A stretch of DNA of 64,000 nt from an uncultured delta proteobacterium. Its GTDB lineage: Bacteria > Desulfobacterota > Binatia > UBA9968. Position numbers and translations under genes: made by a program. The stretch covers positions 64,001 to 128,000 of the forward strand of contig CAVTUQ010000014.1 in assembly GCA_963737905.1 (NCBI GenBank), written 5' to 3'. How positions within the stretch are numbered: position 1 is the stretch's first letter; each line of letters opens with the position of its first letter. The notes beneath the pieces are model-generated. The model made no database searches, was not told the origin of the DNA, and saw only the letters and a list, made by a program, of their open reading frames with translations. This document shows positions 1 through 64,000 of the stretch, one piece after another.

Positions 1-1
1 C

Positions 2-88
2 CTCCGCTTTACAAACGCTTTCATGGAGACGGAAGAGGCCAAAGCGCTTCACAAGGACGTTTTCGAGAACTCGATGGACAGTAAATAA
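2..88 (+). CDS. 3' end of an unidentified gene running in from the window edge
   Basis: Open frame LRFTNAFMETEEAKALHKDVFENSMDSK* followed by a strong hairpin at 165-194. Confidence 0.35.
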   Translation, partial: LRFTNAFMETEEAKALHKDVFENSMDSK

Positions 89-164
89 ATCGTCAGGCAG
101 ATAGCAAGCCGGGCAAGCGCAATGTGAAATCTGCGTATCCGATTTACCGGCTGTCACAACGATG

Positions 165-194
165 CTGGCTCTTCGACCGCGGTCGAAGAGCCAG
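165..194 (+). terminator. Perfect 30-bp palindrome, probable intrinsic terminator
   Basis: ctggctcttcgaccgcggtcgaagagccag is its own reverse complement and is followed by ttt. Confidence 0.6.
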
Positions 195-392
195 TTTAAA
201 GGTGTGGCCTTAGCTGCGCGGTCCCGCCCGGCGCACATCCGTCTCTTAGACGGTTCGCTGTATACCTGGCTCGGCGCGAAAGCGCTGAGCCAGTTTTCAT
301 TGATGGGCGGGAATCAGCGAGGCATCCTCTTGTAACCGAAATCCCGACGTTCCATTTACATTCGACTCAGGCCAGGGCAAGCCGATGGATCA

Positions 393-635
393 GTGGACGT
401 CCGGCTTGCTGTGATGATGATGCGATACTTTCTCGACTTCGGGCCGATGTTCGAGGACGGCATTCTGTCGAATTACCCGCCCTCAGTCGCGGGACGCCCC
501 GCTTATCCGATCTTTGTGTCGAAAGTGGACGAAGACGGCAGCGAATTGGCCGGCGTCCGGTTGCCGCCGGTCCAGGCACCGGTTGCCACCACCACGGCTG
601 GGCATTGCGCCGCTTGCGCGGACGATTTCGCTTGA
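393..635 (+). pseudogene. C-terminal fragment of an alpha/beta-hydrolase-domain protein (paralog of 890..3178 and 3357..5432)
   Basis: YPIFVSKVDEDGSELAGVRLPPVQAPVATT matches YPSFVPKTDKDGNDIAGVRLPDVTVPLATYTGW. A frameshift near 595 restores GWALR. No N-terminal part is present. Confidence 0.75.
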
Positions 636-889
636 CAAGAAAATTTGAACGGCAGTATGACCAACCATTAACTACCAGCCCGAACGATCATGACTCGTTG
701 AGTCCACAGGCCAGGCCCTGAGTGGAAAAAGGAGAACTGAAACATGTTCCCGTATCATGTGTCCCACAAGAGGCTCTCGTACTTTATGGGCGGTGAGATT
801 TCCACTCGGGGCTTTCGGTAACGCCTTCAACCAATCATCGTCTCCTTCAGACGTCTAAAAGGAAATCTTTTAACCGGAGGGATAAAAAG

Positions 890-3178
890 ATGATTTGCAC
901 AGTTGAGCTTATGAAACGAACCACGATTCTCTGGGTGTTCCTCGCGCTGCTGCTGCTTCCGGTGCTTTCCGATGCGCGCGTCATTAGCGTTCAGATGAGT
1001 GCCCCCACGATCGCGTTTGGCGGCTACTCGTGGCCGGGCGTCGGACAGTACGAGAAAATTACCGGCGTAGCCTACGCCGAGGTCGATCCCGCCGATCACA
1101 GGAACTCGATCATCGTCGATATCGGGCTTGCCGAGCCGCAACCCGCTCCCGGAGAGCCAGGCAAGACTCCCAGCGGAAAAGTCGCGTACTTATTAAACTT
1201 CTATATTCTCAAGCCGGTCAATTTGAACCAGGTCGATCGTAAACTCAACGGCTACGGCAAGATGATGTATGAGCCGCCCAACCGGGGCAATAAGACGTGG
1301 GCCGCCTTGGGCCGAATTACCACCGGTCCCGGTGGTGCGAGCGACCCCGCTTCTATCGTCGACCAGACAGTCTTGGCAAACTCGTTTCTGATGCCACGGG
1401 GTTATACGCTAGTCTGGAGTGGGTGGGAACCATTGGTGCCCCTTGCCGACTTGGGCACTACCCCGACCCAGGCCGTTGCGTTGCCGATCGCCAAAAATGC
1501 AGACGGCTCAACGATCACGGGGCCGGCATACGAATACATTGTGACCTCGGCGAACTCATTCGAGTTAAGTTATCCGGCCGCCAACGCGGCGGACAAAACC
1601 ACAGCAAAGCTAACCCATCGCGTTCATCTTGACGACGTGCCGCAACTCATTCCGGCTTCGGGTTGGGAATATACTGACGCGACCGGGACAGCAATCCGCC
1701 TGCTTTCGTCCACGGGCACGCCCGCGAACTTCGTCGCCAACGACATCTATGAGTTCTCGTACACGGCCAAGGATCCGACCGTGGCCGGTCTTGGCTTTGC
1801 GGCCGTTCGCGACTGGGTTTCCTGGTTGCGCTACGAGGCGCAGGATGACAACGGTACGGCGAACCCGCTGTCCAACTACATCACCCGGATCTATACCGAA
1901 ATCTCTTCGCAACCTGGACGTATGTTCAACGACTTCCGAACTCTCGGCTTCAACGAAGACGATCGCGGCAAAGTCGGCAGAAAGGTGTTCGACGGCCACA
2001 TGCAGTGGATCAGTGCGGGCAGCGGCATCGGCATGAACTTCCGGTTCTCGCAGTCCGGCCGCACCGAGCGCAACCGCCAGGACCACCTATTTGGCGAAAA
2101 TCTCTTTCCATTCGCCAATGTGAGGACGACCGATCCGTTCACGGGCATTACCGCTAGCCGATATGACGCATGTCAGCTGACCAACACGTGCGCGTTCGGA
2201 GTGGAGATCTATTCGGCCAACGAGTACTGGGTCAAAACGGCTTCGCTACTGCACACCCAGCCGGACGGCAGCGCCGACCTTCCTGATTCGGCGTTCACCC
2301 GCAATTATTTTATGTCCAGCATGCAACATGGGACCGGCAACGCCACGAGCAGAGGGAATTGCCAGCAGTTCGGGAATCCGTTGAGTTCGTCCCCGGTGCA
2401 GCGCGCGCTGTTTCTCGCGTTGGATGCATGGGCCGACGACGGCACACCGCCCCCTGCAAGCAGGGTGCCCCGGCTCGACGACGGGACCTTGGTGCTGCCG
2501 GCAAACACTGGTTTCCCGATCACTATCCCAGATACCGGCGGGCTAGCCCCGAGCGGCAAAGTAACTTACACAGGTCTGAAGACCAGTCGCTACCGGTTTG
2601 ACTTTGGGCCGGGCTTTTACGACGCCAGTAACCCGGCCACCTTCGGCATCCCGACCATCTTTCCGCCCGTGATCACCCCGCCGCTCATGCCGCTTCTGAC
2701 GGACGCAGCGGTGCCGATCATGTCGGTGAACGGTCCGGTTTATCCCAGCTTCGTGCCGAAGACGGATAAAGACGGCAACGACATCGCGGGCGTGCGGCTA
2801 CCCGACGTGACGGTTCCCCTCGCCACATACACCGGTTGGGCGCTACGAGCGGGACCACAGCTCAACGACGGTTGTGAAGGCACCGGCCAGTACATCCCGT
2901 TCGCCAAGACCGAGACCGAGCGCAAATCCTCCGGCGATCCGCGCCGGTCGATCGAGGAGCGCTATGCATCTTTCGATAACTACTACGATCGGGTAAGACG
3001 CGCGGTCGACAATATGGTCAAGGATCGCTTGCTGCTGTGTGAGGACGCCGATGACCAGATCGCGCGACTGGTCAATGCAGGACTGGCCGCAGGTGTCCCG
3101 ACACCCAGCGGTGAAATGCCTCCGTTGGAGTCGGAGCACTGCCACAAGCTGTTCAGGTCCAAGGACGGCAACAAGTAA
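890..3178 (+). CDS. Secreted uncharacterised alpha/beta-hydrolase-domain protein (Abhydrolase_10-like)
   Basis: 762 aa, signal peptide (MKRTTILWVFLALLLLPVLSDA), motifs YEPPNRGNK, WSGWE, GLGFAAVRD, SSQPGR, GNDIAGVRLP, DPRRSIEERY; GGAGG RBS. Confidence 0.85.
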   Translation: MICTVELMKRTTILWVFLALLLLPVLSDARVISVQMSAPTIAFGGYSWPGVGQYEKITGVAYAEVDPADHRNSIIVDIGLAEPQPAPGEPGKTPSGKVAYLLNFYILKPVNLNQVDRKLNGYGKMMYEPPNRGNKTWAALGRITTGPGGASDPASIVDQTVLANSFLMPRGYTLVWSGWEPLVPLADLGTTPTQAVALPIAKNADGSTITGPAYEYIVTSANSFELSYPAANAADKTTAKLTHRVHLDDVPQLIPASGWEYTDATGTAIRLLSSTGTPANFVANDIYEFSYTAKDPTVAGLGFAAVRDWVSWLRYEAQDDNGTANPLSNYITRIYTEISSQPGRMFNDFRTLGFNEDDRGKVGRKVFDGHMQWISAGSGIGMNFRFSQSGRTERNRQDHLFGENLFPFANVRTTDPFTGITASRYDACQLTNTCAFGVEIYSANEYWVKTASLLHTQPDGSADLPDSAFTRNYFMSSMQHGTGNATSRGNCQQFGNPLSSSPVQRALFLALDAWADDGTPPPASRVPRLDDGTLVLPANTGFPITIPDTGGLAPSGKVTYTGLKTSRYRFDFGPGFYDASNPATFGIPTIFPPVITPPLMPLLTDAAVPIMSVNGPVYPSFVPKTDKDGNDIAGVRLPDVTVPLATYTGWALRAGPQLNDGCEGTGQYIPFAKTETERKSSGDPRRSIEERYASFDNYYDRVRRAVDNMVKDRLLLCEDADDQIARLVNAGLAAGVPTPSGEMPPLESEHCHKLFRSKDGNK

Positions 3179-3207
3179 AAAGACTCAGGCTTGGCAAGCC
3201 GATGTCG

Positions 3208-3240
3208 GCTCACCGCCGTGGCGCTCCCGCGGCGGTGAGC
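3208..3240. terminator. Hairpin between convergent hydrolase genes
   Basis: gctcaccgccg ... cggcggtgagc 11-bp stem. Confidence 0.55.
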
Positions 3241-3356
3241 ATGCCCTCAGACTGACGAGTTCGTTTGGCCGCTGACAAACCGAAACGTTTCAAGTTTTTC
3301 GCCGAGTGGAGACAGCCTTCTCTCCTGTTGAACCGCCGTAGCGTCAGTTGCCGCGA

Positions 3357-5432
3357 TTATGGGACGGCCGCGTCGTTTGCCGCGGCGATGATGCTGTCTC
3401 GATCTTCGGGAAGCAACAGTCGCTTGCTGACGAGGTCGTTCGCTGCTGCGGTGACTTTGGCAACATAGTCGTCATGCGTCGGATACCGCTCCTCCAATGA
3501 CAGGCGCGGATCGCCAGCGGCTTCCCGCTCGGCTTTGGTCTTGAAAAAGGGAATGTAGCCGCCGGTGAGGTCACAGGAATCACCCTCGCTGAAGCCTGCC
3601 TTCCTGATATTCCACCCCGTGTAAGTCCCTAGCGGAACCTGGACGTTCGTGTTCCGCAAACCATCGATGGGGTTGCCGTCAGCATCGACCTGCGGCAGGA
3701 GCACGGTGTAGGCACCACCGGGCATCGAAGGTTCCGTCATGATGCCGGACACGTCCTCCACATCGAAGCGCAGTCCACGATCAAGGTAGACCTTCTGATT
3801 CGTGACACCAGCCACGGTGAAATTTGAAGCGGGGACGTACGGGATTTGAATCTCAGTCTGCTTTACCAAGCTCCCACGACTAATCGAGGAGTAGAGGCTT
3901 TCCGGTGGTTTCGTTCCATCGACCACCCAGTCGCGAAGCGCCACCAACAACGCTCGCTGGGCGTGGAGAAACGGGTTGCTGTTCGAGCGCAGCTGGCAAT
4001 TGTTAGGGAAACCAGGAAGCACCGCCGGCGGTTGTTGGAGCGGATTGCCCCCGCCGTGCTGCGTGCCGGACAGTTGATAGATCCGAACCTCGTCCGGAAT
4101 CGAGACGTCTCGCCTGCCGAAGGAATCGGTAGTGTTCAGCGACATGTCTGCCTGCCACCACTCGGTGTCGGTGTTCGTATGAGTGATCTTGGGACATGTA
4201 TGGGTCCGGCGACAGCGTTCGAGTTGCCCGGCCCTGATTCCCGACAGCGGATCGAAGCTCACGTCCCACGTTTGCGGCGACTCCGCTCCCGGGTACTGCG
4301 CCTCGGTGTGCTGCGTTCCCGATAACCGTGTCGGCTGCGCGAAGCGGATGTTGAATGCGCCACGGTTGGAGGCCTTGTGCGGTATCGCCCCTTCGACCAC
4401 CTGTCGGCGATGCTCGTCTTGATTGAACCCCAGTTGGATGAAGGTGCGAATCCAGCGGCCGCTCTGCGACGAACCGTAGATGATGGCGTTCTCTAGTCCA
4501 TCGCCCAGCGGATTGCCGTGATTGCCGCTGCGCAAGAAGGAAATGAAGTCCCGCGTCGCCGCGAAGCCCAAACCCATCACCATGGGATTCTTTGCCGTGT
4601 AGAGAAGTTCGTAGATGTGGTTTGTATCGAACCCACCCTGAAGACAGACCTTCTTCGTGTCCGGGACGCCGGGGAAGGGTACCGAGGTGCAGTCGGCAAA
4701 GGCCCACTCCAGGTTCGAGATGAGTTCCTTGGGATCGTTCTGATGGACGCGCCGCGTCAATGTTGCGCCGGAGTTGTCGGCGCTGATGGCCTCGTAGGCT
4801 GGGGGCTCGGTCACATCCAGCGTGTTCGCTGGGGAGCCGAGGATGTATTCAGACCGCACCCGCCCTTTGATCTCGCTGCCGTCACGATGTCTAGCGATCG
4901 GCAAAGTGATCTGGATGCCCGAGGTCACGTCACCTTCCCATCCACTCCACGCCATCGTGTAACCCTCGCGTTCGAGGAAGCCGTCACCAGGGCTGGTCGC
5001 GTTGCCGCCGATGTTCAGGTTCGTGATGCCCTTGTTGCCGCGATTCACGACGTCGTAGATGAGCGTCCCATTGCCGCGGCTCATGTCGATGGGCTTGAGG
5101 ATCGAGATGTCCATCGAGTACTCGACCATGCCGCGGGAATTGCGCGGCGCCAACCCGATGTCGGTGATTATCGCATTGAGGGGATCTCTAGGATTCACCT
5201 CGCCATACGCTCTGCCGTCGAGCTGCTCATATTGTCCGACGGTACCGAATGAGGCGCCGCCAAAGGCCGGTGAAGTCCGCGTCTCGATGACGATCTTCGT
5301 TATTCGTGCTTCTGCCAGGTCATCGCTGTCGAGCACTCCGACCGCCAGCAAGCTCCACAAGAAAACCAGCGGGAGGCGAACGATATGGATAGCTAGAGTA
5401 ATTGTATCTACGCTTCTAGGTTTGTTTGCCAT
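3357..5432 (-). CDS. Secreted uncharacterised alpha/beta-hydrolase-domain protein (Abhydrolase_10-like)
   Basis: 691 aa, hydrophobic N-terminus, YDVVNRGNK, WSGWE, GLGFAATRD, nucleophile-like GSSQSGR, DPRLSLEERY; clear paralog of 890..3178. Confidence 0.85.
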   Translation of the reverse strand: MANKPRSVDTITLAIHIVRLPLVFLWSLLAVGVLDSDDLAEARITKIVIETRTSPAFGGASFGTVGQYEQLDGRAYGEVNPRDPLNAIITDIGLAPRNSRGMVEYSMDISILKPIDMSRGNGTLIYDVVNRGNKGITNLNIGGNATSPGDGFLEREGYTMAWSGWEGDVTSGIQITLPIARHRDGSEIKGRVRSEYILGSPANTLDVTEPPAYEAISADNSGATLTRRVHQNDPKELISNLEWAFADCTSVPFPGVPDTKKVCLQGGFDTNHIYELLYTAKNPMVMGLGFAATRDFISFLRSGNHGNPLGDGLENAIIYGSSQSGRWIRTFIQLGFNQDEHRRQVVEGAIPHKASNRGAFNIRFAQPTRLSGTQHTEAQYPGAESPQTWDVSFDPLSGIRAGQLERCRRTHTCPKITHTNTDTEWWQADMSLNTTDSFGRRDVSIPDEVRIYQLSGTQHGGGNPLQQPPAVLPGFPNNCQLRSNSNPFLHAQRALLVALRDWVVDGTKPPESLYSSISRGSLVKQTEIQIPYVPASNFTVAGVTNQKVYLDRGLRFDVEDVSGIMTEPSMPGGAYTVLLPQVDADGNPIDGLRNTNVQVPLGTYTGWNIRKAGFSEGDSCDLTGGYIPFFKTKAEREAAGDPRLSLEERYPTHDDYVAKVTAAANDLVSKRLLLPEDRDSIIAAANDAAVP

Positions 5433-5553
5433 TGGTTCTCCCTCCTTATGTTTTGATCTACTGACTCAGTGGCCTATTCCTCCTCTCGGGCAGTTAATAG
5501 GAACCCTTTGTGGATGGTTGGGGGTTCTGTTTGTGTCAGAAGTGGGACACACT

Positions 5554-5596
5554 GTCCAATACTTTTTTCGAATGACCGCCATTGGCATTTCTTATA
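5554..5596 (-). promoter_or_regulatory. Conserved 43-bp LysR-type operator/promoter motif, copy 1
   Basis: Sense tataagaaatgccaatggcggtcattcgaaaaaagtattggac aligns without gaps to 46219-46261 and 48021-48063; contains a T-N11-A dyad. Confidence 0.7.
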
Positions 5597-5709
5597 TCAG
5601 GTCGCACGGGGACCCCCGTCCGTCTGCCAAGAGAAAAGCAATAGCACCAGATTTCGAGGAAAAATATAATTGTTTGGCGACTGAGAGAAGTGTAGGGAAA
5701 CCAGCTATT

Positions 5710-6531
5710 TCATGGCTTCGTACCTAAAGCAAGGATGGCCGGCATAGGCAATTCTACAGCATCACGCTTTTGATACCTGGTTAATTCATCGCGCATGGCG
5801 CGGCGAATGTTTTCTAGAGCCTCCGGTTTTTGGGCGCGCAGTAGTCCAGCGGTTCGCACCGTGCTCTCTTTCATGAACTCGAACAGGCTGTCGACAGTCG
5901 GCAGGCGCCAAGTTTGCAGAATTTTAATTACCTTGGCTGACTCGAAACCCGCAGCACGCAAGGACCGACTGCACTCATCCGGCTCACTGAAGCGGAAGAA
6001 TGGCGGGCCTTCGGGCAGCGAAACGGTGAGATCGCCATGTTTCTTAATGGCCCCAAGAACGATTCCAAAACCGATCGCTTCCTCCGGTTTGGCCCATGCG
6101 GTGAAGGCAAACCGGCCGCCCGGACGCAGCACACGGCAGGCCTCCGCGAGTGCCTGATCCGGCCGGGCCAAATGCAGGATGCCGAAGTTCATCACCGCCG
6201 CGTCAAATAAAGCATCGCCTAACGGCAATTCCTCCGCGTCGCCCTCGCGAAACTCGATCTCGGGATTGCGCCTCCGAGCTTCCACGACCATAGCCGACGA
6301 GAAGTCAACTCCGATAACCGTTGCGCCGCGTCTTTCGGCAGCCGCAGCCGCATAACCGGGTCCGGTGGCGATGTCGATTACCTTTGTTCCCTTTTTGACT
6401 CCGGCTGCATCGAGAAGGGGCTCTATGCTCTGCGCGGTGAGCTCGCCGAAGGCCTGATGATACGGCTCGGGAATAGCTTGCCAGCCGCTGTGCTCAAAGT
6501 CGCGAAATGAGTGAGGATCAGGATCATTCAT
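5710..6531 (-). CDS. Class I SAM-dependent methyltransferase
   Basis: IDIATGPG, GVDFS, EGDAEELP, RVLRPGG motifs; start moved to MNDPDP (6531) to avoid overlapping the upstream gene. Confidence 0.85.
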   Translation of the reverse strand: MNDPDPHSFRDFEHSGWQAIPEPYHQAFGELTAQSIEPLLDAAGVKKGTKVIDIATGPGYAAAAAERRGATVIGVDFSSAMVVEARRRNPEIEFREGDAEELPLGDALFDAAVMNFGILHLARPDQALAEACRVLRPGGRFAFTAWAKPEEAIGFGIVLGAIKKHGDLTVSLPEGPPFFRFSEPDECSRSLRAAGFESAKVIKILQTWRLPTVDSLFEFMKESTVRTAGLLRAQKPEALENIRRAMRDELTRYQKRDAVELPMPAILALGTKP

Positions 6532-6647
6532 AGTCGACTGTCTCAGTGTAGACGGATGATGGAACGGCTGTTGCCGGAAAGATTCTCGAATCAGAACGAC
6601 GACGGCATTCTCACCGCGCGTGAAACGAAATGTGACCGCCTGACAGC

Positions 6648-7373
6648 TCAGGGCATGTCTTCCAGCAGCTTGCCAAAGCCTTTCACCGGCTGTCTCACGT
6701 GCAGTCGTTTTTCCACGGACCAGACTCGCGCGGGGACCGGGTGCACAACCGGCACCTGCAAGTCTTCTTCCAGCAAATGAATGATGTCCAGGCAACGCCA
6801 GCCGGTGCCGAGCATGTAGATTCCATCCGCGCCCGGATTCTTGAGAAACGCCTTACGCGTGTGGGCGTAGATTTCCTGCGATGCGAGCCGCCCCACGTCT
6901 TCGAAGGCCACCGAGATTCCTTCCATGGCCATCACGTCGAATCCGGCGTCCCGGAAATAGCTTGCCGTGATATCGTTGACGCTGTTGACGAAGTAAGTCA
7001 CGCCGACCAATTTTTTGATGTTCAGCGCCCGCAGGGCCTCGACTTGAGTCTGAGCAGCGGTAACCATGGGAGTTTTGTATTTGGTTTCCCATTCTTTGAT
7101 AATCTTCTCTTCACCCTTGTAGCCGTGAACCATAAACGGCGGGGCGCCTTCGGGATGGATGAGATCAACGCCCTCCCTGGCTAGCTCCGCGACTTTTTCC
7201 TCAACCGCATTAAGAGCGCCGCGGAATTCATCTTCCGTGCCGCGTTTGAAATTCAAGTAAACCGGAACGACCCCGATCCCTTCGGGCAGTAATCTAATAA
7301 ACTCTTCTAGGGAGCCCGGCCGATGGGTAGGTTTCACCACCCCGACAACACCGCGCCAACTTGCGAACACCAT
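6648..7373 (-). CDS. Asp/Glu racemase / maleate isomerase / arylmalonate decarboxylase-fold protein
   Basis: ALRALNIKKLVGVTYF, GFDV, ADGIYM, LEEDLQVPVV pattern of the family; canonical catalytic Cys positions read GAPP and GTGW. Confidence 0.75.
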   Translation of the reverse strand: MVFASWRGVVGVVKPTHRPGSLEEFIRLLPEGIGVVPVYLNFKRGTEDEFRGALNAVEEKVAELAREGVDLIHPEGAPPFMVHGYKGEEKIIKEWETKYKTPMVTAAQTQVEALRALNIKKLVGVTYFVNSVNDITASYFRDAGFDVMAMEGISVAFEDVGRLASQEIYAHTRKAFLKNPGADGIYMLGTGWRCLDIIHLLEEDLQVPVVHPVPARVWSVEKRLHVRQPVKGFGKLLEDMP

Positions 7374-7390
7374 GACGGACTCCTTGGAGC

Positions 7391-8869
7391 TTATGACTGC
7401 GATTTAAAAACCTGCGGAAACTTCGTTTTCAATTGAGCCCGGACACTCTCGGGCACTTCCACCACTTTGGGGAACTCTCCCTTGAGCTTGCGGTTATAAG
7501 GCATACAGGCGTCGATCAGGATGCGATTATTAAAATTCCCCGGCAGAAACATCGGGTCGCGACCGGATGACCACGCCTTCTGGACGACATCGATGTCCGT
7601 CACCGGGTCGAAGCGCGTCCCCATCGCCCAGAGCACCTGATCGATGTCCGAACAATCCACATCGTCGTCTACGACCACGGTCCATTTGCCGTTATAGGCG
7701 CCCGCCATACAGTTGGCCGCCACATGCAACACATTGCGCGCATGGCCCGGATAGCGCTGCCGAATTTGTATCGCCGTGAACCGGGTGGCCGGTGCGCCTT
7801 CATGATTCCACACACCGAGGATGTCAGGCAGGCCGCAAGCTTCCAGCGCCTTCCAGATCTCGGCCGCCCCGGCGATGCCTTTAAGCAAGCCCGTTTCATC
7901 CACCGGCTTGTGTTGCGGCGCGCAGGTGAGAATCGGATGGTTGCGATACATTACCGTCTTCACATTGAGAGAGGGACGCGGTACCACATCGTCCGAGTAG
8001 TACCCCATCCATTCCCCGAAAGGCCCCTCCGGCTTCGATTGCCCGGGAACGGCCTCACCTTCGAGAACAATTTCCGCATCGGCAGGGATCGGAAACCCGG
8101 TAAAAGGTCCCTTGACAACTTCCACCGGTTCGCCCCGGATGCCGCCGGCGAAGTCATACTCGGAAACTCCGCTGGGCAGCGGGCTGGCAGACAATAGATA
8201 AAGCAGTGGGTCCTGGCCGCACACGATAGCGAACTTGGCGCTCTGTCCCCGTTCAAAATACTTGTCACGATGAATGCGCCCGTGCTTTCCCTCGGTAATC
8301 TGACAGCCGATAGTTTTTTCGTCGTAGACCTGGCAACGGTACGCACCGAAATTATACCACTCGGCATCCGGATCTTTGGTGATGCACATATCGGCAGTAC
8401 CGATGTAGCGATGCGTGTCGGTTTGATGATGCACCGGTACGGGTAGCTCGAGCACGTTGACCTTGTCACCCTCTAGAACATTATCGAAGATCGGGCCGGT
8501 TTTGACGAATTTGGGCTTGATAAATTGCATGTCTTCCATGCGGTGATGATAGGCTTTTACGATATCGGCCTTGCGCTCGTATTCGAGGGGCAGGCCTAGT
8601 GTCAGGGCAACGCGCTTGATCGTGGAAAACTGTCCAAAAAGCGTCCGGTAGCCTTTCGGATAACCAGGAACGTCATCAAAAAGAATTGCCGGCGCCTTTC
8701 CCTTACCGCTCTCCGTCAGCATCTGGGTAATCGCACCCATCTCTCGGTCCCAATGGGCGCCATTAACTTTGAGCAGCTCGCCCAGCTTGTCTACCCGCTC
8801 CAGCCAATCCCGCAAACCGCGGTAGGTTACAGCGCTACTGGAGATTTCCACCTTTTCCGGACGTGCCAT
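7391..8869 (-). CDS. UbiD-family prFMN-dependent (de)carboxylase
   Basis: PAILFDDVPGY, RYIGT, NFGAYR, EGPFGEW, VVVDDDVD motifs; start at MARPEK with GGAGG RBS. Confidence 0.9.
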   Translation of the reverse strand: MARPEKVEISSSAVTYRGLRDWLERVDKLGELLKVNGAHWDREMGAITQMLTESGKGKAPAILFDDVPGYPKGYRTLFGQFSTIKRVALTLGLPLEYERKADIVKAYHHRMEDMQFIKPKFVKTGPIFDNVLEGDKVNVLELPVPVHHQTDTHRYIGTADMCITKDPDAEWYNFGAYRCQVYDEKTIGCQITEGKHGRIHRDKYFERGQSAKFAIVCGQDPLLYLLSASPLPSGVSEYDFAGGIRGEPVEVVKGPFTGFPIPADAEIVLEGEAVPGQSKPEGPFGEWMGYYSDDVVPRPSLNVKTVMYRNHPILTCAPQHKPVDETGLLKGIAGAAEIWKALEACGLPDILGVWNHEGAPATRFTAIQIRQRYPGHARNVLHVAANCMAGAYNGKWTVVVDDDVDCSDIDQVLWAMGTRFDPVTDIDVVQKAWSSGRDPMFLPGNFNNRILIDACMPYNRKLKGEFPKVVEVPESVRAQLKTKFPQVFKSQS

Positions 8870-9054
8870 CCTAACCTCCCTTGCAAGCACGGGAAACCAC
8901 TATTTCAGAGTGATTTTCATCAACCATATGTTCCACCTCTTGGGTTGTCAAGGAAACCGCCGGGGCGGCTCTTGTTTATGAAACCGGCAAGTGTTAATTA
9001 CAGAACCCGCTGTAGTCCGAAGACGAACTAGACGTTGGGTCAACACCGGGATTT

Positions 9055-9540
9055 ATGAAAGCACAGACGTCTTACGACCAAGATCTACGTGCCATCGGTC
9101 AGGCGCTTGAAAAGCGCCGAATCACTATCTTCGAGATAAAGAACCAACCTGGCCGTTACGTCGTACGCGGCACCCCCGATAAGCCTACTTCCGTTATTGC
9201 CAGCATGCGACGATGGGTTCGAGGAGGCGAAAATGACGCCTCCGGCACGATCCATTATAGTGCCAAAGAAATTGAAGAGATAGAACGGCAGGGAAAAAAG
9301 CAGCGCGCTAAGACAGGTCGTCTTCCCGACTTCTACAATCTTTCAAATACCCTTCGGACTTTGGGTGCGTATCTGAACTCTAAAGACGCCGAGTTATTAG
9401 AACTGCACAAAAGACCGCTCACCGTAACCCTGCTGTACCAAAACAACCATGGACATCCCCACATGGAAGATCGCACCATCGCCTCTTTCTTCAACATATT
9501 CATCGAAATGCACGGGAGACGAAACCGGGCTAAAGCCTAA
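9055..9540 (+). CDS. Hypothetical protein with an internal duplication (LRAIGQAL / LRTLGAYL)
   Basis: 161-aa ORF filling the gap; no recognised domain. Confidence 0.65.
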   Translation: MKAQTSYDQDLRAIGQALEKRRITIFEIKNQPGRYVVRGTPDKPTSVIASMRRWVRGGENDASGTIHYSAKEIEEIERQGKKQRAKTGRLPDFYNLSNTLRTLGAYLNSKDAELLELHKRPLTVTLLYQNNHGHPHMEDRTIASFFNIFIEMHGRRNRAKA

Positions 9541-9580
9541 CTTAATGCGGTATTCCCTCAATGCGTTTGAATAATTCGGG

Positions 9581-9661
9581 CGTCATTCCGGGCAACTGGC
9601 GATAGTTAGCGCGACCCGGAATCCAGGAAACTTCTGGATACCCGCTTTCGCGGGTATGACG
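9581..9661. repeat. REP-like palindromic element
   Basis: cgtcattccggg...cccggaatccag...ctggatacccgctttcgcgggtatgacg, the widespread CGTCATTCC/GAATCC/GATGACG-type nested palindrome, between convergent genes. Confidence 0.7.
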
Positions 9662-9678
9662 TTGAGTGCCTGCGTGAG

Positions 9679-10281
9679 CTATCCAACTTTTTCTTGCAAC
9701 CGTTTCACCAGCTCTTCATAGGAGGAGCTGGAGATAACTCGATCGAACTGCGAGCGATAATTGTTGACAATACTGATGTTCTCCACCACCGCGTCGTAGA
9801 CCTTCCATTGACCCTGGACTTGCCGTAATTTGTAAGTGACCGCGAGCTCCTCGCCCTTGGGCTTAACAATGGTGGACTCCACCTGGGCAAAATCGTTATC
9901 TATCGCCTCACGGCCGAACCGCACCTTTTCGCCTCCATACAGATCGATCTTGTCCGAATAGATTCTTTCCAAAAAATCTCGAAAGAGCTTGACAAACTCC
10001 TCCTGCTCGGCCGGAGTTCTTCGCCGCCAATGGGTGCCGAGCGCTCGTTTGGCCATCTCCTCGTAATCAAAAATTGAATTGAGCGCTTCCCTCAAGCGAT
10101 CAACGCGTTCCCTCTTTTTATCCTGGGACTGCAGTTTAGGATCTTTCAGAATTTCAACTGCTTTGTTTACCGCCGTGCGTACGAGCTCAAGTGGCTCGCC
10201 TGCCTGAGTGAAACAAGGAAAGACAAAACACAACGTAACGATGAAAACGGCTGTCGCTATTTGCCGTATCTTTTTATGCAT
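9679..10281 (-). CDS. mlaC: MlaC/Ttg2D phospholipid-binding periplasmic protein
   Basis: Signal peptide, FDYEEMAKRALG..W, WKVYDAVVENISIVNNYRSQF. Confidence 0.88.
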   Translation of the reverse strand: MHKKIRQIATAVFIVTLCFVFPCFTQAGEPLELVRTAVNKAVEILKDPKLQSQDKKRERVDRLREALNSIFDYEEMAKRALGTHWRRRTPAEQEEFVKLFRDFLERIYSDKIDLYGGEKVRFGREAIDNDFAQVESTIVKPKGEELAVTYKLRQVQGQWKVYDAVVENISIVNNYRSQFDRVISSSSYEELVKRLQEKVG

Positions 10282-10306
10282 TTAGGCTTATCCTTTTGTA
10301 TATGGG

Positions 10307-10663
10307 CTACCCGGGAAACAAAACCAATATCCAAACAGCCACCGAAAGCACGATCGCGCAGAAAACAGCTGCCGAACCGAAATCTTTTGCTTTCCTCGAA
10401 AGCTCATGGCGATCCCTGCCTATGCGATCGACTGCGGCTTCGATGGCCGAGTTGATCATCTCGACCACAATCACCAACATCCAACTTCCAATTAGCAAAG
10501 CGCGTTCCACACCCGTAGTTGTCAAGAGCCAGGCTGCGGGGATAACCAGAATCAAAATCAGGAGTTCCTGTCGAAACGCTTGTTCCGAGCGAAAGGCATC
10601 GCGCAGGCCAACTAAGGAATCGATGGTCGCTTGCACAAGGTGATTTAAAGGCTCAAACGCCAT
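10307..10663 (-). CDS. dgkA: Diacylglycerol kinase (prokaryotic)
   Basis: EQAFRQE, EMINSAIEAAVD, HELSRKAKDFGSAAV. Confidence 0.92.
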   Translation of the reverse strand: MAFEPLNHLVQATIDSLVGLRDAFRSEQAFRQELLILILVIPAAWLLTTTGVERALLIGSWMLVIVVEMINSAIEAAVDRIGRDRHELSRKAKDFGSAAVFCAIVLSVAVWILVLFPG

Positions 10664-10735
10664 AGCCGCATCCCCGCGCTCTCATACCGGGCATCCGGGC
10701 CATGGCCATTGGTTGAACGCCGTCAGGGTTCCAAC

Positions 10736-12958
10736 TCAGCGCTGTTTAAGGGCCGCCAACACTTTTTCCGCTGTAATAGGGAGCGACATGATGCGTGCCC
10801 CGATAGCGTCTTCTACTGCATTGGCGATGGCCGCGGCCGTCGGAATGATAGCCGTCTCACCGATGCTCATACTGTTATACGGCCCGCTGCCGGTGTCGGA
10901 TTGGAAGATAGCGGTTTTTAGCTGTGGAATATCCTTGATATTAGGAATCTTATAGTCGCCGAGGTTAGCATTGAGGACTTTACCGCCATCGTCTGTCATG
11001 ATTTGTTCCATGATACCGTACCCCATCCCCATCACCACGGCGCCGTCGATCTGGCCCTGATGGGTTAGAGGATTCAAAATGCTCCCCGTGTTATGGGAAG
11101 TCGTAATGCGCCGCACATCCACCTCGCCGGTTTCATCGTCTACCTCCACCTCCACCACCTGCGCCACCGTGGAGGTCTCCGGCCCCTCTTTCATGTTCAT
11201 GTAATGTCCTTCCGCGATGATCGGACTGCCATTGCTCCGAGCAATCTCAGCAAAGCTCATCCGCCTTTCAGCGCGGCCATGAGTCACGCCGCCGTCATAC
11301 AATATCAATTCTTCAGGCGACGCACTCATCGCCCGCGCGGCGGCTCGCAAAATTTCTTCGCGTGCTTTCTTCCCCGCCTCAAAAGCCGATCCCCCGTGGA
11401 CTCGGGTGCTGCTGCTCCCGCGCACCCCCGTATCCCTCAGCACCTTGGTCGTATCGAGGATCTCGACTTTGATTGAATCGAGGGACACTTTGATCTCCTC
11501 GGCGACGATCTGGCGCATAATGGTGTAGGCGCCCGGGCCCGTATCCGTAACCGCCGTAGACAGCGTCACCTCTCCCGTCTCGTCGATCTTAACAAAGCAG
11601 TACGACTCCCCGCCCTTGGAAACCCAATTGCCTACGGCGCATCCGCGCCCCACGTTCTTTGCCTTGGCGGCATGAAATCCCGACTCTTCCAAGGCTTTCT
11701 TCAATGTCTCCGCCGCTTTAACGTGAGCGATGCTCTCTCCCACCGGAAAATGGTCGCCGTCCTGCATAAAGTTGATACGCCGGTATTCCGCCGGATCGAT
11801 GCCCAATTTTTTTGCCACGATGTTCGCCTGGCTTTCGCTGGCAAAACAGCCCTGCGGGTGGCCCGGCGCCCGCATGTATCCGCAAGGAAATTTGTTGGTG
11901 TAAACGTATTTTTCTTCGATGTGGGTGTTGGGGATCCGGTAGGGCCCCGAGGCCTCGTGCGCGCCCACGAGAAAACCCTGCGGCCGATAGGCTCCGTAAG
12001 CGCCGCTGTCAAAAATATATTCCATCCGCTGGGCAATCAGCAGCCCGTTTTTTTTCACGCCGGTCTTGATCCTGATCGTTGCCCCGTGGCGCGGATTGCC
12101 GGCAATCAGCTCCTCCGTATAGTCGATGAGAAATTTCACGGGACGACCGCTCCTCTTCGAAAGTACGTAGCAAAGAGCGACTTCGTTGGCATCTCCCTTG
12201 CCGCCGAAATCGCCGCCGACATAACAGGGATGAATAACAATGGCCGCGGGGGAAATTTGCAGAGCGCTTCCCACTTGCTCGCGCATGGCGAACGGGCTCT
12301 TGGTTGAAGCCCATACCTCGGCACCGCCGTCGGGCTTTACATGCACGACGCAGGAATGGGGCTCAATATAGGCCTGATGAACCGCCGGTACCTGGAAGGT
12401 GTTTTCAACGACGACGTCGGACTGCCGAAATCCCTCTTCGACGTCCCCCTTGTTCCATGTCAAGTGAACGAATACATTGCTCGGCACTTCAATCTTTTGC
12501 AAAAGCCCTTTGTACTGTGCCATGTCTGGATGAAGCAGCGGCGCAGACGATTGGACTGCGTCGAGGGGGTCGGTTACCGCAGGAAGCTCTTCGTATTCTA
12601 CGTCAATCAAATCCACCGCCCGCTCGGCCGCTTCTTCGGTTTCAGCAGCTACGGCCGCCACCTTCTCCCCGATGTACCGGACAACACCGTCGGCCAACAG
12701 CGGTATATCCACAATCTTCTTACCGATCTTTATGCCGGCGATCTCTTGCCCGGTAAGAACGACCCTTACCCCGGGCAATTTTTGTGCTTCCGTGATGTCG
12801 ATCTTTTTGATCTTCCCGTGGGGAATGGGACTCCGCAGCACTTTGACCCAAAGGATGTTCGGCAGCGCGACATCCACCGCGTAGAGCGCCTTGCCGCCAA
12901 CTTTTTCCTCTCCCTCGACCCGCGGGCTGGGTATACCTACGCTTCGAATCTCCGCCAT
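10736..12958 (-). CDS. Xanthine dehydrogenase/CoxL-family molybdopterin-binding large subunit
   Basis: RSPIPHG, VHQAYIEPH, VGGDFGGK, YMRAPG, NPLTHQGQIDG, SIGE. Confidence 0.92.
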   Translation of the reverse strand: MAEIRSVGIPSPRVEGEEKVGGKALYAVDVALPNILWVKVLRSPIPHGKIKKIDITEAQKLPGVRVVLTGQEIAGIKIGKKIVDIPLLADGVVRYIGEKVAAVAAETEEAAERAVDLIDVEYEELPAVTDPLDAVQSSAPLLHPDMAQYKGLLQKIEVPSNVFVHLTWNKGDVEEGFRQSDVVVENTFQVPAVHQAYIEPHSCVVHVKPDGGAEVWASTKSPFAMREQVGSALQISPAAIVIHPCYVGGDFGGKGDANEVALCYVLSKRSGRPVKFLIDYTEELIAGNPRHGATIRIKTGVKKNGLLIAQRMEYIFDSGAYGAYRPQGFLVGAHEASGPYRIPNTHIEEKYVYTNKFPCGYMRAPGHPQGCFASESQANIVAKKLGIDPAEYRRINFMQDGDHFPVGESIAHVKAAETLKKALEESGFHAAKAKNVGRGCAVGNWVSKGGESYCFVKIDETGEVTLSTAVTDTGPGAYTIMRQIVAEEIKVSLDSIKVEILDTTKVLRDTGVRGSSSTRVHGGSAFEAGKKAREEILRAAARAMSASPEELILYDGGVTHGRAERRMSFAEIARSNGSPIIAEGHYMNMKEGPETSTVAQVVEVEVDDETGEVDVRRITTSHNTGSILNPLTHQGQIDGAVVMGMGYGIMEQIMTDDGGKVLNANLGDYKIPNIKDIPQLKTAIFQSDTGSGPYNSMSIGETAIIPTAAAIANAVEDAIGARIMSLPITAEKVLAALKQR

Positions 12959-13045
12959 GAGATCACCTCCCTAAATGAATATTTTGCCATATGGTTCGGC
13001 GACGGAAACGTTGTGGCGAACCGATGGAGCCCACCTTTGACGTAA

Positions 13046-13100
13046 GTTCAAGGTTCAATGTTCCAGGTTCAACGTTTCAACTTGCTTTGGACCTTGAACT
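13046..13100. repeat. Degenerate heptamer tandem repeat with inverted arm
   Basis: gttcaag gttcaat gttccag gttcaac ... ccttgaact. Confidence 0.55.
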
Positions 13101-13892
13101 CTAGACGACCAATCGCATCTGGTCTGTCGCCATGACGATGTGTCGTGTAAACTCCTTACTCGCATCGTTAAACAAAGGTTCCTTCTTCGTGTCGGGCTGT
13201 AGGTGAGTCAGAACCAGCTGATTCGCCCCGGCCTGACGCGCCACCTGTCCCACATGGGCGGGGTGACTGTGACTACGATAGTGGCCGGAGTCGGGTGGGA
13301 AATACATCGCCTCATGAATCAAAACGTCGACACCCGCTGCGCCGTTCCTCACTGCATCGCAGGGGGCCGTGTCGCCGGTAAAGAATACCCGCTTACCGTC
13401 ACCCTCAATAAGAAAACCCAACGACAGCGGAATCGGCCAGTGAACGACCTCGATGGCTCGAATCCGCCACCCTTCTCCTTCCGCAACGGCTCCATCACGC
13501 ATTTCGGTGACATTGATATTGATATCCGCTTCGGCGTCGGACTTCCTCAAATTCTTCCGCGCCGCGATGTCGATCTTGTAGGCCTCCTCAAATAGGGCAT
13601 CGGACATCGCCCTCGTGCCGGGGGGTCCATAGACCTGCAGTATGTGTCGGCGCCCGAAGCGCCACGACGTCAAGACCAGCAAGGCATAATCCGCCACATG
13701 ATCATAATGACCGTGAGTCAGAAAACAGTGAGTGATGCTGTTTGGTTCGATATGCAGCCGCGCCATCTGCTGCACGCAGGCTCGGCCGCAGTCGAGAAGA
13801 ATCCTAGCGGATCCGACGTCCACCAGGATTGCCGAGCTGCCGCGCAGTGGATCCTGGTAGGGTGTTCCTGTTCCGAGAAAGCAAATCTCCAT
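13101..13892 (-). CDS. MBL-fold metallo-hydrolase (RNase Z/AtsA-like)
   Basis: FLGTG, LLDCG, THGHYDH, TGDT, LIHEA, SHS, LTHL. Confidence 0.88.
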   Translation of the reverse strand: MEICFLGTGTPYQDPLRGSSAILVDVGSARILLDCGRACVQQMARLHIEPNSITHCFLTHGHYDHVADYALLVLTSWRFGRRHILQVYGPPGTRAMSDALFEEAYKIDIAARKNLRKSDAEADININVTEMRDGAVAEGEGWRIRAIEVVHWPIPLSLGFLIEGDGKRVFFTGDTAPCDAVRNGAAGVDVLIHEAMYFPPDSGHYRSHSHPAHVGQVARQAGANQLVLTHLQPDTKKEPLFNDASKEFTRHIVMATDQMRLVV

Positions 13893-13919
13893 GATAACTC
13901 CCTATTATCTAAATCTCAT

Positions 13920-13980
13920 TGGAATCATGGAATAATGAAAAACCCAATATTCCAGTATTCTATCATTCCTTTATTCCAGT
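13920..13980. repeat. Degenerate octamer tandem/inverted repeat
   Basis: tggaatca tggaataa ... caatattc cagtattc tatcattc ctttattc. Confidence 0.5.
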
Positions 13981-16900
13981 TCTCCTGATTTCTGTCGCAG
14001 CCGGCTCAACACCGCCCCCAACAACCCGATGTCAACGGGCGCGCCATTCTGGTACGCGATGACCTGACTGGAGTAAGGTGAAATTCGGCCGCCTGGCGTC
14101 AGGATACCGACGAGGTTCAACGGATCAGCGCAGGAAATCACCACGGGCTCCTGTGGGTCTTTAGAGCGGCGTTCCGCTCGTAACCTCTCGACGGCCTCCG
14201 GCAACGCGAATTGCTCGCCAACGAAACCGTTGACGAAACGGCCGCCACGAATCTCGCCCCGCGCCTCCAGGCGCCGGTAGACAGCCAGCAGACTTCTCCA
14301 CGACGGCGCGCAGGATTCGCGGGCGAGCAAGTCTCGAAACATGACTCCGTAGCGACGCAAAAGCTGCCATGCCCGACGCTCGATCGCTTTCTCTGTTTCA
14401 ACCGGCAGTACGCTTGTGCGCTCCCGCCATAAGGACCAACGTCCCACCGGCATCATTCTTTCCGCCGCACGGCCACCGCTAATGATGCGCAGGCGGTGAC
14501 GCCTGCCCTTTCTTTTGGTCTCCGGCGTCAGCAGAATTCTGAGGCCTGCAATCCCATCGCCGGTTGCGAAACCGTGCGCCACGAGTTGCCACAGGGCCTC
14601 TTCGGCTTTGACTTTCAATAGCCCGGTGCCGCGCGCGATATCGGAGAGAAACGAGGCGCCGCGTTGCGCCAAATAGCGACCCACTTCCCGGGCCATGGGA
14701 GACAGACCCGCGGCCTCTTCCCATTCAGGAACCGTACCTTCGAGAAACAATTCAAACTCGTCGCGCAGCAGAAATGCGATGGGCGCCGTGCGTGTGGGCA
14801 CGAGCAACCTGCGCCGTCGTCGCTTGAGTATTCTACCCGCATCGTCAGTTTCCTGGGGGTCATCATTCAATCGCAAACGGCCCCAAGTGATTACCCCGGC
14901 CAGGCAGAGGTCTTCGAGATGCGACGGGTCGTAATCCTTAATCCGCGCGGGTAGAACGTGCTGCTCCCAGGCCGGTGCCGGCAGCTCGAGTCCCTGCAAC
15001 TGGCGAATGACTTCCAAAACTCCGTCGCGCCCGCGCAGTTGGGTCTTGGCAGCCACATGCTGCCAAACCAAAAGAAATTGGATGAAATCCGCCGCTGAAA
15101 CAGGCTCGATCTCCTTACGCATCCGCCCCAGGGTCAGCCGATGAATCCTGGACAAGAGCAATCGGTCGCACCATTCGACGGCCTCTCCTCGAGCAACCGT
15201 GAATTCCCCGCGCAGAACGATGCCGTCGGACTCCAACGCCAGTAACGCGGTTTCAATTTTTGACGCCCCGATGCTCAATCGGCGGGACAATTCGCTGGCC
15301 GTCGTCGGTCCCAAGGCCTCGATCCAGCCGTGAATGATTTTTCGCGTAGCTTCTTCCTCCGACGCCGGGACCCCCATTAGTCCCTCCGGCAAACGAAGCT
15401 CGGGATGCAGAACGGCCATGGGGAGTACCAACCGCACCAGTGCGAGACGTTCGGCTGCTACATAGGCCTGCTGTGTTTCCCCGCTTGGGTCTGCGGGCCA
15501 GCTTAACAAGGTCGCCCTCCCGGTATCGATCAGCTGCCGCGCCAGGAGAGACCACTCCTTCCCTTCTCCAACAGGCAGTAAACAGACACTCAACATGAAG
15601 TCATGGAGCTCATCCGCATCGCGCACATCGGGCCAAGCTTGATCGCATACTTCTTGGATAGCCGCGGGATCCAAACGTCCCAATTCGCCATCCATCCATG
15701 GATCCACACGTCTTAACGACACCGCCCGGGCCCGCCTCTCTTCGAGCGGCGCGTCATCCAAAAAGGCATAGGGATTGGCATTGAGAATTTCATGGGCCAT
15801 CGCGGAAGGCGCTGGCGTATCAATGGCTAGAGTGCGAATTTCCTCCCCGCCGATCTTACCGAGAAGTTCCCGCAGGCCCTCTAAATCCATCGCCTCGTGG
15901 AGGCAATCGCGCAAAGTCTCGTTGACCAACGGATGATCGGGGATTTGTATGGGTCCCACTTGGTTGTCCTGACACATCACCTGTTCCGGAAACACGGCAC
16001 CCAACAAGTCTTCGGCGCGCATGCGCTGCAAAGCAACCGGCACTTTCTTGCCGCCACTATGGCGCGCCACCGCCAGCGCGCGGGTGGCATTCCAGCGCCA
16101 GCGATTAGTAAAAAAGGGAGAGGCAAGCACCGCCTGGGTCAACTCGCGCTCCACGATTGCCGGCCGCACCATGGAAAATACGTCAGCCGTAGGAAACGAA
16201 TGCTGCTCCACAAGTGAAATAACAATCCCGTCGTCCGTGGCAGCGGCTTGCAGTTCTCGGTCGAAATTGACGCAGAAGCGTTTTCTGAGCGCCAAGCCCC
16301 AGGCGCGATTAATGCCATTGCCCCAGGGAGAGTGAATCACCAGTTGCATGCCGCCCGCTTCATCGAAAAAACGCTCCGCGACGATCTGCGGTTTGCGTGG
16401 GAATGCATCCCAGAACCGCCCTGGTTTCTTTGACATAGTTGACAATTTGCTCGGCGACGCCGTCTGTAATACCGGTTTCTTCGTTGAGCCAGCGCTGCGC
16501 CTCGTTGGGATCGGCAAGTCGTTCGTTCACTTCGCGCCGAAGATCGGATACCGCCGCCGAAAGCTCCCGAGTGCGCGCCGGCGCTTCGCCGAACCAAAAC
16601 GGGATGCTGGGCGGCAACCCCTGGGCATCCTCGACCCAAACCTTGCCGGAGCCGACCCGCCGAATACGCCACGATCGATTGCCCAACAGAAAGATATCCC
16701 CCGCGAGACTCTCGATGGCAAAATCTTCATTCACTTTGCCCACAAGGATCTCATCGGGAAATTGAATAACATCATAATCAGCGGTGTCTGGAATAGCGCC
16801 GCCATTCGTAATGGCGGTGAGCCGCGCGCCGCGTCGAGGGCGCAGCATGCCGTTAATTCGGTCGCGGTGAATATAGGCGCCCCGCCGGCCTCTCCGTGTC

Positions 16901-18334
16901 GACACCCCTTCGGACAACATCTCCAAGAGCTGCTCAAATTCGGCTTTTGTCAGGTTTCGGTATGGATAGGCCCGCCGGACGAGTTCCCACAGGGTTTCCT
17001 CTCTCAATCCGGAACTGGGCTGTTCGTCTTCCTGGTTCTTGCTTTTGGCTCCCGCTTCGAGGCTAGCGACCGCCGCTACCATCTGTTGAGCCAGTACATC
17101 CAATGGCTTTTCCGGAATCTTCAGGCGGTCTAACTGCCCTTCCCTGACCGCGCGAATTCCGGCTACGCACTGCACCAGATCATCCCGAGTCAAAGGATAG
17201 AAGACCCCCTTCGGAATGGCGCCGAGCCAGTGGCCAGAACGCCCTACCCGCTGCAGCAAAATGTTTATCGTGCGCGGCGAACCGATATGGCATACCAGAT
17301 CGACATGGCCGATATCGATGCCGAGTTCTAGGGACGCGGTGGCCACCACCACCGGGAGCTCGCCGGACTTGAGCGTCTCTTCGACTTGGAGCCGAGTTTT
17401 CCGAGATAAACTCCCATGGTGCGCCCCCACCTTGTCTTCGCCCATTCGCTCGCTTAGCTGGTGTGCCACCCGCTCGACAAAACGCCGCGTATTGACAAAA
17501 ACCAGGGTCGTGCGATGGGCCTTGATCTGGGCGACTATCTTCTCATAGACCTCGGCCCACATCTCGTGCGTGGCGATGGCGCCCAGTTCCTGATCGGGAA
17601 GCTCGACCTTCAGATCCAAATCCCGCTTGTGACCGACATCGACGATGTCACAGTCCGGGTTGCCGCCGGGCGAGCACGCGCTCGTTGCCGACCAAAAGGC
17701 GCGCGACTTCTTCAATGGGCTTCTGTGTGGCGCTTAATCCGATACGTTGCAGGGGCTGTCCGGTGAGAGCCTCGAGACGCTCTAGGGAAAGCGCAAGGTG
17801 CGCGCCCCGTTTGTCCTGAGCGACCGCATGGATCTCGTCCACGATCACCGTCTCTGCCGTCTTCAAAAAACGCCGGCTACCTTCCGCCGTAAGAAGAATA
17901 TAGAGCGATTCAGGAGTGGTAATCAGGATGTGGGGCGGTGTTCGCACCATAGACTGCCGTTCGTTCGCCGGCGTATCGCCCGAGCGGACAGCCACACGAA
18001 TTTCAGGAATAAGAATCCCCTCAGACCACGCCAGTTGAAGAATCTCGGCCAGCGGCTGTTTGAGGTTCTTGGCGATATCGTTGCCGAGAGCCTTCAGAGG
18101 AGAGACATAGACAACGCTCGTCGTGTCGTCCAATTGACCGCTGACCGCCCTTTGGAATAATCGATCGATGGACCAGAGAAAAGCGGCTAAGGTTTTCCCG
18201 GAACCGGTCGGAGCCGCAATAAGCGTGGATCTTCCGCTCGCAATCGACGCCCAGCCCCTCTGCTGTGACGGCGTGGGTTTTTCGAAGCGCTGTTTGAACC
18301 AGCGCCAGACTAATGGATGAAAACCGATATCCAT
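13971..18334 (-). CDS. lhr: Lhr-family DEAD/DEAH-box helicase, split by two +1 indels (about 17672 and 16390), probably sequencing errors
   Basis: APTGSGKT, DEIH, GLSAT, HHGSL, ATASLELGID, QRVGRSGH, ERFFDEAGG, IRGGRFV across three overlapping ORFs that join by removing one base each. Confidence 0.88.
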
Positions 18335-18420
18335 CGATGTGTCTCCAATGGCGAGGAGAAATTTAGAATAGAGGCAAAGTTAGGACAGGTCAACAATAAC
18401 TGAATTGCACCGAGATGACT

Positions 18421-18780
18421 TCACTTGGCAGGCTGGGCAGCCGGGGCCCCTTTAATTGGAATGCCCCTCTTCTCGAGCTCTTCCACCGCCGCCTTGGCCG
18501 CGGGATTACCCTGCTGCGCAAGTTCGGCGGTCTTGCTGACGAGCGACTGCAGCTGGGTTTGCATCTTTTGGGATTCTTGCATGGCTGACTCGAAATTGGC
18601 TTTTACGGCGGTCAGGTTATTTCGATCGATAATCAACTGTAGGGTTTGAAAGGCAAACCAGATGAGAACGGAAGCTATGGTTAGGATGAGAGGCAAACTC
18701 GAACCGCGCAACTCCCGGGGCTCGACTGCCGCAATCGGTGGATCTTGAGTTTCCTCGATCGTGGGCGTTTCGTTTTCCAC
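18421..18780 (-). CDS. Small single-TM coiled-coil protein
   Basis: 119 aa, TM segment then heptad-rich region; in operon downstream of lepB. Confidence 0.7.
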   Translation of the reverse strand: MENETPTIEETQDPPIAAVEPRELRGSSLPLILTIASVLIWFAFQTLQLIIDRNNLTAVKANFESAMQESQKMQTQLQSLVSKTAELAQQGNPAAKAAVEELEKRGIPIKGAPAAQPAK

Positions 18781-18786
18781 GATAGT

Positions 18787-19074
18787 TTACTTTCCGCCGC
18801 CCGCCTGGGGAGATGGCTCGCCGAAATTGATGCCCTGCGATGCGAGCAAACTCTTGAGCTGGTCGTTTTTGGTTTTCAAGGCAACGGTTGCCAAAACAGT
18901 GATAATTTCTCGATGCAGTCCTTCCAGTTGAATACTCTGCGTCAGAAATTGTTGTCGCTCGTTAACTTCCGCCCGAAGCGATTGATTGCCGAGACTCAGT
19001 AGGATATTCACCAATACAAAAATGAGCATCACTACGGCCAGGGCCGCTAAAATAGTTTTTCCTTTGTAAACCAT
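18787..19074 (-). CDS. Small single-TM coiled-coil protein
   Basis: 95 aa, N-terminal TM, coiled coil, C-terminal L..QGI like its neighbour. Confidence 0.7.
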   Translation of the reverse strand: MVYKGKTILAALAVVMLIFVLVNILLSLGNQSLRAEVNERQQFLTQSIQLEGLHREIITVLATVALKTKNDQLKSLLASQGINFGEPSPQAGGGK

Positions 19075-19082
19075 TTAATAAC

Positions 19083-19751
19083 TCAGCGAATTAAGCTTGC
19101 GAGCCGTTCCCAACGCACCCAACGGTCGCCCCCATCCCAGGACCAATAGATCAAGAACGCTTTCCCTCTGACGTCGTCTAGATTCACATATCCCCAGAAA
19201 CGGCTGTCGTAGCTGCGATCGCGATTGTCACCCATGACGAAGAGGTGATTTTCCGGCACTTTCGTGGGACCGTAATCGTCCCGACTGGCCGGCAAAATGT
19301 TTTGCGGGTCGTCGCCTTCGAAATGGGCATGAGGATCCTCTACCTGCTGGCCGTTGATGTAGATTTTCTTGCCGCGGACTTCCACCGTATCTCCGGCAAC
19401 ACCGACCACCCGCTTGATAAAATCCTTCGAACGATCCTCCGGAAAGATAAACACAATCACATCGCCCCTTTGGACCTTTCCGAAATCCACAAGATAATGG
19501 CCCCAGAGCGGAACGCGTATGCCATAAGCCAATTTGTTTACCAAGATGTGATCGCCAATCTGCAGTGTCGGGATCATCGAGCCGGACGGTATCTTGAACG
19601 CCTGAACAATAAAGGTCCGTATGAACAGCGCCAACAGTAAAGCCATACCGATGGCTTCCACGTATTCGCGGAACGTGGACTTGGTTTTCACAGTCTCTTG
19701 GGTTTCCATGTGAGATCGTTCCTTCGCCTTTGTCGCTTTATCGATGGACAT
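19083..19751 (-). CDS. lepB: Signal peptidase I (start possibly 19709)
   Basis: IPSGSMIPTL, DFIKRVVG, MGDNRDRSYDSRFWG; follows lepA. Confidence 0.95.
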   Translation of the reverse strand: MSIDKATKAKERSHMETQETVKTKSTFREYVEAIGMALLLALFIRTFIVQAFKIPSGSMIPTLQIGDHILVNKLAYGIRVPLWGHYLVDFGKVQRGDVIVFIFPEDRSKDFIKRVVGVAGDTVEVRGKKIYINGQQVEDPHAHFEGDDPQNILPASRDDYGPTKVPENHLFVMGDNRDRSYDSRFWGYVNLDDVRGKAFLIYWSWDGGDRWVRWERLASLIR

Positions 19752-19764
19752 GAATCACCCCGGT

Positions 19765-21558
19765 TTAGACTTTCAAAGCGGCGAGGAACGCCTCTTGCGG
19801 AATCTCTACTTTGCCGACTTGTTTCATTCGTTTCTTACCTTCTTTCTGTCGCTCCAGCAGTTTGCGCTTGCGCGTAATATCGCCGCCATAGCATTTGGCC
19901 GTGACGTTTTTTCTTAGCGGCTTCACCGACTCGCGCGCAATAATCCGGCTGCCAATGGCCGCTTGAATGACGACTTCGAAAAGTTGCCGGGGTATCAATT
20001 CCCGCATGCGCTGGACCAATTCCCGTCCTCTATAATAGGCTTTGTCCCGGTGAACGATCATCGACATCGCATCGACCAGGTCGCCATTGATGCGCACATC
20101 CAGCTTCACCAGCTCGGCGGGACGATAGCCCGCCAATTCATAATCCATGGAAGCGTACCCGCGGCTAACCGATTTCAATCGATCGTAAAAGTCGACAACG
20201 ATTTCGTTCAGCGGCAACTCGTAGACCAGCAGGACTCGCTTGGGCCCAAGGTAACGAATCTCCTTTTGCGTACCCCGCTTCTCCTCGCAGATACCGAGCA
20301 CGCCGCCGAGAAACTCCTGTGGTAAATGGATGGTCGCTTGAATCACCGGCTCCTCGATCCGCTCCATATCTGATTCTGACGGGAGCTTGACCGGATTGTC
20401 AATAAGCAGGGTGTTTCCCGTCCTGGTGATGACGCGATAAACCACAGTGGCGGCGGTCGTTATAAGACTCAACCCAAACTCACGCTCCAACCGTTCGCGG
20501 ATAATATCCATGTGCAGCAGGCCCAGAAATCCACAGCGGAAACCAAACCCTAAAGCCTGGGAGGTTTCGGGTTCAAAGGTAAAAGACGAATCGTTGAGCC
20601 GCAGTTTGTCTAACGCATCACGCAGGCCCTGGTACTGATTGGCGTCCGTCGGATAGAGACCGCTGAACACCATGGGTTTCATGGGCTTGAATCCGGGAAG
20701 CGGCTCGCTGGCAGGGCGCTCGTCGGCAGTGATGGTATCTCCGACAGATGTTTCCCCGACTTCCTTGATGCCGGCCATAAGAAACCCTACCTCGCCGGCC
20801 TTCATTTCCGCCACTTCGACGGGTCCCGGGGCGTAGATGCCGACGCGCGTTACCTCAAAGACTCTCCCACTGGACATCATGCGGATCTTCATCCCTTTTT
20901 GAACCTTGCCGTCGAAGATCCGCATCATCACGACGGCGCCATGATAAGGATCAAACCAACTATCGATGATCAAGGCTCGCAACGGCGCATCCGCGCTACC
21001 CTGTGGCGGCGGAAATTGCTTGATGATGCCCTCGAGAATGTCCTCGGTCCCGATCCCTTCTTTGGCGCTGGCCAAGATCGAGCTGGAGGCATCGATTCCG
21101 ATCACATCCTCGATCTCTTTTATGACCCGCTGCGGATCGGCGCTCGGTAGGTCGATCTTGTTGATCACCGGAAGAATCTCCAAATTGTGATCGAGAGCCA
21201 TATGGACGTTCGCCACCGTCTGCGCCTCGACTCCCTGTGCGGCATCGACCACAAGCAAGGCTCCCTCGCAGGCCCCGAGACTCCTAGATACTTCATAGGT
21301 GAAATCGACATGCCCGGGGGTGTCGATCAAGTTCAGCTTGTATTCTCTGCCGTCTTTGGCCCGGTAACGCAGACAGACCGGACTGGCCTTGATCGTGATC
21401 CCCCGCTCTCGCTCAAGATCCATGCTGTCAAGGATCTGATCGGTCTTCTCCCGTTCGCTCACCGCCCCGGTAAATTCCAGTAACCGATCCGCGAGGGTGG
21501 ATTTGCCGTGATCAATGTGAGCAATGATGGAAAAATTGCGGATATGGTCCAGATTCAT
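19765..21558 (-). CDS. lepA: Elongation factor 4 (LepA)
   Basis: [54 protein letters not shown]; start MNLDHIR overlaps the upstream stop. Confidence 0.97.
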
Positions 21559-22481
21559 GACGGACCGGCCTTTTGATAGTAGGCAAGGGTCTGGCGTAAC
21601 CCCTCTTTCAGGTCGACTTCCGGTCTCCATCCCAACACGTTTTGCGCCAGCGACGTTGCCAAGCAGCTCCGCCGCTGTTCACCCAATTTGGCCGGACCAT
21701 GAATCGCCGCCACTGGCGACCCCACGCCATCCCGCAGGAGCTCACAGATTGTCACGACATCCGTTTCTTTGCCGGTGCCGATGTTCACGGCGCCGACATA
21801 GCGGGTATCGAGGGCCGCGATATTGGCTCTTACGACATCGCCAACAAAAACATAGTCGCGAGTTTGCTTCCCGTCGCCGTTGATCACGGGACTTTTGCCG
21901 GAAAGAAGCTGCGAGATAAATATCGCAACGACGCCAGCTTCGCCCTGGGTCGACTGCCGCGGTCCATACACATTCGCGTAGCGAAGCGCGACGTAAGGCA
22001 AACCGAACGCCATGTGATAGTAGCCGAGATAAAGCTCGCCTGTGAGTTTGCTGACTCCGTAGGGACTGAGGGGCAGGGTCTCATGCTCCTCAGCGGCCGG
22101 TATCGGCTCGCGGTCCCCATACACGGCACCGCCCGAGGATGAAAAAATGATCTTTTTCACGCCCCCATCTTTAGCGGCTTCAAGCAAATGGATGAAGCCG
22201 ATGATATTGATACGCGCGTCGAAGCTCGGATCCGCCACCGAACGGCGGACATCCATCTGCGCCGCATGGTGGTTCAAAACATCCGGCTTGATTTCCGCAA
22301 CCAACTGGGTCGCTTTGGGATCCGCGATATCGACAGTGTAAATTTTGGCGCCGGGATTCAGGTTTCTCTTTTGTCCGGTGGACAGGTCATCAATAATATA
22401 TACCTCGTGGCCACGTTGAATGTAAGCGTCGACGATATGGGATGCGATGAAACCCGCCCCGCCCGTCACCACAATTTTCAT
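21555..22481 (-). CDS. NAD-dependent epimerase/dehydratase (UDP-glucose 4-epimerase-like)
   Basis: [30 protein letters not shown]. Confidence 0.88.
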
Positions 22482-23425
22482 ACTTTCTGCTCCTTCAGGC
22501 GCACGCTAAAATATTCGATGGTTTTGGCCAGCCCTTCGTCGAGCGAAACTTTGGGCTCCCAATTTAATACTCTCTTGGCCTTGGAGATGTCCGGCTGACG
22601 CACCTGGGGATCGTCCTGTGGCAGCGGCCTGTATTCGATGGAGCTCTTTGAACCGGTGAGCTCGAGGATTTTCTGGGCGAACTGGAGGACGGTCATTTCG
22701 TGCGGATTGCCGATATTAACCGGCAGATGCTCCTCCGATTCCAGAAGCCGATGGATCCCCCTGACCAGATCATCCACGTATTGAAAGCTTCGCGTCTGCT
22801 CCCCTTGCCCGTATACCGTGAGCGGTTCGCCTTTGAGCGCTTGCGTGATGAAATTCGGCACGACCCGCCCGTCCTGCATGCGCATGCGCGGCCCGTAGGT
22901 ATTAAAAATACGCACGATGCGCGTGTCCAAACCGTGATAGCGATGGTAGGCCATCGTGATCGCCTCGGCGAATCGTTTGGCTTCGTCGTAAACCCCTCGC
23001 GGGCCCACCGGGTTGACGTTCCCCCAATACTCTTCATTTTGCGGGCGCACTAAAGGATCCCCATAGACCTCGGACGTCGAGGCGAGGAGAAACACGGCCT
23101 TTTTGGCTCTCGCCAGGCCCAGGGCGTTGTGCGTGCCGAGAGACCCAACCTTCAGCGTCGGTATCGGTAGTTCGAGATAATCGACCGGGCTCGCCGGCGA
23201 CGCAAAATGAAGGACAGAGTTCAGGGGGCCGCCGATATCGATAAACCGAGTGACATTATGATCGAGGAATCGAAACCGCGGATTTGACACAAGGCCGGAG
23301 ATGTTTTCCTGAGCCCCGGTAGAGTAGTTATCTATGCAGATGACTTCGTGCCCTTGCTTGAGAAAACTTTCGCAGAGATGAGAACCGATAAAGCCGGCGC
23401 CTCCGGTGATCAAAACCCTAGCCAT
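22478..23425 (-). CDS. UDP-glucuronate decarboxylase (UDP-xylose synthase-like)
   Basis: [51 protein letters not shown]. Confidence 0.9.
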
Positions 23426-24722
23426 CGCTTCTTCCTATGGAATAATAGTGGAATCCGAGTTTTCGAATATCCGCCGGGTCGTAAAGGTTACGGCCGTCAA
23501 AGATAACCGGGCTCGCGAGCAATCGCTTGATCCGCATAAAGTCAGGTCGACGGAATTCATTCCATTCGGTCAGAACCAACAGCGCCGCGGCGCCGGGCAA
23601 CGCCTCATAGTTCCGGTGAGTGTATTGTATGCGCTCGCCAAAAATTTTCTTAGCCTCGCCGTTGGCTTCCGGATCAAAGGCTTGGACTTTGGCTCCAGCT
23701 CTCAACAGCGATTGGATAACCGTGATCGACGGCGCATCTCTCATGTCATCGGTGCGCGGCTTGAACGCCAGTCCCCAAACCGCAAACGTCAAGCCGGCGA
23801 GATCAGCGCCGAAATGGCGCGTCACTTTTTCGATTAAAATTCCCTTTTGTCGCTCGTTTACTTCCTCCACAGCTTTGAGGAGCACCATCTCCGGCTCATT
23901 GCCGCCCATGCTGATCATAGCGCGGATGTCTTTAGGGAAACAGGAGCCTCCGTAGCCAACACCGGGAAAAATAAAATGCGGGCCGATGCGACGATCCAGA
24001 GCGATGGCCCTTCGGACCTCGCCCACGTCCGCGCCTCTCGTCTCGCATAACCGCGAGATCTCGTTAATAAAGGATATTTTCGTAGCCAGCATCGCGTTCG
24101 CCGCATACTTGCTCATCTCCGCGCTCCGGCTATCCATGACGAGGATGGGGTTACCGGTCCGGAGGAAGGGTTCGTAAAGCTCCTTAACGGCTGCGAGAGC
24201 TTCAGCATGATCGCCCCCCAACACCACCCGGTCCGGTTTCATGAAGTCCTCCACCGCCGCCCCCTCCTTGAGAAACTCGGGATTGGAAATAATCGCAAAC
24301 GGGTGTGATGTTTCCTCCGCCGCCCACTGCCGAATCCGATCCGCCGTTCCCACCGGCACGGTGCTTTTCGTTACAAAAATTCTGAAGCCGTCCATCGCTT
24401 TGGCGATGCCTTTGGCTGTCGCCCGCACATGGTCGAGATTGGCATCACCATTGGGGCCTTGGGGAGTTCCCACGGCTATGAATATGATGCTAGCCTTCTT
24501 CACCGCCCCATCGAGATCCGTCGTGAACGATAATCGTTGTTCCGCGGCGTTGCGCCGGACCATTTCTTCCAAGCCCGGCTCGTAGATCGGAACCTGCCCT
24601 GCATTCAACATCGCGATTTTCTGCTCATCGATGTCGACGCAGGTAACGTCGTTGCCGCTCTCAGCGAAGCAGGTGCCGGCGACCAATCCCACATAACCCG
24701 TACCGACCACGGCAAGATTCAT
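23418..24722 (-). CDS. ugd: UDP-glucose 6-dehydrogenase
   Basis: [40 protein letters not shown]. Confidence 0.93.
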
Positions 24723-25672
24723 GCGCACTTCCTTTCACCCAGGTGCTCCCCGACCACGAAGACGGCTTTATCTTGAGATTCGTGATAGGTCCGCGACAGC
24801 ATCTCACCCAATAACCCCATGGTAATGAACTGAAAGCCGATAAAGATCAATAGAATCGCCAACAGCAAAAGGGGTCTGCCGCCGATAGTCTCATGGTGCA
24901 CAAATTTTTGAAATGTAAGATACACCGCGATCAAAAATCCCAGACCCCCGCTACTGAGACCCAACACGCCGAACACGTGGGACGGCCGGGTGGAGTAACT
25001 GATCAAAAACTTGACGGTTAAAAGATCGAGAACCACCCGCAAGGTCCTGGCGATGCTGTATTTCGAGGTTCCGTGCAGCCGCGGACGGTGATTGACTTGA
25101 AGCTCGGCGACCCGGGCGCCGCGCTCATAAGCAATGGCCGGAATAAAACGATGCATTTCGCCATAGAGCTTCAAGTCCCTGGCGACCTCGCGGCGCATCG
25201 CCTTCAGTGTACACCCGTAGTCGTGCAATTTAACCTGTGTCGTCCAGGAGATGAGCCGGTTGGCGATCAAAGAAGGCAAGCGTCGATGCAAAAACGGATC
25301 TTGCCGGTTGGAGCGCCAGCCGCACACGAGATCGTTGCCCTTTTTCAATTCCCCCAGCAAAGCGGGTATATCTTTCGGATCATTCTGCAGGTCCCCGTCC
25401 ATGAGAACAACCACGTCACCGCCAGCGTACGTAAGACCCGCTGCGATCGCGGCTGTCTGGCCAAAATTGCGCTTGAGCCGCACCACCCGGAGACAGGACT
25501 CCCGCTGGTGCAGACGAGCGAGCACGAAAAACGTAGCGTCGCGGCTGCCGTCATCGACCACGACGATTTCGTATGGCTGCTCGAGGGGCCTTACCACCGC
25601 GTTGATCTCTTGAATCAACGGCTCGACATTCTCCTCCTCATTATAAACCGGAATAACGATGGAAAGCTCCAT
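24719..25672 (-). CDS. GT2 glycosyltransferase, ArnC/GtrB-like (polyprenol-phosphate sugar transferase)
   Basis: IPVYNEE, VDDGS, RNFGQ, MDGDLQNDP, HRF, two C-terminal TM helices. Confidence 0.88.
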   Translation of the reverse strand: MELSIVIPVYNEEENVEPLIQEINAVVRPLEQPYEIVVVDDGSRDATFFVLARLHQRESCLRVVRLKRNFGQTAAIAAGLTYAGGDVVVLMDGDLQNDPKDIPALLGELKKGNDLVCGWRSNRQDPFLHRRLPSLIANRLISWTTQVKLHDYGCTLKAMRREVARDLKLYGEMHRFIPAIAYERGARVAELQVNHRPRLHGTSKYSIARTLRVVLDLLTVKFLISYSTRPSHVFGVLGLSSGGLGFLIAVYLTFQKFVHHETIGGRPLLLLAILLIFIGFQFITMGLLGEMLSRTYHESQDKAVFVVGEHLGERKCA

Positions 25673-25676
25673 GAGG

Positions 25677-26583
25677 TCAGGTATGAAAATCGGTCAACTG
25701 GGTAAAACTCTTATAACGCTCTTCAATATCGTGGATCGATACGTTAGTCAGCCGCTTGACCCCGAAGTCTTCCACGGTAAACGAGGCGACCACGGAGCCG
25801 TACACAATAGCGCGACGGATGCTTTGCTGACTGTGATCGCCGGACCGCGCTAGCTGGCCCATGAATCCACCCGCAAACGAGTCCCCCGCGCCCGTCGGAT
25901 CGAAGACTTCTTCGAGGGGATAGGCCGGTGTGGCAAAGATCGATGAATCGGAAAACTGCAGCACGCCGTATTCCCCGCGCTTGATCAGCACCACTTTGGG
26001 GCCCATTTTTAGAATCGCCCGGGCGGCTCGAACGATATTGCTGTGAGCCGCTGAGGAGCCGCGCTTCTGAATCATTGATCACCAGCATCTCGACCCGTTT
26101 GAACACCTTTCTGAGATCTTCGGCGCTCCCTTGAATCCAATGGTCCATGGTGTCACAAACCACCAGCTTCACGCGCCGGATCTGATTCAACACCTCGAGC
26201 TGCATGACCGGATCGATATTGCCGAGAAAGACGTATTCCGCGTCCCGATAGCGCTCCGGCAGCCGTGGCACAAATCCGGCCAAGACATTCAGGTGCAGCT
26301 CCACTGTGTCTCGAACGTTGATGTCCTCGTGGTAGCGACCCCGCCAATGAAAGGTATCGCCCTTTTCGCGGCGGATCCCTTCGAGATCGATCTGTCGCTG
26401 GCGGAACAATTCCAGGTATTCCTCGGGAAAATCTTGCCCGATCACCCCGACAATCCGCACCGAAGAAAAAAGACTCGCGGCGAGGGCGAAATAGGAAGCG
26501 GAGCCGCCGAGAATGCGCTCTGCGGATCCGAAGGGTGTTTCAATAGAATCAAACGCTACCGTACCGACGACCAAAACACTCAT
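25677..26583 (-). CDS. PfkB-family carbohydrate kinase, one +1 indel near 26047
   Basis: MSVLVVGTVAFD, GGSASY, NDSEA then KRGEYG and DPTGAGDSFAGG after removing one base. Confidence 0.85.
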
Positions 26584-27441
26584 AGGTATTTCCCAATGAT
26601 CGGCCGCGAGATCCAAGCGTGTCTTCTTTGGAATGCGGGACCTTTCTGTAATGATAGCATCCTTCAGTGACGACCTACAGCCGCAGGAACGCGAGTCCGT
26701 TAACCAAGTCAGGGCTCGCCGAATGATTCTCTGGGCAAGCTCGACATTTTGCCGAAGCACCGCGAGAACGGTTTCAATCTCGACGTCCCCGGCCGTCTGA
26801 TTCCAACAGTCATAGTCCGTGGCTAAGGCCAAAGTGCCAAAGCAAATTTCCGCTTCCCGTGCCAGTTTCGCCTCCTGCAAATTCGTCATCCCGATCACAT
26901 CCGCGCCCCAGCTGCGATAGAGACGAGACTCCGCCCGCGTTGAAAACTGTGGCCCTTCCATACAAAGGTACGTGCCCCGCGGGTGAACTCTGCCGCCTTC
27001 GGAAGTCGCGGAGGCGGCAAGCTTTTCTGCAAGATCCTTGCAAAATGGATCGGCCAGGCTCACATGCGCGACGATGCCTTTGCCAAAAAAAGTGCTGGCC
27101 CGCTGGGTAGTTCGGTCGATGAACTGATCTGGAATCACGATATCACCGGGCGCAATCCCCTCCTGTAAACTTCCAACCGCGCTTACCGAGACGATTCGAT
27201 CGACCCCCAGTTTCTTCATGGCAAAGATATTGGCGCGAAAGTTGATCTCCGTAGGCAACCAACGATGGCCCTTTCCGTGGCGGGGCAGGAAAACTAACGC
27301 CGTGTCCCCGAGGGTGCCCTGGATGAACTTTTCCGACGGTTTTCCGAACGGGGTTTTGATCTCGACCTCGCGGATCCTTTTGAGTCCTTCCATCCGGTAA
27401 AGGCCGCTACCCCCGATGACGCCGACGATCGACTTCCCCAT
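26580..27441 (-). CDS. mtnP: S-methyl-5'-thioadenosine phosphorylase, +1 indel near 26605 hides its stop
   Basis: IGGSG, RHG, MEGPQFSTRAES, GMT, TDYDCW; removing one G gives ...LAPIIGKYL* overlapping the pfkB ATG. Confidence 0.88.
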
Positions 27442-27476
27442 GGCTTGCTATCCCGAATTATTCACTGGCAAGCAAC

Positions 27477-27654
27477 GATCAAGGGATGAGCCCTCCGGAT
27501 CGAAGGCAATGGGCCTATACCTTGAGGTGGCCTGCAAACGTAAAGTCGCGAGCAGATACCCGGTAAACAATTCGAGCGCACCGCCAAGCACCATAAACGT
27601 CATGGAAGCTTTTCATCTCTGTGCCTTCGCTCCTCCAAGCTCATCCCCTTGATC
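27477..27654 (-). ncRNA. Candidate structured RNA or MITE-like rod hairpin between rlmN and mtnP
   Basis: Nested complementary arms gatcaagggatgagc/gctcatccccttgatc, cgaaggca/tgccttcg, cttgaggtg/caccgccaag; mismatches become G-U pairs on the minus strand. Confidence 0.4.
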
Positions 27655-27696
27655 GGCACTGTGTCGTGGGTTCGCCTCCGCACATGAATATCCGGG

Positions 27697-28767
27697 CTAT
27701 CGTACCGCCACCGCCAGCGAAGTTTGCCGTTGTCTACGCTGATGCTCTTCGCCTTGGAGTTGCCCGCAGGCTGCCTGGATATCGTCTCCCCTGGGGCGGC
27801 GAACATTGATCTGTAAGCCGTGAGCATGGAGGACCTGCTGGAACTTTTCGACCTCGACATCGTCAGGTCGCCGATAGAGACTACCGGGATGCGGGTTAAA
27901 GGGGATAACATTGACCTTGCAGCGAATACCGTGCAGAAGTTGGCAAAGCGCTTTCGCATCGTCCATAGAATCGTTGATCTCGCGGAGCAGGACATACTCG
28001 AAAGTAATCCGCTTCCGCCGCGGAATCGGCAGCGCGCGGCAGCAGTCCATCAGTTGCTTGAGCGAATACTTGCGATTGACCGGCATCAGCTGACCGCGCA
28101 GCTCATCCGTAGGCGCATGCAGAGAAATCGCCAGGTTGACCCTGGTTTCCTCCATCAGCCTTTGAATCTGCGGCACCAAGCCCACCGTCGAGAGTGTGAT
28201 TCTTCGTGGAGAAAGACCGACCCCCCAGCTCGTATCGGTCATCACGTCGAGGGCCTTGACGGTCTCAGCATAGTTCGCCAGGGGCTCCCCCATTCCCATG
28301 AGCACCACGTGCGTAATTCTTTGTTCATCAACTAACGATCGGCCGGCCTCCAGTATCTGGTCGAGAATTTCACTGGCCCGCAAGTTTCGCTTTAAGCCTA
28401 AAAGCGCCGTGGCGCAAAAGGCGCATCCAAATCCACATCCAACCTGCGTCGAAGCACATAGCGTCAGCCGCTTCACCTCCGGTATCAAGACGCTTTCGAT
28501 GCTGTGATCATCCGATAAACCAAAGAGAAATTTTCTGGTTCCATCCTTAGAAATCGCTTCCCGCAAAATCCTTAACCGGCTGATCGTAAAATCCTCAGCC
28601 AAGCGAGCACGCAACGCGGCCGAGAGATTCGTCATCTCTGCGAAGGTCGCCGCGCGCTTTTGAAACAGCCACTGCCAGACTTGTTTAGCGCGATACGAGG
28701 GTTCTCTATGCTGGAGGAGATGCGCCTCGAGCTCCTTGAGGGTCAGTTCTTTAATGTTGGGCTTCAA
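27697..28767 (-). CDS. rlmN: 23S rRNA (adenine-C2)-methyltransferase RlmN
   Basis: STQVGCGFGCAFCAT, MGMGEPL, ISLHA, DIQAACGQL. Confidence 0.95.
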   Translation of the reverse strand: MKPNIKELTLKELEAHLLQHREPSYRAKQVWQWLFQKRAATFAEMTNLSAALRARLAEDFTISRLRILREAISKDGTRKFLFGLSDDHSIESVLIPEVKRLTLCASTQVGCGFGCAFCATALLGLKRNLRASEILDQILEAGRSLVDEQRITHVVLMGMGEPLANYAETVKALDVMTDTSWGVGLSPRRITLSTVGLVPQIQRLMEETRVNLAISLHAPTDELRGQLMPVNRKYSLKQLMDCCRALPIPRRKRITFEYVLLREINDSMDDAKALCQLLHGIRCKVNVIPFNPHPGSLYRRPDDVEVEKFQQVLHAHGLQINVRRPRGDDIQAACGQLQGEEHQRRQRQTSLAVAVR

Positions 28768-28797
28768 GCTCCATCCTCTCGCGAGCCCGTCCTCGAG

Positions 28798-29229
28798 TCA
28801 ATTTGAGGATCGAAAGACCTCGTCGGATCTAAAAAAGAAGGCTATTTCGGCGGCAGCAGTATCGGGTCCGTCGGAGCCATGCACGGCGTTTTGTTCGACG
28901 TCTTTACCCCAGTCTTTACGAATGGTTCCCGGCGCCGCTTTGGCCGGGTCCGTGGCGCCCATGATTTCCCGGTTCCTGGCAATCGCTCCTTCACCTTCGA
29001 GCACGGAAACGCAAATGGGCCCGGAAGACATGTAGGCGCAAAGGCTCGCAAAAAATGGGCGCTCTTTGTGGACCGCGTAGAAAGCCCGCGCCCGCTCCGG
29101 TGTCAAACGCACCAGCTTGGCGGCCACGATTCTCAAGCCCGCCGATTCAAACCGTTTTAAAACCTCGCCGATCAGACCACGTCCTACCGCGTCGGGTTTG
29201 ATAATAGAAAGAGTCGTCTCCACACTCAT
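28798..29229 (-). CDS. ndk: Nucleoside diphosphate kinase
   Basis: IIKPDA, HKERPFF, GTIR, NAVHGSD. Confidence 0.97.
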
Positions 29230-30101
29230 GATTTTCCCAAAGCCTCCTGCATTGCTTTACCGATTAATGCCGGCGATGAAGCCATTCGGATTCCAGCACT
29301 TTTCATAGCTTCAATTTTCTCTCGGGCGGTTCCCTTGCCGCCGGAAATGATCGCCCCCGCATGGCCCATACGCTTGCCCGGCGGAGCGGTTTGGCCGGCA
29401 ATGAATCCCACCACGGGTTTTTTCATATTGGCCTTGATCCAACCGGCGGCTTCCTCCTCCGCGCTGCCACCGATCTCACCGATCATGACCACCGCCTCAG
29501 TTCCAGAATCGCGATTGAAGAGATCCAAAACATCGACGAATTCGAATCCATGGACTGGATCGCCGCCGATGCCCACGCAGCTTGATTGTCCCATGCCCAG
29601 GCGGGTTAATTGATCCACCGCCTCGTAGGTCAACGTACCGCTCCGCGAAACCACGCCGATCGTACCGGGCCGGTGAATATGACCCGGCATGATGCCGATC
29701 TTACACTCCCCGGGCGTAATGATCCCGGGGCAATTGGGGCCCAAGAGTCGGGAATTTCTTCCTTCGAAATATCGCTTCACCCGGATCATGTCGCGTACCG
29801 GCACTCCTTCCGTAATACAAATAATCAGCGGAATACCCGCGTCCGCTGCTTCCATCATGGCATCCGCGGCGAAGGGTGGCGGGACGTAGATGACGGAAGC
29901 AGTAGCCGCCGTCTCGGCAACGGCACGAGACACCGTATCGAAGATCGGAATTCCTTCGAAAGAGGTGCCCCCTTTGCCGGGCGTCACCCCTGCGACCATT
30001 TGAGTTCCGTATTCTTTGCATGCCCGGGTGTGAAACTGGCCGGTGGCGCCGGTGATCCCTTGGGTCAAGACCCGAGTTTGTTTGTCGACCAAAATCGACA
30101 T
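29226..30101 (-). CDS. sucD: Succinyl-CoA synthetase alpha subunit
   Basis: [27 protein letters not shown]. Confidence 0.97.
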
Positions 30102-30103
30102 AG

Positions 30104-31261
30104 TTACTTCACCGCCTGCACAATTTTTTCAGCGGCCTCGGCCATCGTCTCCGCCGAGATGATGGGAAGAGCCGAATCGGCGAGAATCTTTCTTCCCAAC
30201 TCGACATTCGTACCCTGCATGCGGACCACCAGCGGAACTTTGATGCTCAACTCGCGGGCAGCGTCCACCACCCCTTGCGCAAGCACATCGCAGCGCATGA
30301 TGCCGCCGAAGATATTGATCAAAACGCCGCGCACCCTGGCATCGGAAAGAATAATCTTAAAGGCCTGGGCTACTCTTTCCTTGTTCGCGCCGCCCCCAAC
30401 ATCGAGAAAATTAGCCGGCTCACCGCCACAGTGTTTGATGATATCCATGGTGGCCATGGCCAAACCCGCGCCGTTGACCATGCAGCCGATATTGCCGTCC
30501 AATGAGATGTAAGATAGCTCGTATTTGCTGGCTTCGATCTCCCGGGGATCTTCCTCATTCAGATCACGCAGCGCCAAGATTTCCTTATGCCGGAACAATG
30601 CGTTGCTGTCGAAGCTCATCTTCGCATCCAGCGCCATGACCTGTCCTTCTTGGGTCAAGATCAAAGGGTTAATTTCCGCGATGGAGCAGTCGCAATCGTC
30701 GTAGGCGCGGTATAATGCCTGCATCATCAAAACCAGCTTGCCCACGACTTCCTGAGGAACTCCGAGAGCAAACGCGAGGCGACGGCATTGAAAGGGTTGC
30801 AACCCCACTGTGGGGTCGATGACTTCCTTTAGAATTTTTTCCGGCTGCGTGGCGGCGACCTCTTCTATTTCAACCCCGCCCTCCGATGACGAGATCACCG
30901 TTACGCGAGATTGAGCCCGGTCCAAGACCATGCCCAAGTAAAGCTCACGCTCGATATTGACCCCTTGCTCGACGAGTACCCGCCGGACCTGGCGCCCTTC
31001 GGGTCCCGTCTGGTGCGTCACCAGGTTTTTGCCCAAAATCTCTGACGCCTTCTTTACGGCGTCTTCCGGACTGCTCGCCAGTTTCACACCGCCGGCCTTT
31101 CCACGACCACCGGCATGGATCTGCGCCTTGACGACACAGCGGCCCCCGAGCTCCGCCGCGGCTGTCTTCACCTCTTCCAGCGTCGCTGCGACCTTTCCGA
31201 CGGGCACCGGCACGCCGTATCGTTTCAAAATCTCCTTAGCCTGGTACTCGTGGATGTTCAT
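30104..31261 (-). CDS. sucC: Succinyl-CoA synthetase beta subunit
   Basis: [45 protein letters not shown]. Confidence 0.97.
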
Positions 31262-31341
31262 AACGATCAGTCTGAATAAAATGAGACCCTAAGACTAAGC
31301 GATTAGCCCCAGGGTCTCCCTATCATTTGCCCAAGAAACCT

Positions 31342-32286
31342 TTAGGCGGCGCCCACAATGCGATCCATCGCTTGAACGATGTCCTTGACGTGATTGAGCG
31401 ATTCATCAAATGCCTTCTTGTCAGTCGCGCTCAGATTGATATCGATTATTTTCTCAACACCGCCGGCGCCAATGATGACCGGGACGCAGAAATAGTAGCC
31501 CTGGACTCCGTATTCCCCTTCCAGCAGCGCCGCGCAGGGCAGAATCTCTTTCTTGTCGAAAAAATGAGCCTCAGTCATGCGAATGGCTGCCGATGCCGGG
31601 GAAAAATAGGCGGATCCCGTCTTCAATAATGCGACGACCTCGCCACCTGCGTTACGGACCCGGGATTCGATTTCGTCAAGACGTTTGGCCGCAATGAGCT
31701 TTTCAACAGGGACTCCACCCACCAGACAGGTACTTCGGACAGGCACCATGTCGTCACCGTGGCCGCCCAGGACCATGGCTGCAACGCTATTCACCGAAAC
31801 ATTTAATTCTTTAGCGATAAACGACCGATAACGAGAGGAGTCCAAGATACCGGACTGACCGACGACGCGATTCTTTGGGAAACCGGTTACCCGCTTGGTT
31901 AATGTCACCATGGCGTCGAGCGGGTTGGTAACCACGATGACAAACGAATCCGGCGCGTGCTTCCTGATGCCTTCCGCAACCGAGCTAATGATTTTGGCAT
32001 TGGTTCCAACCAGATCGTCCCGGCTCATGCCGGGCTTGCGCGCAATGCCGGCCGTTACAATGCAAACGTCCGCACCGGCGATGTCCTCGTATTTGTTCGT
32101 GCCGATCACATTGCCATCGAAGCCTTCCACGGGTCCGGCATGAGACAGGTCGAGCGCTTTGCCCTGAGGTAAACCGTCGATCACATCGTACAGGACAACG
32201 TCACCCAACCCCTTGAGCAAACAGAGATGGGCCATGGACCCACCGATATTACCGGCTCCAATTAACGCGATTTTCTTTCTCGCCAT
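31342..32286 (-). CDS. mdh: Malate dehydrogenase (LDH-like)
   Basis: IGAGNIG, ARKPGMSRDDL, NPLD, GGHGD, LKTGSA. Confidence 0.95.
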   Translation of the reverse strand: MARKKIALIGAGNIGGSMAHLCLLKGLGDVVLYDVIDGLPQGKALDLSHAGPVEGFDGNVIGTNKYEDIAGADVCIVTAGIARKPGMSRDDLVGTNAKIISSVAEGIRKHAPDSFVIVVTNPLDAMVTLTKRVTGFPKNRVVGQSGILDSSRYRSFIAKELNVSVNSVAAMVLGGHGDDMVPVRSTCLVGGVPVEKLIAAKRLDEIESRVRNAGGEVVALLKTGSAYFSPASAAIRMTEAHFFDKKEILPCAALLEGEYGVQGYYFCVPVIIGAGGVEKIIDINLSATDKKAFDESLNHVKDIVQAMDRIVGAA

Positions 32287-32333
32287 ACCTTCCTCGCTTC
32301 TTCTTTTTTGAACTCCGATTGGGTTGTAGTTTT

Positions 32334-32367
32334 GAAACTCGAAACCCGAGACTCGAAACCCGAAACG
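32334..32367. repeat. Heptamer tandem repeat
   Basis: gaaactc gaaaccc gagactc gaaaccc gaaacg. Confidence 0.55.
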
Positions 32368-32372
32368 ATTAT

Positions 32373-33780
32373 TTACATATTGGCGATAATCGCATCGCCG
32401 AATCCAGAACAGCTCACGAGCTTTGCACCCTCCATCAACCGCTCAAAATCATAAGTCACGGTCTTTTTGGCGATCGCTCCCTCCAGTCCTTTGACGATGA
32501 GATCGGCGGCCTCCTTCCAGCCCATGTATCGGAGCATCATCTCGCCGGAAAGAATGACCGAGCCAGGATTGACCTTGTCGAGATCGGCATATTTCGGCGC
32601 CGTGCCGTGGGTTGCCTCGAAGACGGCGTGACCGGTATCGTAATTGATGTTGGCTCCCGGCGCGATACCGATGCCGCCCACCTGCGCGGCCAATGCGTCC
32701 GACAGATAATCGCCGTTCAAGTTCATCGTCGCGATCACGTCATAATCTTTGGGCCGGATCAGGACGAACTGCAACGTTACGTCGGCGATGGAATCTTTGA
32801 GCAGCAGCTTCGACTTCCACTTGCCGCCGCCGTGGGTCGGCCAGAGCTTGAGCGCCTCTTCTACTTCCTTTTTTATGTCATTTTGCTGGTCCGGCGACAT
32901 CATGTCGAACCCGGGGTCGATCATCTTGGCGTTGTCTTCCGCGCCGAGGTCCGGGCTCTGCTCTTTATTCCCCAAGATCCAGGTCTCGCGCTCGCTGACA
33001 ACGTCATTGCGAAACTCGCGCTTGGCCAGCGCGTAGCCCCACTCCATGAAAGCACCTTCCGTGTACTTCATGATGTTGCCCTTGTGCACGAAGTTAACGT
33101 TCTTCCGCTTGTTCGTTAGCGCCCATTTGATAGCAGCGCGGACGAGCCGTTCCGTGCCCTCCACGGAAACCGGCTTGAGCGCGATACCGGCTGTCTCTGG
33201 AAAACGAATCTTCTTATACTCCTGGGGGAAATTTTCTTTTAGCAGCGATCTGAACTTCTTATTCTCTTCCGTGCCGTTGATAAACTCGATGCCCGTGTAA
33301 ATGTCTTCGGTATTCTCCCGGAAGACGACCATATCCACGTATTCAGGATGCTTAACGGGAGAAGGTACGCCAGTGTAATAACGCACCGGGCGCAGGCAGA
33401 CGTAGAGGTCGAGCAATTTGCGGAGAGCTACGTTCAGTGAACGAAAACCTCCACCGATGGGAGTCGTAAGAGGGCCTTTGATGCCCACCAGAAATTCCGT
33501 GAACGCTTCCACCGTTTCGTCGGGCAGCCAGTTCTTGAACATTTTGAAGGACTTCTCGCCCGCGTACACTTCCATCCAGTGAATTTTGCGTTTGCTTTTG
33601 TAGGCTTTTTCCACTGCCGCATCGAATACGCGCGCCGAAGCGCGCCAGATATCACGGCCGGTGCCATCGCCTTCGATGAACGGTATAATTGGATTGTCCG
33701 GAACGTTAAGCTCTTTGTTCGCTCCCATACGTTATTTTTGCCCCGTCCTTCGGGACTTTCACTACTTTATATTCAGCCAT
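32373..33780 (-). CDS. icd: NADP-dependent isocitrate dehydrogenase; true start 33780, +1 indel near 33729
   Basis: [45 protein letters not shown]; upstream [17 protein letters not shown] with GAGGAG RBS joins after removing one T. Confidence 0.93.
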
Positions 33781-33985
33781 GGTCTCCTCATCTGCAAAAA
33801 TAGCCTAAGGGCAAATACTTTCCCACCCCTAGGCTATTTCCGTGTAAAATATTTAAAACTCGTTGAAATCTAGCCGATTACCTATTGTGAGTCAAGGTAC
33901 TTCGGCTGCCAAATTCGTGCAAACGACAAGCTTGGCAGCGAACAGCTCCGGACATTGTGCTCGGGCTCATTCACTTAGCGATGCT

Positions 33986-34684
33986 ATGAATAAGAAAGTA
34001 TTTGGAACTGCCCTAGTCACCATCTTTTCCGCTCTTATCTTTAGCGAAGCCGTCGCCGGATCGATTACCGGAGAGGTCAAGTTTACCGATGATCCGCTTA
34101 CGATGCCGGCCATCAAAGTCAGTAAAGATCAAGATTATTGCGGCGAGACCCTGCCTAACGAGACCTACCTCGTTGGCTCGGAAGGTGGGCTCAAAAACGT
34201 CGTTGTATTCATTGAGACTGCAGCAAGCTACGCGGCAGGAGACCCGCAAAAGGAAAATATTCTTAGTAATACCGGTTGTCGTTACTCTCCCCGAATTCTA
34301 GCGATGCAAAAAGGAGAGAAACTCCAAGTAAAAAACAACGATCCAAAGCTGCACATACCTCACTCCTATCGCGAAGATAGGACCGTTTTCAACTTATCGT
34401 TGCCTTTCAAGGGCACCACGATCGACGCCACCCCAAGGATCAGACAAGCAGGAGTCCTCAAAGTCGTGTGCGATACACACGCGTGGATGCTGGCCTACAT
34501 TCATATCTTCGATCACCCCTATTTCGCCGTGACCGACGAGCGCGGAATGTTTACCATTTCCAACCTTGCCGCCGGCAGCTACGTCCTCAAGGCCTGGCAC
34601 GAAGACGCGGGAGTTAGAAGCCAAGAAATTACCGTCCCCGAAGATGGAGATGTCCGAACCGTTTTTGAGTTTACAAAGAGATAA
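33986..34684 (+). CDS. Secreted cupredoxin-like / carboxypeptidase-regulatory-like domain protein
   Basis: Signal peptide, NNDPKLH, CDTHAWM (C-x2-H-x2-M), HPYFAVTD..G.F.I. Confidence 0.75.
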   Translation: MNKKVFGTALVTIFSALIFSEAVAGSITGEVKFTDDPLTMPAIKVSKDQDYCGETLPNETYLVGSEGGLKNVVVFIETAASYAAGDPQKENILSNTGCRYSPRILAMQKGEKLQVKNNDPKLHIPHSYREDRTVFNLSLPFKGTTIDATPRIRQAGVLKVVCDTHAWMLAYIHIFDHPYFAVTDERGMFTISNLAAGSYVLKAWHEDAGVRSQEITVPEDGDVRTVFEFTKR

Positions 34685-34963
34685 TCAGGTCTTTCATAAT
34701 GGACTCGCAGATTAATGAGTATTCAGGAGCTTTGGTCCCAGATTACCTAGGAACTGTAGACAAAGTTGCCAGCCAGTAGACGGCGTCTACACCAATAAAT
34801 AATAATGCTTTTCAGATAGTTAGATGCATTTACTTGAAAGCTGACGCTGACGGTGAAGCATTCGGATGTTCATCATCTTGCGAGGACATTTTCTTAAGTT
34901 GGATCGTTAAAAAATAACTCCGTTACTTCAATAACTTATTGTAAATCAGAAAAATATGATCAA

Positions 34964-34980
34964 TTGGCATAACGGTTGCT
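34964..34980 (+). promoter_or_regulatory. Sigma54 (-24/-12) promoter
   Basis: TTGGCATAACGGTTGCT (GG-N10-GC), preceded by an IHF-like ttcaataactta and gtagac/gtctac dyads at about 34756-34790. Confidence 0.7.
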
Positions 34981-35053
34981 CAAGGGGAACTACAGATTCA
35001 CTACCGAAAGAGGACGAAAATGGGAAAAGTAATCGAGATTTTTTTACACGCCC

Positions 35054-35488
35054 ATGGGTGGAACTTCCATGGGCAGTGAAATGATTCTTTTCGTGGAGGA
35101 CGAAACGCAGCAGCTAAAGTACATGCAGCGGCTGCTTGAGCGAGAAGGGTACAGGGTGCTGGGGGCCCAAGACGGCATTGAGGCGGTGGAATTATATCGG
35201 CGTTACAGCAACGAGATCGATCTCGTTGTCCTGGACTTGAGACTGCCGAAGTTAAGCGGATGGGACGCCTTTCAGGAAATGAAAAGAGAGGATCCACAAC
35301 TGAAAGCACTCGTCGCCAGCGCCTATGTTACACCGGAAGTAAAATCGGCGATAGAAAGCGGAGAGCTGCTCGGTCTGTTTGTCAAACCCTATTCGATGGA
35401 GACTTTTCTCACGAGAATTTCGGACGCCATTCGCAAACCGTCTGAATTGCGCAAAGAGTGCAGTCGGGGATGGCGAGAGAGATCTTAG
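35054..35488 (+). CDS. Single-domain response regulator (receiver)
   Basis: ILFVEDE, VLDLRLP, ASAY, VKP. Confidence 0.85.
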   Translation: MGGTSMGSEMILFVEDETQQLKYMQRLLEREGYRVLGAQDGIEAVELYRRYSNEIDLVVLDLRLPKLSGWDAFQEMKREDPQLKALVASAYVTPEVKSAIESGELLGLFVKPYSMETFLTRISDAIRKPSELRKECSRGWRERS

Positions 35489-35508
35489 GGTGCCGCGGGC
35501 AGCTCACT

Positions 35509-35895
35509 CTAGCGACCTGCCACCCGCTGTATTAGCTCTCTTGTCACCTGATCGGCAAGCTGATTCAAAGCTGTCTGTGTGAGGTCGGTCCTGTGAGGAG
35601 ATTGGGTGACCTCGATTTCTCTGAGTTGGTCGTAGGACTCCATATCTTTCAGATGGACAACAGCCAGGATGCTTTCGGGATTTTCGCTCCTCCCCACGTC
35701 CTGAGTAACAAACGTTTCGAACCCTTTGCGCATCACAGTCGCCATCTCCGGTTCAAGAGAGAATAGAGACCTCGGATGGCCACATACGTGGTTATCACTG
35801 AGAAAACTTGCGCCCTTAGAGACTGATAGTCGGGCTTTTTCCCTCTTAGTGTAAAGAATCTTAGCACATTCGTTAGGCCACTGAGTGGCTACCAA
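35509..35895 (-). CDS. Hypothetical protein or fragment
   Basis: Open frame with no recognised domain; a GG-N10-GC element lies at 35901-35916. Confidence 0.25.
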   Translation of the reverse strand: MVATQWPNECAKILYTKREKARLSVSKGASFLSDNHVCGHPRSLFSLEPEMATVMRKGFETFVTQDVGRSENPESILAVVHLKDMESYDQLREIEVTQSPHRTDLTQTALNQLADQVTRELIQRVAGR

Positions 35896-36213
35896 GAGAT
35901 AGCAAGCGCGGGGCCGTTACAGATTCCAATGTGGAGCTATGTCAAGAACCGCAGAAACACCCAACCGTTCTATCGTGGCAGGTATAAGAATACCCGAAGC
36001 TATAGATAATGGTTGAACGATGGGTGATTTAGCCCGCGAATGTCACGGCCTATCCTGCAGAACGATCTAGCAGTAGATTCATCATTCAGCACTGTAAGAC
36101 ATTTCACAACTGGCGCGTGTTTCATTTGGGAGACCACAATCGAAATCCCTTGCACCAAAGCCTCTTCGACTCTTCACGTCCACGCATTCGAGTTTCTAAT
36201 GTTCCTCAGAATA

Positions 36214-36618
36214 TCAGATCGAAGGCGTCACAGCATTCACAGGAATGAGTGATTGATCGGTAAATTCCTCGATTGTCTCTTTTAATATCTGTGATGAGAC
36301 CGGTTTCAGTAAATACGTTTTGATACCCGCTTTCGAAGCCTTTTCCCGCCAAAGTTCAGACATCCACGCCGTAAGCGCGACGATAGGAATGTGAGAGGTT
36401 TTGGGATTCTGTTTAAGCAGCGCGCTTGTTTTGATTCCGTCAACGTCCGGCAGCTTCAAATCCATAAAAATGAGGGCCGGCTTCTCGGCCTTCGCAAATG
36501 CAATGGCGTCTTTGCTGTTCTGGGCCGTTATCACGTGATATCCGATTTTTGTTAGCAACAAACCCAGGATCTCGCGGCAGTCATGGTGATCTTCGACAAT
36601 GAGAATTTTCTTTTTCAT
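36214..36618 (-). CDS. Single-domain response regulator (DivK-like receiver)
   Basis: KILIVED, FMDLKLP, IPIVALTA, LKP. Confidence 0.88.
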   Translation of the reverse strand: MKKKILIVEDHHDCREILGLLLTKIGYHVITAQNSKDAIAFAKAEKPALIFMDLKLPDVDGIKTSALLKQNPKTSHIPIVALTAWMSELWREKASKAGIKTYLLKPVSSQILKETIEEFTDQSLIPVNAVTPSI

Positions 36619-36861
36619 GTACGTTCCATTTATATTTGCGGCTGCTGTTCCATTATTCAGGAATGCTGAACATAAAACCGTTTTAGGAAATAGCACAAGA
36701 TTCGTCTGATGGGAAGGGAATTCGAGCCCTTTACCCGTCCTGGCCAGTTGTCTTTGCCACCTGCTCTTCTTGCGCCGGCAATCCTAGCCGTGAATAGCCC
36801 GCCGGCTCTTGGAGAGCCGCGCGAAATCGTATACTTTCATGGGCTCGATGACATATACAGT

Positions 36862-38748
36862 ATGGACGCAGCGCACACGTTTCTACCGCTTCTGATCGTC
36901 TTATTGATCGCTTTTGTCGTGCCGATCTTACTATCGCGGCTAAAGCGCGTGTCGATTCCAATCGTTGTCGGCGAAATCCTTGCGGGGATGGTAGTAGGTC
37001 GCAGCGGCATCGCGGTGGTCCCGCCGGGCGATCCGCTGCTAATCATGCTCGCCGATTTTGGCATCGTATTCTTGATGTTCTTGTCTGGAATGGAGATCGA
37101 TTTTCACAGCCTGCGCTCCCGCGTGCCGTCAACCGATCCCCGCGGCGGCCGCGGCCTCGGCGTATTACCCATCGCATTGTTACATTTCGGGCTCACCTTG
37201 GTGCTGGCCGGCGCCGCGGCCTACGTTTTGGTCCGCTTCGGATTGGCTAACAATATTTGGATCGTCGCTCTTATCTTGTCGACGACCTCGCTGGGTGTCG
37301 TCGTTCCGGTACTCAAGGAGGCCAATCTCATCACCCAACGCCTTGGCCAGTGTATCTTGGTGACCGCCGTCATCGCCGACTTCGTGACCATGCTCCTGAT
37401 CACCGTCGCGGTGGCGATTCTTTCCCATGGACTGACTTCCGACATTTTGCTCATCGTCTTGCTGTTCGTGGCCTTTGTCTTGATGTATCGCTTCGGCACG
37501 ATCTTCAACAAAGTCCCGGCGTTGCGGCGCACCATCGAAGAACTGAGCCACGCCACCGCCCAGATCAAAGTGCGCGCGGCGTTTACCGTTATGCTCGCCT
37601 TTATCGCGCTCTCCGAGACGCTGGGCTCCGAAGTCATACTCGGCGCCTTTTTGGCCGGCGCGACAATCGGCCTCTTGCGCACCGTGCAGGATGCTGAGCT
37701 CGCCCATCAACTGGAAGCGATCGGTTACGGGTTTTTCATACCGATATTTTTCGTCAAAGTCGGTGTCGAGTTCAATTTGCCGGTCCTTTTGGCGTCGCCG
37801 GGTGCTCTGCTGTTGGTTCCCTTTCTCCTGATGGGCGCAATTCTGGTAAAAGTGATTCCGGCGCTGACCTTCGTGGTAAATTTTTCGCTCCGGGAATCCC
37901 TGGCGGCCGGCATCATACTGTCGGCACGTTTATCGCTGATCATCGCCGCCGCAGCTATCGGCAAGCGCCTCGGCGTGATCGGCGAATCGGTGAATGCGGC
38001 GATTATTCTGGTCGCAGTCGTCACGGTCACGGTGGCCCCGTTGATTTTCGTCCGACTGATACCGGGCACCCGACGCTCCCAACTCCGGCGCATCATCGTC
38101 GCCGGCGCCGAAGAGTTGGGGTTGGAGGTGGCGGCGCGGCTCAAAGCCCACCTCGAACCGCTCTTGCTGGTCGATATGGACGCGGAGCGGATCGCGCGCG
38201 CGTCGAGCAAAGGCTTCGATGCTTTGTGTTGTTCCGTCGAACACGAAGACCGGCATATGAGAACCGTTTGCGAATCCTCGCGCGCGTTGGTGTGCACCTA
38301 CGAGGATCCTGAGTTGGCCTATCGCGTGTGCGAGTTAGCCAAGAATGTTTACAAGGTTCCCCATGTCGTCGCTCAGGTGACCGATCCGAGCGCGCGAGAC
38401 CGCTTTGACTCTCTTGGGATTACGACCATGAATGCCGCTCTCGATGGACCTGCGCTGCTAACTCTGCTCACGCGCACGCCGGCCCTTTACGCCTTGCTTT
38501 CGCGCACCGACGACGACAAAGAAGTGTGCGAAGTCGTGGTGACGAATACCCGAGACTTGGACAAGCCGTTGCGGCAATTGGAGCTTTCCGGTGGATTGCT
38601 GGCCTTGGCGATCCGAAGGGACGGCGAGCTGTTGGTGCCGCACGGCAACACCAGGCTCTGCCGCAACGATCGATTGACGTTGGTGGGCTCCATCGAAGAT
38701 ATCGAGCTTGCCAAGCAACGGTTCGCTGAACGCGAGGAGAGCAAATAA
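36862..38748 (+). CDS. CPA2 monovalent cation:proton antiporter with TrkA-N/TrkA-C domains
   Basis: About 12 TM segments, LSTTSLG, IAD, LGAFLAG, FFIPIFF; C-terminal VAGA, AIRRDG..VPHGNT. Confidence 0.9.
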   Translation: MDAAHTFLPLLIVLLIAFVVPILLSRLKRVSIPIVVGEILAGMVVGRSGIAVVPPGDPLLIMLADFGIVFLMFLSGMEIDFHSLRSRVPSTDPRGGRGLGVLPIALLHFGLTLVLAGAAAYVLVRFGLANNIWIVALILSTTSLGVVVPVLKEANLITQRLGQCILVTAVIADFVTMLLITVAVAILSHGLTSDILLIVLLFVAFVLMYRFGTIFNKVPALRRTIEELSHATAQIKVRAAFTVMLAFIALSETLGSEVILGAFLAGATIGLLRTVQDAELAHQLEAIGYGFFIPIFFVKVGVEFNLPVLLASPGALLLVPFLLMGAILVKVIPALTFVVNFSLRESLAAGIILSARLSLIIAAAAIGKRLGVIGESVNAAIILVAVVTVTVAPLIFVRLIPGTRRSQLRRIIVAGAEELGLEVAARLKAHLEPLLLVDMDAERIARASSKGFDALCCSVEHEDRHMRTVCESSRALVCTYEDPELAYRVCELAKNVYKVPHVVAQVTDPSARDRFDSLGITTMNAALDGPALLTLLTRTPALYALLSRTDDDKEVCEVVVTNTRDLDKPLRQLELSGGLLALAIRRDGELLVPHGNTRLCRNDRLTLVGSIEDIELAKQRFAEREESK

Positions 38749-38952
38749 TCCGCCTGACGGTTGGAGAACAGTCGGTCTCGAAAATATTTCGCTTATCTCC
38801 GACACGGCGGAATGCAGCTCCGCGGTGAAATTATTTGCGACAAGCATTGGGAACCTGTGGGCTTTGCTCACTTCAGACAAGTTTGACACGAAATAACGCG
38901 CCTCGATCCAGGCTGTTGTGGTTGTTTTGGAATTCAGAGTATAGAGAAAGAA

Positions 38953-40089
38953 ATGAGTACCGGCATGAAATCTTCGATGCCAAGACAGGCGGCAATTGCG
39001 ATCAATGATCTTTTGGATGCTTGTGCTGAAATCAAACCCGGCCAGCAAGTATTAATTGTTGCGGCATCAGACGGGCTAACTGGGGGACATAATCTTGTCG
39101 ACGAAGCGACCATTGCCTGGATTCAGGCGGCTGTGCAACAGCGCAGAGCCTATCCCTCCGTGTTGTGGGTCGATGTTCCAAGTCGGGTTCATGAATGGCG
39201 AGTTCCGCCGATAGTTAAAGCCGCGTTGGGCGGTACGGATGTGATGATAAATCACGCTTTTGACTTGCCCTTTGAAGAGCTGTACGAGTTCCGTGACGTG
39301 GTTGCCGAAAATCACGTAGTGATGGTCCGAAACATGGCGACCACGGTAAATTTGCTTGCAAGCGATTGGGCTCAAACCCCCTATGAGTTGGTTTCGGCAA
39401 TTCGGATTCGCACCGCTCAGACATTTTCGGAAGGACTCCCATGGCTTTTGACTCATCCGAATGGCACGCATTTGACCGGCAAAATTAGTCCCCCCATACC
39501 GCCTGGGAGGCGCTACGCGGACCGACGGACCGAGGGATTCTATCGTCCCTTCCCCGAGGGCGTATTTAGCCCCATTAACCTGTTGGAAACCGACGGCACT
39601 TTGGTGTTCGACAAAACGTCTCCATGGTGGGCTCGTTATATCGGCGTACCTTGCCATTTTGAGCACCCCGTCCGCTTGACTGTGAAAAAGAATCGCATTC
39701 AAAAGTTTGCCGGTGGTAGCGAAGCGAAGGCGATGGAACGATTCATAGCCGGTATGGCCGAGCGAGTGGGCGAGACGATGTACGACACTTTTGCCCTGCA
39801 CGGTGGGGTCCATCCCCAGGCGAAGATCGCGTCTCACCAATGTTCCAACGATTTTTATCGGGAGTTCATCGAGCATCACCATTCAAGTAACTTACATCTT
39901 CACCTCGGGGTCGTTCCCCCCCAGCACCGAGCCAAGTATCCCTATTTCGTCCACGTAACGGGAGATCTGCAGGGCGCAACTTTACAGGTGGGCGAGCAAA
40001 TCGTCTATCAAGATGGCGGATTAAAGACTCTGGATTTCGACGAGATCAAGTCGATTGCAGCGCGTTATCCCGATAGGCCTGGCCTATAA
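38953..40089 (+). CDS. M29 aminopeptidase-fold / NicX-like metalloenzyme of unknown function
   Basis: IKPGQQVLIV, NGTHL, FPEG.F.P, DGTLVFD, HGGVHP, HHHSSNLHLH, HVTGD. Confidence 0.55.
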   Translation: MSTGMKSSMPRQAAIAINDLLDACAEIKPGQQVLIVAASDGLTGGHNLVDEATIAWIQAAVQQRRAYPSVLWVDVPSRVHEWRVPPIVKAALGGTDVMINHAFDLPFEELYEFRDVVAENHVVMVRNMATTVNLLASDWAQTPYELVSAIRIRTAQTFSEGLPWLLTHPNGTHLTGKISPPIPPGRRYADRRTEGFYRPFPEGVFSPINLLETDGTLVFDKTSPWWARYIGVPCHFEHPVRLTVKKNRIQKFAGGSEAKAMERFIAGMAERVGETMYDTFALHGGVHPQAKIASHQCSNDFYREFIEHHHSSNLHLHLGVVPPQHRAKYPYFVHVTGDLQGATLQVGEQIVYQDGGLKTLDFDEIKSIAARYPDRPGL

Positions 40090-40092
40090 CGA

Positions 40093-41175
40093 ATGGAGCA
40101 AAAAAATCTTTCATTACCACGATGTCAACGCGATTCATCAACGAAGAGAGGGATTAGCATGCAGTTTTCAATTTGCATTCTGAAGATGGAATGGCTCCGT
40201 CCCAACCGGCTGGTCGTGCCCGCAATGATAGTTTTGTTCTGTTTGTTAATCCCTTGGCCGTCGGGTGCCATGGAAAAGGTGATCATCTCTCATTCCGTGC
40301 AATTGTCGGCCACGGTCGCGCCCCTTTTTTATGGAATCCATCGGGGTTTCTTCAAAGATGAGAATATCGATCTCGAATACCGCATTCTAAAGACCGAGCT
40401 TGGCGTGACGGCGATGCTTAACGGTGAAGTGGATTATGTCTACAGCGCCGGAACCGGGATTAGGGCAGCCATGAGAGGTATTCCGATCCGCGTTCTGTCA
40501 TTTGATTTGGACAGACTCACTCACTACCTCATGGGTCGCCCAGAAATTAGATCGGGGGCCGATTTAAAAGGTAAGATCGTGGGAGTAAGCTCGTTCGGGG
40601 CCTCGGCCGATATATCCGCCAGGGCCTGCTTGAGGTCATTGGGTGTAGACTTGAAAAACGATGTGACCATTGTCTCCATGGGGTCGGCATCGATCCGCTA
40701 TAAAGCGCTCAAGAATGGATCGGTTGCGGCTATTCCGGTCCCGCTGCCAGAAAATATTCCTATAAAGAAAGAAGGATTCAATGAGCTGTGCTACGCGGGG
40801 CGGCTTTTTAAAGGAGCCGTTTCAGGTCTCGTAGCTTCGACTCAAAAAATGCAAAACAAGCCCGAACAGGTCAAGGGAATGCTCCGGGGGCTTCTCAAGA
40901 CCTCGCGATCCTTATCGAAAGAGAAGAGCCAGTTTGTGGACTTTCTCGTCTCTCGTATCAAACTTGAGCGTGACGCCGCGGAAGAAACAGCCACCGTATT
41001 GATCGAAAGTCAGACCACGGACGGCATGATTCAGGGAGATGATCTTCAGGCCGTCATCGACGCGGAGAGGCGAATCGCTGAAATAAGAAAACCAATTAAG
41101 CCGTCCGATGTAGTCGACTACAGCTTACTTCGAGGGATTCTCGGCGAGGAGAAGAGCGCCGCGGGTTCGAGATAA
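40093..41175 (+). CDS. ABC substrate-binding protein, NMT1/SsuA-like (start probably downstream)
   Basis: GFFKDENIDLE, AMLNGEVDY, DLKGKIVGVSSFGAS, VDYSLL. Confidence 0.85.
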   Translation: MEQKNLSLPRCQRDSSTKRGISMQFSICILKMEWLRPNRLVVPAMIVLFCLLIPWPSGAMEKVIISHSVQLSATVAPLFYGIHRGFFKDENIDLEYRILKTELGVTAMLNGEVDYVYSAGTGIRAAMRGIPIRVLSFDLDRLTHYLMGRPEIRSGADLKGKIVGVSSFGASADISARACLRSLGVDLKNDVTIVSMGSASIRYKALKNGSVAAIPVPLPENIPIKKEGFNELCYAGRLFKGAVSGLVASTQKMQNKPEQVKGMLRGLLKTSRSLSKEKSQFVDFLVSRIKLERDAAEETATVLIESQTTDGMIQGDDLQAVIDAERRIAEIRKPIKPSDVVDYSLLRGILGEEKSAAGSR

Positions 41176-41202
41176 CCCGCAGCGGATTCAAGGCCCTGAC
41201 TG

Positions 41203-41931
41203 TCAGACCGCTCGGAGCGTGTACGCACTAGCGGCGCGGTAGGCGCAATCTATCTTGTAAGATGCTGCCGCGCCTTCCAAAGCTGTGCGGTAGGCGGCTG
41301 CATCCGTGATATGGGGAACAATCGCTTCCCATATTGAATCTGCATGATCGACATCTGCTTCGACGTGAACATTGGTGGACGCCAAGCGGTCGCGCTTCAC
41401 GCCTGCTTCGTTGATCAACTTGTCGCGCCATCGCTTGGAGACTCCCCCGCCCGGAACAATATGATCGCTGTTACGCCTTTCAAGAGCATGAAACGCCGTC
41501 AATACACCGAGCCAGGGAAAAGTCGCCGCGATATGCAGCCATCCGTAAAACGCAGATACGATTAGGGGAGGCAATTCATACAGCCTGACGTTTTCCCCCG
41601 TTATTCCGAAAGCGGCGGCTTCTTTAAGCTGTAAAGTTTGATGATCGGAGCCACCCCGAGGGTCGAACGAAAGTTCATCCTTCTCGTGTTCCCAGATGGT
41701 TTTTTTGATCTCGTAGGGCGAGCGCGCCTGCACGTAGCCCCAACAGTCACGTCGATTGACGCCGTAATAGATAGTCAGAATCGCGTTGATGCGCGCCCGC
41801 TCTAGGGTCAAAGGTGTCGAGTAAAGGAGCTGAAATTCCGGAGTTTCGTGCTGCGCAATGGCCATCGTCGTAAGCTCCCGATCCAATTCAACGGCGAGCC
41901 CGCTCTTCACGGTTCGAGTAGACCTAAGCAT
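41203..41931 (-). CDS. Heme-oxygenase-like diiron enzyme (CADD/PqqC/TenA superfamily)
   Basis: HEKDE..DH, ALERR, VHVEADVDH metal-ligand pattern. Confidence 0.7.
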   Translation of the reverse strand: MLRSTRTVKSGLAVELDRELTTMAIAQHETPEFQLLYSTPLTLERARINAILTIYYGVNRRDCWGYVQARSPYEIKKTIWEHEKDELSFDPRGGSDHQTLQLKEAAAFGITGENVRLYELPPLIVSAFYGWLHIAATFPWLGVLTAFHALERRNSDHIVPGGGVSKRWRDKLINEAGVKRDRLASTNVHVEADVDHADSIWEAIVPHITDAAAYRTALEGAAASYKIDCAYRAASAYTLRAV

Positions 41932-42095
41932 GAAAATTCTCCTGTCGACAATCTAACTAAACATACGCGACTCGTATTGTGGCGTGTCTCATGACACTGG
42001 CGGAATCTTTTATCTCATCTGAAACTGCTCTTCTTTTGTATCTAGCAACCTGCACTATGTCAAAGCCTCCCAGTCGAAGCGTCGCGCGTTGGAAC

Positions 42096-42112
42096 TTGGC
42101 ACTCCGGCAGCT
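42096..42112 (+). promoter_or_regulatory. Possible sigma54 promoter
   Basis: TTGGCACTCCGGCAGCT, GG-N10-GC with a weak -12 box. Confidence 0.35.
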
Positions 42113-42276
42113 TTTTATAAAAGCGTTGCTAATCGTGCGTATCCACCCTACTCCGATACTTAGTCTGTCCAGTTCGGATGTCGCCCTAGTCCAACTGAAA
42201 TCTAGAGCTTTCGATCAAGCTATCAAACATGCTATAGGGAAGCGTTTTCAATGGTCGGAGTTCTACAAGGGCGGCT

Positions 42277-42630
42277 ATGCCAAAAAAGATCCTCGTGGTT
42301 GATAACGAACTTCACAGTCGGAAACTCATTGCTCATTTCTTGAACGAGGAAAGCTACGAGGTGGACGAAGCCGACGATGGTGTAAGCGCGCTCGAGTTAC
42401 TGGCAACGAAGGACTTTGATCTCATGATTTGCGATGTGGTAATGCCTCGCCTTAGCGCATTCGAAGTCATCCATCGCATGAAGTCGCGGTTGCTATCGAC
42501 TTCAATCATACTCATCACAGGTCATCCCTATTTGCTTGCAGAACAAGGGCTCGGAGCCTTACCGTGTTTTACGAAGCCTTTTAACATGTATGATCTGTTA
42601 CACAAGGTAAAAGAAATATTAAGTAAATGA
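42277..42630 (+). CDS. Single-domain response regulator (receiver)
   Basis: KILVVDNE, ICDVVMP, ILITG, TKPF. Confidence 0.85.
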   Translation: MPKKILVVDNELHSRKLIAHFLNEESYEVDEADDGVSALELLATKDFDLMICDVVMPRLSAFEVIHRMKSRLLSTSIILITGHPYLLAEQGLGALPCFTKPFNMYDLLHKVKEILSK

Positions 42631-42824
42631 ATCCTTGTCATCGACAAAGGGCGACGCGAAAAATAATTACCTAAGGCTATTCTAGGTGGATCGCTGGGAT
42701 GTCCCCATTCGCTAGGGAAGCCGATTCTCATTTGCTTGCCGTGTGGCGCCGCATTTGGCGCATGGGTTGTCCTCAAAAAACCTTTTTGGGACACCGGTAT
42801 TTACCGGTCTAGGTTTTGACTCTC

Positions 42825-43028
42825 TCATCTGGGCGTGGCGCGGGAGAGCTTCCATAGCCAGAGGCTCAAGCCACCTAATATTACGAACGCAAGCACGCTT
42901 GGCCAGAGCGGCATCTGGTGTCCAGCAACAAGCACCTCGGGTTGTATCACCAAGCGCAACAACTGCGCTAAGCTCATCAGTCCGAAAATGATGCTTGCGA
43001 CTCGCAATCCCAGGATTTGTGAGTTCAT
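42825..43028 (-). CDS. Small two-TM membrane protein
   Basis: 67 aa, two hydrophobic helices, AGGAG RBS. Confidence 0.65.
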   Translation of the reverse strand: MNSQILGLRVASIIFGLMSLAQLLRLVIQPEVLVAGHQMPLWPSVLAFVILGGLSLWLWKLSRATPR

Positions 43029-44492
43029 GCTCCTGTCCTTTCGCTTGTTTCGAGGACGTGCAGTCGTCGCCTAACCACCGCCTCCCGGACCCCGCCCGGC
43101 ATGTGGTCCCCGCAGGCCCGTCGCCGGAGGTCCATTGTCGATTTGGTGCTCCCCCGAACGACTAGAGTCGAGAGCCAGCAGACCAATCCGCGAGAGCGAT
43201 TCCCGTCGTAATCATAGGTATTGAAGGATGTTCGGAAAACCAAACGTGTCCTGAAACCACTTGATGAAAAAGAAGCAAACCTCTTGTAAGAACTAGAAGC
43301 CGATACTAAGAAAAGGCGTTATATGAATGAGTTTTTATTGCTTGCCGTAATACTGATCTATGTCGCCATTCGTTACTGACCGACGCCCAACCCTGGCAAT
43401 GCTTCGCGCCATAGCTGACCCACAACATCCTGGGCGTCTTTGCAGCGTCCTCACCTTGGCCGCACAAGAAACCGCCCTCTCGTGCGGCCGCCGGTGTCAC
43501 GCTTTCCTAGATTTTAGCTTGAGGAATGTTTCTCCTAAAGCCTAATTGCCCGACCGAAATTCACAACAATCGGTCAGGCAGCTTGGTCGTCAGCTAATTC
43601 AACTTACTTTTGTGAGGAACTTGGTACCATTTCGCAAGACGTAGCCGCTGTTGAAAATAAGTACCCTTGGGCCACTTCCAGTTCTGGCGCGGCAGATGCT
43701 CGCCGCGGTAAGCTGCTCCGTTCACTTTGCTCTGTAAAAACACGAGCTGCCAAAAGCTAGGTTTTTCCAAATTCCTTTCATGGGTTTTCATTTGCTTTCT
43801 CCTTTCAGCCAACTCCATTGATGAGGGACTTCAGGCAGTAGACCATGGCAACGCCGATGCCATTAGGCAATTAGCAAGCTTTTGGAAGGTTTTGGAGCTT
43901 CTGGTTAGACAGGGACGCTCAAAGGTTTGCGCGTGAAGGATTCTCCTACATCGCCTGAGAGTAAAGTTAAGACACTCCACCGAGCCGATGTAAGCACACC
44001 TCATTCGCGAATTGCCGCAACCGCAAGCCAGAGGCTTTGTGAATCCAAAACCTTGGAGGCTCGGCGATACAGACAGTTTTTCAGTTTTTCTGGGGCAACT
44101 AAGATCTAAGATTTGCAAGGGGGGAGAAAACGAGAGAAGACGCACGCCCTTTAGGCTGATGAGGACTCAGCCAGAGGCTGATCAGCCGTCGGCTGAGACC
44201 GGTGCGGACCAATCCGACACCGATTGATTAAGACAGGGGCGCGTAACTAAAGATTACGGACCAGGCGAGTTGAAAGAGAGGAAGGAATTTATTTCTTACG
44301 AAGCATCGTTGCTTCTCGACCTGCCTTTAATGGGCGATCCCCTGTGCTCGCTTTCACAAATGAAAAGTAGCCTCTCCCCTTTATTCCCCTCTGGCCATTC
44401 ACCATGGTTACTAGGGGCATAAAGTATAGACTCAGGCCTGAACATCCCGCTGGGAATTTCAAGCGGATGATGGTTCGATTACGTGCTCTGAC

Positions 44493-45878
44493 CCTAAGTC
44501 CTATGCTTTATTGCGCTCTCGGGGTTTTGCCCTGAACCCTTCTCAATCAAAAAGTTTCGCCAGTGCGTCAGTCTCCGCACGGCTAACGTCCATCGTCGTG
44601 ATGGCGGTCACGATCGCGCCGATCTTCGCAAACGAAGTTCGCCGCATCATCGATGCTGCCAGACCCCACGTACCGCGCCACTTGCGGGTAAGCACAGATG
44701 GGACGTGTGCGGGTCACCGCGCCGGCAGTAACCCTGGAGGCAATGATCTCCTCCGGGGCCGTGCCCTCCTCGACCCAATCCTCAAGCGCGCTCACCAGGT
44801 CCAACGTATTGGGCCCTCCAGGGTTGGCTCCGCCACAATGTCCCACATTGGGCAATAGGAAGAGTCGGACGAAATCCTCCGTTTTGTCCGGGTGACGCCG
44901 GTTACGATCGGCTTTGGTCCGAATCCTGTTGTAGTAATCAATGGTGTCCACCGGGTTTGGCAGTGGGTCGGATTCACCATGCCACACGATCATCTTGCCG
45001 CCACGCTTATTGAAGGCGGTCAGATCTGGGTTGTCCGCGTTGTGGATGAACTCTAGTGTCTCACCATCGAACTCCTTGTTGAGCGTATATTCGACGTCTC
45101 TGTCGAAAGTGAAGGTCGTGAAGTTATAGTTGGGATCTTCGAAGACCGTATTCTGAAAGAACGTGGTGTATTGTGGATTTGGCACGTCCCCGATCGATTG
45201 TCCCTGATCGAGTTCGCTCGTCCTCGGCACCCCTGGATAGACCTGTTCGCCCGTGGCCAGGTTCACCGGTGGCCCGGCGTACATACATTGGAGGGTTTCG
45301 ACCTGGGGCGCGGTGAGACACGTCGGGTTGTCGGCACCGGTGCAGAGCAAACTCTTGGGCTGGAACTTGCAGCGCCGCGGGTCGTCGACCTGGCCGTCCA
45401 CAAGACCGTCCAGGTGGTCGCAGGCCGCTATTACCGCCTTGAAGATTGCCGGCAGCTTGCCGACCGGGATGGCGTGCGCGCCGGTCGGATCCTCATGATT
45501 GCACTGCCAGGTCCAGACATGCCGCGATCGCAGTTGGAGCACCCGGTAGACAGGTGAGCCAGCGATGATGCCATCGTAGTCGTCGGGGTAGCGCTGGGCC
45601 TCCATGAACGCCTGCCGGCCGCCAGTCGAGCACCCGTTGAAGTAGGAACGCTCGGGATCGGCTCCGTAGAAGCCGTTGATGATCGCTTTGGACTTCAACG
45701 TGAGCTCGTGAATCGATCGATAGCCGTAGTCCTTGATCTGCTGCGCGTTGGTCCACCAGGGATCGCCAGGGGCGTTGGAGCTGTGCCCAGTGTCCGTAGA
45801 TGCTGTGGCATAATTGCGACTGAGCGCGGTTTGCATGTCCGAGAAGCTAATCGATCCGGCCAGGCCGCCGTTGCCGAC
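44493..45878. repeat. Near-identical duplication of 62615..64000 (continues past the window edge)
   Basis: Offset 18122 bp; about 10 substitutions noticed in 1386 bp. Confidence 0.95.
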
Positions 45879-46169
45879 TGCCTGGAATTTCCCGTTCCAG
45901 TCTACCGTCGGTATCCAGACTTCGAAGAGGATCGCCGGCGTTATGACCCCTCTCACCCGACAGATGGGAAGCGCAATATTGCCGACCGGGGACGGATTCG
46001 GGCCCGCTGGCAGGGACTCGACAAGCATGATGGTTGTTTCGGGTAAGTTCAGGGCCGCGAATGTCTCGAGGGTGCAGGGCGCAGTCGTAGCTGCGACCGG
46101 CTCCGGAGCGAGCGCGCCCGTTGCAATCATGGCGATGGAGAGAACAATGAGAAAGAAGCGGCGACTCAT
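44583..46169 (-). CDS. Secreted tannase/feruloyl-esterase-family alpha/beta hydrolase, copy A
   Basis: Signal peptide, WNGKF, GNGG, TDTGH, GCSTGG, WHGESD, VGHCGG, RPICAYP; GGAGG RBS. Confidence 0.92.
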   Translation of the reverse strand: MSRRFFLIVLSIAMIATGALAPEPVAATTAPCTLETFAALNLPETTIMLVESLPAGPNPSPVGNIALPICRVRGVITPAILFEVWIPTVDWNGKFQAVGNGGLAGSISFSDMQTALSRNYATASTDTGHSSNAPGDPWWTNAQQIKDYGYRSIHELTLKSKAIINGFYGADPERSYFNGCSTGGRQAFMEAQRYPDDYDGIIAGSPVYRVLQLRSRHVWTWQCNHEDPTGAHAIPVGKLPAIFKAVIAACDHLDGLVDGQVDDPRRCKFQPKSLLCTGADNPTCLTAPQVETLQCMYAGPPVNLATGEQVYPGVPRTSELDQGQSIGDVPNPQYTTFFQNTVFEDPNYNFTTFTFDRDVEYTLNKEFDGETLEFIHNADNPDLTAFNKRGGKMIVWHGESDPLPNPVDTIDYYNRIRTKADRNRRHPDKTEDFVRLFLLPNVGHCGGANPGGPNTLDLVSALEDWVEEGTAPEEIIASRVTAGAVTRTRPICAYPQVARYVGSGSIDDAANFVCEDRRDRDRHHDDGR

Positions 46170-46218
46170 AAGGCACCTCCTACTTTTGGTTGAAGTTTTA
46201 TTTTGGACAAGCGGGCTC

Positions 46219-46261
46219 GTCCAATATTATTTTTCAATGACGGCCATCGGTTTTCCTTATG
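46219..46261 (-). promoter_or_regulatory. Conserved 43-bp LysR-type motif, copy 2
   Basis: Sense cataaggaaaaccgatggccgtcattgaaaaataatattggac. Confidence 0.7.
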
Positions 46262-46429
46262 GCGGATAAGTTCAAAGCAGTCCGCAACCGATCCTACTGA
46301 GACTGCAACCCGCACTTTGCCACTCATCGTTGCACCCGATAATCGCAAATGTAAAACTCAACAACTCAAGACACGATTCGTTTTACAGGGATTTGAAAAA
46401 GATGATAAGGACTCACAAAGAGCAAAACG

Positions 46430-47542
46430 ATGCGAGCTAACCACATCGTAAGGAGGGTGGCATCTATGCATCCAGCTAAACCCCATACGATCTACGGAGT
46501 CCATGGAGGATGGGCTTGGTCGATTTTTCTGATTCCTGCACTTTTATTTGCCGTGCCGTATGTCCGTGCTCAGAGTACGGCGAGCGAGCCTCTGGCAGAG
46601 GTAAATCGGGAGACGATCACCACCGAGGAACTGAACCGCGCCCTCGGCTCCAGGCTCTCGCAGCTTGAAGAGCAGATTTACAATCTCAAAAGTAGAGAAC
46701 TCGATGCCCTAATCGCGCAACGCCTTTTAGCCCAGGAAGCGGCAAAACGGGGGATTTCGGTACCGACGTTGTTGGACGCGGAGGTAACGGCGAAAGTCGG
46801 GTTGGTCACCGAAAAGGAGATCGAAGACTTTTATCAAGCGAACAAGGCCCGCATACGCGGAGACGAAGGCGACACACGGCAAAAAATTCGTGCCTTCCTT
46901 CAACAACAGAAGTTAGCCGCTCAGCGGGATTTTTTTGTCCAATCGTTGCGCTCGCACGGTAAGGTTGTTGTCCACCTTCAGCCTTCCCCCGTCATTCGCG
47001 TTGATATAGCGGTCGAGAGTGCACCCATTCGCGGTGCGACCGAGGCTCCGGTGACTCTTGTGGAATTCTCCGACTTTGAGTGCCCGTTCTGCAAGCAAAC
47101 GCAGGCGACGCTAAAACAGCTGCTTGATCGCTATCCGGGCAAGCTGCGGCTCGCCTACCGGGATTTTCCGCTGGAGGCAATTCATCCGCAGGCGCGCCGC
47201 GCCGCAGAGGCCACCCGGTGCGCCCAGGACCAGGGGAAGTTTTGGGACTATCACGACATTCTTTTTACAGAGGCCCCTAAACTGGCTCCCGATGATTTAA
47301 AGCGATACGCTGCGCAGGTCGGGCTCGACGTCATAAAGTTCGAAACCTGCTTATCACACGGTGTCCATATAGCCGCGGTGCAACAAGACATTGATGATGG
47401 TAACCGCCTCGGCATTACCGGCACCCCGGCTTTCTTCATCAACGGACGACCCTTGCAAGGCGCCCAGCCTCTCGAGGCTTTCGCGCGAGTGATTGAGGAC
47501 GAGCTCACGCGCTTAGCGACTTCGCAGAGCCGCCCTCGTTAA
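46430..47542 (+). CDS. DsbA-family thioredoxin with SurA-like N-terminal helical domain
   Basis: EFSDFECPFC, RDFPL, GITGTP, GAQP; start probably slightly downstream. Confidence 0.88.
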   Translation: MRANHIVRRVASMHPAKPHTIYGVHGGWAWSIFLIPALLFAVPYVRAQSTASEPLAEVNRETITTEELNRALGSRLSQLEEQIYNLKSRELDALIAQRLLAQEAAKRGISVPTLLDAEVTAKVGLVTEKEIEDFYQANKARIRGDEGDTRQKIRAFLQQQKLAAQRDFFVQSLRSHGKVVVHLQPSPVIRVDIAVESAPIRGATEAPVTLVEFSDFECPFCKQTQATLKQLLDRYPGKLRLAYRDFPLEAIHPQARRAAEATRCAQDQGKFWDYHDILFTEAPKLAPDDLKRYAAQVGLDVIKFETCLSHGVHIAAVQQDIDDGNRLGITGTPAFFINGRPLQGAQPLEAFARVIEDELTRLATSQSRPR

Positions 47543-48020
47543 ATCGTCAATCGGTGTTCGATAAACGCGATCCGTTACGACCCAATATGGATACTCGTGC
47601 GGCTATAGTCCTTATCTCTTCCTTCTTGATACATGTCCACCTGAGTCGTTCCAAGTTAAAACCATAGAGAGTTTTAGTTTGAGTTCCGCGCCACGGTCTC
47701 GGGTTTTCCATTCCATTCAAAACTTGGAAATAGGCACGGAAGACTTTACAACTGCAAAGCTCGGAGATGATCTTGGAGAGCTCACGGTCGCGCCCGGTTC
47801 AACCGCCTTGCTCCCATTCCAGCTGTTCCGCGAGCCATACGCGAGCACGAGGCAATGCGCTCGCGCATCACGCTGCCGGTGTTCGTCGCACGGCATTGAG
47901 GCGCTTAGCAAAATCGGCCAGAGATCCAATTAGGGCTTCCCGTCAAGCCTGCACTTTAGCGCCGGCAGAGGCCATGCCGTGAAAAGTTGAATGGCTAGCC
48001 ACCAGCCTCATACCACTAGC

Positions 48021-48063
48021 CATAAGAAAAGCTAATGCCGGCCATTCAAGAATAATATTAGAC
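48021..48063 (+). promoter_or_regulatory. Conserved 43-bp LysR-type motif, copy 3
   Basis: cataagaaaagctaatgccggccattcaagaataatattagac. Confidence 0.7.
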
Positions 48064-48114
48064 GTCGCCCGTTGCTCCTCCATATATTCAAGAAAAATTC
48101 GGCGGAGGTGAGTC

Positions 48115-49725
48115 ATGCATCGTCACTTCAAGTTTCCTGTCGTCTCGGCGGTTCTGCTCGTGATTGCAGTGTTTGTCTCAACCCCGGCCGGAGCAGACGA
48201 CTTTCGGAATCATCGGCCGCATCAGATTTCGTGCGGGGATCTTGCGAACCTCAACCTCCCGGACACCATCATCATGTCGGCGGAAGAAGTTCCGGCCGGC
48301 CCGTTCCCCTTCGGCAATGTGGCACCGACCTGCTCGTCGGACATCGCCTCACCGCAGCTGCCGGCGTTCTGCCGCGTCCAGGGCACGATCGGGCCGGGGC
48401 AGATCAACTTCGAGGTGTGGCTGCCGCTCGAGGGCTGGAACGGCAAGTTCGAGGGCCTCGGCAACCACGGCTTCGCCGGAAACATTGAATACTCAGATAT
48501 GGGCCCCGAGCTCGTGAAGGGATATGCGGTAGCCGGTACCGATACCGGCCACGCCGGCAGCGCTCCTCTCCCCTGGATGCAGAATGAGCAGCAAATCAAC
48601 GATTATGGCTCTCGCGGCATCCACGAGATGACCGTGAAGAGTAAGGCCATCATCGAGGCGTTCTACGGCAAGCCGCCGAAGTACTCTTACTTCAACGGCT
48701 GCTCGACCGGTGGCAAAGAAGGATTGATGGAAGCGCAGCGCTATCCCAAGGATTACGACGGCATCAACGTGGGAGGCTCCGCCAACTTCGCGCAGATCCA
48801 CAACCGCGTGCAGTACGTGTGGAACGGGCAGGTAACGTTCGGCAGGGGGGTACCGCTTGCGGGCTCTACGCTCGCGCTCATCAATGACGCGGCCGTGGCG
48901 GCGTGCGACGATCTCGACGGCGTCGTGGACGGCGTAATCGATGATCCGCGTAGCTGCCCCTTTGAGCCGGCGAGCCTTCTGTGCAGTTCTGGTCAAGACC
49001 CCAATACCTGCCTGACAGCGGCGCAGGTCGACGCGGTGGAAAAGGTTTACGAGGGGCCGCGCAACCCGAGAACCGGCGAGGAGATCTATCCGGGCCTGGT
49101 GCGCGGCAGCGAGCGCGGCTGGGGCGGGCACACCGCTGGGCCGAACATCTTCAGCACGGCTGATCAGTTCTTCAAATTCATGGTGTACAACGATCCGAAT
49201 TGGGATTACAGGACGTTCGATTTCGACAGCGACCTCGCTTATACCGACGCGAACTTCTCGCAACTGCTCGACGCGATCGATCCCGACCTTAGCGCTTTCA
49301 GGAAGCACGGCGGCAAGATCCTATACTCCCATCTCTGGAGTAGCACGACTCACACGGCAACCCGCAGCATCGAGTATTACGAGGACGTCGTGTCCTTTCT
49401 CCGCGGACGGAGAGATCGTCGCGACGAGGCCCTCGAGAAGACACGGGAGTTCTTCCGGCTGTTCATGGCGCCGAGCGGAAGCGGCAGCAACGGGCCCGAC
49501 ACTTTCGACTCGCTTCCCTATCTCGAGCGATGGGTCGAGCGAGGCATCCCCCCAAAGAGCATCCTCGCTTCGCACAAGACCAGCGACGTAGTGGATCGTA
49601 CGCGACCCCTCTGCCCGTATCCCGAGGTTGCCGTGTACAAGGGTAGCGGCAACACCGATGAGGCGGCGAACTTCGTTTGCCGAGACCCGCGCGACCGCGA
49701 CCGCCATCACGACGACGGACGCTGA
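48115..49725 (+). CDS. Secreted tannase/feruloyl-esterase-family protein with atypical catalytic residues
   Basis: Signal peptide, WNGKF, TDTGH, GCSTGG, RPLCPYP; the HGxxD and GHC motifs read HLWSSTTH and PSGSGS. Confidence 0.88.
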   Translation: MHRHFKFPVVSAVLLVIAVFVSTPAGADDFRNHRPHQISCGDLANLNLPDTIIMSAEEVPAGPFPFGNVAPTCSSDIASPQLPAFCRVQGTIGPGQINFEVWLPLEGWNGKFEGLGNHGFAGNIEYSDMGPELVKGYAVAGTDTGHAGSAPLPWMQNEQQINDYGSRGIHEMTVKSKAIIEAFYGKPPKYSYFNGCSTGGKEGLMEAQRYPKDYDGINVGGSANFAQIHNRVQYVWNGQVTFGRGVPLAGSTLALINDAAVAACDDLDGVVDGVIDDPRSCPFEPASLLCSSGQDPNTCLTAAQVDAVEKVYEGPRNPRTGEEIYPGLVRGSERGWGGHTAGPNIFSTADQFFKFMVYNDPNWDYRTFDFDSDLAYTDANFSQLLDAIDPDLSAFRKHGGKILYSHLWSSTTHTATRSIEYYEDVVSFLRGRRDRRDEALEKTREFFRLFMAPSGSGSNGPDTFDSLPYLERWVERGIPPKSILASHKTSDVVDRTRPLCPYPEVAVYKGSGNTDEAANFVCRDPRDRDRHHDDGR

Positions 49726-49765
49726 TCAGCCGGGCCGCGAAACGGTATCGCTACGAGCACAGGAG

Positions 49766-50017
49766 GAGACGATCGCTGGTCTGAGTCGATCGCGATCGGC
49801 AGCGAGGGATTTGGTTGAGCAAGTGAAAAATGAATTGGGCTTCAGAGCACAACATCGCCAGGTTGCCGTGGCGGACGGTTTGTATACTCTTCGAGAGCCG
49901 GTGCCGCCTTATGGCGACCATTTCGATAGGGAAAATGAGACTCTAAGGCCAAATAACACCGTTCCCTGGCAAACAAACCTTGAAACAACAGAGGCTTAGC
50001 CTGGTCCGACCCCAACG
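49766..50017 (+). mobile_element. 3' fragment of a RAYT/IS200-like Y1 transposase gene with its GGTCCGACCCC end, copy 1
   Basis: Encodes RWSESIAIGS..VEQVK.ELG...YTLRE...YGDHFDREN; repeated at 58604 and 62291. Confidence 0.7.
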
Positions 50018-50105
50018 CCAGGTGGGGAGACATCGGCGCTGGAGCCCAGATATCCAACGGAATACGGAGTGCAATCGTGTCGATCGGTGTGATTGTCTCT
50101 TCCAT
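50018..50105 (-). pseudogene. N-terminal stub of a mandelate racemase/enolase-superfamily gene cut at the RAYT end
   Basis: MEETITPIDTIALRIPLDIWAPAPMS then runs straight into the repeat. Confidence 0.4.
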
Positions 50106-50284
50106 AGTCTCATGATTCAAAGCAGGAATTCCTGAAAATGTCGAGCGACATCACTACCCGGCGGCGCGGCATGTTCCCGGCTATCCTGCGTTAGTATAAT
50201 TAGGCAATGGTAGACAGTAATGCTATGACGCTAATGTTAATGCTTCTTCTGAAACAGGTTGAACCGATTGGACAGCTGGAACGT

Positions 50285-51274
50285 CTATTTTCCCCTTCCC
50301 TTCCTCTCCTGCGCCAGCTGCTCAAGAAAAGATAAATCCAACAACTCGTTCACGTTGAGTTTCATCCCGGAGAGATTTTTGTCGTTGGCGATGACATTTT
50401 CCATCGCTTTAGCCGTAACGATAGGCAGTCCCGGCGTTACCCGGCTATAAACCATGCGGGTTTCCTCCAGCTCTTCGGTGTTGTTGGAGCGGTAGTATTC
50501 ACCAAGGTATTTGAGCACGCGGTCCTTGTTTTTATTGTCGCGATAAAAATCCATCCCATCGGCCAAACCGCGCATAAAATTCATCACCGTCTGCCGGTCG
50601 GATCGAATGAACGACCATGTTGTGACCGGTCCGGCGACAGTGTATTCGAAGTCTTCCTTTGAGAAGTCGAGAAAGATCGGATAATTCGCTTTACGCGCTT
50701 TCAGCGTAAATGGCGATTGCAGCAGGGTCGCTTGAACTTGCCCGGAAACGAGCGCCGTCCAACGGTCGCCCTGTCCACCAGCACCGACAATCTGCACATC
50801 TTTATCCGGCGTTAACCCCAAGCGCCGAAGCGCTAACCGGGCAATAAAATCCGTGCTGGAGCCCAATTGACTGACCGCAAGTCTCTTGCCCTTGAGATCT
50901 TCCGGCTGTTTGATCAATGGATGCGCCGCCAAAATGTAATCCAAGCGATTACCGACCGCGCCGATAAATTGTAACTCCTTCGCCCCCTGCGCCCACGCAG
51001 CCACCACCGTCGAAGCGCCCTGTAATTGCATCAGCAGATCACCGGAGAGCGCCGCCTGAATGCCCATCAACCCGCCGCGTATGTAGATCGGCTCGAGCTT
51101 TAACCTGTACTTTTCAAACGAACCCGCGCGATACGCAACCCAAAAGTAACTAGACGAACCACCAAGAGGATACCCGACCTTGAGTTCTCTCATCTTGGTA
51201 CTCTGGGCAAAAACAAAGTTCGGAAGAAGAACGAAAATGCAGCACATCAGATATAAAAGTCTTTTAATTTTCAT
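50285..51274 (-). CDS. ABC substrate-binding protein, NMT1/SsuA-like
   Basis: Signal peptide, DLKGKRLAVSQLGSSTD, ALVSGQVQA, LDLSFL. Confidence 0.88.
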   Translation of the reverse strand: MKIKRLLYLMCCIFVLLPNFVFAQSTKMRELKVGYPLGGSSSYFWVAYRAGSFEKYRLKLEPIYIRGGLMGIQAALSGDLLMQLQGASTVVAAWAQGAKELQFIGAVGNRLDYILAAHPLIKQPEDLKGKRLAVSQLGSSTDFIARLALRRLGLTPDKDVQIVGAGGQGDRWTALVSGQVQATLLQSPFTLKARKANYPIFLDFSKEDFEYTVAGPVTTWSFIRSDRQTVMNFMRGLADGMDFYRDNKNKDRVLKYLGEYYRSNNTEELEETRMVYSRVTPGLPIVTAKAMENVIANDKNLSGMKLNVNELLDLSFLEQLAQERKGRGK

Positions 51275-51554
51275 TTCACCTCCGCAGGGGGGGACAAGAG
51301 CGGGTTCAGTCCAAAATCGGCAATCAAAAAATCAAAATTCGACGTTGCTTCGAAAGTAGGTGCTAAGGTGAGTTTTCAGCTGAGAATCAAGCCTTTGGAT
51401 GATGAAGAACCGAAGGTGCTGTTTAGCGACGCTAAAAGAATGTGCTCAACCTCTTGGTCCGCCGCCAAGCATAAAACCCCGGCGCGTCAATGGCATGGCA
51501 AGAAGAGAATTTCCCCATCTGCTGTATGCCCGCGCTTTTCAAAAAGGCCGCCCA

Positions 51555-51785
51555 ATGGCCTTGGCCAACGGGATGGTGTCAGGAAACCTTCGCACCGGAG
51601 TCTTGCCGTAGCACTCTCGATAGCAAGATCATGCTCTTCAAAAAAACAGCAGCACTCGGTCATTCCGGTCATTGAGGATATCCTTAGCCGTAATCGGAGT
51701 CTTACAATCATAGAGTTTGGCAAAGGCCACCTTGCTGTAAGTATCAATGAATGTCTGGTTGATATCCGCCTGCGCCTTCCAGGTG
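51555..51785 (-). mobile_element. Internally deleted IS481-family transposase remnant
   Basis: Minus-strand frames give QTFIDTYSKVAFAKLYDCKTPITAKDILNDR..VLLFFEEH and FPDTIPLAK. Confidence 0.7.
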
Positions 51786-51805
51786 TACCAGTCCGATCAC
51801 TGGCC

Positions 51806-53657
51806 TTAGCGGTGGCCTCCCCGATCGCCCCCATCGTGCTTGCCGTCGTCCCTGTGATCTTCACGGTGGCCGGCGCCCTTCCCGATCCTCCCTACGCAGC
51901 GAAAGTTGGCGGCATCGTTGATATCACCGGAACCCTTATAACGGGCCTGTTTCGGATACGGGCAGAGCGGACGGCTGCGTGATTCCACTCCAAAGTAGCC
52001 GGGGTCGCTCGCCGTTGCTACAACGCTATCCGGCGCGACGCCGTTTTCTACCCAATTGACAACCTCTGGAAACATCTCGAAGTCATCCGTTGAAGGCCCA
52101 CCACTACAGTGATTCATGCCCGGCACCACAAACATTCTTGCAAATTTGGCGACATTACCGCTCTCCTTGGCATTCACATCGTTGTACCAGTCAATTGTTG
52201 CGTTAACTGAAAACGCGCCGTCCGCTCCACCTTGGTAAACGATCAATTTGCCGCCGTGAGCCTTAAACCCAGACAGGTCGGTGGAGTCGATTGATCCCAG
52301 ATCAGCCGCCGACACCGTATATATCCCCGCTGTTTCGTTTACCCTCTCAAGAAAGGTATCAAAATCGAAACTTAGCTGGAACGGAACACAGTCGTTGGCG
52401 GTAACAAAAGGCAGCACCGGATAGGCAGTATACCTAAGCGCGGATGATGCACAGCTCCTAGTTACCCTCTGGGCATTGTTGGTAGTCGCGTTAAAGGAAC
52501 GAAGCACCCAAGAGCGCCAGCCTTGGTTAAAGGTCGAACCTGACTGACCACCGATACCCGGATCCCACGGCCAGTCGGAATACAGCTGCGTTCCTTGAGA
52601 GTCCTTCATCCCAGCCATCACGGTCTGGAGCGCCTCAACCTGATTCACCGCTAGGCAACTGCTGGTTTTCGCTTCCGTGCACGTCAGCGCTGCCAATTCG
52701 GTGTTCACCAATTGTGACGTACATGCCGGCATGTTGTCGACAATACCGTCTTCAAGCCCATCCAGCCTGTCGCACGCCGCTAAAACGGCATTCCTTATCA
52801 ATAGCAGATCCTGGTCGGTGTAGGTCTTGTTGATAAGCGGGTTGCCGGCGGAGTCAAAACTCGTCGCAATCTTAGCGAACACTTGTGTGGCATAAGCGCC
52901 ATTAGCCGACGAGAATGCCGCAGAATCCGGGATCGCCTGTGACGATGCCGTCGAAATGTTCGGAAACGTCTGCGCCATCAACATCCCCTCCGCCCCACCT
53001 TCGGAACACCGACAAAATAGGAAAATTTGGGCTTCTTTCCATAATAGAGGTAAAACGAACTCTTTACCCACTCGAACGGTCTGGTCATAAGAGTTGTAAG
53101 AGAAATCGATTCTGCCTGTGGATCGATGGAGAATACGTTAGTCCGCCTACATTGGGATCGTTTTGGTCGCACTATCATGTCCGGAATCCGTCCGATCGTG
53201 ACGAAGCCTTGCGGCAAAACACTCGTCGGATCTACAACGGTACCGTTCTCCGCCGCCACCGCCCATGTAGAATCGCTCGTTCCACGCGGTGGGCATGCGG
53301 ACACGGAACTTGATAGCGTAAATCTGTCCACCCACACCTACGCGCTCGTTGATCTTGCCATCGATAAGGCAATGCTCTGGCAGACTCTGGGTAGCCGCGG
53401 TAAGGACGCCGACGTGATAACGACCTTATTTATCGTGAGGCTGGTAAACGCGCTAAGGGAACTGCAGCCGATAATCGGAGTTCGGTAGCGTGTGAGTCTC
53501 TGGAGGTGCCCCGCGATGATCGTCGGATCGCCCTCATTCGCTCCACCGCTTTGAGCAGTACCAGGGACTCTCCATCATGATAATGGCCGCGGCAAGAAAC
53601 CCGAGTAGTCTCACTTGAGTAGAGAAATAGTCACGGTGATCTCCCCCTTGTTTTCAT
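51806..53657 (-). CDS. MHETase-like tannase-family hydrolase; 5' third broken by roughly ten indels (errors or decay)
   Basis: Reconstructed LPEHC, YAIKFRVRMPTAWN, DPQARID.SYNSYDQ, GCSEGGREG, PLINK, NQGWRSW, NNAQRV, DGAFS, VPGMNHCSGGP, PGYFGV..RPLCPYP; ATG 53657 with GGAGGA RBS. Confidence 0.8.
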
Positions 53658-53881
53658 ATTCCTCCTTTTCATTTGTTATCCGAGAGCATCTCAGCTTTTT
53701 GTCAGTAGAACGATCGTCAATTTTGCTCCGCTCTCCTCATTTTTTTCCGTCGTTGCGTATATCCTGCTACAGTAAATGAATCTTCTGTCCACTACATTTT
53801 TACTTAACTTTATCTTTTGGATTGTTCCTATTCCTGCGTTTGGGTATAGTCTCCGTCGATTGATCCGGGGACTAGGACATA

Positions 53882-54740
<859 letters not shown>

Positions 54741-55158
54741 ACGTTGCCTGCAGGACTCTCCTCAAGGCGATATGATGGTCCGGGCGGAAGAACTCCGGGT
54801 CGAGCCAAGGCAATTCATCGATTTCACAACATTAAGATGAAATAAACCCGAATTCCGCAGTAGAAACAATTTAAGGCGGTGCATTGACGGGAGAATGAGG
54901 CGATAAGAGAGGTATCGGAGTCACTATCTTTTGGGATGTGTGTGTGTTTGTTCGTTTAGATTCCATTCCAACTGCGCCGCAATCGGCAGTCCCTCCGCAA
55001 GCGGCGCAAAAATTCCTGGAGCCTTGGAGTCTTGCTTCTTGCAATCAATCCTCGCATAGGCTTTCGCTCTCCGCAGGCAACGGGAGTCTTGGAAATCAGC
55101 GCTCGGGATAAGGCTTGTGGTCTTCATTATTCCAAGACTGGCGACGATCTTTTTAATC

Positions 55159-55275
55159 CGATCTTTGAAGTTCATCTCCTTTCCATCTTAGACTCTACGA
55201 TCCGGCATTTCCAACTCACGGTTACATAACCGTTGGTTCCGAAATATTCCTCTATCTCCGGCAAAGTTCGATCGC
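55159..55275 (-). mobile_element. Fragment of a second RAYT family (C-terminal DnaA-like HTH); direct repeat of 57309..57425
   Basis: RTLPEIEEYFGTNGYVTVSWKCR; 117-bp copies about 90% identical. Confidence 0.55.
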
Positions 55276-55369
55276 GAGACAGTCCGGCATCCACGGCATT
55301 GGAAATGGAGTATCTCCGTTGCCACGGCGTGCTTGTAAACTCTCACGGTTTTCACCTTGATGAAATACT

Positions 55370-55747
55370 CAGTCATTTGGTCAGCGGAAGGCAACGCCCA
55401 TGAAAAATATTCCGAGTTTGTTCAGCCGGAATCGCACCCCTTCAATCTTGGACAGTCTTCAGGCCCAGAGTCTCTTGGGCCTCGAAGGTTTTGCGGAGGG
55501 GCTCCGACACCTGGTCTCGGAAAAACAACAGATTCGAACGGTACCGAAGGGCAACGATTCGTAGGAATCTGACTTGGAGAAGCTATTTTCACAGAGCCCA
55601 GGCAAAGCATCCAGGGATCGGCTCATCGCCCAAGCTGTTACAGGCACGGCTATAGCCAAATGGAGTTGCAACCTTCCTGCGCCTCCACTATTCGACAATC
55701 AGCCGAATCCTCGCCGCCAACAGAAGCGCAAATCTAAAGACCTGACC
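55370..55747 (+). mobile_element. 3' fragment of a third RAYT-type transposase ending in KT*-CC (aagacctgacc)
   Basis: QSLLG.EGF, QRFVG, LEKLF, HGYSQ, LHYSTISRIL...LKT* across frameshifts. Confidence 0.55.
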
Positions 55748-56047
55748 TGTGTCCCTGTATCTCGATTAAACTAATCTCATATTCCAAGATCCGACCCCTA
55801 GCACCCAAACGTTACTTCTGCTCGATCTGCTTCCGATCACGTCCACCTGCCAGCGCCAGTTGACACAACGTCACCTCATTGGATAATGTCCGTTTCAAAT
55901 CGGGGGTAGGAGAACCTGCCTGCCTTCTCTGATGTTGCTTTGGGCTCTCGAACGCGATCTCGCATGTGTGGTCGCAGGCATTTTTAAATCTTCGTTGGCT
56001 GACCCCCAAAAAGCGAGTTCCTATCATTCAGCGTGTAGAAGCGAGAC

Positions 56048-57036
56048 ATGGCCGCCATCTATTTCCACGGCGAGTTCTCATTAGGAGGGGAGGGCCTTCA
56101 GATCCTCGACGAGTTGCGCAAGCGTTTCGGGCGGGACACGTTGACGACTCGACTCGACCGGCGAGGACCACGAGTCTCGATGATGAGTGATGCCATTGCG
56201 TCCGTTGTGGCGGCGATCGTCTACATCATCGAGCCGGGAACTAAAAAGAAGGACCTCGAATCCGTGTTGCGCCCCGAGCGCACGCGTCCGCTAACGGCCT
56301 CAGAGATCATTAATAGCGATTTCCGTCCGGGCGATTTAGATCCGGCCAACCTCCCTTACTTGCTGGATCGCGATCACATCCTGGACCTCGAGATCCCTGT
56401 TATTGCAGTGCTTGTTGGCGGCGTGAACTCGAATGTCTTGCCTATCTACAAGCGCATCACGCCAATCACCCTTACTGAGAAATCTTGGGCGCATAGGGTA
56501 GCGAGCGTCGTGTCGGCGCTTGAGATGCTCGTGAGCGTCCCGCAGCTTCGCGGGACTTCGAACGACTCCTTGGCAACACTGCTCGAGAGGCGCAAGCCCG
56601 AGCCCGTCAAGCCCGACAAACCCCGCGCCGCGCACGAAGTGTTCGTCAGCTACGCCTTCAAGGACCAGGCGTTCGCTGACGCAATGGTGCGCGCCCTCGA
56701 GGAGAAAGGCATCCCCTGCTGGATCGCATCGCGAGACGTGCCGAAGGCGAGTCCTACGCGAAGCGAATTCCGGGCGCGATTCGCTCAAGCCGGCTAATCG
56801 TCGTGGTGGTCTCCGAGCACTCGAACCCATCGGAGGACGTGCTCAGCGAGGTCACACTCGCGAAGAACGCGAACGTGCCGAGGCTGCCGCTACTGATCGA
56901 TAATTCACCTCTCGACGACGGGCTCGCATACTTCTTCAGCCACCCCGTTCGTCTGTACGCGGCGGGCATGGGGCGCGCCGCCGCCATCGTCGCGCTCGTG
57001 GAGGAGGTGAAGCGCCACCTGCGACGGAATTTTTGA
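56048..57036 (+). CDS. TIR-domain protein (degenerate TIR-like N-domain plus canonical TIR), 1-nt deletion near 56746
   Basis: VFVSY..KD, CWIASRDV, then (after adding one G) GESYAKRI..AI..SRLIVVVVSEHSNPSEDVLSEV, PLLID. Confidence 0.8.
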
Positions 57037-57271
57037 GTTCTCGAGTGGCGGGACTTCAAAGCAAATTCCTATTATTCTTCACGAGAAAGAGGCAGGGGTC
57101 AGCTCTTTGGACTATGACATCAATGCTTCAAGCTCCCACACCCAACGCTCCGCCTAGCAGAAGACAGATTTTTGGGATCAGGTCTGAGTTTAGACTTTAG
57201 GAACGCAGGTTTGGGGGTAAGGCACTTTAACTCCGCTTATCGGAAAACGCTCGTGTAGAAAGTGCGGCCGC

Positions 57272-57640
57272 GTCTTGGAGTTGAATACTGGCTGCGAAGT
57301 TTTCAATTCGATCTTTGAACTTCATCTCCTTCGCATCTTACACTCTACAACCCGGCAGTTCCAACTCACGGTTGCATAACCGTTGGTTCCGAAATATTCC
57401 TCTATCTCCGGCAACGTTCGATCGCAACAGCGCCGAACCAGGTACATCGCCACCTTCCCGCTTCATTCTCCCGGCCCCTTAGACAGGGTTTGCTGAGAAA
57501 CTCCGACATTGGTGACAGAAAAGCAACAGATTCGAGAGATACGAAGCGGTGTCGCTCACTCTGGTCGAACCAACGTAACGGATTGATCTCGTGATCTAAA
57601 GCTCTAATATGGCTTCTATAAACTTTTAAGAGTGGTTTTT
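57272..57640 (-). mobile_element. Degraded RAYT C-terminal HTH fragment, longer copy
   Basis: RGRENEA..AMYLVRRCCDRTLPEIEEYFGTNGYATVSWNCR..FKDRIE. Confidence 0.55.
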
Positions 57641-57741
57641 GGTAGCGAAAAGCACGATCTAAGGCAGTGCAGCGATGCGGCGCCAACCGGCATTTGGTGC
57701 CCGGCCTTGTCTGGCGTATCACCCATCGCTGTCACATTTTT

Positions 57742-57832
57742 AAAAGGCGCATTGTGAATGGTTGAAGTAGGATTGAGCGCAGACATCGCGCGACGAGACG
57801 ATCGCTGGTCTGAGTCGATCGCGATCGGCAGC
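57742..57832 (+). mobile_element. Short internal piece of the 49766-type RAYT fragment
   Basis: aaaaggcgcattgtgaatgg...cgacgagacgatcgctggtctgagtcgatcgcgatcggcagc matches 62292-62385. Confidence 0.65.
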
Positions 57833-57946
57833 ATTAGCCTAACTAAATCCCATCCACATGGACGCATGACCCGCATAAGTAACAGCACGGTTGGATACGG
57901 AATACCTGGCAGTCATTAAACAGGCGTAGAGAATCTACCGAACCAG

Positions 57947-58324
57947 TTAGACTTTTGCGGGGAGCAACCTGCGAACGGCCGCGATTAAGGCGGCTGCATC
58001 TATAGGTTTCTGAATAAACTCTGCGAAGTCTTCCAAAATAACCTTTCCCGAACCGGCGGAAAGATACCCTGAAATGACTATTATCGGCATGTTCGGCCAT
58101 CTGGCACGAATTTGGTGGATCAGATTGACTCCATGAAGTCCGGGGAGAACAAGGTCAACGATTACTAGATCAAAGGCTTCCTGAGTAAGTACTTCGGCTC
58201 CCGTAGTAAGTATTTCCAAGGCTTGGTCCCCGTTTTGTGCTTCGGCTACTTGGTAACCTTCGGCTCGCAAAATCTGAGTAAACGCGCGCCGACTCAGAGA
58301 GTCGTCTTCAACAAAAAGAATCAT
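57947..58324 (-). CDS. Single-domain response regulator (receiver)
   Basis: ILFVEDD, IVDLVLP, VISGY, QKP. Confidence 0.85.
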   Translation of the reverse strand: MILFVEDDSLSRRAFTQILRAEGYQVAEAQNGDQALEILTTGAEVLTQEAFDLVIVDLVLPGLHGVNLIHQIRARWPNMPIIVISGYLSAGSGKVILEDFAEFIQKPIDAAALIAAVRRLLPAKV

Positions 58325-58603
58325 TTTCGGTCTAAGTTAGCTGTTTCACCTTCGGACATCCGCAGACTCGTCTATATGCTCATTCATTGATCCTTTAACA
58401 TCGTGCTGTCAACGAAGTCGTTGTCCTTGTTCAACCGTTAGGCTAAGTGACGTCTGATTATAAGCCATCTTGAGTCTAATGCCAGCTGGGGCACAGTCAA
58501 CCTCTTTTTTGTTTAATTCTATCGAACAAGGCTCCTAGAATCGGTTACCTAGAATTCTCTTAACCTTTAGAAAGCATCCCAAACATCCTCATGTTCTGCA
58601 GGC

Positions 58604-58855
58604 GAGACAATCGCTGGTCTGAGTCAATCGCGATCGGCAGCGAGGGATTTGTTGAGCAAGTGAAAATTGAATTGGGCTTCAGAGCACAACATCGCCAGGT
58701 TGCGGTGGCGGACGGTTTGTATACTCTTCGAGAGCCGGTGCCGCCTTATGGCGACCATTTCGATAGGGAAAATGAGGCTCTAAGGCCAAATAACACCGTT
58801 CCCTGGCAAACAAACCTTGAAACAACAGAGGCTTAGCCTCGGTCCGACCCCAACG
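58604..58855 (+). mobile_element. RAYT 3' fragment with GGTCCGACCCCAACG end, copy 2
   Basis: In-frame RDNRWSESIAIGSEGFVEQVKIELG...NLETTEA*. Confidence 0.7.
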
Positions 58856-59093
58856 TCCCGACGTGTCTGATCCCCGCGGATCGGGTCCTCGGAGAATTCA
58901 ATAAAAAGCTTTAGCGAACCGACTTGATGAGGGTTCGCGTCGCTACAATAACGTGGAAGGCCAAAAGCATGGATACACTCCCCGGTGAAGAATTCAGGAG
59001 TACAATGTTTTTGCGTCCCAATCAGTGACTCGTTTTTTTCCTTTTTCCAAATGGAATAAGCTCGGGACCGCATCGTTAAGCGCGGCTCCTATC

Positions 59094-61109
59094 CTAGTTC
59101 TGATCAATCCTTACCGCCGCCGTTTGCCGCACAAAGCCGGGAGGACGGCCGTGCTTGGAACGAATTTCTAACCAACCATCGCGGGAATCGACAACATTGA
59201 TTTTAATTCCCGGTTTAATGTTGGCGATCAGCCGTGAGGTATCGCTCGGCTCCCTGTAAACTTGGGTTGACCGAGATATTTTGTATGTACCCTGGACACG
59301 TCTCCGTATTTGTTTGGGAAATTCATTAGCTCCCGACGCAGGACTTGATCTTTGGAGCGTTTCTGAGCCAGCCTCGATTGGGATCGATTGCTCAATAGTC
59401 ACGGTTTCAGGCGCGACGGCTAGTTCTTTCGACCCGGAAGGCTTGTTGGAGCCTGTGTTCAGGGCGCCGACAGCGACGGTGGCCACGATTGCAATCGCAC
59501 CCGTGGCCGCAATCATTCCGACGCGCCGTGTTCGCTTTCCTGGAGTCTGGATGAGCGGTTTGATTTCTTCGTCGTTTGCCACGTGGACCCTGGCCGCCGA
59601 GTCGTCCGAACTCAAATCGATGGGATTGCTACTCTTATCACCTAGGCCATCGATCAGGGAATTCGCTTCCGAGACTGCCACTTGCTGCGCTTGTAATTCC
59701 ACGAGGTGCTGCCGAAAGGTGCTAACCTGCGTTTGGGTTTCCTCACTCTCTACGGGCCGTTCCTGCGATCGCGAAATTTCTTCTTCAAGTCGGCGATTTT
59801 CCTCACTTAGCTCCTCGCACATGCGCTCCATTCCCGCCAACCGTTCGCAAGTCGCATCTAGCTCTTGAACTTTTACTTTCCCCGTATCGAGCTCCCGTTG
59901 CAAGTCCGCGACTTGTGTTTTCAGCTTGTCTTGCTCCTCGTTCAAGATCATTTCCCGAGATTCAACCATGCCTAGTTGTTCCTGTGTGGCCTCCAATTCA
60001 CGGACTCGCGCTTGGCCTTCTTCTGCTTGTCGTTTCAACTCGACAACTTCGTTTTGCAGTCGCGCATAACATTCGGCGGACTCCTGATTCTGCCATGCGG
60101 ATTCGCTAAGCCGGGTTTCGCTCGTTTGAAGCTGGTTTTGCAGAGACGCAATCTCTTCGCGCAGCTGCTGATTTTCGAAATTGACGCCACCTAGGCGCTG
60201 TTGCTTGGCCTCAAGCTCTCTTATGGCTTCTTGGCTTGCTTGCAGCTGATTGCTCAGTTCGCTGACCTCGGTTTGGAGTCTCGAATTGTGCTCGGTAATC
60301 TCCCGGGCCTGAGTGACTGCTTCATTACAACGGCTTGCGGTCGTTCCTAGTTGTGTTTTTACGCTTGCTATTTCCTCTCGAAGCGCTTGGTTCTCGGTGT
60401 GCAACTGCTGATTCTCGGATTGAATACCAGGCATGTGATCCTGTAGTGTTCGGAGTTCTTCTACGGTCTGTTCGCTCGCCGCGAGCTGACTTGAAAGCGA
60501 GTTCATCATCTCCAGCAGCTCGTTGTTTTTCATCGTCAGTTTATCCATTTGCTGTCTTGATTCGGCGAGGTCAGATTCTAGTTGTAAATCGCGATCAGCA
60601 ACCTCCTTGTACTGACTGGCAGTTGTGTTAAGCAGCGATTCGCTCGTTTGAAGCTGGTTTCGGAGGTTCTCAATCTCCTCGCGCAGCTGCTGGTTTTCCA
60701 AATTGACGCCACCTAGGCGCTGTTGCTCGGCCTCAAGCGCCTTGATGGTTTCTTGGCTTGCTTGCAACTGCTGTTCTAGCTCGCCAGCGCTCATTAGCTG
60801 GCGTTGCTCGCACTGAAGCTCCTCCACCATTCTTTTGCTGTCTTCAAGTTCGCTTGACAGGGAGGCGATCTTTTCGATGAGGTACTTGTTTCTCGTCGTT
60901 AATTCCGCGGATGGATGCGTTTCAGAGTCTTGAGCATCGGAGGTCGGACATAGCTGGCCAATGATGGCGCGGATGCGATGATTGCGTCGGAGTTTCTCTA
61001 ACTCGCGTCGCTGTTTTCTAAGCTCGCGCTCGGCAGCCAGCAGAAGTATCCCTAGAACTATCATGGCTGCGGCGGCGAACATAAGCAGCCAGGCTAACAG
61101 GGTTTCCAT
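59094..61109 (-). CDS. Membrane-anchored long coiled-coil protein with C-terminal SH3b-like domain
   Basis: N-terminal TM, about 450-aa heptad region, second TM, VYREPS..SRLIA.IKPG..INVV..DGWLEI..GFV; GAGGA RBS. Confidence 0.8.
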   Translation of the reverse strand: METLLAWLLMFAAAAMIVLGILLLAAERELRKQRRELEKLRRNHRIRAIIGQLCPTSDAQDSETHPSAELTTRNKYLIEKIASLSSELEDSKRMVEELQCEQRQLMSAGELEQQLQASQETIKALEAEQQRLGGVNLENQQLREEIENLRNQLQTSESLLNTTASQYKEVADRDLQLESDLAESRQQMDKLTMKNNELLEMMNSLSSQLAASEQTVEELRTLQDHMPGIQSENQQLHTENQALREEIASVKTQLGTTASRCNEAVTQAREITEHNSRLQTEVSELSNQLQASQEAIRELEAKQQRLGGVNFENQQLREEIASLQNQLQTSETRLSESAWQNQESAECYARLQNEVVELKRQAEEGQARVRELEATQEQLGMVESREMILNEEQDKLKTQVADLQRELDTGKVKVQELDATCERLAGMERMCEELSEENRRLEEEISRSQERPVESEETQTQVSTFRQHLVELQAQQVAVSEANSLIDGLGDKSSNPIDLSSDDSAARVHVANDEEIKPLIQTPGKRTRRVGMIAATGAIAIVATVAVGALNTGSNKPSGSKELAVAPETVTIEQSIPIEAGSETLQRSSPASGANEFPKQIRRRVQGTYKISRSTQVYREPSDTSRLIANIKPGIKINVVDSRDGWLEIRSKHGRPPGFVRQTAAVRIDQN
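60117..60770. repeat. Intragenic 132-bp duplication (60117-60248 and 60639-60770)
   Basis: QLQASQE.I..LEA.QQRLGGVN.ENQQLREEI..L.NQLQTSE occurs twice, 174 aa apart. Confidence 0.85.
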
Positions 61110-61219
61110 AATATTCCTCCTATACCAACTTCGTCGCCGGTGACTCGAAAATATTCTCTAAGCCGTTTCTTGAGGAGCTGAATTTCTTGCCGCTGGTGTT
61201 GAGCAATGTTCTAGGGGGG

Positions 61220-61235
61220 AGCAATGGATCTGCCA
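61220..61235 (-). promoter_or_regulatory. Sigma54 promoter for the coiled-coil/SH3 gene
   Basis: TGGCAGATCCATTGCT (GG-N10-GC). Confidence 0.6.
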
Positions 61236-61371
61236 TCCGGCTAAGCACCCCTAAGAGTCCGCTTAAAAAAAATCGTGACCGCGACTTGTCTGACTGCGAG
61301 CGTGAGGCCGCCTTTGCTGGCGCTGGCGACAAGCAGCAGGTCTTCGATAACTGCATGAAGGCTAGGGGCTA

Positions 61372-61578
61372 TTAGTAGGAGCCCTCGTCACAGCAGGGAG
61401 ATTGCCCGCCGGAGACCGATCGTTGACCCGAACCCGCCCCGGCCGTCCCCGAAACCGCCTTTTTTAACGCTCTCCCGAGGTCCTGTAGATCTTCCCCTAT
61501 GCCACGAGTCGTTGCGCATCCTTCCAAGGTTAATACGGCCAAAAGCAACGCCCAGAGGGGCGACGTCTTCCTTTTCAT
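61372..61578 (-). CDS. Entericidin EcnA/B-like small lipoprotein
   Basis: Lipobox LEGC, ATTRGIGEDLQDLGRALKKA; GGAGG RBS. Confidence 0.7.
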   Translation of the reverse strand: MKRKTSPLWALLLAVLTLEGCATTRGIGEDLQDLGRALKKAVSGTAGAGSGQRSVSGGQSPCCDEGSY

Positions 61579-61772
61579 TTTGCCTCCAGGTGAATCTATA
61601 GCGCCGGGTGAATGGAGGATCGACTTTTCGTTTCTTCGTTCCGTTCTTGACAGTAGATCGTTCCAGTCTGGCTAAATAGAAAAATGGTCGACAATAAAAA
61701 TAAAATAAAACGATATTTTCTGGTCACGATTGCCTCGGGTGCTTACCATGCAGTCCTCCCAATTCTCTAAGG

Positions 61773-61788
61773 AGCAATGGATATGCCA
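61773..61788 (-). promoter_or_regulatory. Sigma54 promoter
   Basis: TGGCATATCCATTGCT, one mismatch from 61220-61235. Confidence 0.6.
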
Positions 61789-62290
61789 CCCGGCTAGACA
61801 TTGCCAACACGACGATTTTTGCGGTTTTACAAAGCAGGTCGGCCATTCAAGCTTGAAGAATTTACCTGACCAGCGAAAATTTCGGCCTGTTCTAATGGAC
61901 TCGCCACCCCTCTCTGAAATTTTCCCCCGTAACAGGGGATTACTATCCAGACGGGTTGACGAGCCCCTTCGAACTGATCCCAAGAAAATTCACTTGCTTA
62001 GCCTCGTTTAGATCGGCGGCATTGGCGTTGCTCAGGAAAACATGCATATCACGCTGCCACAGCTGGCAGGTTTATAGGCGTTAGGACGGAGCGGATATTT
62101 TCAGTAAGGGGATTAGAGACACACGACCAGCACGCCGTAGGAGATGGCATACGGAGTCGCGCGAGAGGACTTTGCACAAATCCGCAGTGCGACAAAGACG
62201 CAGATTCTATTTTTCTAACTGCCCAGTGTCGGGTACAACCCGGAAGAAGAAAACCAGCTATTAGAAAAACTGCATTGCCAAGCCGTATAA

Positions 62291-62596
62291 CAAAAAGGCG
62301 CATCGTGAATGGGTCGAAGCAGGATCGAGCGGAGACATAGTGCGACGAGACGATCGCTAGTCTGAGTCGATCGGGTTCGGCAGCGAGGGATCGGTTGAGC
62401 AAGTGAAAATTGAATTGGGCTTCAGAGCACAACATCGCCAGGTTTGTGGGGACGGTTTGTATACTCTTCGCGAGCCAGTGTCGCCTTATGGCGACCATTT
62501 CGATAGGGAAAATGAGGCTCTAAGGCCAAATAATACCGTTCCCTGGCAAACAAATCTTGAAACCAACAGAGGCTTAGCCTGGTCCGACCTCCAACG
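62291..62596 (+). mobile_element. RAYT 3' fragment, copy 3 (longer 5' extent, more decayed)
   Basis: KAHREWVEAG..RRDDR.SES ... ends ggtccgacctccaacg. Confidence 0.7.
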
Positions 62597-62704
62597 TTTT
62601 TTCCGTTTGTGGGACCTAAGTCCTATGCTTTAGTGCGCTCTCGGGGTTTTGCCCTGAACCCTTCCCAATCAAAGAGTTTCGCCAGTGCGTCAGTCTCCGC
62701 ACGG

Positions 62705-64000
62705 CTAGCGTCCATCGTCGTGATGGCGGTCACGATCGCGTCGATCTTCGCAAACGAAGTTCGCCGCATCATCGATGCTGCCAGACCCCACGTACCGCGC
62801 CACTTGCGGGTAAGCACAGATGGGACGTGTGCGGCTCACCGCGCCGGCAGTAACCCTGGAGGCAATGATCTCCTCCGGGGCCGTGCCCTCCTCGACCCAA
62901 TCCTCAAGCGCGCTCACCAGGTCCAACGTATTGGGCCCTCCAGGGTTGGCTCCGCCACAATGTCCCACATTGGGCAATAGGAAGAGTCGGACGAAATCCT
63001 CCGTTTTGTCCGGGTGACGCCGGTTACGATCGGCTTTGGTCCGAATCCTGTTGTAGTAATCAATGGTGTCCACCGGGTTTGGCAGTGGGTCGGATTCACC
63101 ATGCCACACGATCATCTTGCCGCCACGCTTATTGAAGGCGGTCAGATCTGGGTTGTCCGCGTTGTGGATGAACTCTAGTGTCTCACCATCGAACTCCTTG
63201 TTGAGCGTATATTCGACGTCTCTGTCGAAAGTGAAGGTCGTGAAGTTATAGTTGGGATCTTCGAAGACCGTATTCTGAAAGAACGTGGTGTATTGTGGAT
63301 TTGGCACGTCCCCGATCGATTGTCCCTGATCGAGTTCGCTCGTCCTCGGCACCCCTGGATAGACCTGTTCGCCCGTGGCCAGGTTCACCGGTGGCCCGGC
63401 GTACATACACTGGAGGGTTTCGACCTGGGGCGCGGTGAGACACGTCGGGTTGTCGGCACCGGTGCAGAGCAAACTCTTGGGCTGGAACTTGCAGCGCCGC
63501 GGGTCGTCGACCTGGCCGTCCACAAGACCGTCCAGGTGGTCGCAGGCCGCTATTACCGCCTTGAAGATTGCCGGCAGCTTGCCGACTGGGATGGCGTGCG
63601 CGCCGGTCGGATCCTCATGATTGCACTGCCAGGTCCAGACATGCCGCGATCGCAGTTGGAGCACCCGGTAGACAGGTGAGCCAGCGATGATGCCATCGTA
63701 GTCGTCGGGGTAGCGCTGGGCCTCCATGAACGCCTGCCGGCCGCCAGTCGAGCACCCGTTGAAGTAGGAACGCTCGGGATCGGCTCCGTAGAAGCCGTTG
63801 ATGATCGCTTTGGACTTCAACGTGAGCTCGTGAATCGATCGATAGCCGTAGTCTTTGATCTGCTGCGCGTTGGTCCACCAGGGATCGCCAGGGGCGTTGG
63901 AGCTGTGCCCAGTGTCCGTAGATGCTGTGGCATAATTGCGACTGAGCGCGGTTTGCATGTCCGAGAAGCTGATCGATCCGGCCAGGCCGCCGTTGCCGAC
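62705..64000 (-). CDS. Tannase/feruloyl-esterase-family hydrolase, copy B (5' end outside window)
   Basis: Identical in protein to 44583..46169 over the visible part except one T->S. Confidence 0.92.
   Translation of the reverse strand, partial: VGNGGLAGSISFSDMQTALSRNYATASTDTGHSSNAPGDPWWTNAQQIKDYGYRSIHELTLKSKAIINGFYGADPERSYFNGCSTGGRQAFMEAQRYPDDYDGIIAGSPVYRVLQLRSRHVWTWQCNHEDPTGAHAIPVGKLPAIFKAVIAACDHLDGLVDGQVDDPRRCKFQPKSLLCTGADNPTCLTAPQVETLQCMYAGPPVNLATGEQVYPGVPRTSELDQGQSIGDVPNPQYTTFFQNTVFEDPNYNFTTFTFDRDVEYTLNKEFDGETLEFIHNADNPDLTAFNKRGGKMIVWHGESDPLPNPVDTIDYYNRIRTKADRNRRHPDKTEDFVRLFLLPNVGHCGGANPGGPNTLDLVSALEDWVEEGTAPEEIIASRVTAGAVSRTRPICAYPQVARYVGSGSIDDAANFVCEDRRDRDRHHDDGR

Follow-up and report, generated by a model that had tools for sequence, protein, structure and literature searches.

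The window, a stretch of 64,000 nucleotides, carries a locus which, judged from its sequence, encodes a new member of the known tannase/feruloyl-esterase family, within the subfamily that contains MHETase. We consider it probable that this is a genuine and functional, secreted serine esterase of that family, that an anionic aromatic-acid monoester is its likely substrate, and that the frameshifts interrupting its reading frame are not biological. By its RpoB, which matches Candidatus Binatia-labelled proteins at 98%, the genome of the ortholog L013 at 92% and Azohydromonas at 58%, the host belongs to Candidatus Binatia, a lineage as far from the Burkholderiales as the original prediction had supposed.

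Table 1. Features of the esterase locus and its surroundings (positions in the window)
Feature	Position	Strand	Basis or remark
MHETase-like tannase-family serine esterase, whole gene	51806..53657	(-)	Pfam PF07519; read-through ~595 aa
C-terminal intact frame: most of lid domain, catalytic Asp and His, tail	51806..52917	(-)	comparison with ortholog L013
N-terminal third with frame-breaking indels	52918..53657	(-)	L013 nucleotide and protein-guided alignments, contigs of 4 runs
Catalytic Ser codon (S225 equivalent), GCSEGGAEG box	53003..53005	(-)	direct reading and alignments
Arg codon aligned to R411 (carboxylate-binding)	52466..52468	(-)	sequence and alignments
Catalytic Asp codon (D492 equivalent), GGADGAFS	52220..52222	(-)	sequence and alignment
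Catalytic His codon (H528 equivalent), PGMNHCSGGP	52109..52111	(-)	sequence and alignment
Artificial filler T424 then A13 (437 nt)	54266..54702	.	replaces LysR nt 400-854 (455 nt)
LysR-family regulator, divergent from esterase	53882..54740	(+)	HTH_1 in 60-aa ORF; alignment to L124, L101
NMT1/SsuA-like periplasmic solute-binding protein, downstream of esterase	50285..51274	(-)	Pfam NMT1

The gene starts with an ATG at 53655-53657 and stops at 51806-51808 on the minus strand (Table 1); the encoded protein opens with a signal-peptide-like stretch and closes with a tail rich in His, Gly, Arg and Asp. PF07519 matches the open part at 51806-53071 with 236 bits (cut-off 29.8) and the sequence read through its frame breaks with 280.8 bits. 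Intact orthologs are available (P0002-P0009), as is a 632-aa open frame in the genome G002. A frameshift-aware alignment to P0002, which is 83-84% identical to the window esterase, gives a 594-residue reading with zero stop codons, and the read-through shares 90% identity with P0002 across 531 columns; searched against NCBIfam, P0002 matched no family at E 1e-5. The database product is cut to only 390 aa (P0001), as anticipated from the broken frame. All of the motifs first claimed are found in minus-strand frames of the locus, collinear with MHETase (PDB E ~1e-106), although one had been misread: the serine box is GCSEGGAEG, not GCSEGGREG, and the Ala occurs in all close orthologs as well.

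The frame breaks are very unevenly placed. In nucleotide alignment to L013, at least 13 frame-breaking indels of one or two bases (11 one-base deletions, one two-base deletion and one one-base insertion) fall within 52918-53490, including a one-base deletion at ~53011, just upstream of the catalytic Ser codon, and none falls within 51890-52917. This split of 13 in 573 nt versus none in the next 1028 nt (binomial p 1.6e-6) agrees with the predicted clustering toward the poly-T. Apart from two 3-nt differences, the intact frame carries no indels relative to L013, and its dN/dS is 0.20. Further frame breaks and 46+16 extra bases lie at 53514-53571, and these 62 nt have no copy elsewhere in the genome. 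Substitutions are not raised in the broken part, which is 88-91% identical to L013 at the nucleotide level (intact part 79-88%) and has a dN of 0.092 versus 0.101; its dN/dS of 0.40 is higher because dS is lower, not because dN is higher. The divergent LysR gene, predicted as such and intact together with the esterase in L101 and L124, where the regulator has 296 aa, is affected as well: its first 387 nt contain 12 gaps over 399 aligned columns, its middle is homopolymer and only its last 37 nt are intact. The flanks of the filler align to LysR nt 1-399 and 855-994, and T424/A13 is the sole T or A run of at least 15 in the 6.7 Mb genome. Beyond it, 54704-56100 holds no open frame above 89 codons, the comparator sequence reaching only to 54842. 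Contigs of four independent metagenome runs aligned to 52868-53480 show 6-14 gaps against the window, i.e. they lack its indels, and related contigs insert letters behind 53142, 53247, 53249 and 53407. Within 51807-52889, 11 of the 14 records listed are free of gaps; X4 record 17 (51807-52672) has 15 gaps in the supposedly intact part and X5 record 22 has three. This check rests on contigs of related strains, and the metagenome runs searched for the source sequence each contain at most 17% of the words sampled.

The frameshifts are thus most likely an assembly artefact and not the mark of a pseudogene, which upholds the initial suspicion of a technical cause: the indels end abruptly at 52918, extend into LysR and finish in a 437-nt homopolymer that replaces a stretch of almost equal length, there is no excess of substitutions, the orthologs are intact, and related contigs of four runs are free of the indels. 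An uncorrected, deletion-prone consensus of ~1.8 kb (about 52918-54703), the filler included, would produce such frame breaks. For the same reasons, it is very improbable that these are true frameshifts in a gene that is decaying in this organism, even though the given sequence does contain at least 13 frame breaks, dN/dS in the broken part is 0.40, and the ortholog is missing from 40/40 sampled relatives, which would make the gene dispensable. Under neutral decay, 13 indels with almost no substitutions would not fit. Programmed frameshifting was dropped as an explanation, given 13 breaks without a common motif and a LysR gene that is hit too.

Among proteins of known structure, MHETase is by far the best match. 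A phmmer search of the PDB with the 421-aa open part returned six MHETase sequences at E 7e-107 to 1e-105, followed by the fungal FaeB at E 1.7e-20, and P0002 likewise found MHETase at the top (E 1e-163 over residues 55-572). However, the description of the enzyme as close to MHETase proved too strong. Identity is 50% (170/343) for the intact part of the window esterase and 51% (261/514) for P0002, an ordinary level in a family most of which is <53% identical to MHETase according to Knott et al. 2020 (PMC7568301). Of 247 collected relatives, 133 score nearer to P0002 than MHETase does; the sequence L010 and the crystallised enzyme share 100% identity. In the tree, the window esterase groups with Burkholderiales homologs on a branch (SH-aLRT 98) that excludes the MHETase clade, and an AU test of a joint clade with MHETase, for a group named after the tree was seen, rejects it at p 0.0027, so a specific relation to MHETase did not withstand the tree. 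Outside the clade of the window esterase, the named relatives that come nearest are the uncharacterised homologs of Paraburkholderia caledonica (P0018), Variovorax (P0052) and Azohydromonas (L025), which share 52-57% identity with P0002 at 666-690 bits (MHETase 548) and fall in the same supported tree clade, but mostly carry Lys411, Trp398 and Leu254 and lack the Cys pair described below.

Residue by residue, the comparison with the Ideonella (Piscinibacter) sakaiensis enzyme (IsMHETase; PDB 6QZ2/6QG9, native numbering of chain 6qz2_A) is collinear over the whole mature protein and unbroken through the ~240-residue lid. The equivalents of S225, D492, H528, E226, W397, R411, S419, A494 and F495 are retained, as is the Gln410 preceding the Arg, and this bears out the triad, W397, F495 and an Arg that does align with R411, all as first claimed. 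GCSEGG, GADGAFS and MNHCSGG align to C224-S225, D492 and H528-C529, so that a Cys adjoins both Ser and His, and an active-site Cys-Cys disulfide beside the triad is presumably formed; all ten family disulfide columns are Cys in 10/10 clade members and in the window read-through. The esterase departs from IsMHETase at S131 (Gly, read via P0002), L254 (Arg), W398 (Val), G414 (Arg), F415 (Ser) and S416 (Cys), of which 131, 415 and 416 had been predicted; position 416 is read as Cys when the sequences are aligned pairwise, but MAFFT places a gap there, equivalences at 416-424 being alignment-dependent. In MHETase, Ser416 and Ser419 hold the carboxylate-clamping Arg411, and of these two serines the esterase keeps Ser419. 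The esterase also has a 9-residue deletion after 135, its C-terminal tail and an extra pair, Cys377/Cys398, specific to the Binatia clade, which could form a sixth disulfide stiffening a lid loop. Gly131 and Ser415 are present in 10/10 clade members, and the arginines at pocket positions 254 and 414 are clade-specific. At position 411, 213 family members have K 123, N 40, I 17 and R 9 times; six of the nine Arg carriers belong to the clade, which is split between Arg (6/10) and Lys (4/10), and Gln410 is found in 13/213 members, 10 of them in the clade.

In MHETase, the ring of MHET is clasped by F415, L254 and W397 of the lid together with F495, G132 and A494 of the core (Palm et al. 2019). 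The window esterase keeps 3/3 of these core residues and 1/3 of the lid residues (W397 only). The proposed terephthalate-binding lid is therefore only partly borne out: R411, W397 and S419 persist, whereas F415 and L254 have given way to other residues and Gly occupies position 131. In PMC7568301, Ser131 and Phe415 are said to be positions specifically evolved for MHET, and the single mutations F415S and S131G strongly lowered MHET activity (Knott et al. 2020). With its distant kinship, its altered 131 and 415, its incomplete ring clasp and its lack of a link to tph genes, the window esterase would not be a MHETase in the strict sense (EC 3.1.1.102). The same source describes natural homologs with similar changes, that of Hydrogenophaga sp. 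PML113 having both Gly131 and Ser415 and that of Comamonas thiooxydans Gly131; these are 73-81% identical to MHETase, otherwise identical to it within 6 A of the ligand, and hydrolyse MHET 10- to 20-fold less efficiently (Hydrogenophaga ~20-fold). Several more pocket positions are changed in the window esterase. As described in PMC8351946, Mle046, a marine, non-Burkholderiales enzyme with Gly131 and 46.9% identity to MHETase that resembles our esterase in these respects, hydrolyses MHET (Km 2.6 mM) and Bte, which indicates that such activity occurs at this degree of divergence; Mle046 differs in being alphaproteobacterial, plasmid-borne and PBAT-induced. For the window esterase, MHET turnover is plausible at best as a side activity. 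Our literature search found nothing linking Binatota with MHETase or Binatia with tannase, and the available part of PMC13292399 contains nothing relevant on the residues of tannase-type homologs.

The neighbouring genes point to no clear pathway. The solute-binding protein gene scores 60 bits against NCBIfam SsuA_fam, under its cut-off, and is found at the same position in L013 with 79% nucleotide identity. Three further tannase paralogs lie within 20 kb, and 3/3 lack the NQGWRSW...NNAQR lid segment, as had been stated of the other tannases. No terephthalate catabolic genes were found in the window. The best match in the genome to the Rieske oxygenase alpha subunit encoded beside the MHETase ortholog of L009, which we take to be TphA2, is 28% identical. 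The proposed search for tph and pca genes accordingly gave a divided answer, as a protocatechuate 3,4-cleavage cluster is present on contig C17, with PcaD, PcaH, PcaG and PcaB all over their NCBIfam cut-offs. Relatives of the esterase occur in soil and rhizosphere metagenomes.

Based upon these features, several suggestions can be made regarding function. The Ser-His-Asp triad, flanked by the Cys-Cys disulfide of the family, would by homology cleave an ester, while the large lid domain would hold the aromatic acyl group and the basic residue at the R411 position (here Arg) would bind the distal anionic group of the substrate. Given this anion-binding residue, a monoester whose aromatic acid bears a free carboxylate or some other anion is the most likely native substrate. 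Secretion, regulation and substrate class are what we infer for the esterase: the divergent LysR would control it, and an NMT1/SsuA-type binding protein would be paired with it.

Two other views of the substrate have to be weighed against this one. The enzyme could be a generic esterase of the feruloyl, hydroxycinnamoyl or tannin type, with esters from plants as its substrates and no special role for the Arg. Such an assignment is compatible with the Pfam tannase/feruloyl esterase match, the 'feruloyl esterase' annotation of its relatives at source, their occurrence in soil and rhizosphere, the neighbouring paralogs and the placement of MHETase among proteobacterial feruloyl esterases by Knott et al. 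(PMC7568301). We nevertheless regard it as unlikely: every one of the ten clade members has a basic residue at 411, the additional pocket arginines 254 and 414 point to an anionic substrate, the 'feruloyl esterase' labels are automatic, and MHETase itself is inactive on coumarate, caffeate and chlorogenate esters, according to PMC6461665. Quite unlikely, too, is a dedicated hydrolase of terephthalate monoesters (MHET or a PBAT intermediate), equivalent in function to IsMHETase but from an uncultured lineage of soil. The rare Gln410-Arg411 pair shared with MHETase, the retention of E226, W397, S419, A494 and F495, the protocatechuate cluster and the MHET activity of homologs at 47-73% identity (PMC7568301 and PMC8351946) would all suit such a function, but identity is just 50-51% without a sister relationship to the MHETase clade, positions 131, 415 and 254 are Gly, Ser and Arg, four of the ten clade members have Lys at 411, no terephthalate-dioxygenase-like gene lies nearby, the best match in the genome to the Rieske subunit of L009 is 28% identical, and the esterase has LysR and an SsuA/NMT1-type binding protein beside it in place of tph genes. 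We therefore retain an anion-bearing aromatic-acid monoester as the preferred substrate. A further proposal is that the Binatia clade forms a distinct specificity group, transferred from the Burkholderiales, in which the Gln-Arg clamp, arginines 254/414 and the Cys pair serve multiply anionic or terephthalate-type esters; this is conceivable, if doubtful.

Enzymes of the MHETase type are in demand for the recycling of polyesters, and an enzyme screen could reasonably include a homolog from a phylum without cultured members; for this the intact orthologs P0002 and L013 are better starting points than the broken window copy. What look like two pseudogenes here, and the shortened gene call, would reflect an uncorrected patch with homopolymer filler and not gene decay. 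The picture of MHETase evolution is unchanged, as this is a large family, of which soil Burkholderiales and Acidobacteriota commonly have ~50%-identical homologs. Should the Binatia clade indeed constitute a distinct specificity group, it would provide a new aromatic-dicarboxylate ester hydrolase for an uncultured soil phylum.

The 421-aa open part of the esterase matched the tannase and feruloyl esterase family (PF07519) in Pfam with 236 bits (cut-off 29.8), and among PDB sequences MHETase took the first six places (E 7e-107 to 1e-105), ahead of a fungal feruloyl esterase B in seventh (1.7e-20). Each of the motifs listed in the original prediction was found in one of three minus-strand frames; the nucleophile box, given there as GCSEGGREG, had been misread and is actually GCSEGGAEG, with Ala in place of Arg in all close orthologs as well. 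It was also correctly noted that the other tannases of the window lack the lid, as the three paralogs, which are 30-33% identical to the intact ortholog P0002, have no NQGWRSW...NNAQR segment. A large protein database, in which 3844 of 8000 scored candidates reached E <= 1e-20, yielded full-length relatives of 585-654 aa at 76-84% identity (P0002-P0009), followed from P0011 onward by hundreds at 46-54% identity, including Paraburkholderia and Variovorax proteins; the exceptions after P0009 are fragments of closer relatives (P0010, P0012, P0022 and P0101). The C-terminal tail of the esterase is kept in P0002-P0006, a different tail is found in P0007, and P0008 has none, while carrying an N-terminal DUF6351 domain.

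Features of the esterase locus and related loci (window positions unless a locus or contig is named), with scores of four proteins to MHETase (PDB)
Feature	Position	Strand	Remark
MHETase-like esterase gene	ATG 53655-53657 to stop 51806-51808	-	read from sequence
C-terminal tail of esterase	51806-51890		His/Gly/Arg/Asp-rich, ~28 residues, after last conserved Cys
Low-quality patch	52918-54703		~1.8 kb, about 2-3% indels
LysR nt 1-399	53882-54268		12 gaps (vs L124, L101)
T424+A13	54266-54702		437 nt, in place of LysR nt 400-854 (455 nt)
LysR nt 855-994	54704-54842		95% identity, 1 gap (vs L124, L101)
249-aa ORF	56048-56797	+	right of the ORF-less region; final 45 residues match TIR_2 start (PF13676, 30.6 bits)
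Tannase paralog	44583-46169	-
Tannase paralog	62705-64000	-	continues beyond window
Two G runs	C26:102946-103041		23 and 57 nt
Tandem pair beside MHETase-like gene	L013:9759-12646; L101:5407-8296; L102:43-3012
Tandem pair beside fourth tannase paralog	C14:128572-131638 (L130:572-3638)		just past window; 48-53% identity
MHETase, Piscinibacter sp. MAG	L010:7800-9548		100% identical to crystallised IsMHETase, 1340 bits
MHETase ortholog, Xenophilus aerolatus chromosome	L009:7638-9548		99% identical to IsMHETase, but Gly at 131
Hydrogenophaga MAG (L031)			587 bits to MHETase
Azohydromonas (L025)			586 bits to MHETase
Ramlibacter (L005)			552 bits to MHETase
P0002			548-549 bits to MHETase

In a protein-guided alignment, the 5' part of the gene shifts frame 12 times from 52922 to 53510. 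Nucleotide alignment with the ortholog of L013, which places indels more precisely, gave the window 11 one-base deletions, one two-base deletion and one one-base insertion across 52918-53485, with more breaks and 46+16 extra bases in 53514-53634; the sole length differences in 51890-52917 are two of 3 nt. The predicted crowding of indels toward the poly-T was therefore borne out, since all 13 fall inside the 573 nt from 52918 out of 1601 nt (chance 1.6e-6) and none in 51890-52917 breaks the frame. Gene decay would be the alternative reading, and dN/dS against L013 is indeed higher in the broken part than in the intact part (0.40 vs 0.20). However, this is due to a lower dS (0.23 vs 0.51) rather than a higher dN (0.092 vs 0.101), and nucleotide identity is 88-91% in the broken part and 79-88% in the intact one. 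The esterase read-through contains zero stop codons and retains every conserved cysteine. The damage also extends into the divergent LysR gene, which is present as predicted, is paired with the esterase again in L101 and L124, and was measured against the intact 296-aa LysR genes of these two loci. Apart from its T424, no run of T or A in the genome reaches 15, and the other long homopolymers are just the two G runs.

No public sequencing run contained above 17% of the words sampled. Logan contigs compared from four runs (X1, X2, X4 and X5), 90-97% alike to the window, showed 6-14 gaps against it over 52868-53480 (12 in X1 record 7, 7 and 6 in X4 records 20 and 21, 14 in X5 record 23), inserting letters behind 53142, 53247, 53249 and 53407 in 2-4 runs each (12 of 38 indel rows listed), and X2 record 16 had 9 gaps in 54085-54231, within LysR. 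Within 51807-52889, 11 of the 14 listed records had zero gaps, X2 record 13 had 2 (a paired shift) and X5 record 22 had 3; X4 record 17 had 15 across 51807-52672. The gaps of these last three records may be located in the variable C-terminal tail. The deletion bias, the sharp bounds, the involvement of two genes, the lack of a substitution excess, the length-preserving homopolymer end and the absence of the indels in related strains all argue that the indels very probably stem from a consensus stretch of about 1.8 kb that was left uncorrected, rather than from gene decay. The original view of the frameshifts as technical is supported by the indel pattern, the LysR damage, the homopolymer and the contigs of related strains.

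The kinship with MHETase is more distant than the term "close" in the original prediction implied, as identity to IsMHETase is 51% (261/514) for P0002 and 50% (170/343) for the intact part of the window protein. According to Knott et al. 2020 (PMC7568301), MHETase is <53% identical to most of 6,671 family sequences. Among 247 collected matches, 133 outscore the 548 bits of MHETase to P0002, a count that includes P0002, its clade and some duplicates, and three Burkholderiales homologs (L031, L025 and L005) are as near MHETase as P0002. Two trees, one by FastTree with 129 rows and a quick one by IQ-TREE with 47 (LG+C20+F+G4), both unite the window read-through, P0002-P0009, L013 and L101 in a fully supported clade. 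This clade nests in a group (SH-aLRT 98) with proteins of Paraburkholderia, Variovorax, Ramlibacter, Azohydromonas and Hydrogenophaga, and the MHETase clade (L010, L009 and L037) falls outside that group. A tree constrained to join the two clades is worse by 26.5 log-likelihood units (AU p 0.0027), the group having been named after the tree was seen. The comparison called for in the original prediction hence places the window protein with Burkholderiales homologs, apart from the MHETase clade.

In an alignment to 6qz2_A (native numbering), the predicted equivalents of S225, D492, H528, W397, R411 and F495 are kept, and misalignment of the Arg to R411, named beforehand as a possible refutation, was not observed. 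The predicted F415 to Ser and S416 to Cys changes are likewise present in this pairwise alignment, although the equivalences of 416-424 differ in the multiple alignment; W398 is Val, and S131 is Gly when read through P0002 (83-84% identical). As described by Palm et al. 2019 (PMC6461665), the MHET ring is held by F415, L254 and W397 of the lid and F495, G132 and A494 of the core, and the MHET carboxylate binds R411, which is steadied by S416, S419 and the backbone of G258. Across the 10-member clade, all three core contacts are kept, and W397 alone of the three lid contacts, L254 being Arg and F415 being Ser in 10/10. Position 411 is R in six members and K in four, compared with K in 123, N in 40, I in 17 and R in 9 of the 213 family members. 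Gln410 is rare (13/213, 10 of these in the clade) and also present in the MHETase clade, Arg at the 414 equivalent occurs in 11/213 (10 of them clade members), and position 131 is Gly in 208/213. A Cys pair at P0002 positions 377/398 is found in 10/10 clade members and 0/203 others, possibly forming a sixth disulfide in the lid.

The activity to be expected is framed by mutants and homologs from the literature. S131G leaves about 3% of the efficiency of MHETase and F415S much reduces activity, while a Hydrogenophaga enzyme, which has Gly131 and Ser415 like the window protein, still reaches a kcat of 3.8 per s with a Km of 41 uM (PMC7568301). Mle046, 46.9% identical to MHETase, is given a Km of 2.6 mM (PMC8351946). 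By analogy with these enzymes, MHET turnover would plausibly be a weak side activity of the window esterase; the chances of detecting it may be about even, and a dedicated MHET role would be quite unlikely.

The gene downstream of the esterase encodes an NMT1/SsuA-like binding protein, found again in L013 (79% nt identity), and no aromatic-ring catabolic genes were found within the 64-kb window. The search for tph/pca genes proposed originally succeeded in part: elsewhere in the genome there is a PcaD-PcaH-PcaG-PcaB cluster above NCBIfam cut-offs, and the Rieske alpha subunit encoded next to the L009 MHETase ortholog, presumably TphA2, finds at best a 28% identical match there. That ortholog adjoins a Rieske oxygenase alpha/beta pair, and the window genome has two Rieske alpha/beta pairs with no assigned specificity. 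With 12 LigB-family (dioxygenase) and 34 TctC/Bug-family binding-protein matches above cut-off, the genome has an unusually large repertoire for aromatic or carboxylate uptake and cleavage for its lineage. Two of its tannase paralogs, about 18 kb apart, are nearly identical (tree end branches 0.02), and the short ORFs overlapping them are also similar; the two copies stem either from a recent duplication or from a segment repeated in the assembly. Tandem paralogous proteins of about 445-510 aa with a signal peptide and no Pfam or NCBIfam match, which adjoin tannase-type genes at four loci, are possibly a family without a name that has a functional link to tannase-type esterases.

The sole close ortholog in species-representative genomes is an intact 632-aa frame (84% identity) in L013, a MAG labelled 'uncultured delta proteobacterium'. 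RpoB of the window genome is 92% identical to that of the L013 genome and 58% to that of Azohydromonas; of the matches at 96-98%, the three that carry an organism name read 'Candidatus Binatia bacterium', and those at 93% are labelled Binatia, Alphaproteobacteria, Acidoferrales and Deltaproteobacteria, one apiece. Therefore, the host is a Binatia-type bacterium, far from the Burkholderiales as originally proposed. No esterase homolog at E <= 1e-60 was found in 40 sampled relatives (completeness 71-100%), of which 2 share the genus, 22 the family and 16 the order of the host, and the gene is accessory in the host lineage. Its nesting among Burkholderiales sequences and its patchy presence in Binatia suggest horizontal acquisition. 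The literature search turned up no paper connecting MHETase or tannase to Binatota or Binatia, which reflects a lack of study rather than a surprise. Within the tannase family, the window esterase is a new addition, from a Binatia genome, to the already known branch that includes MHETase, and its locus was very probably garbled by a local fault of the assembly.
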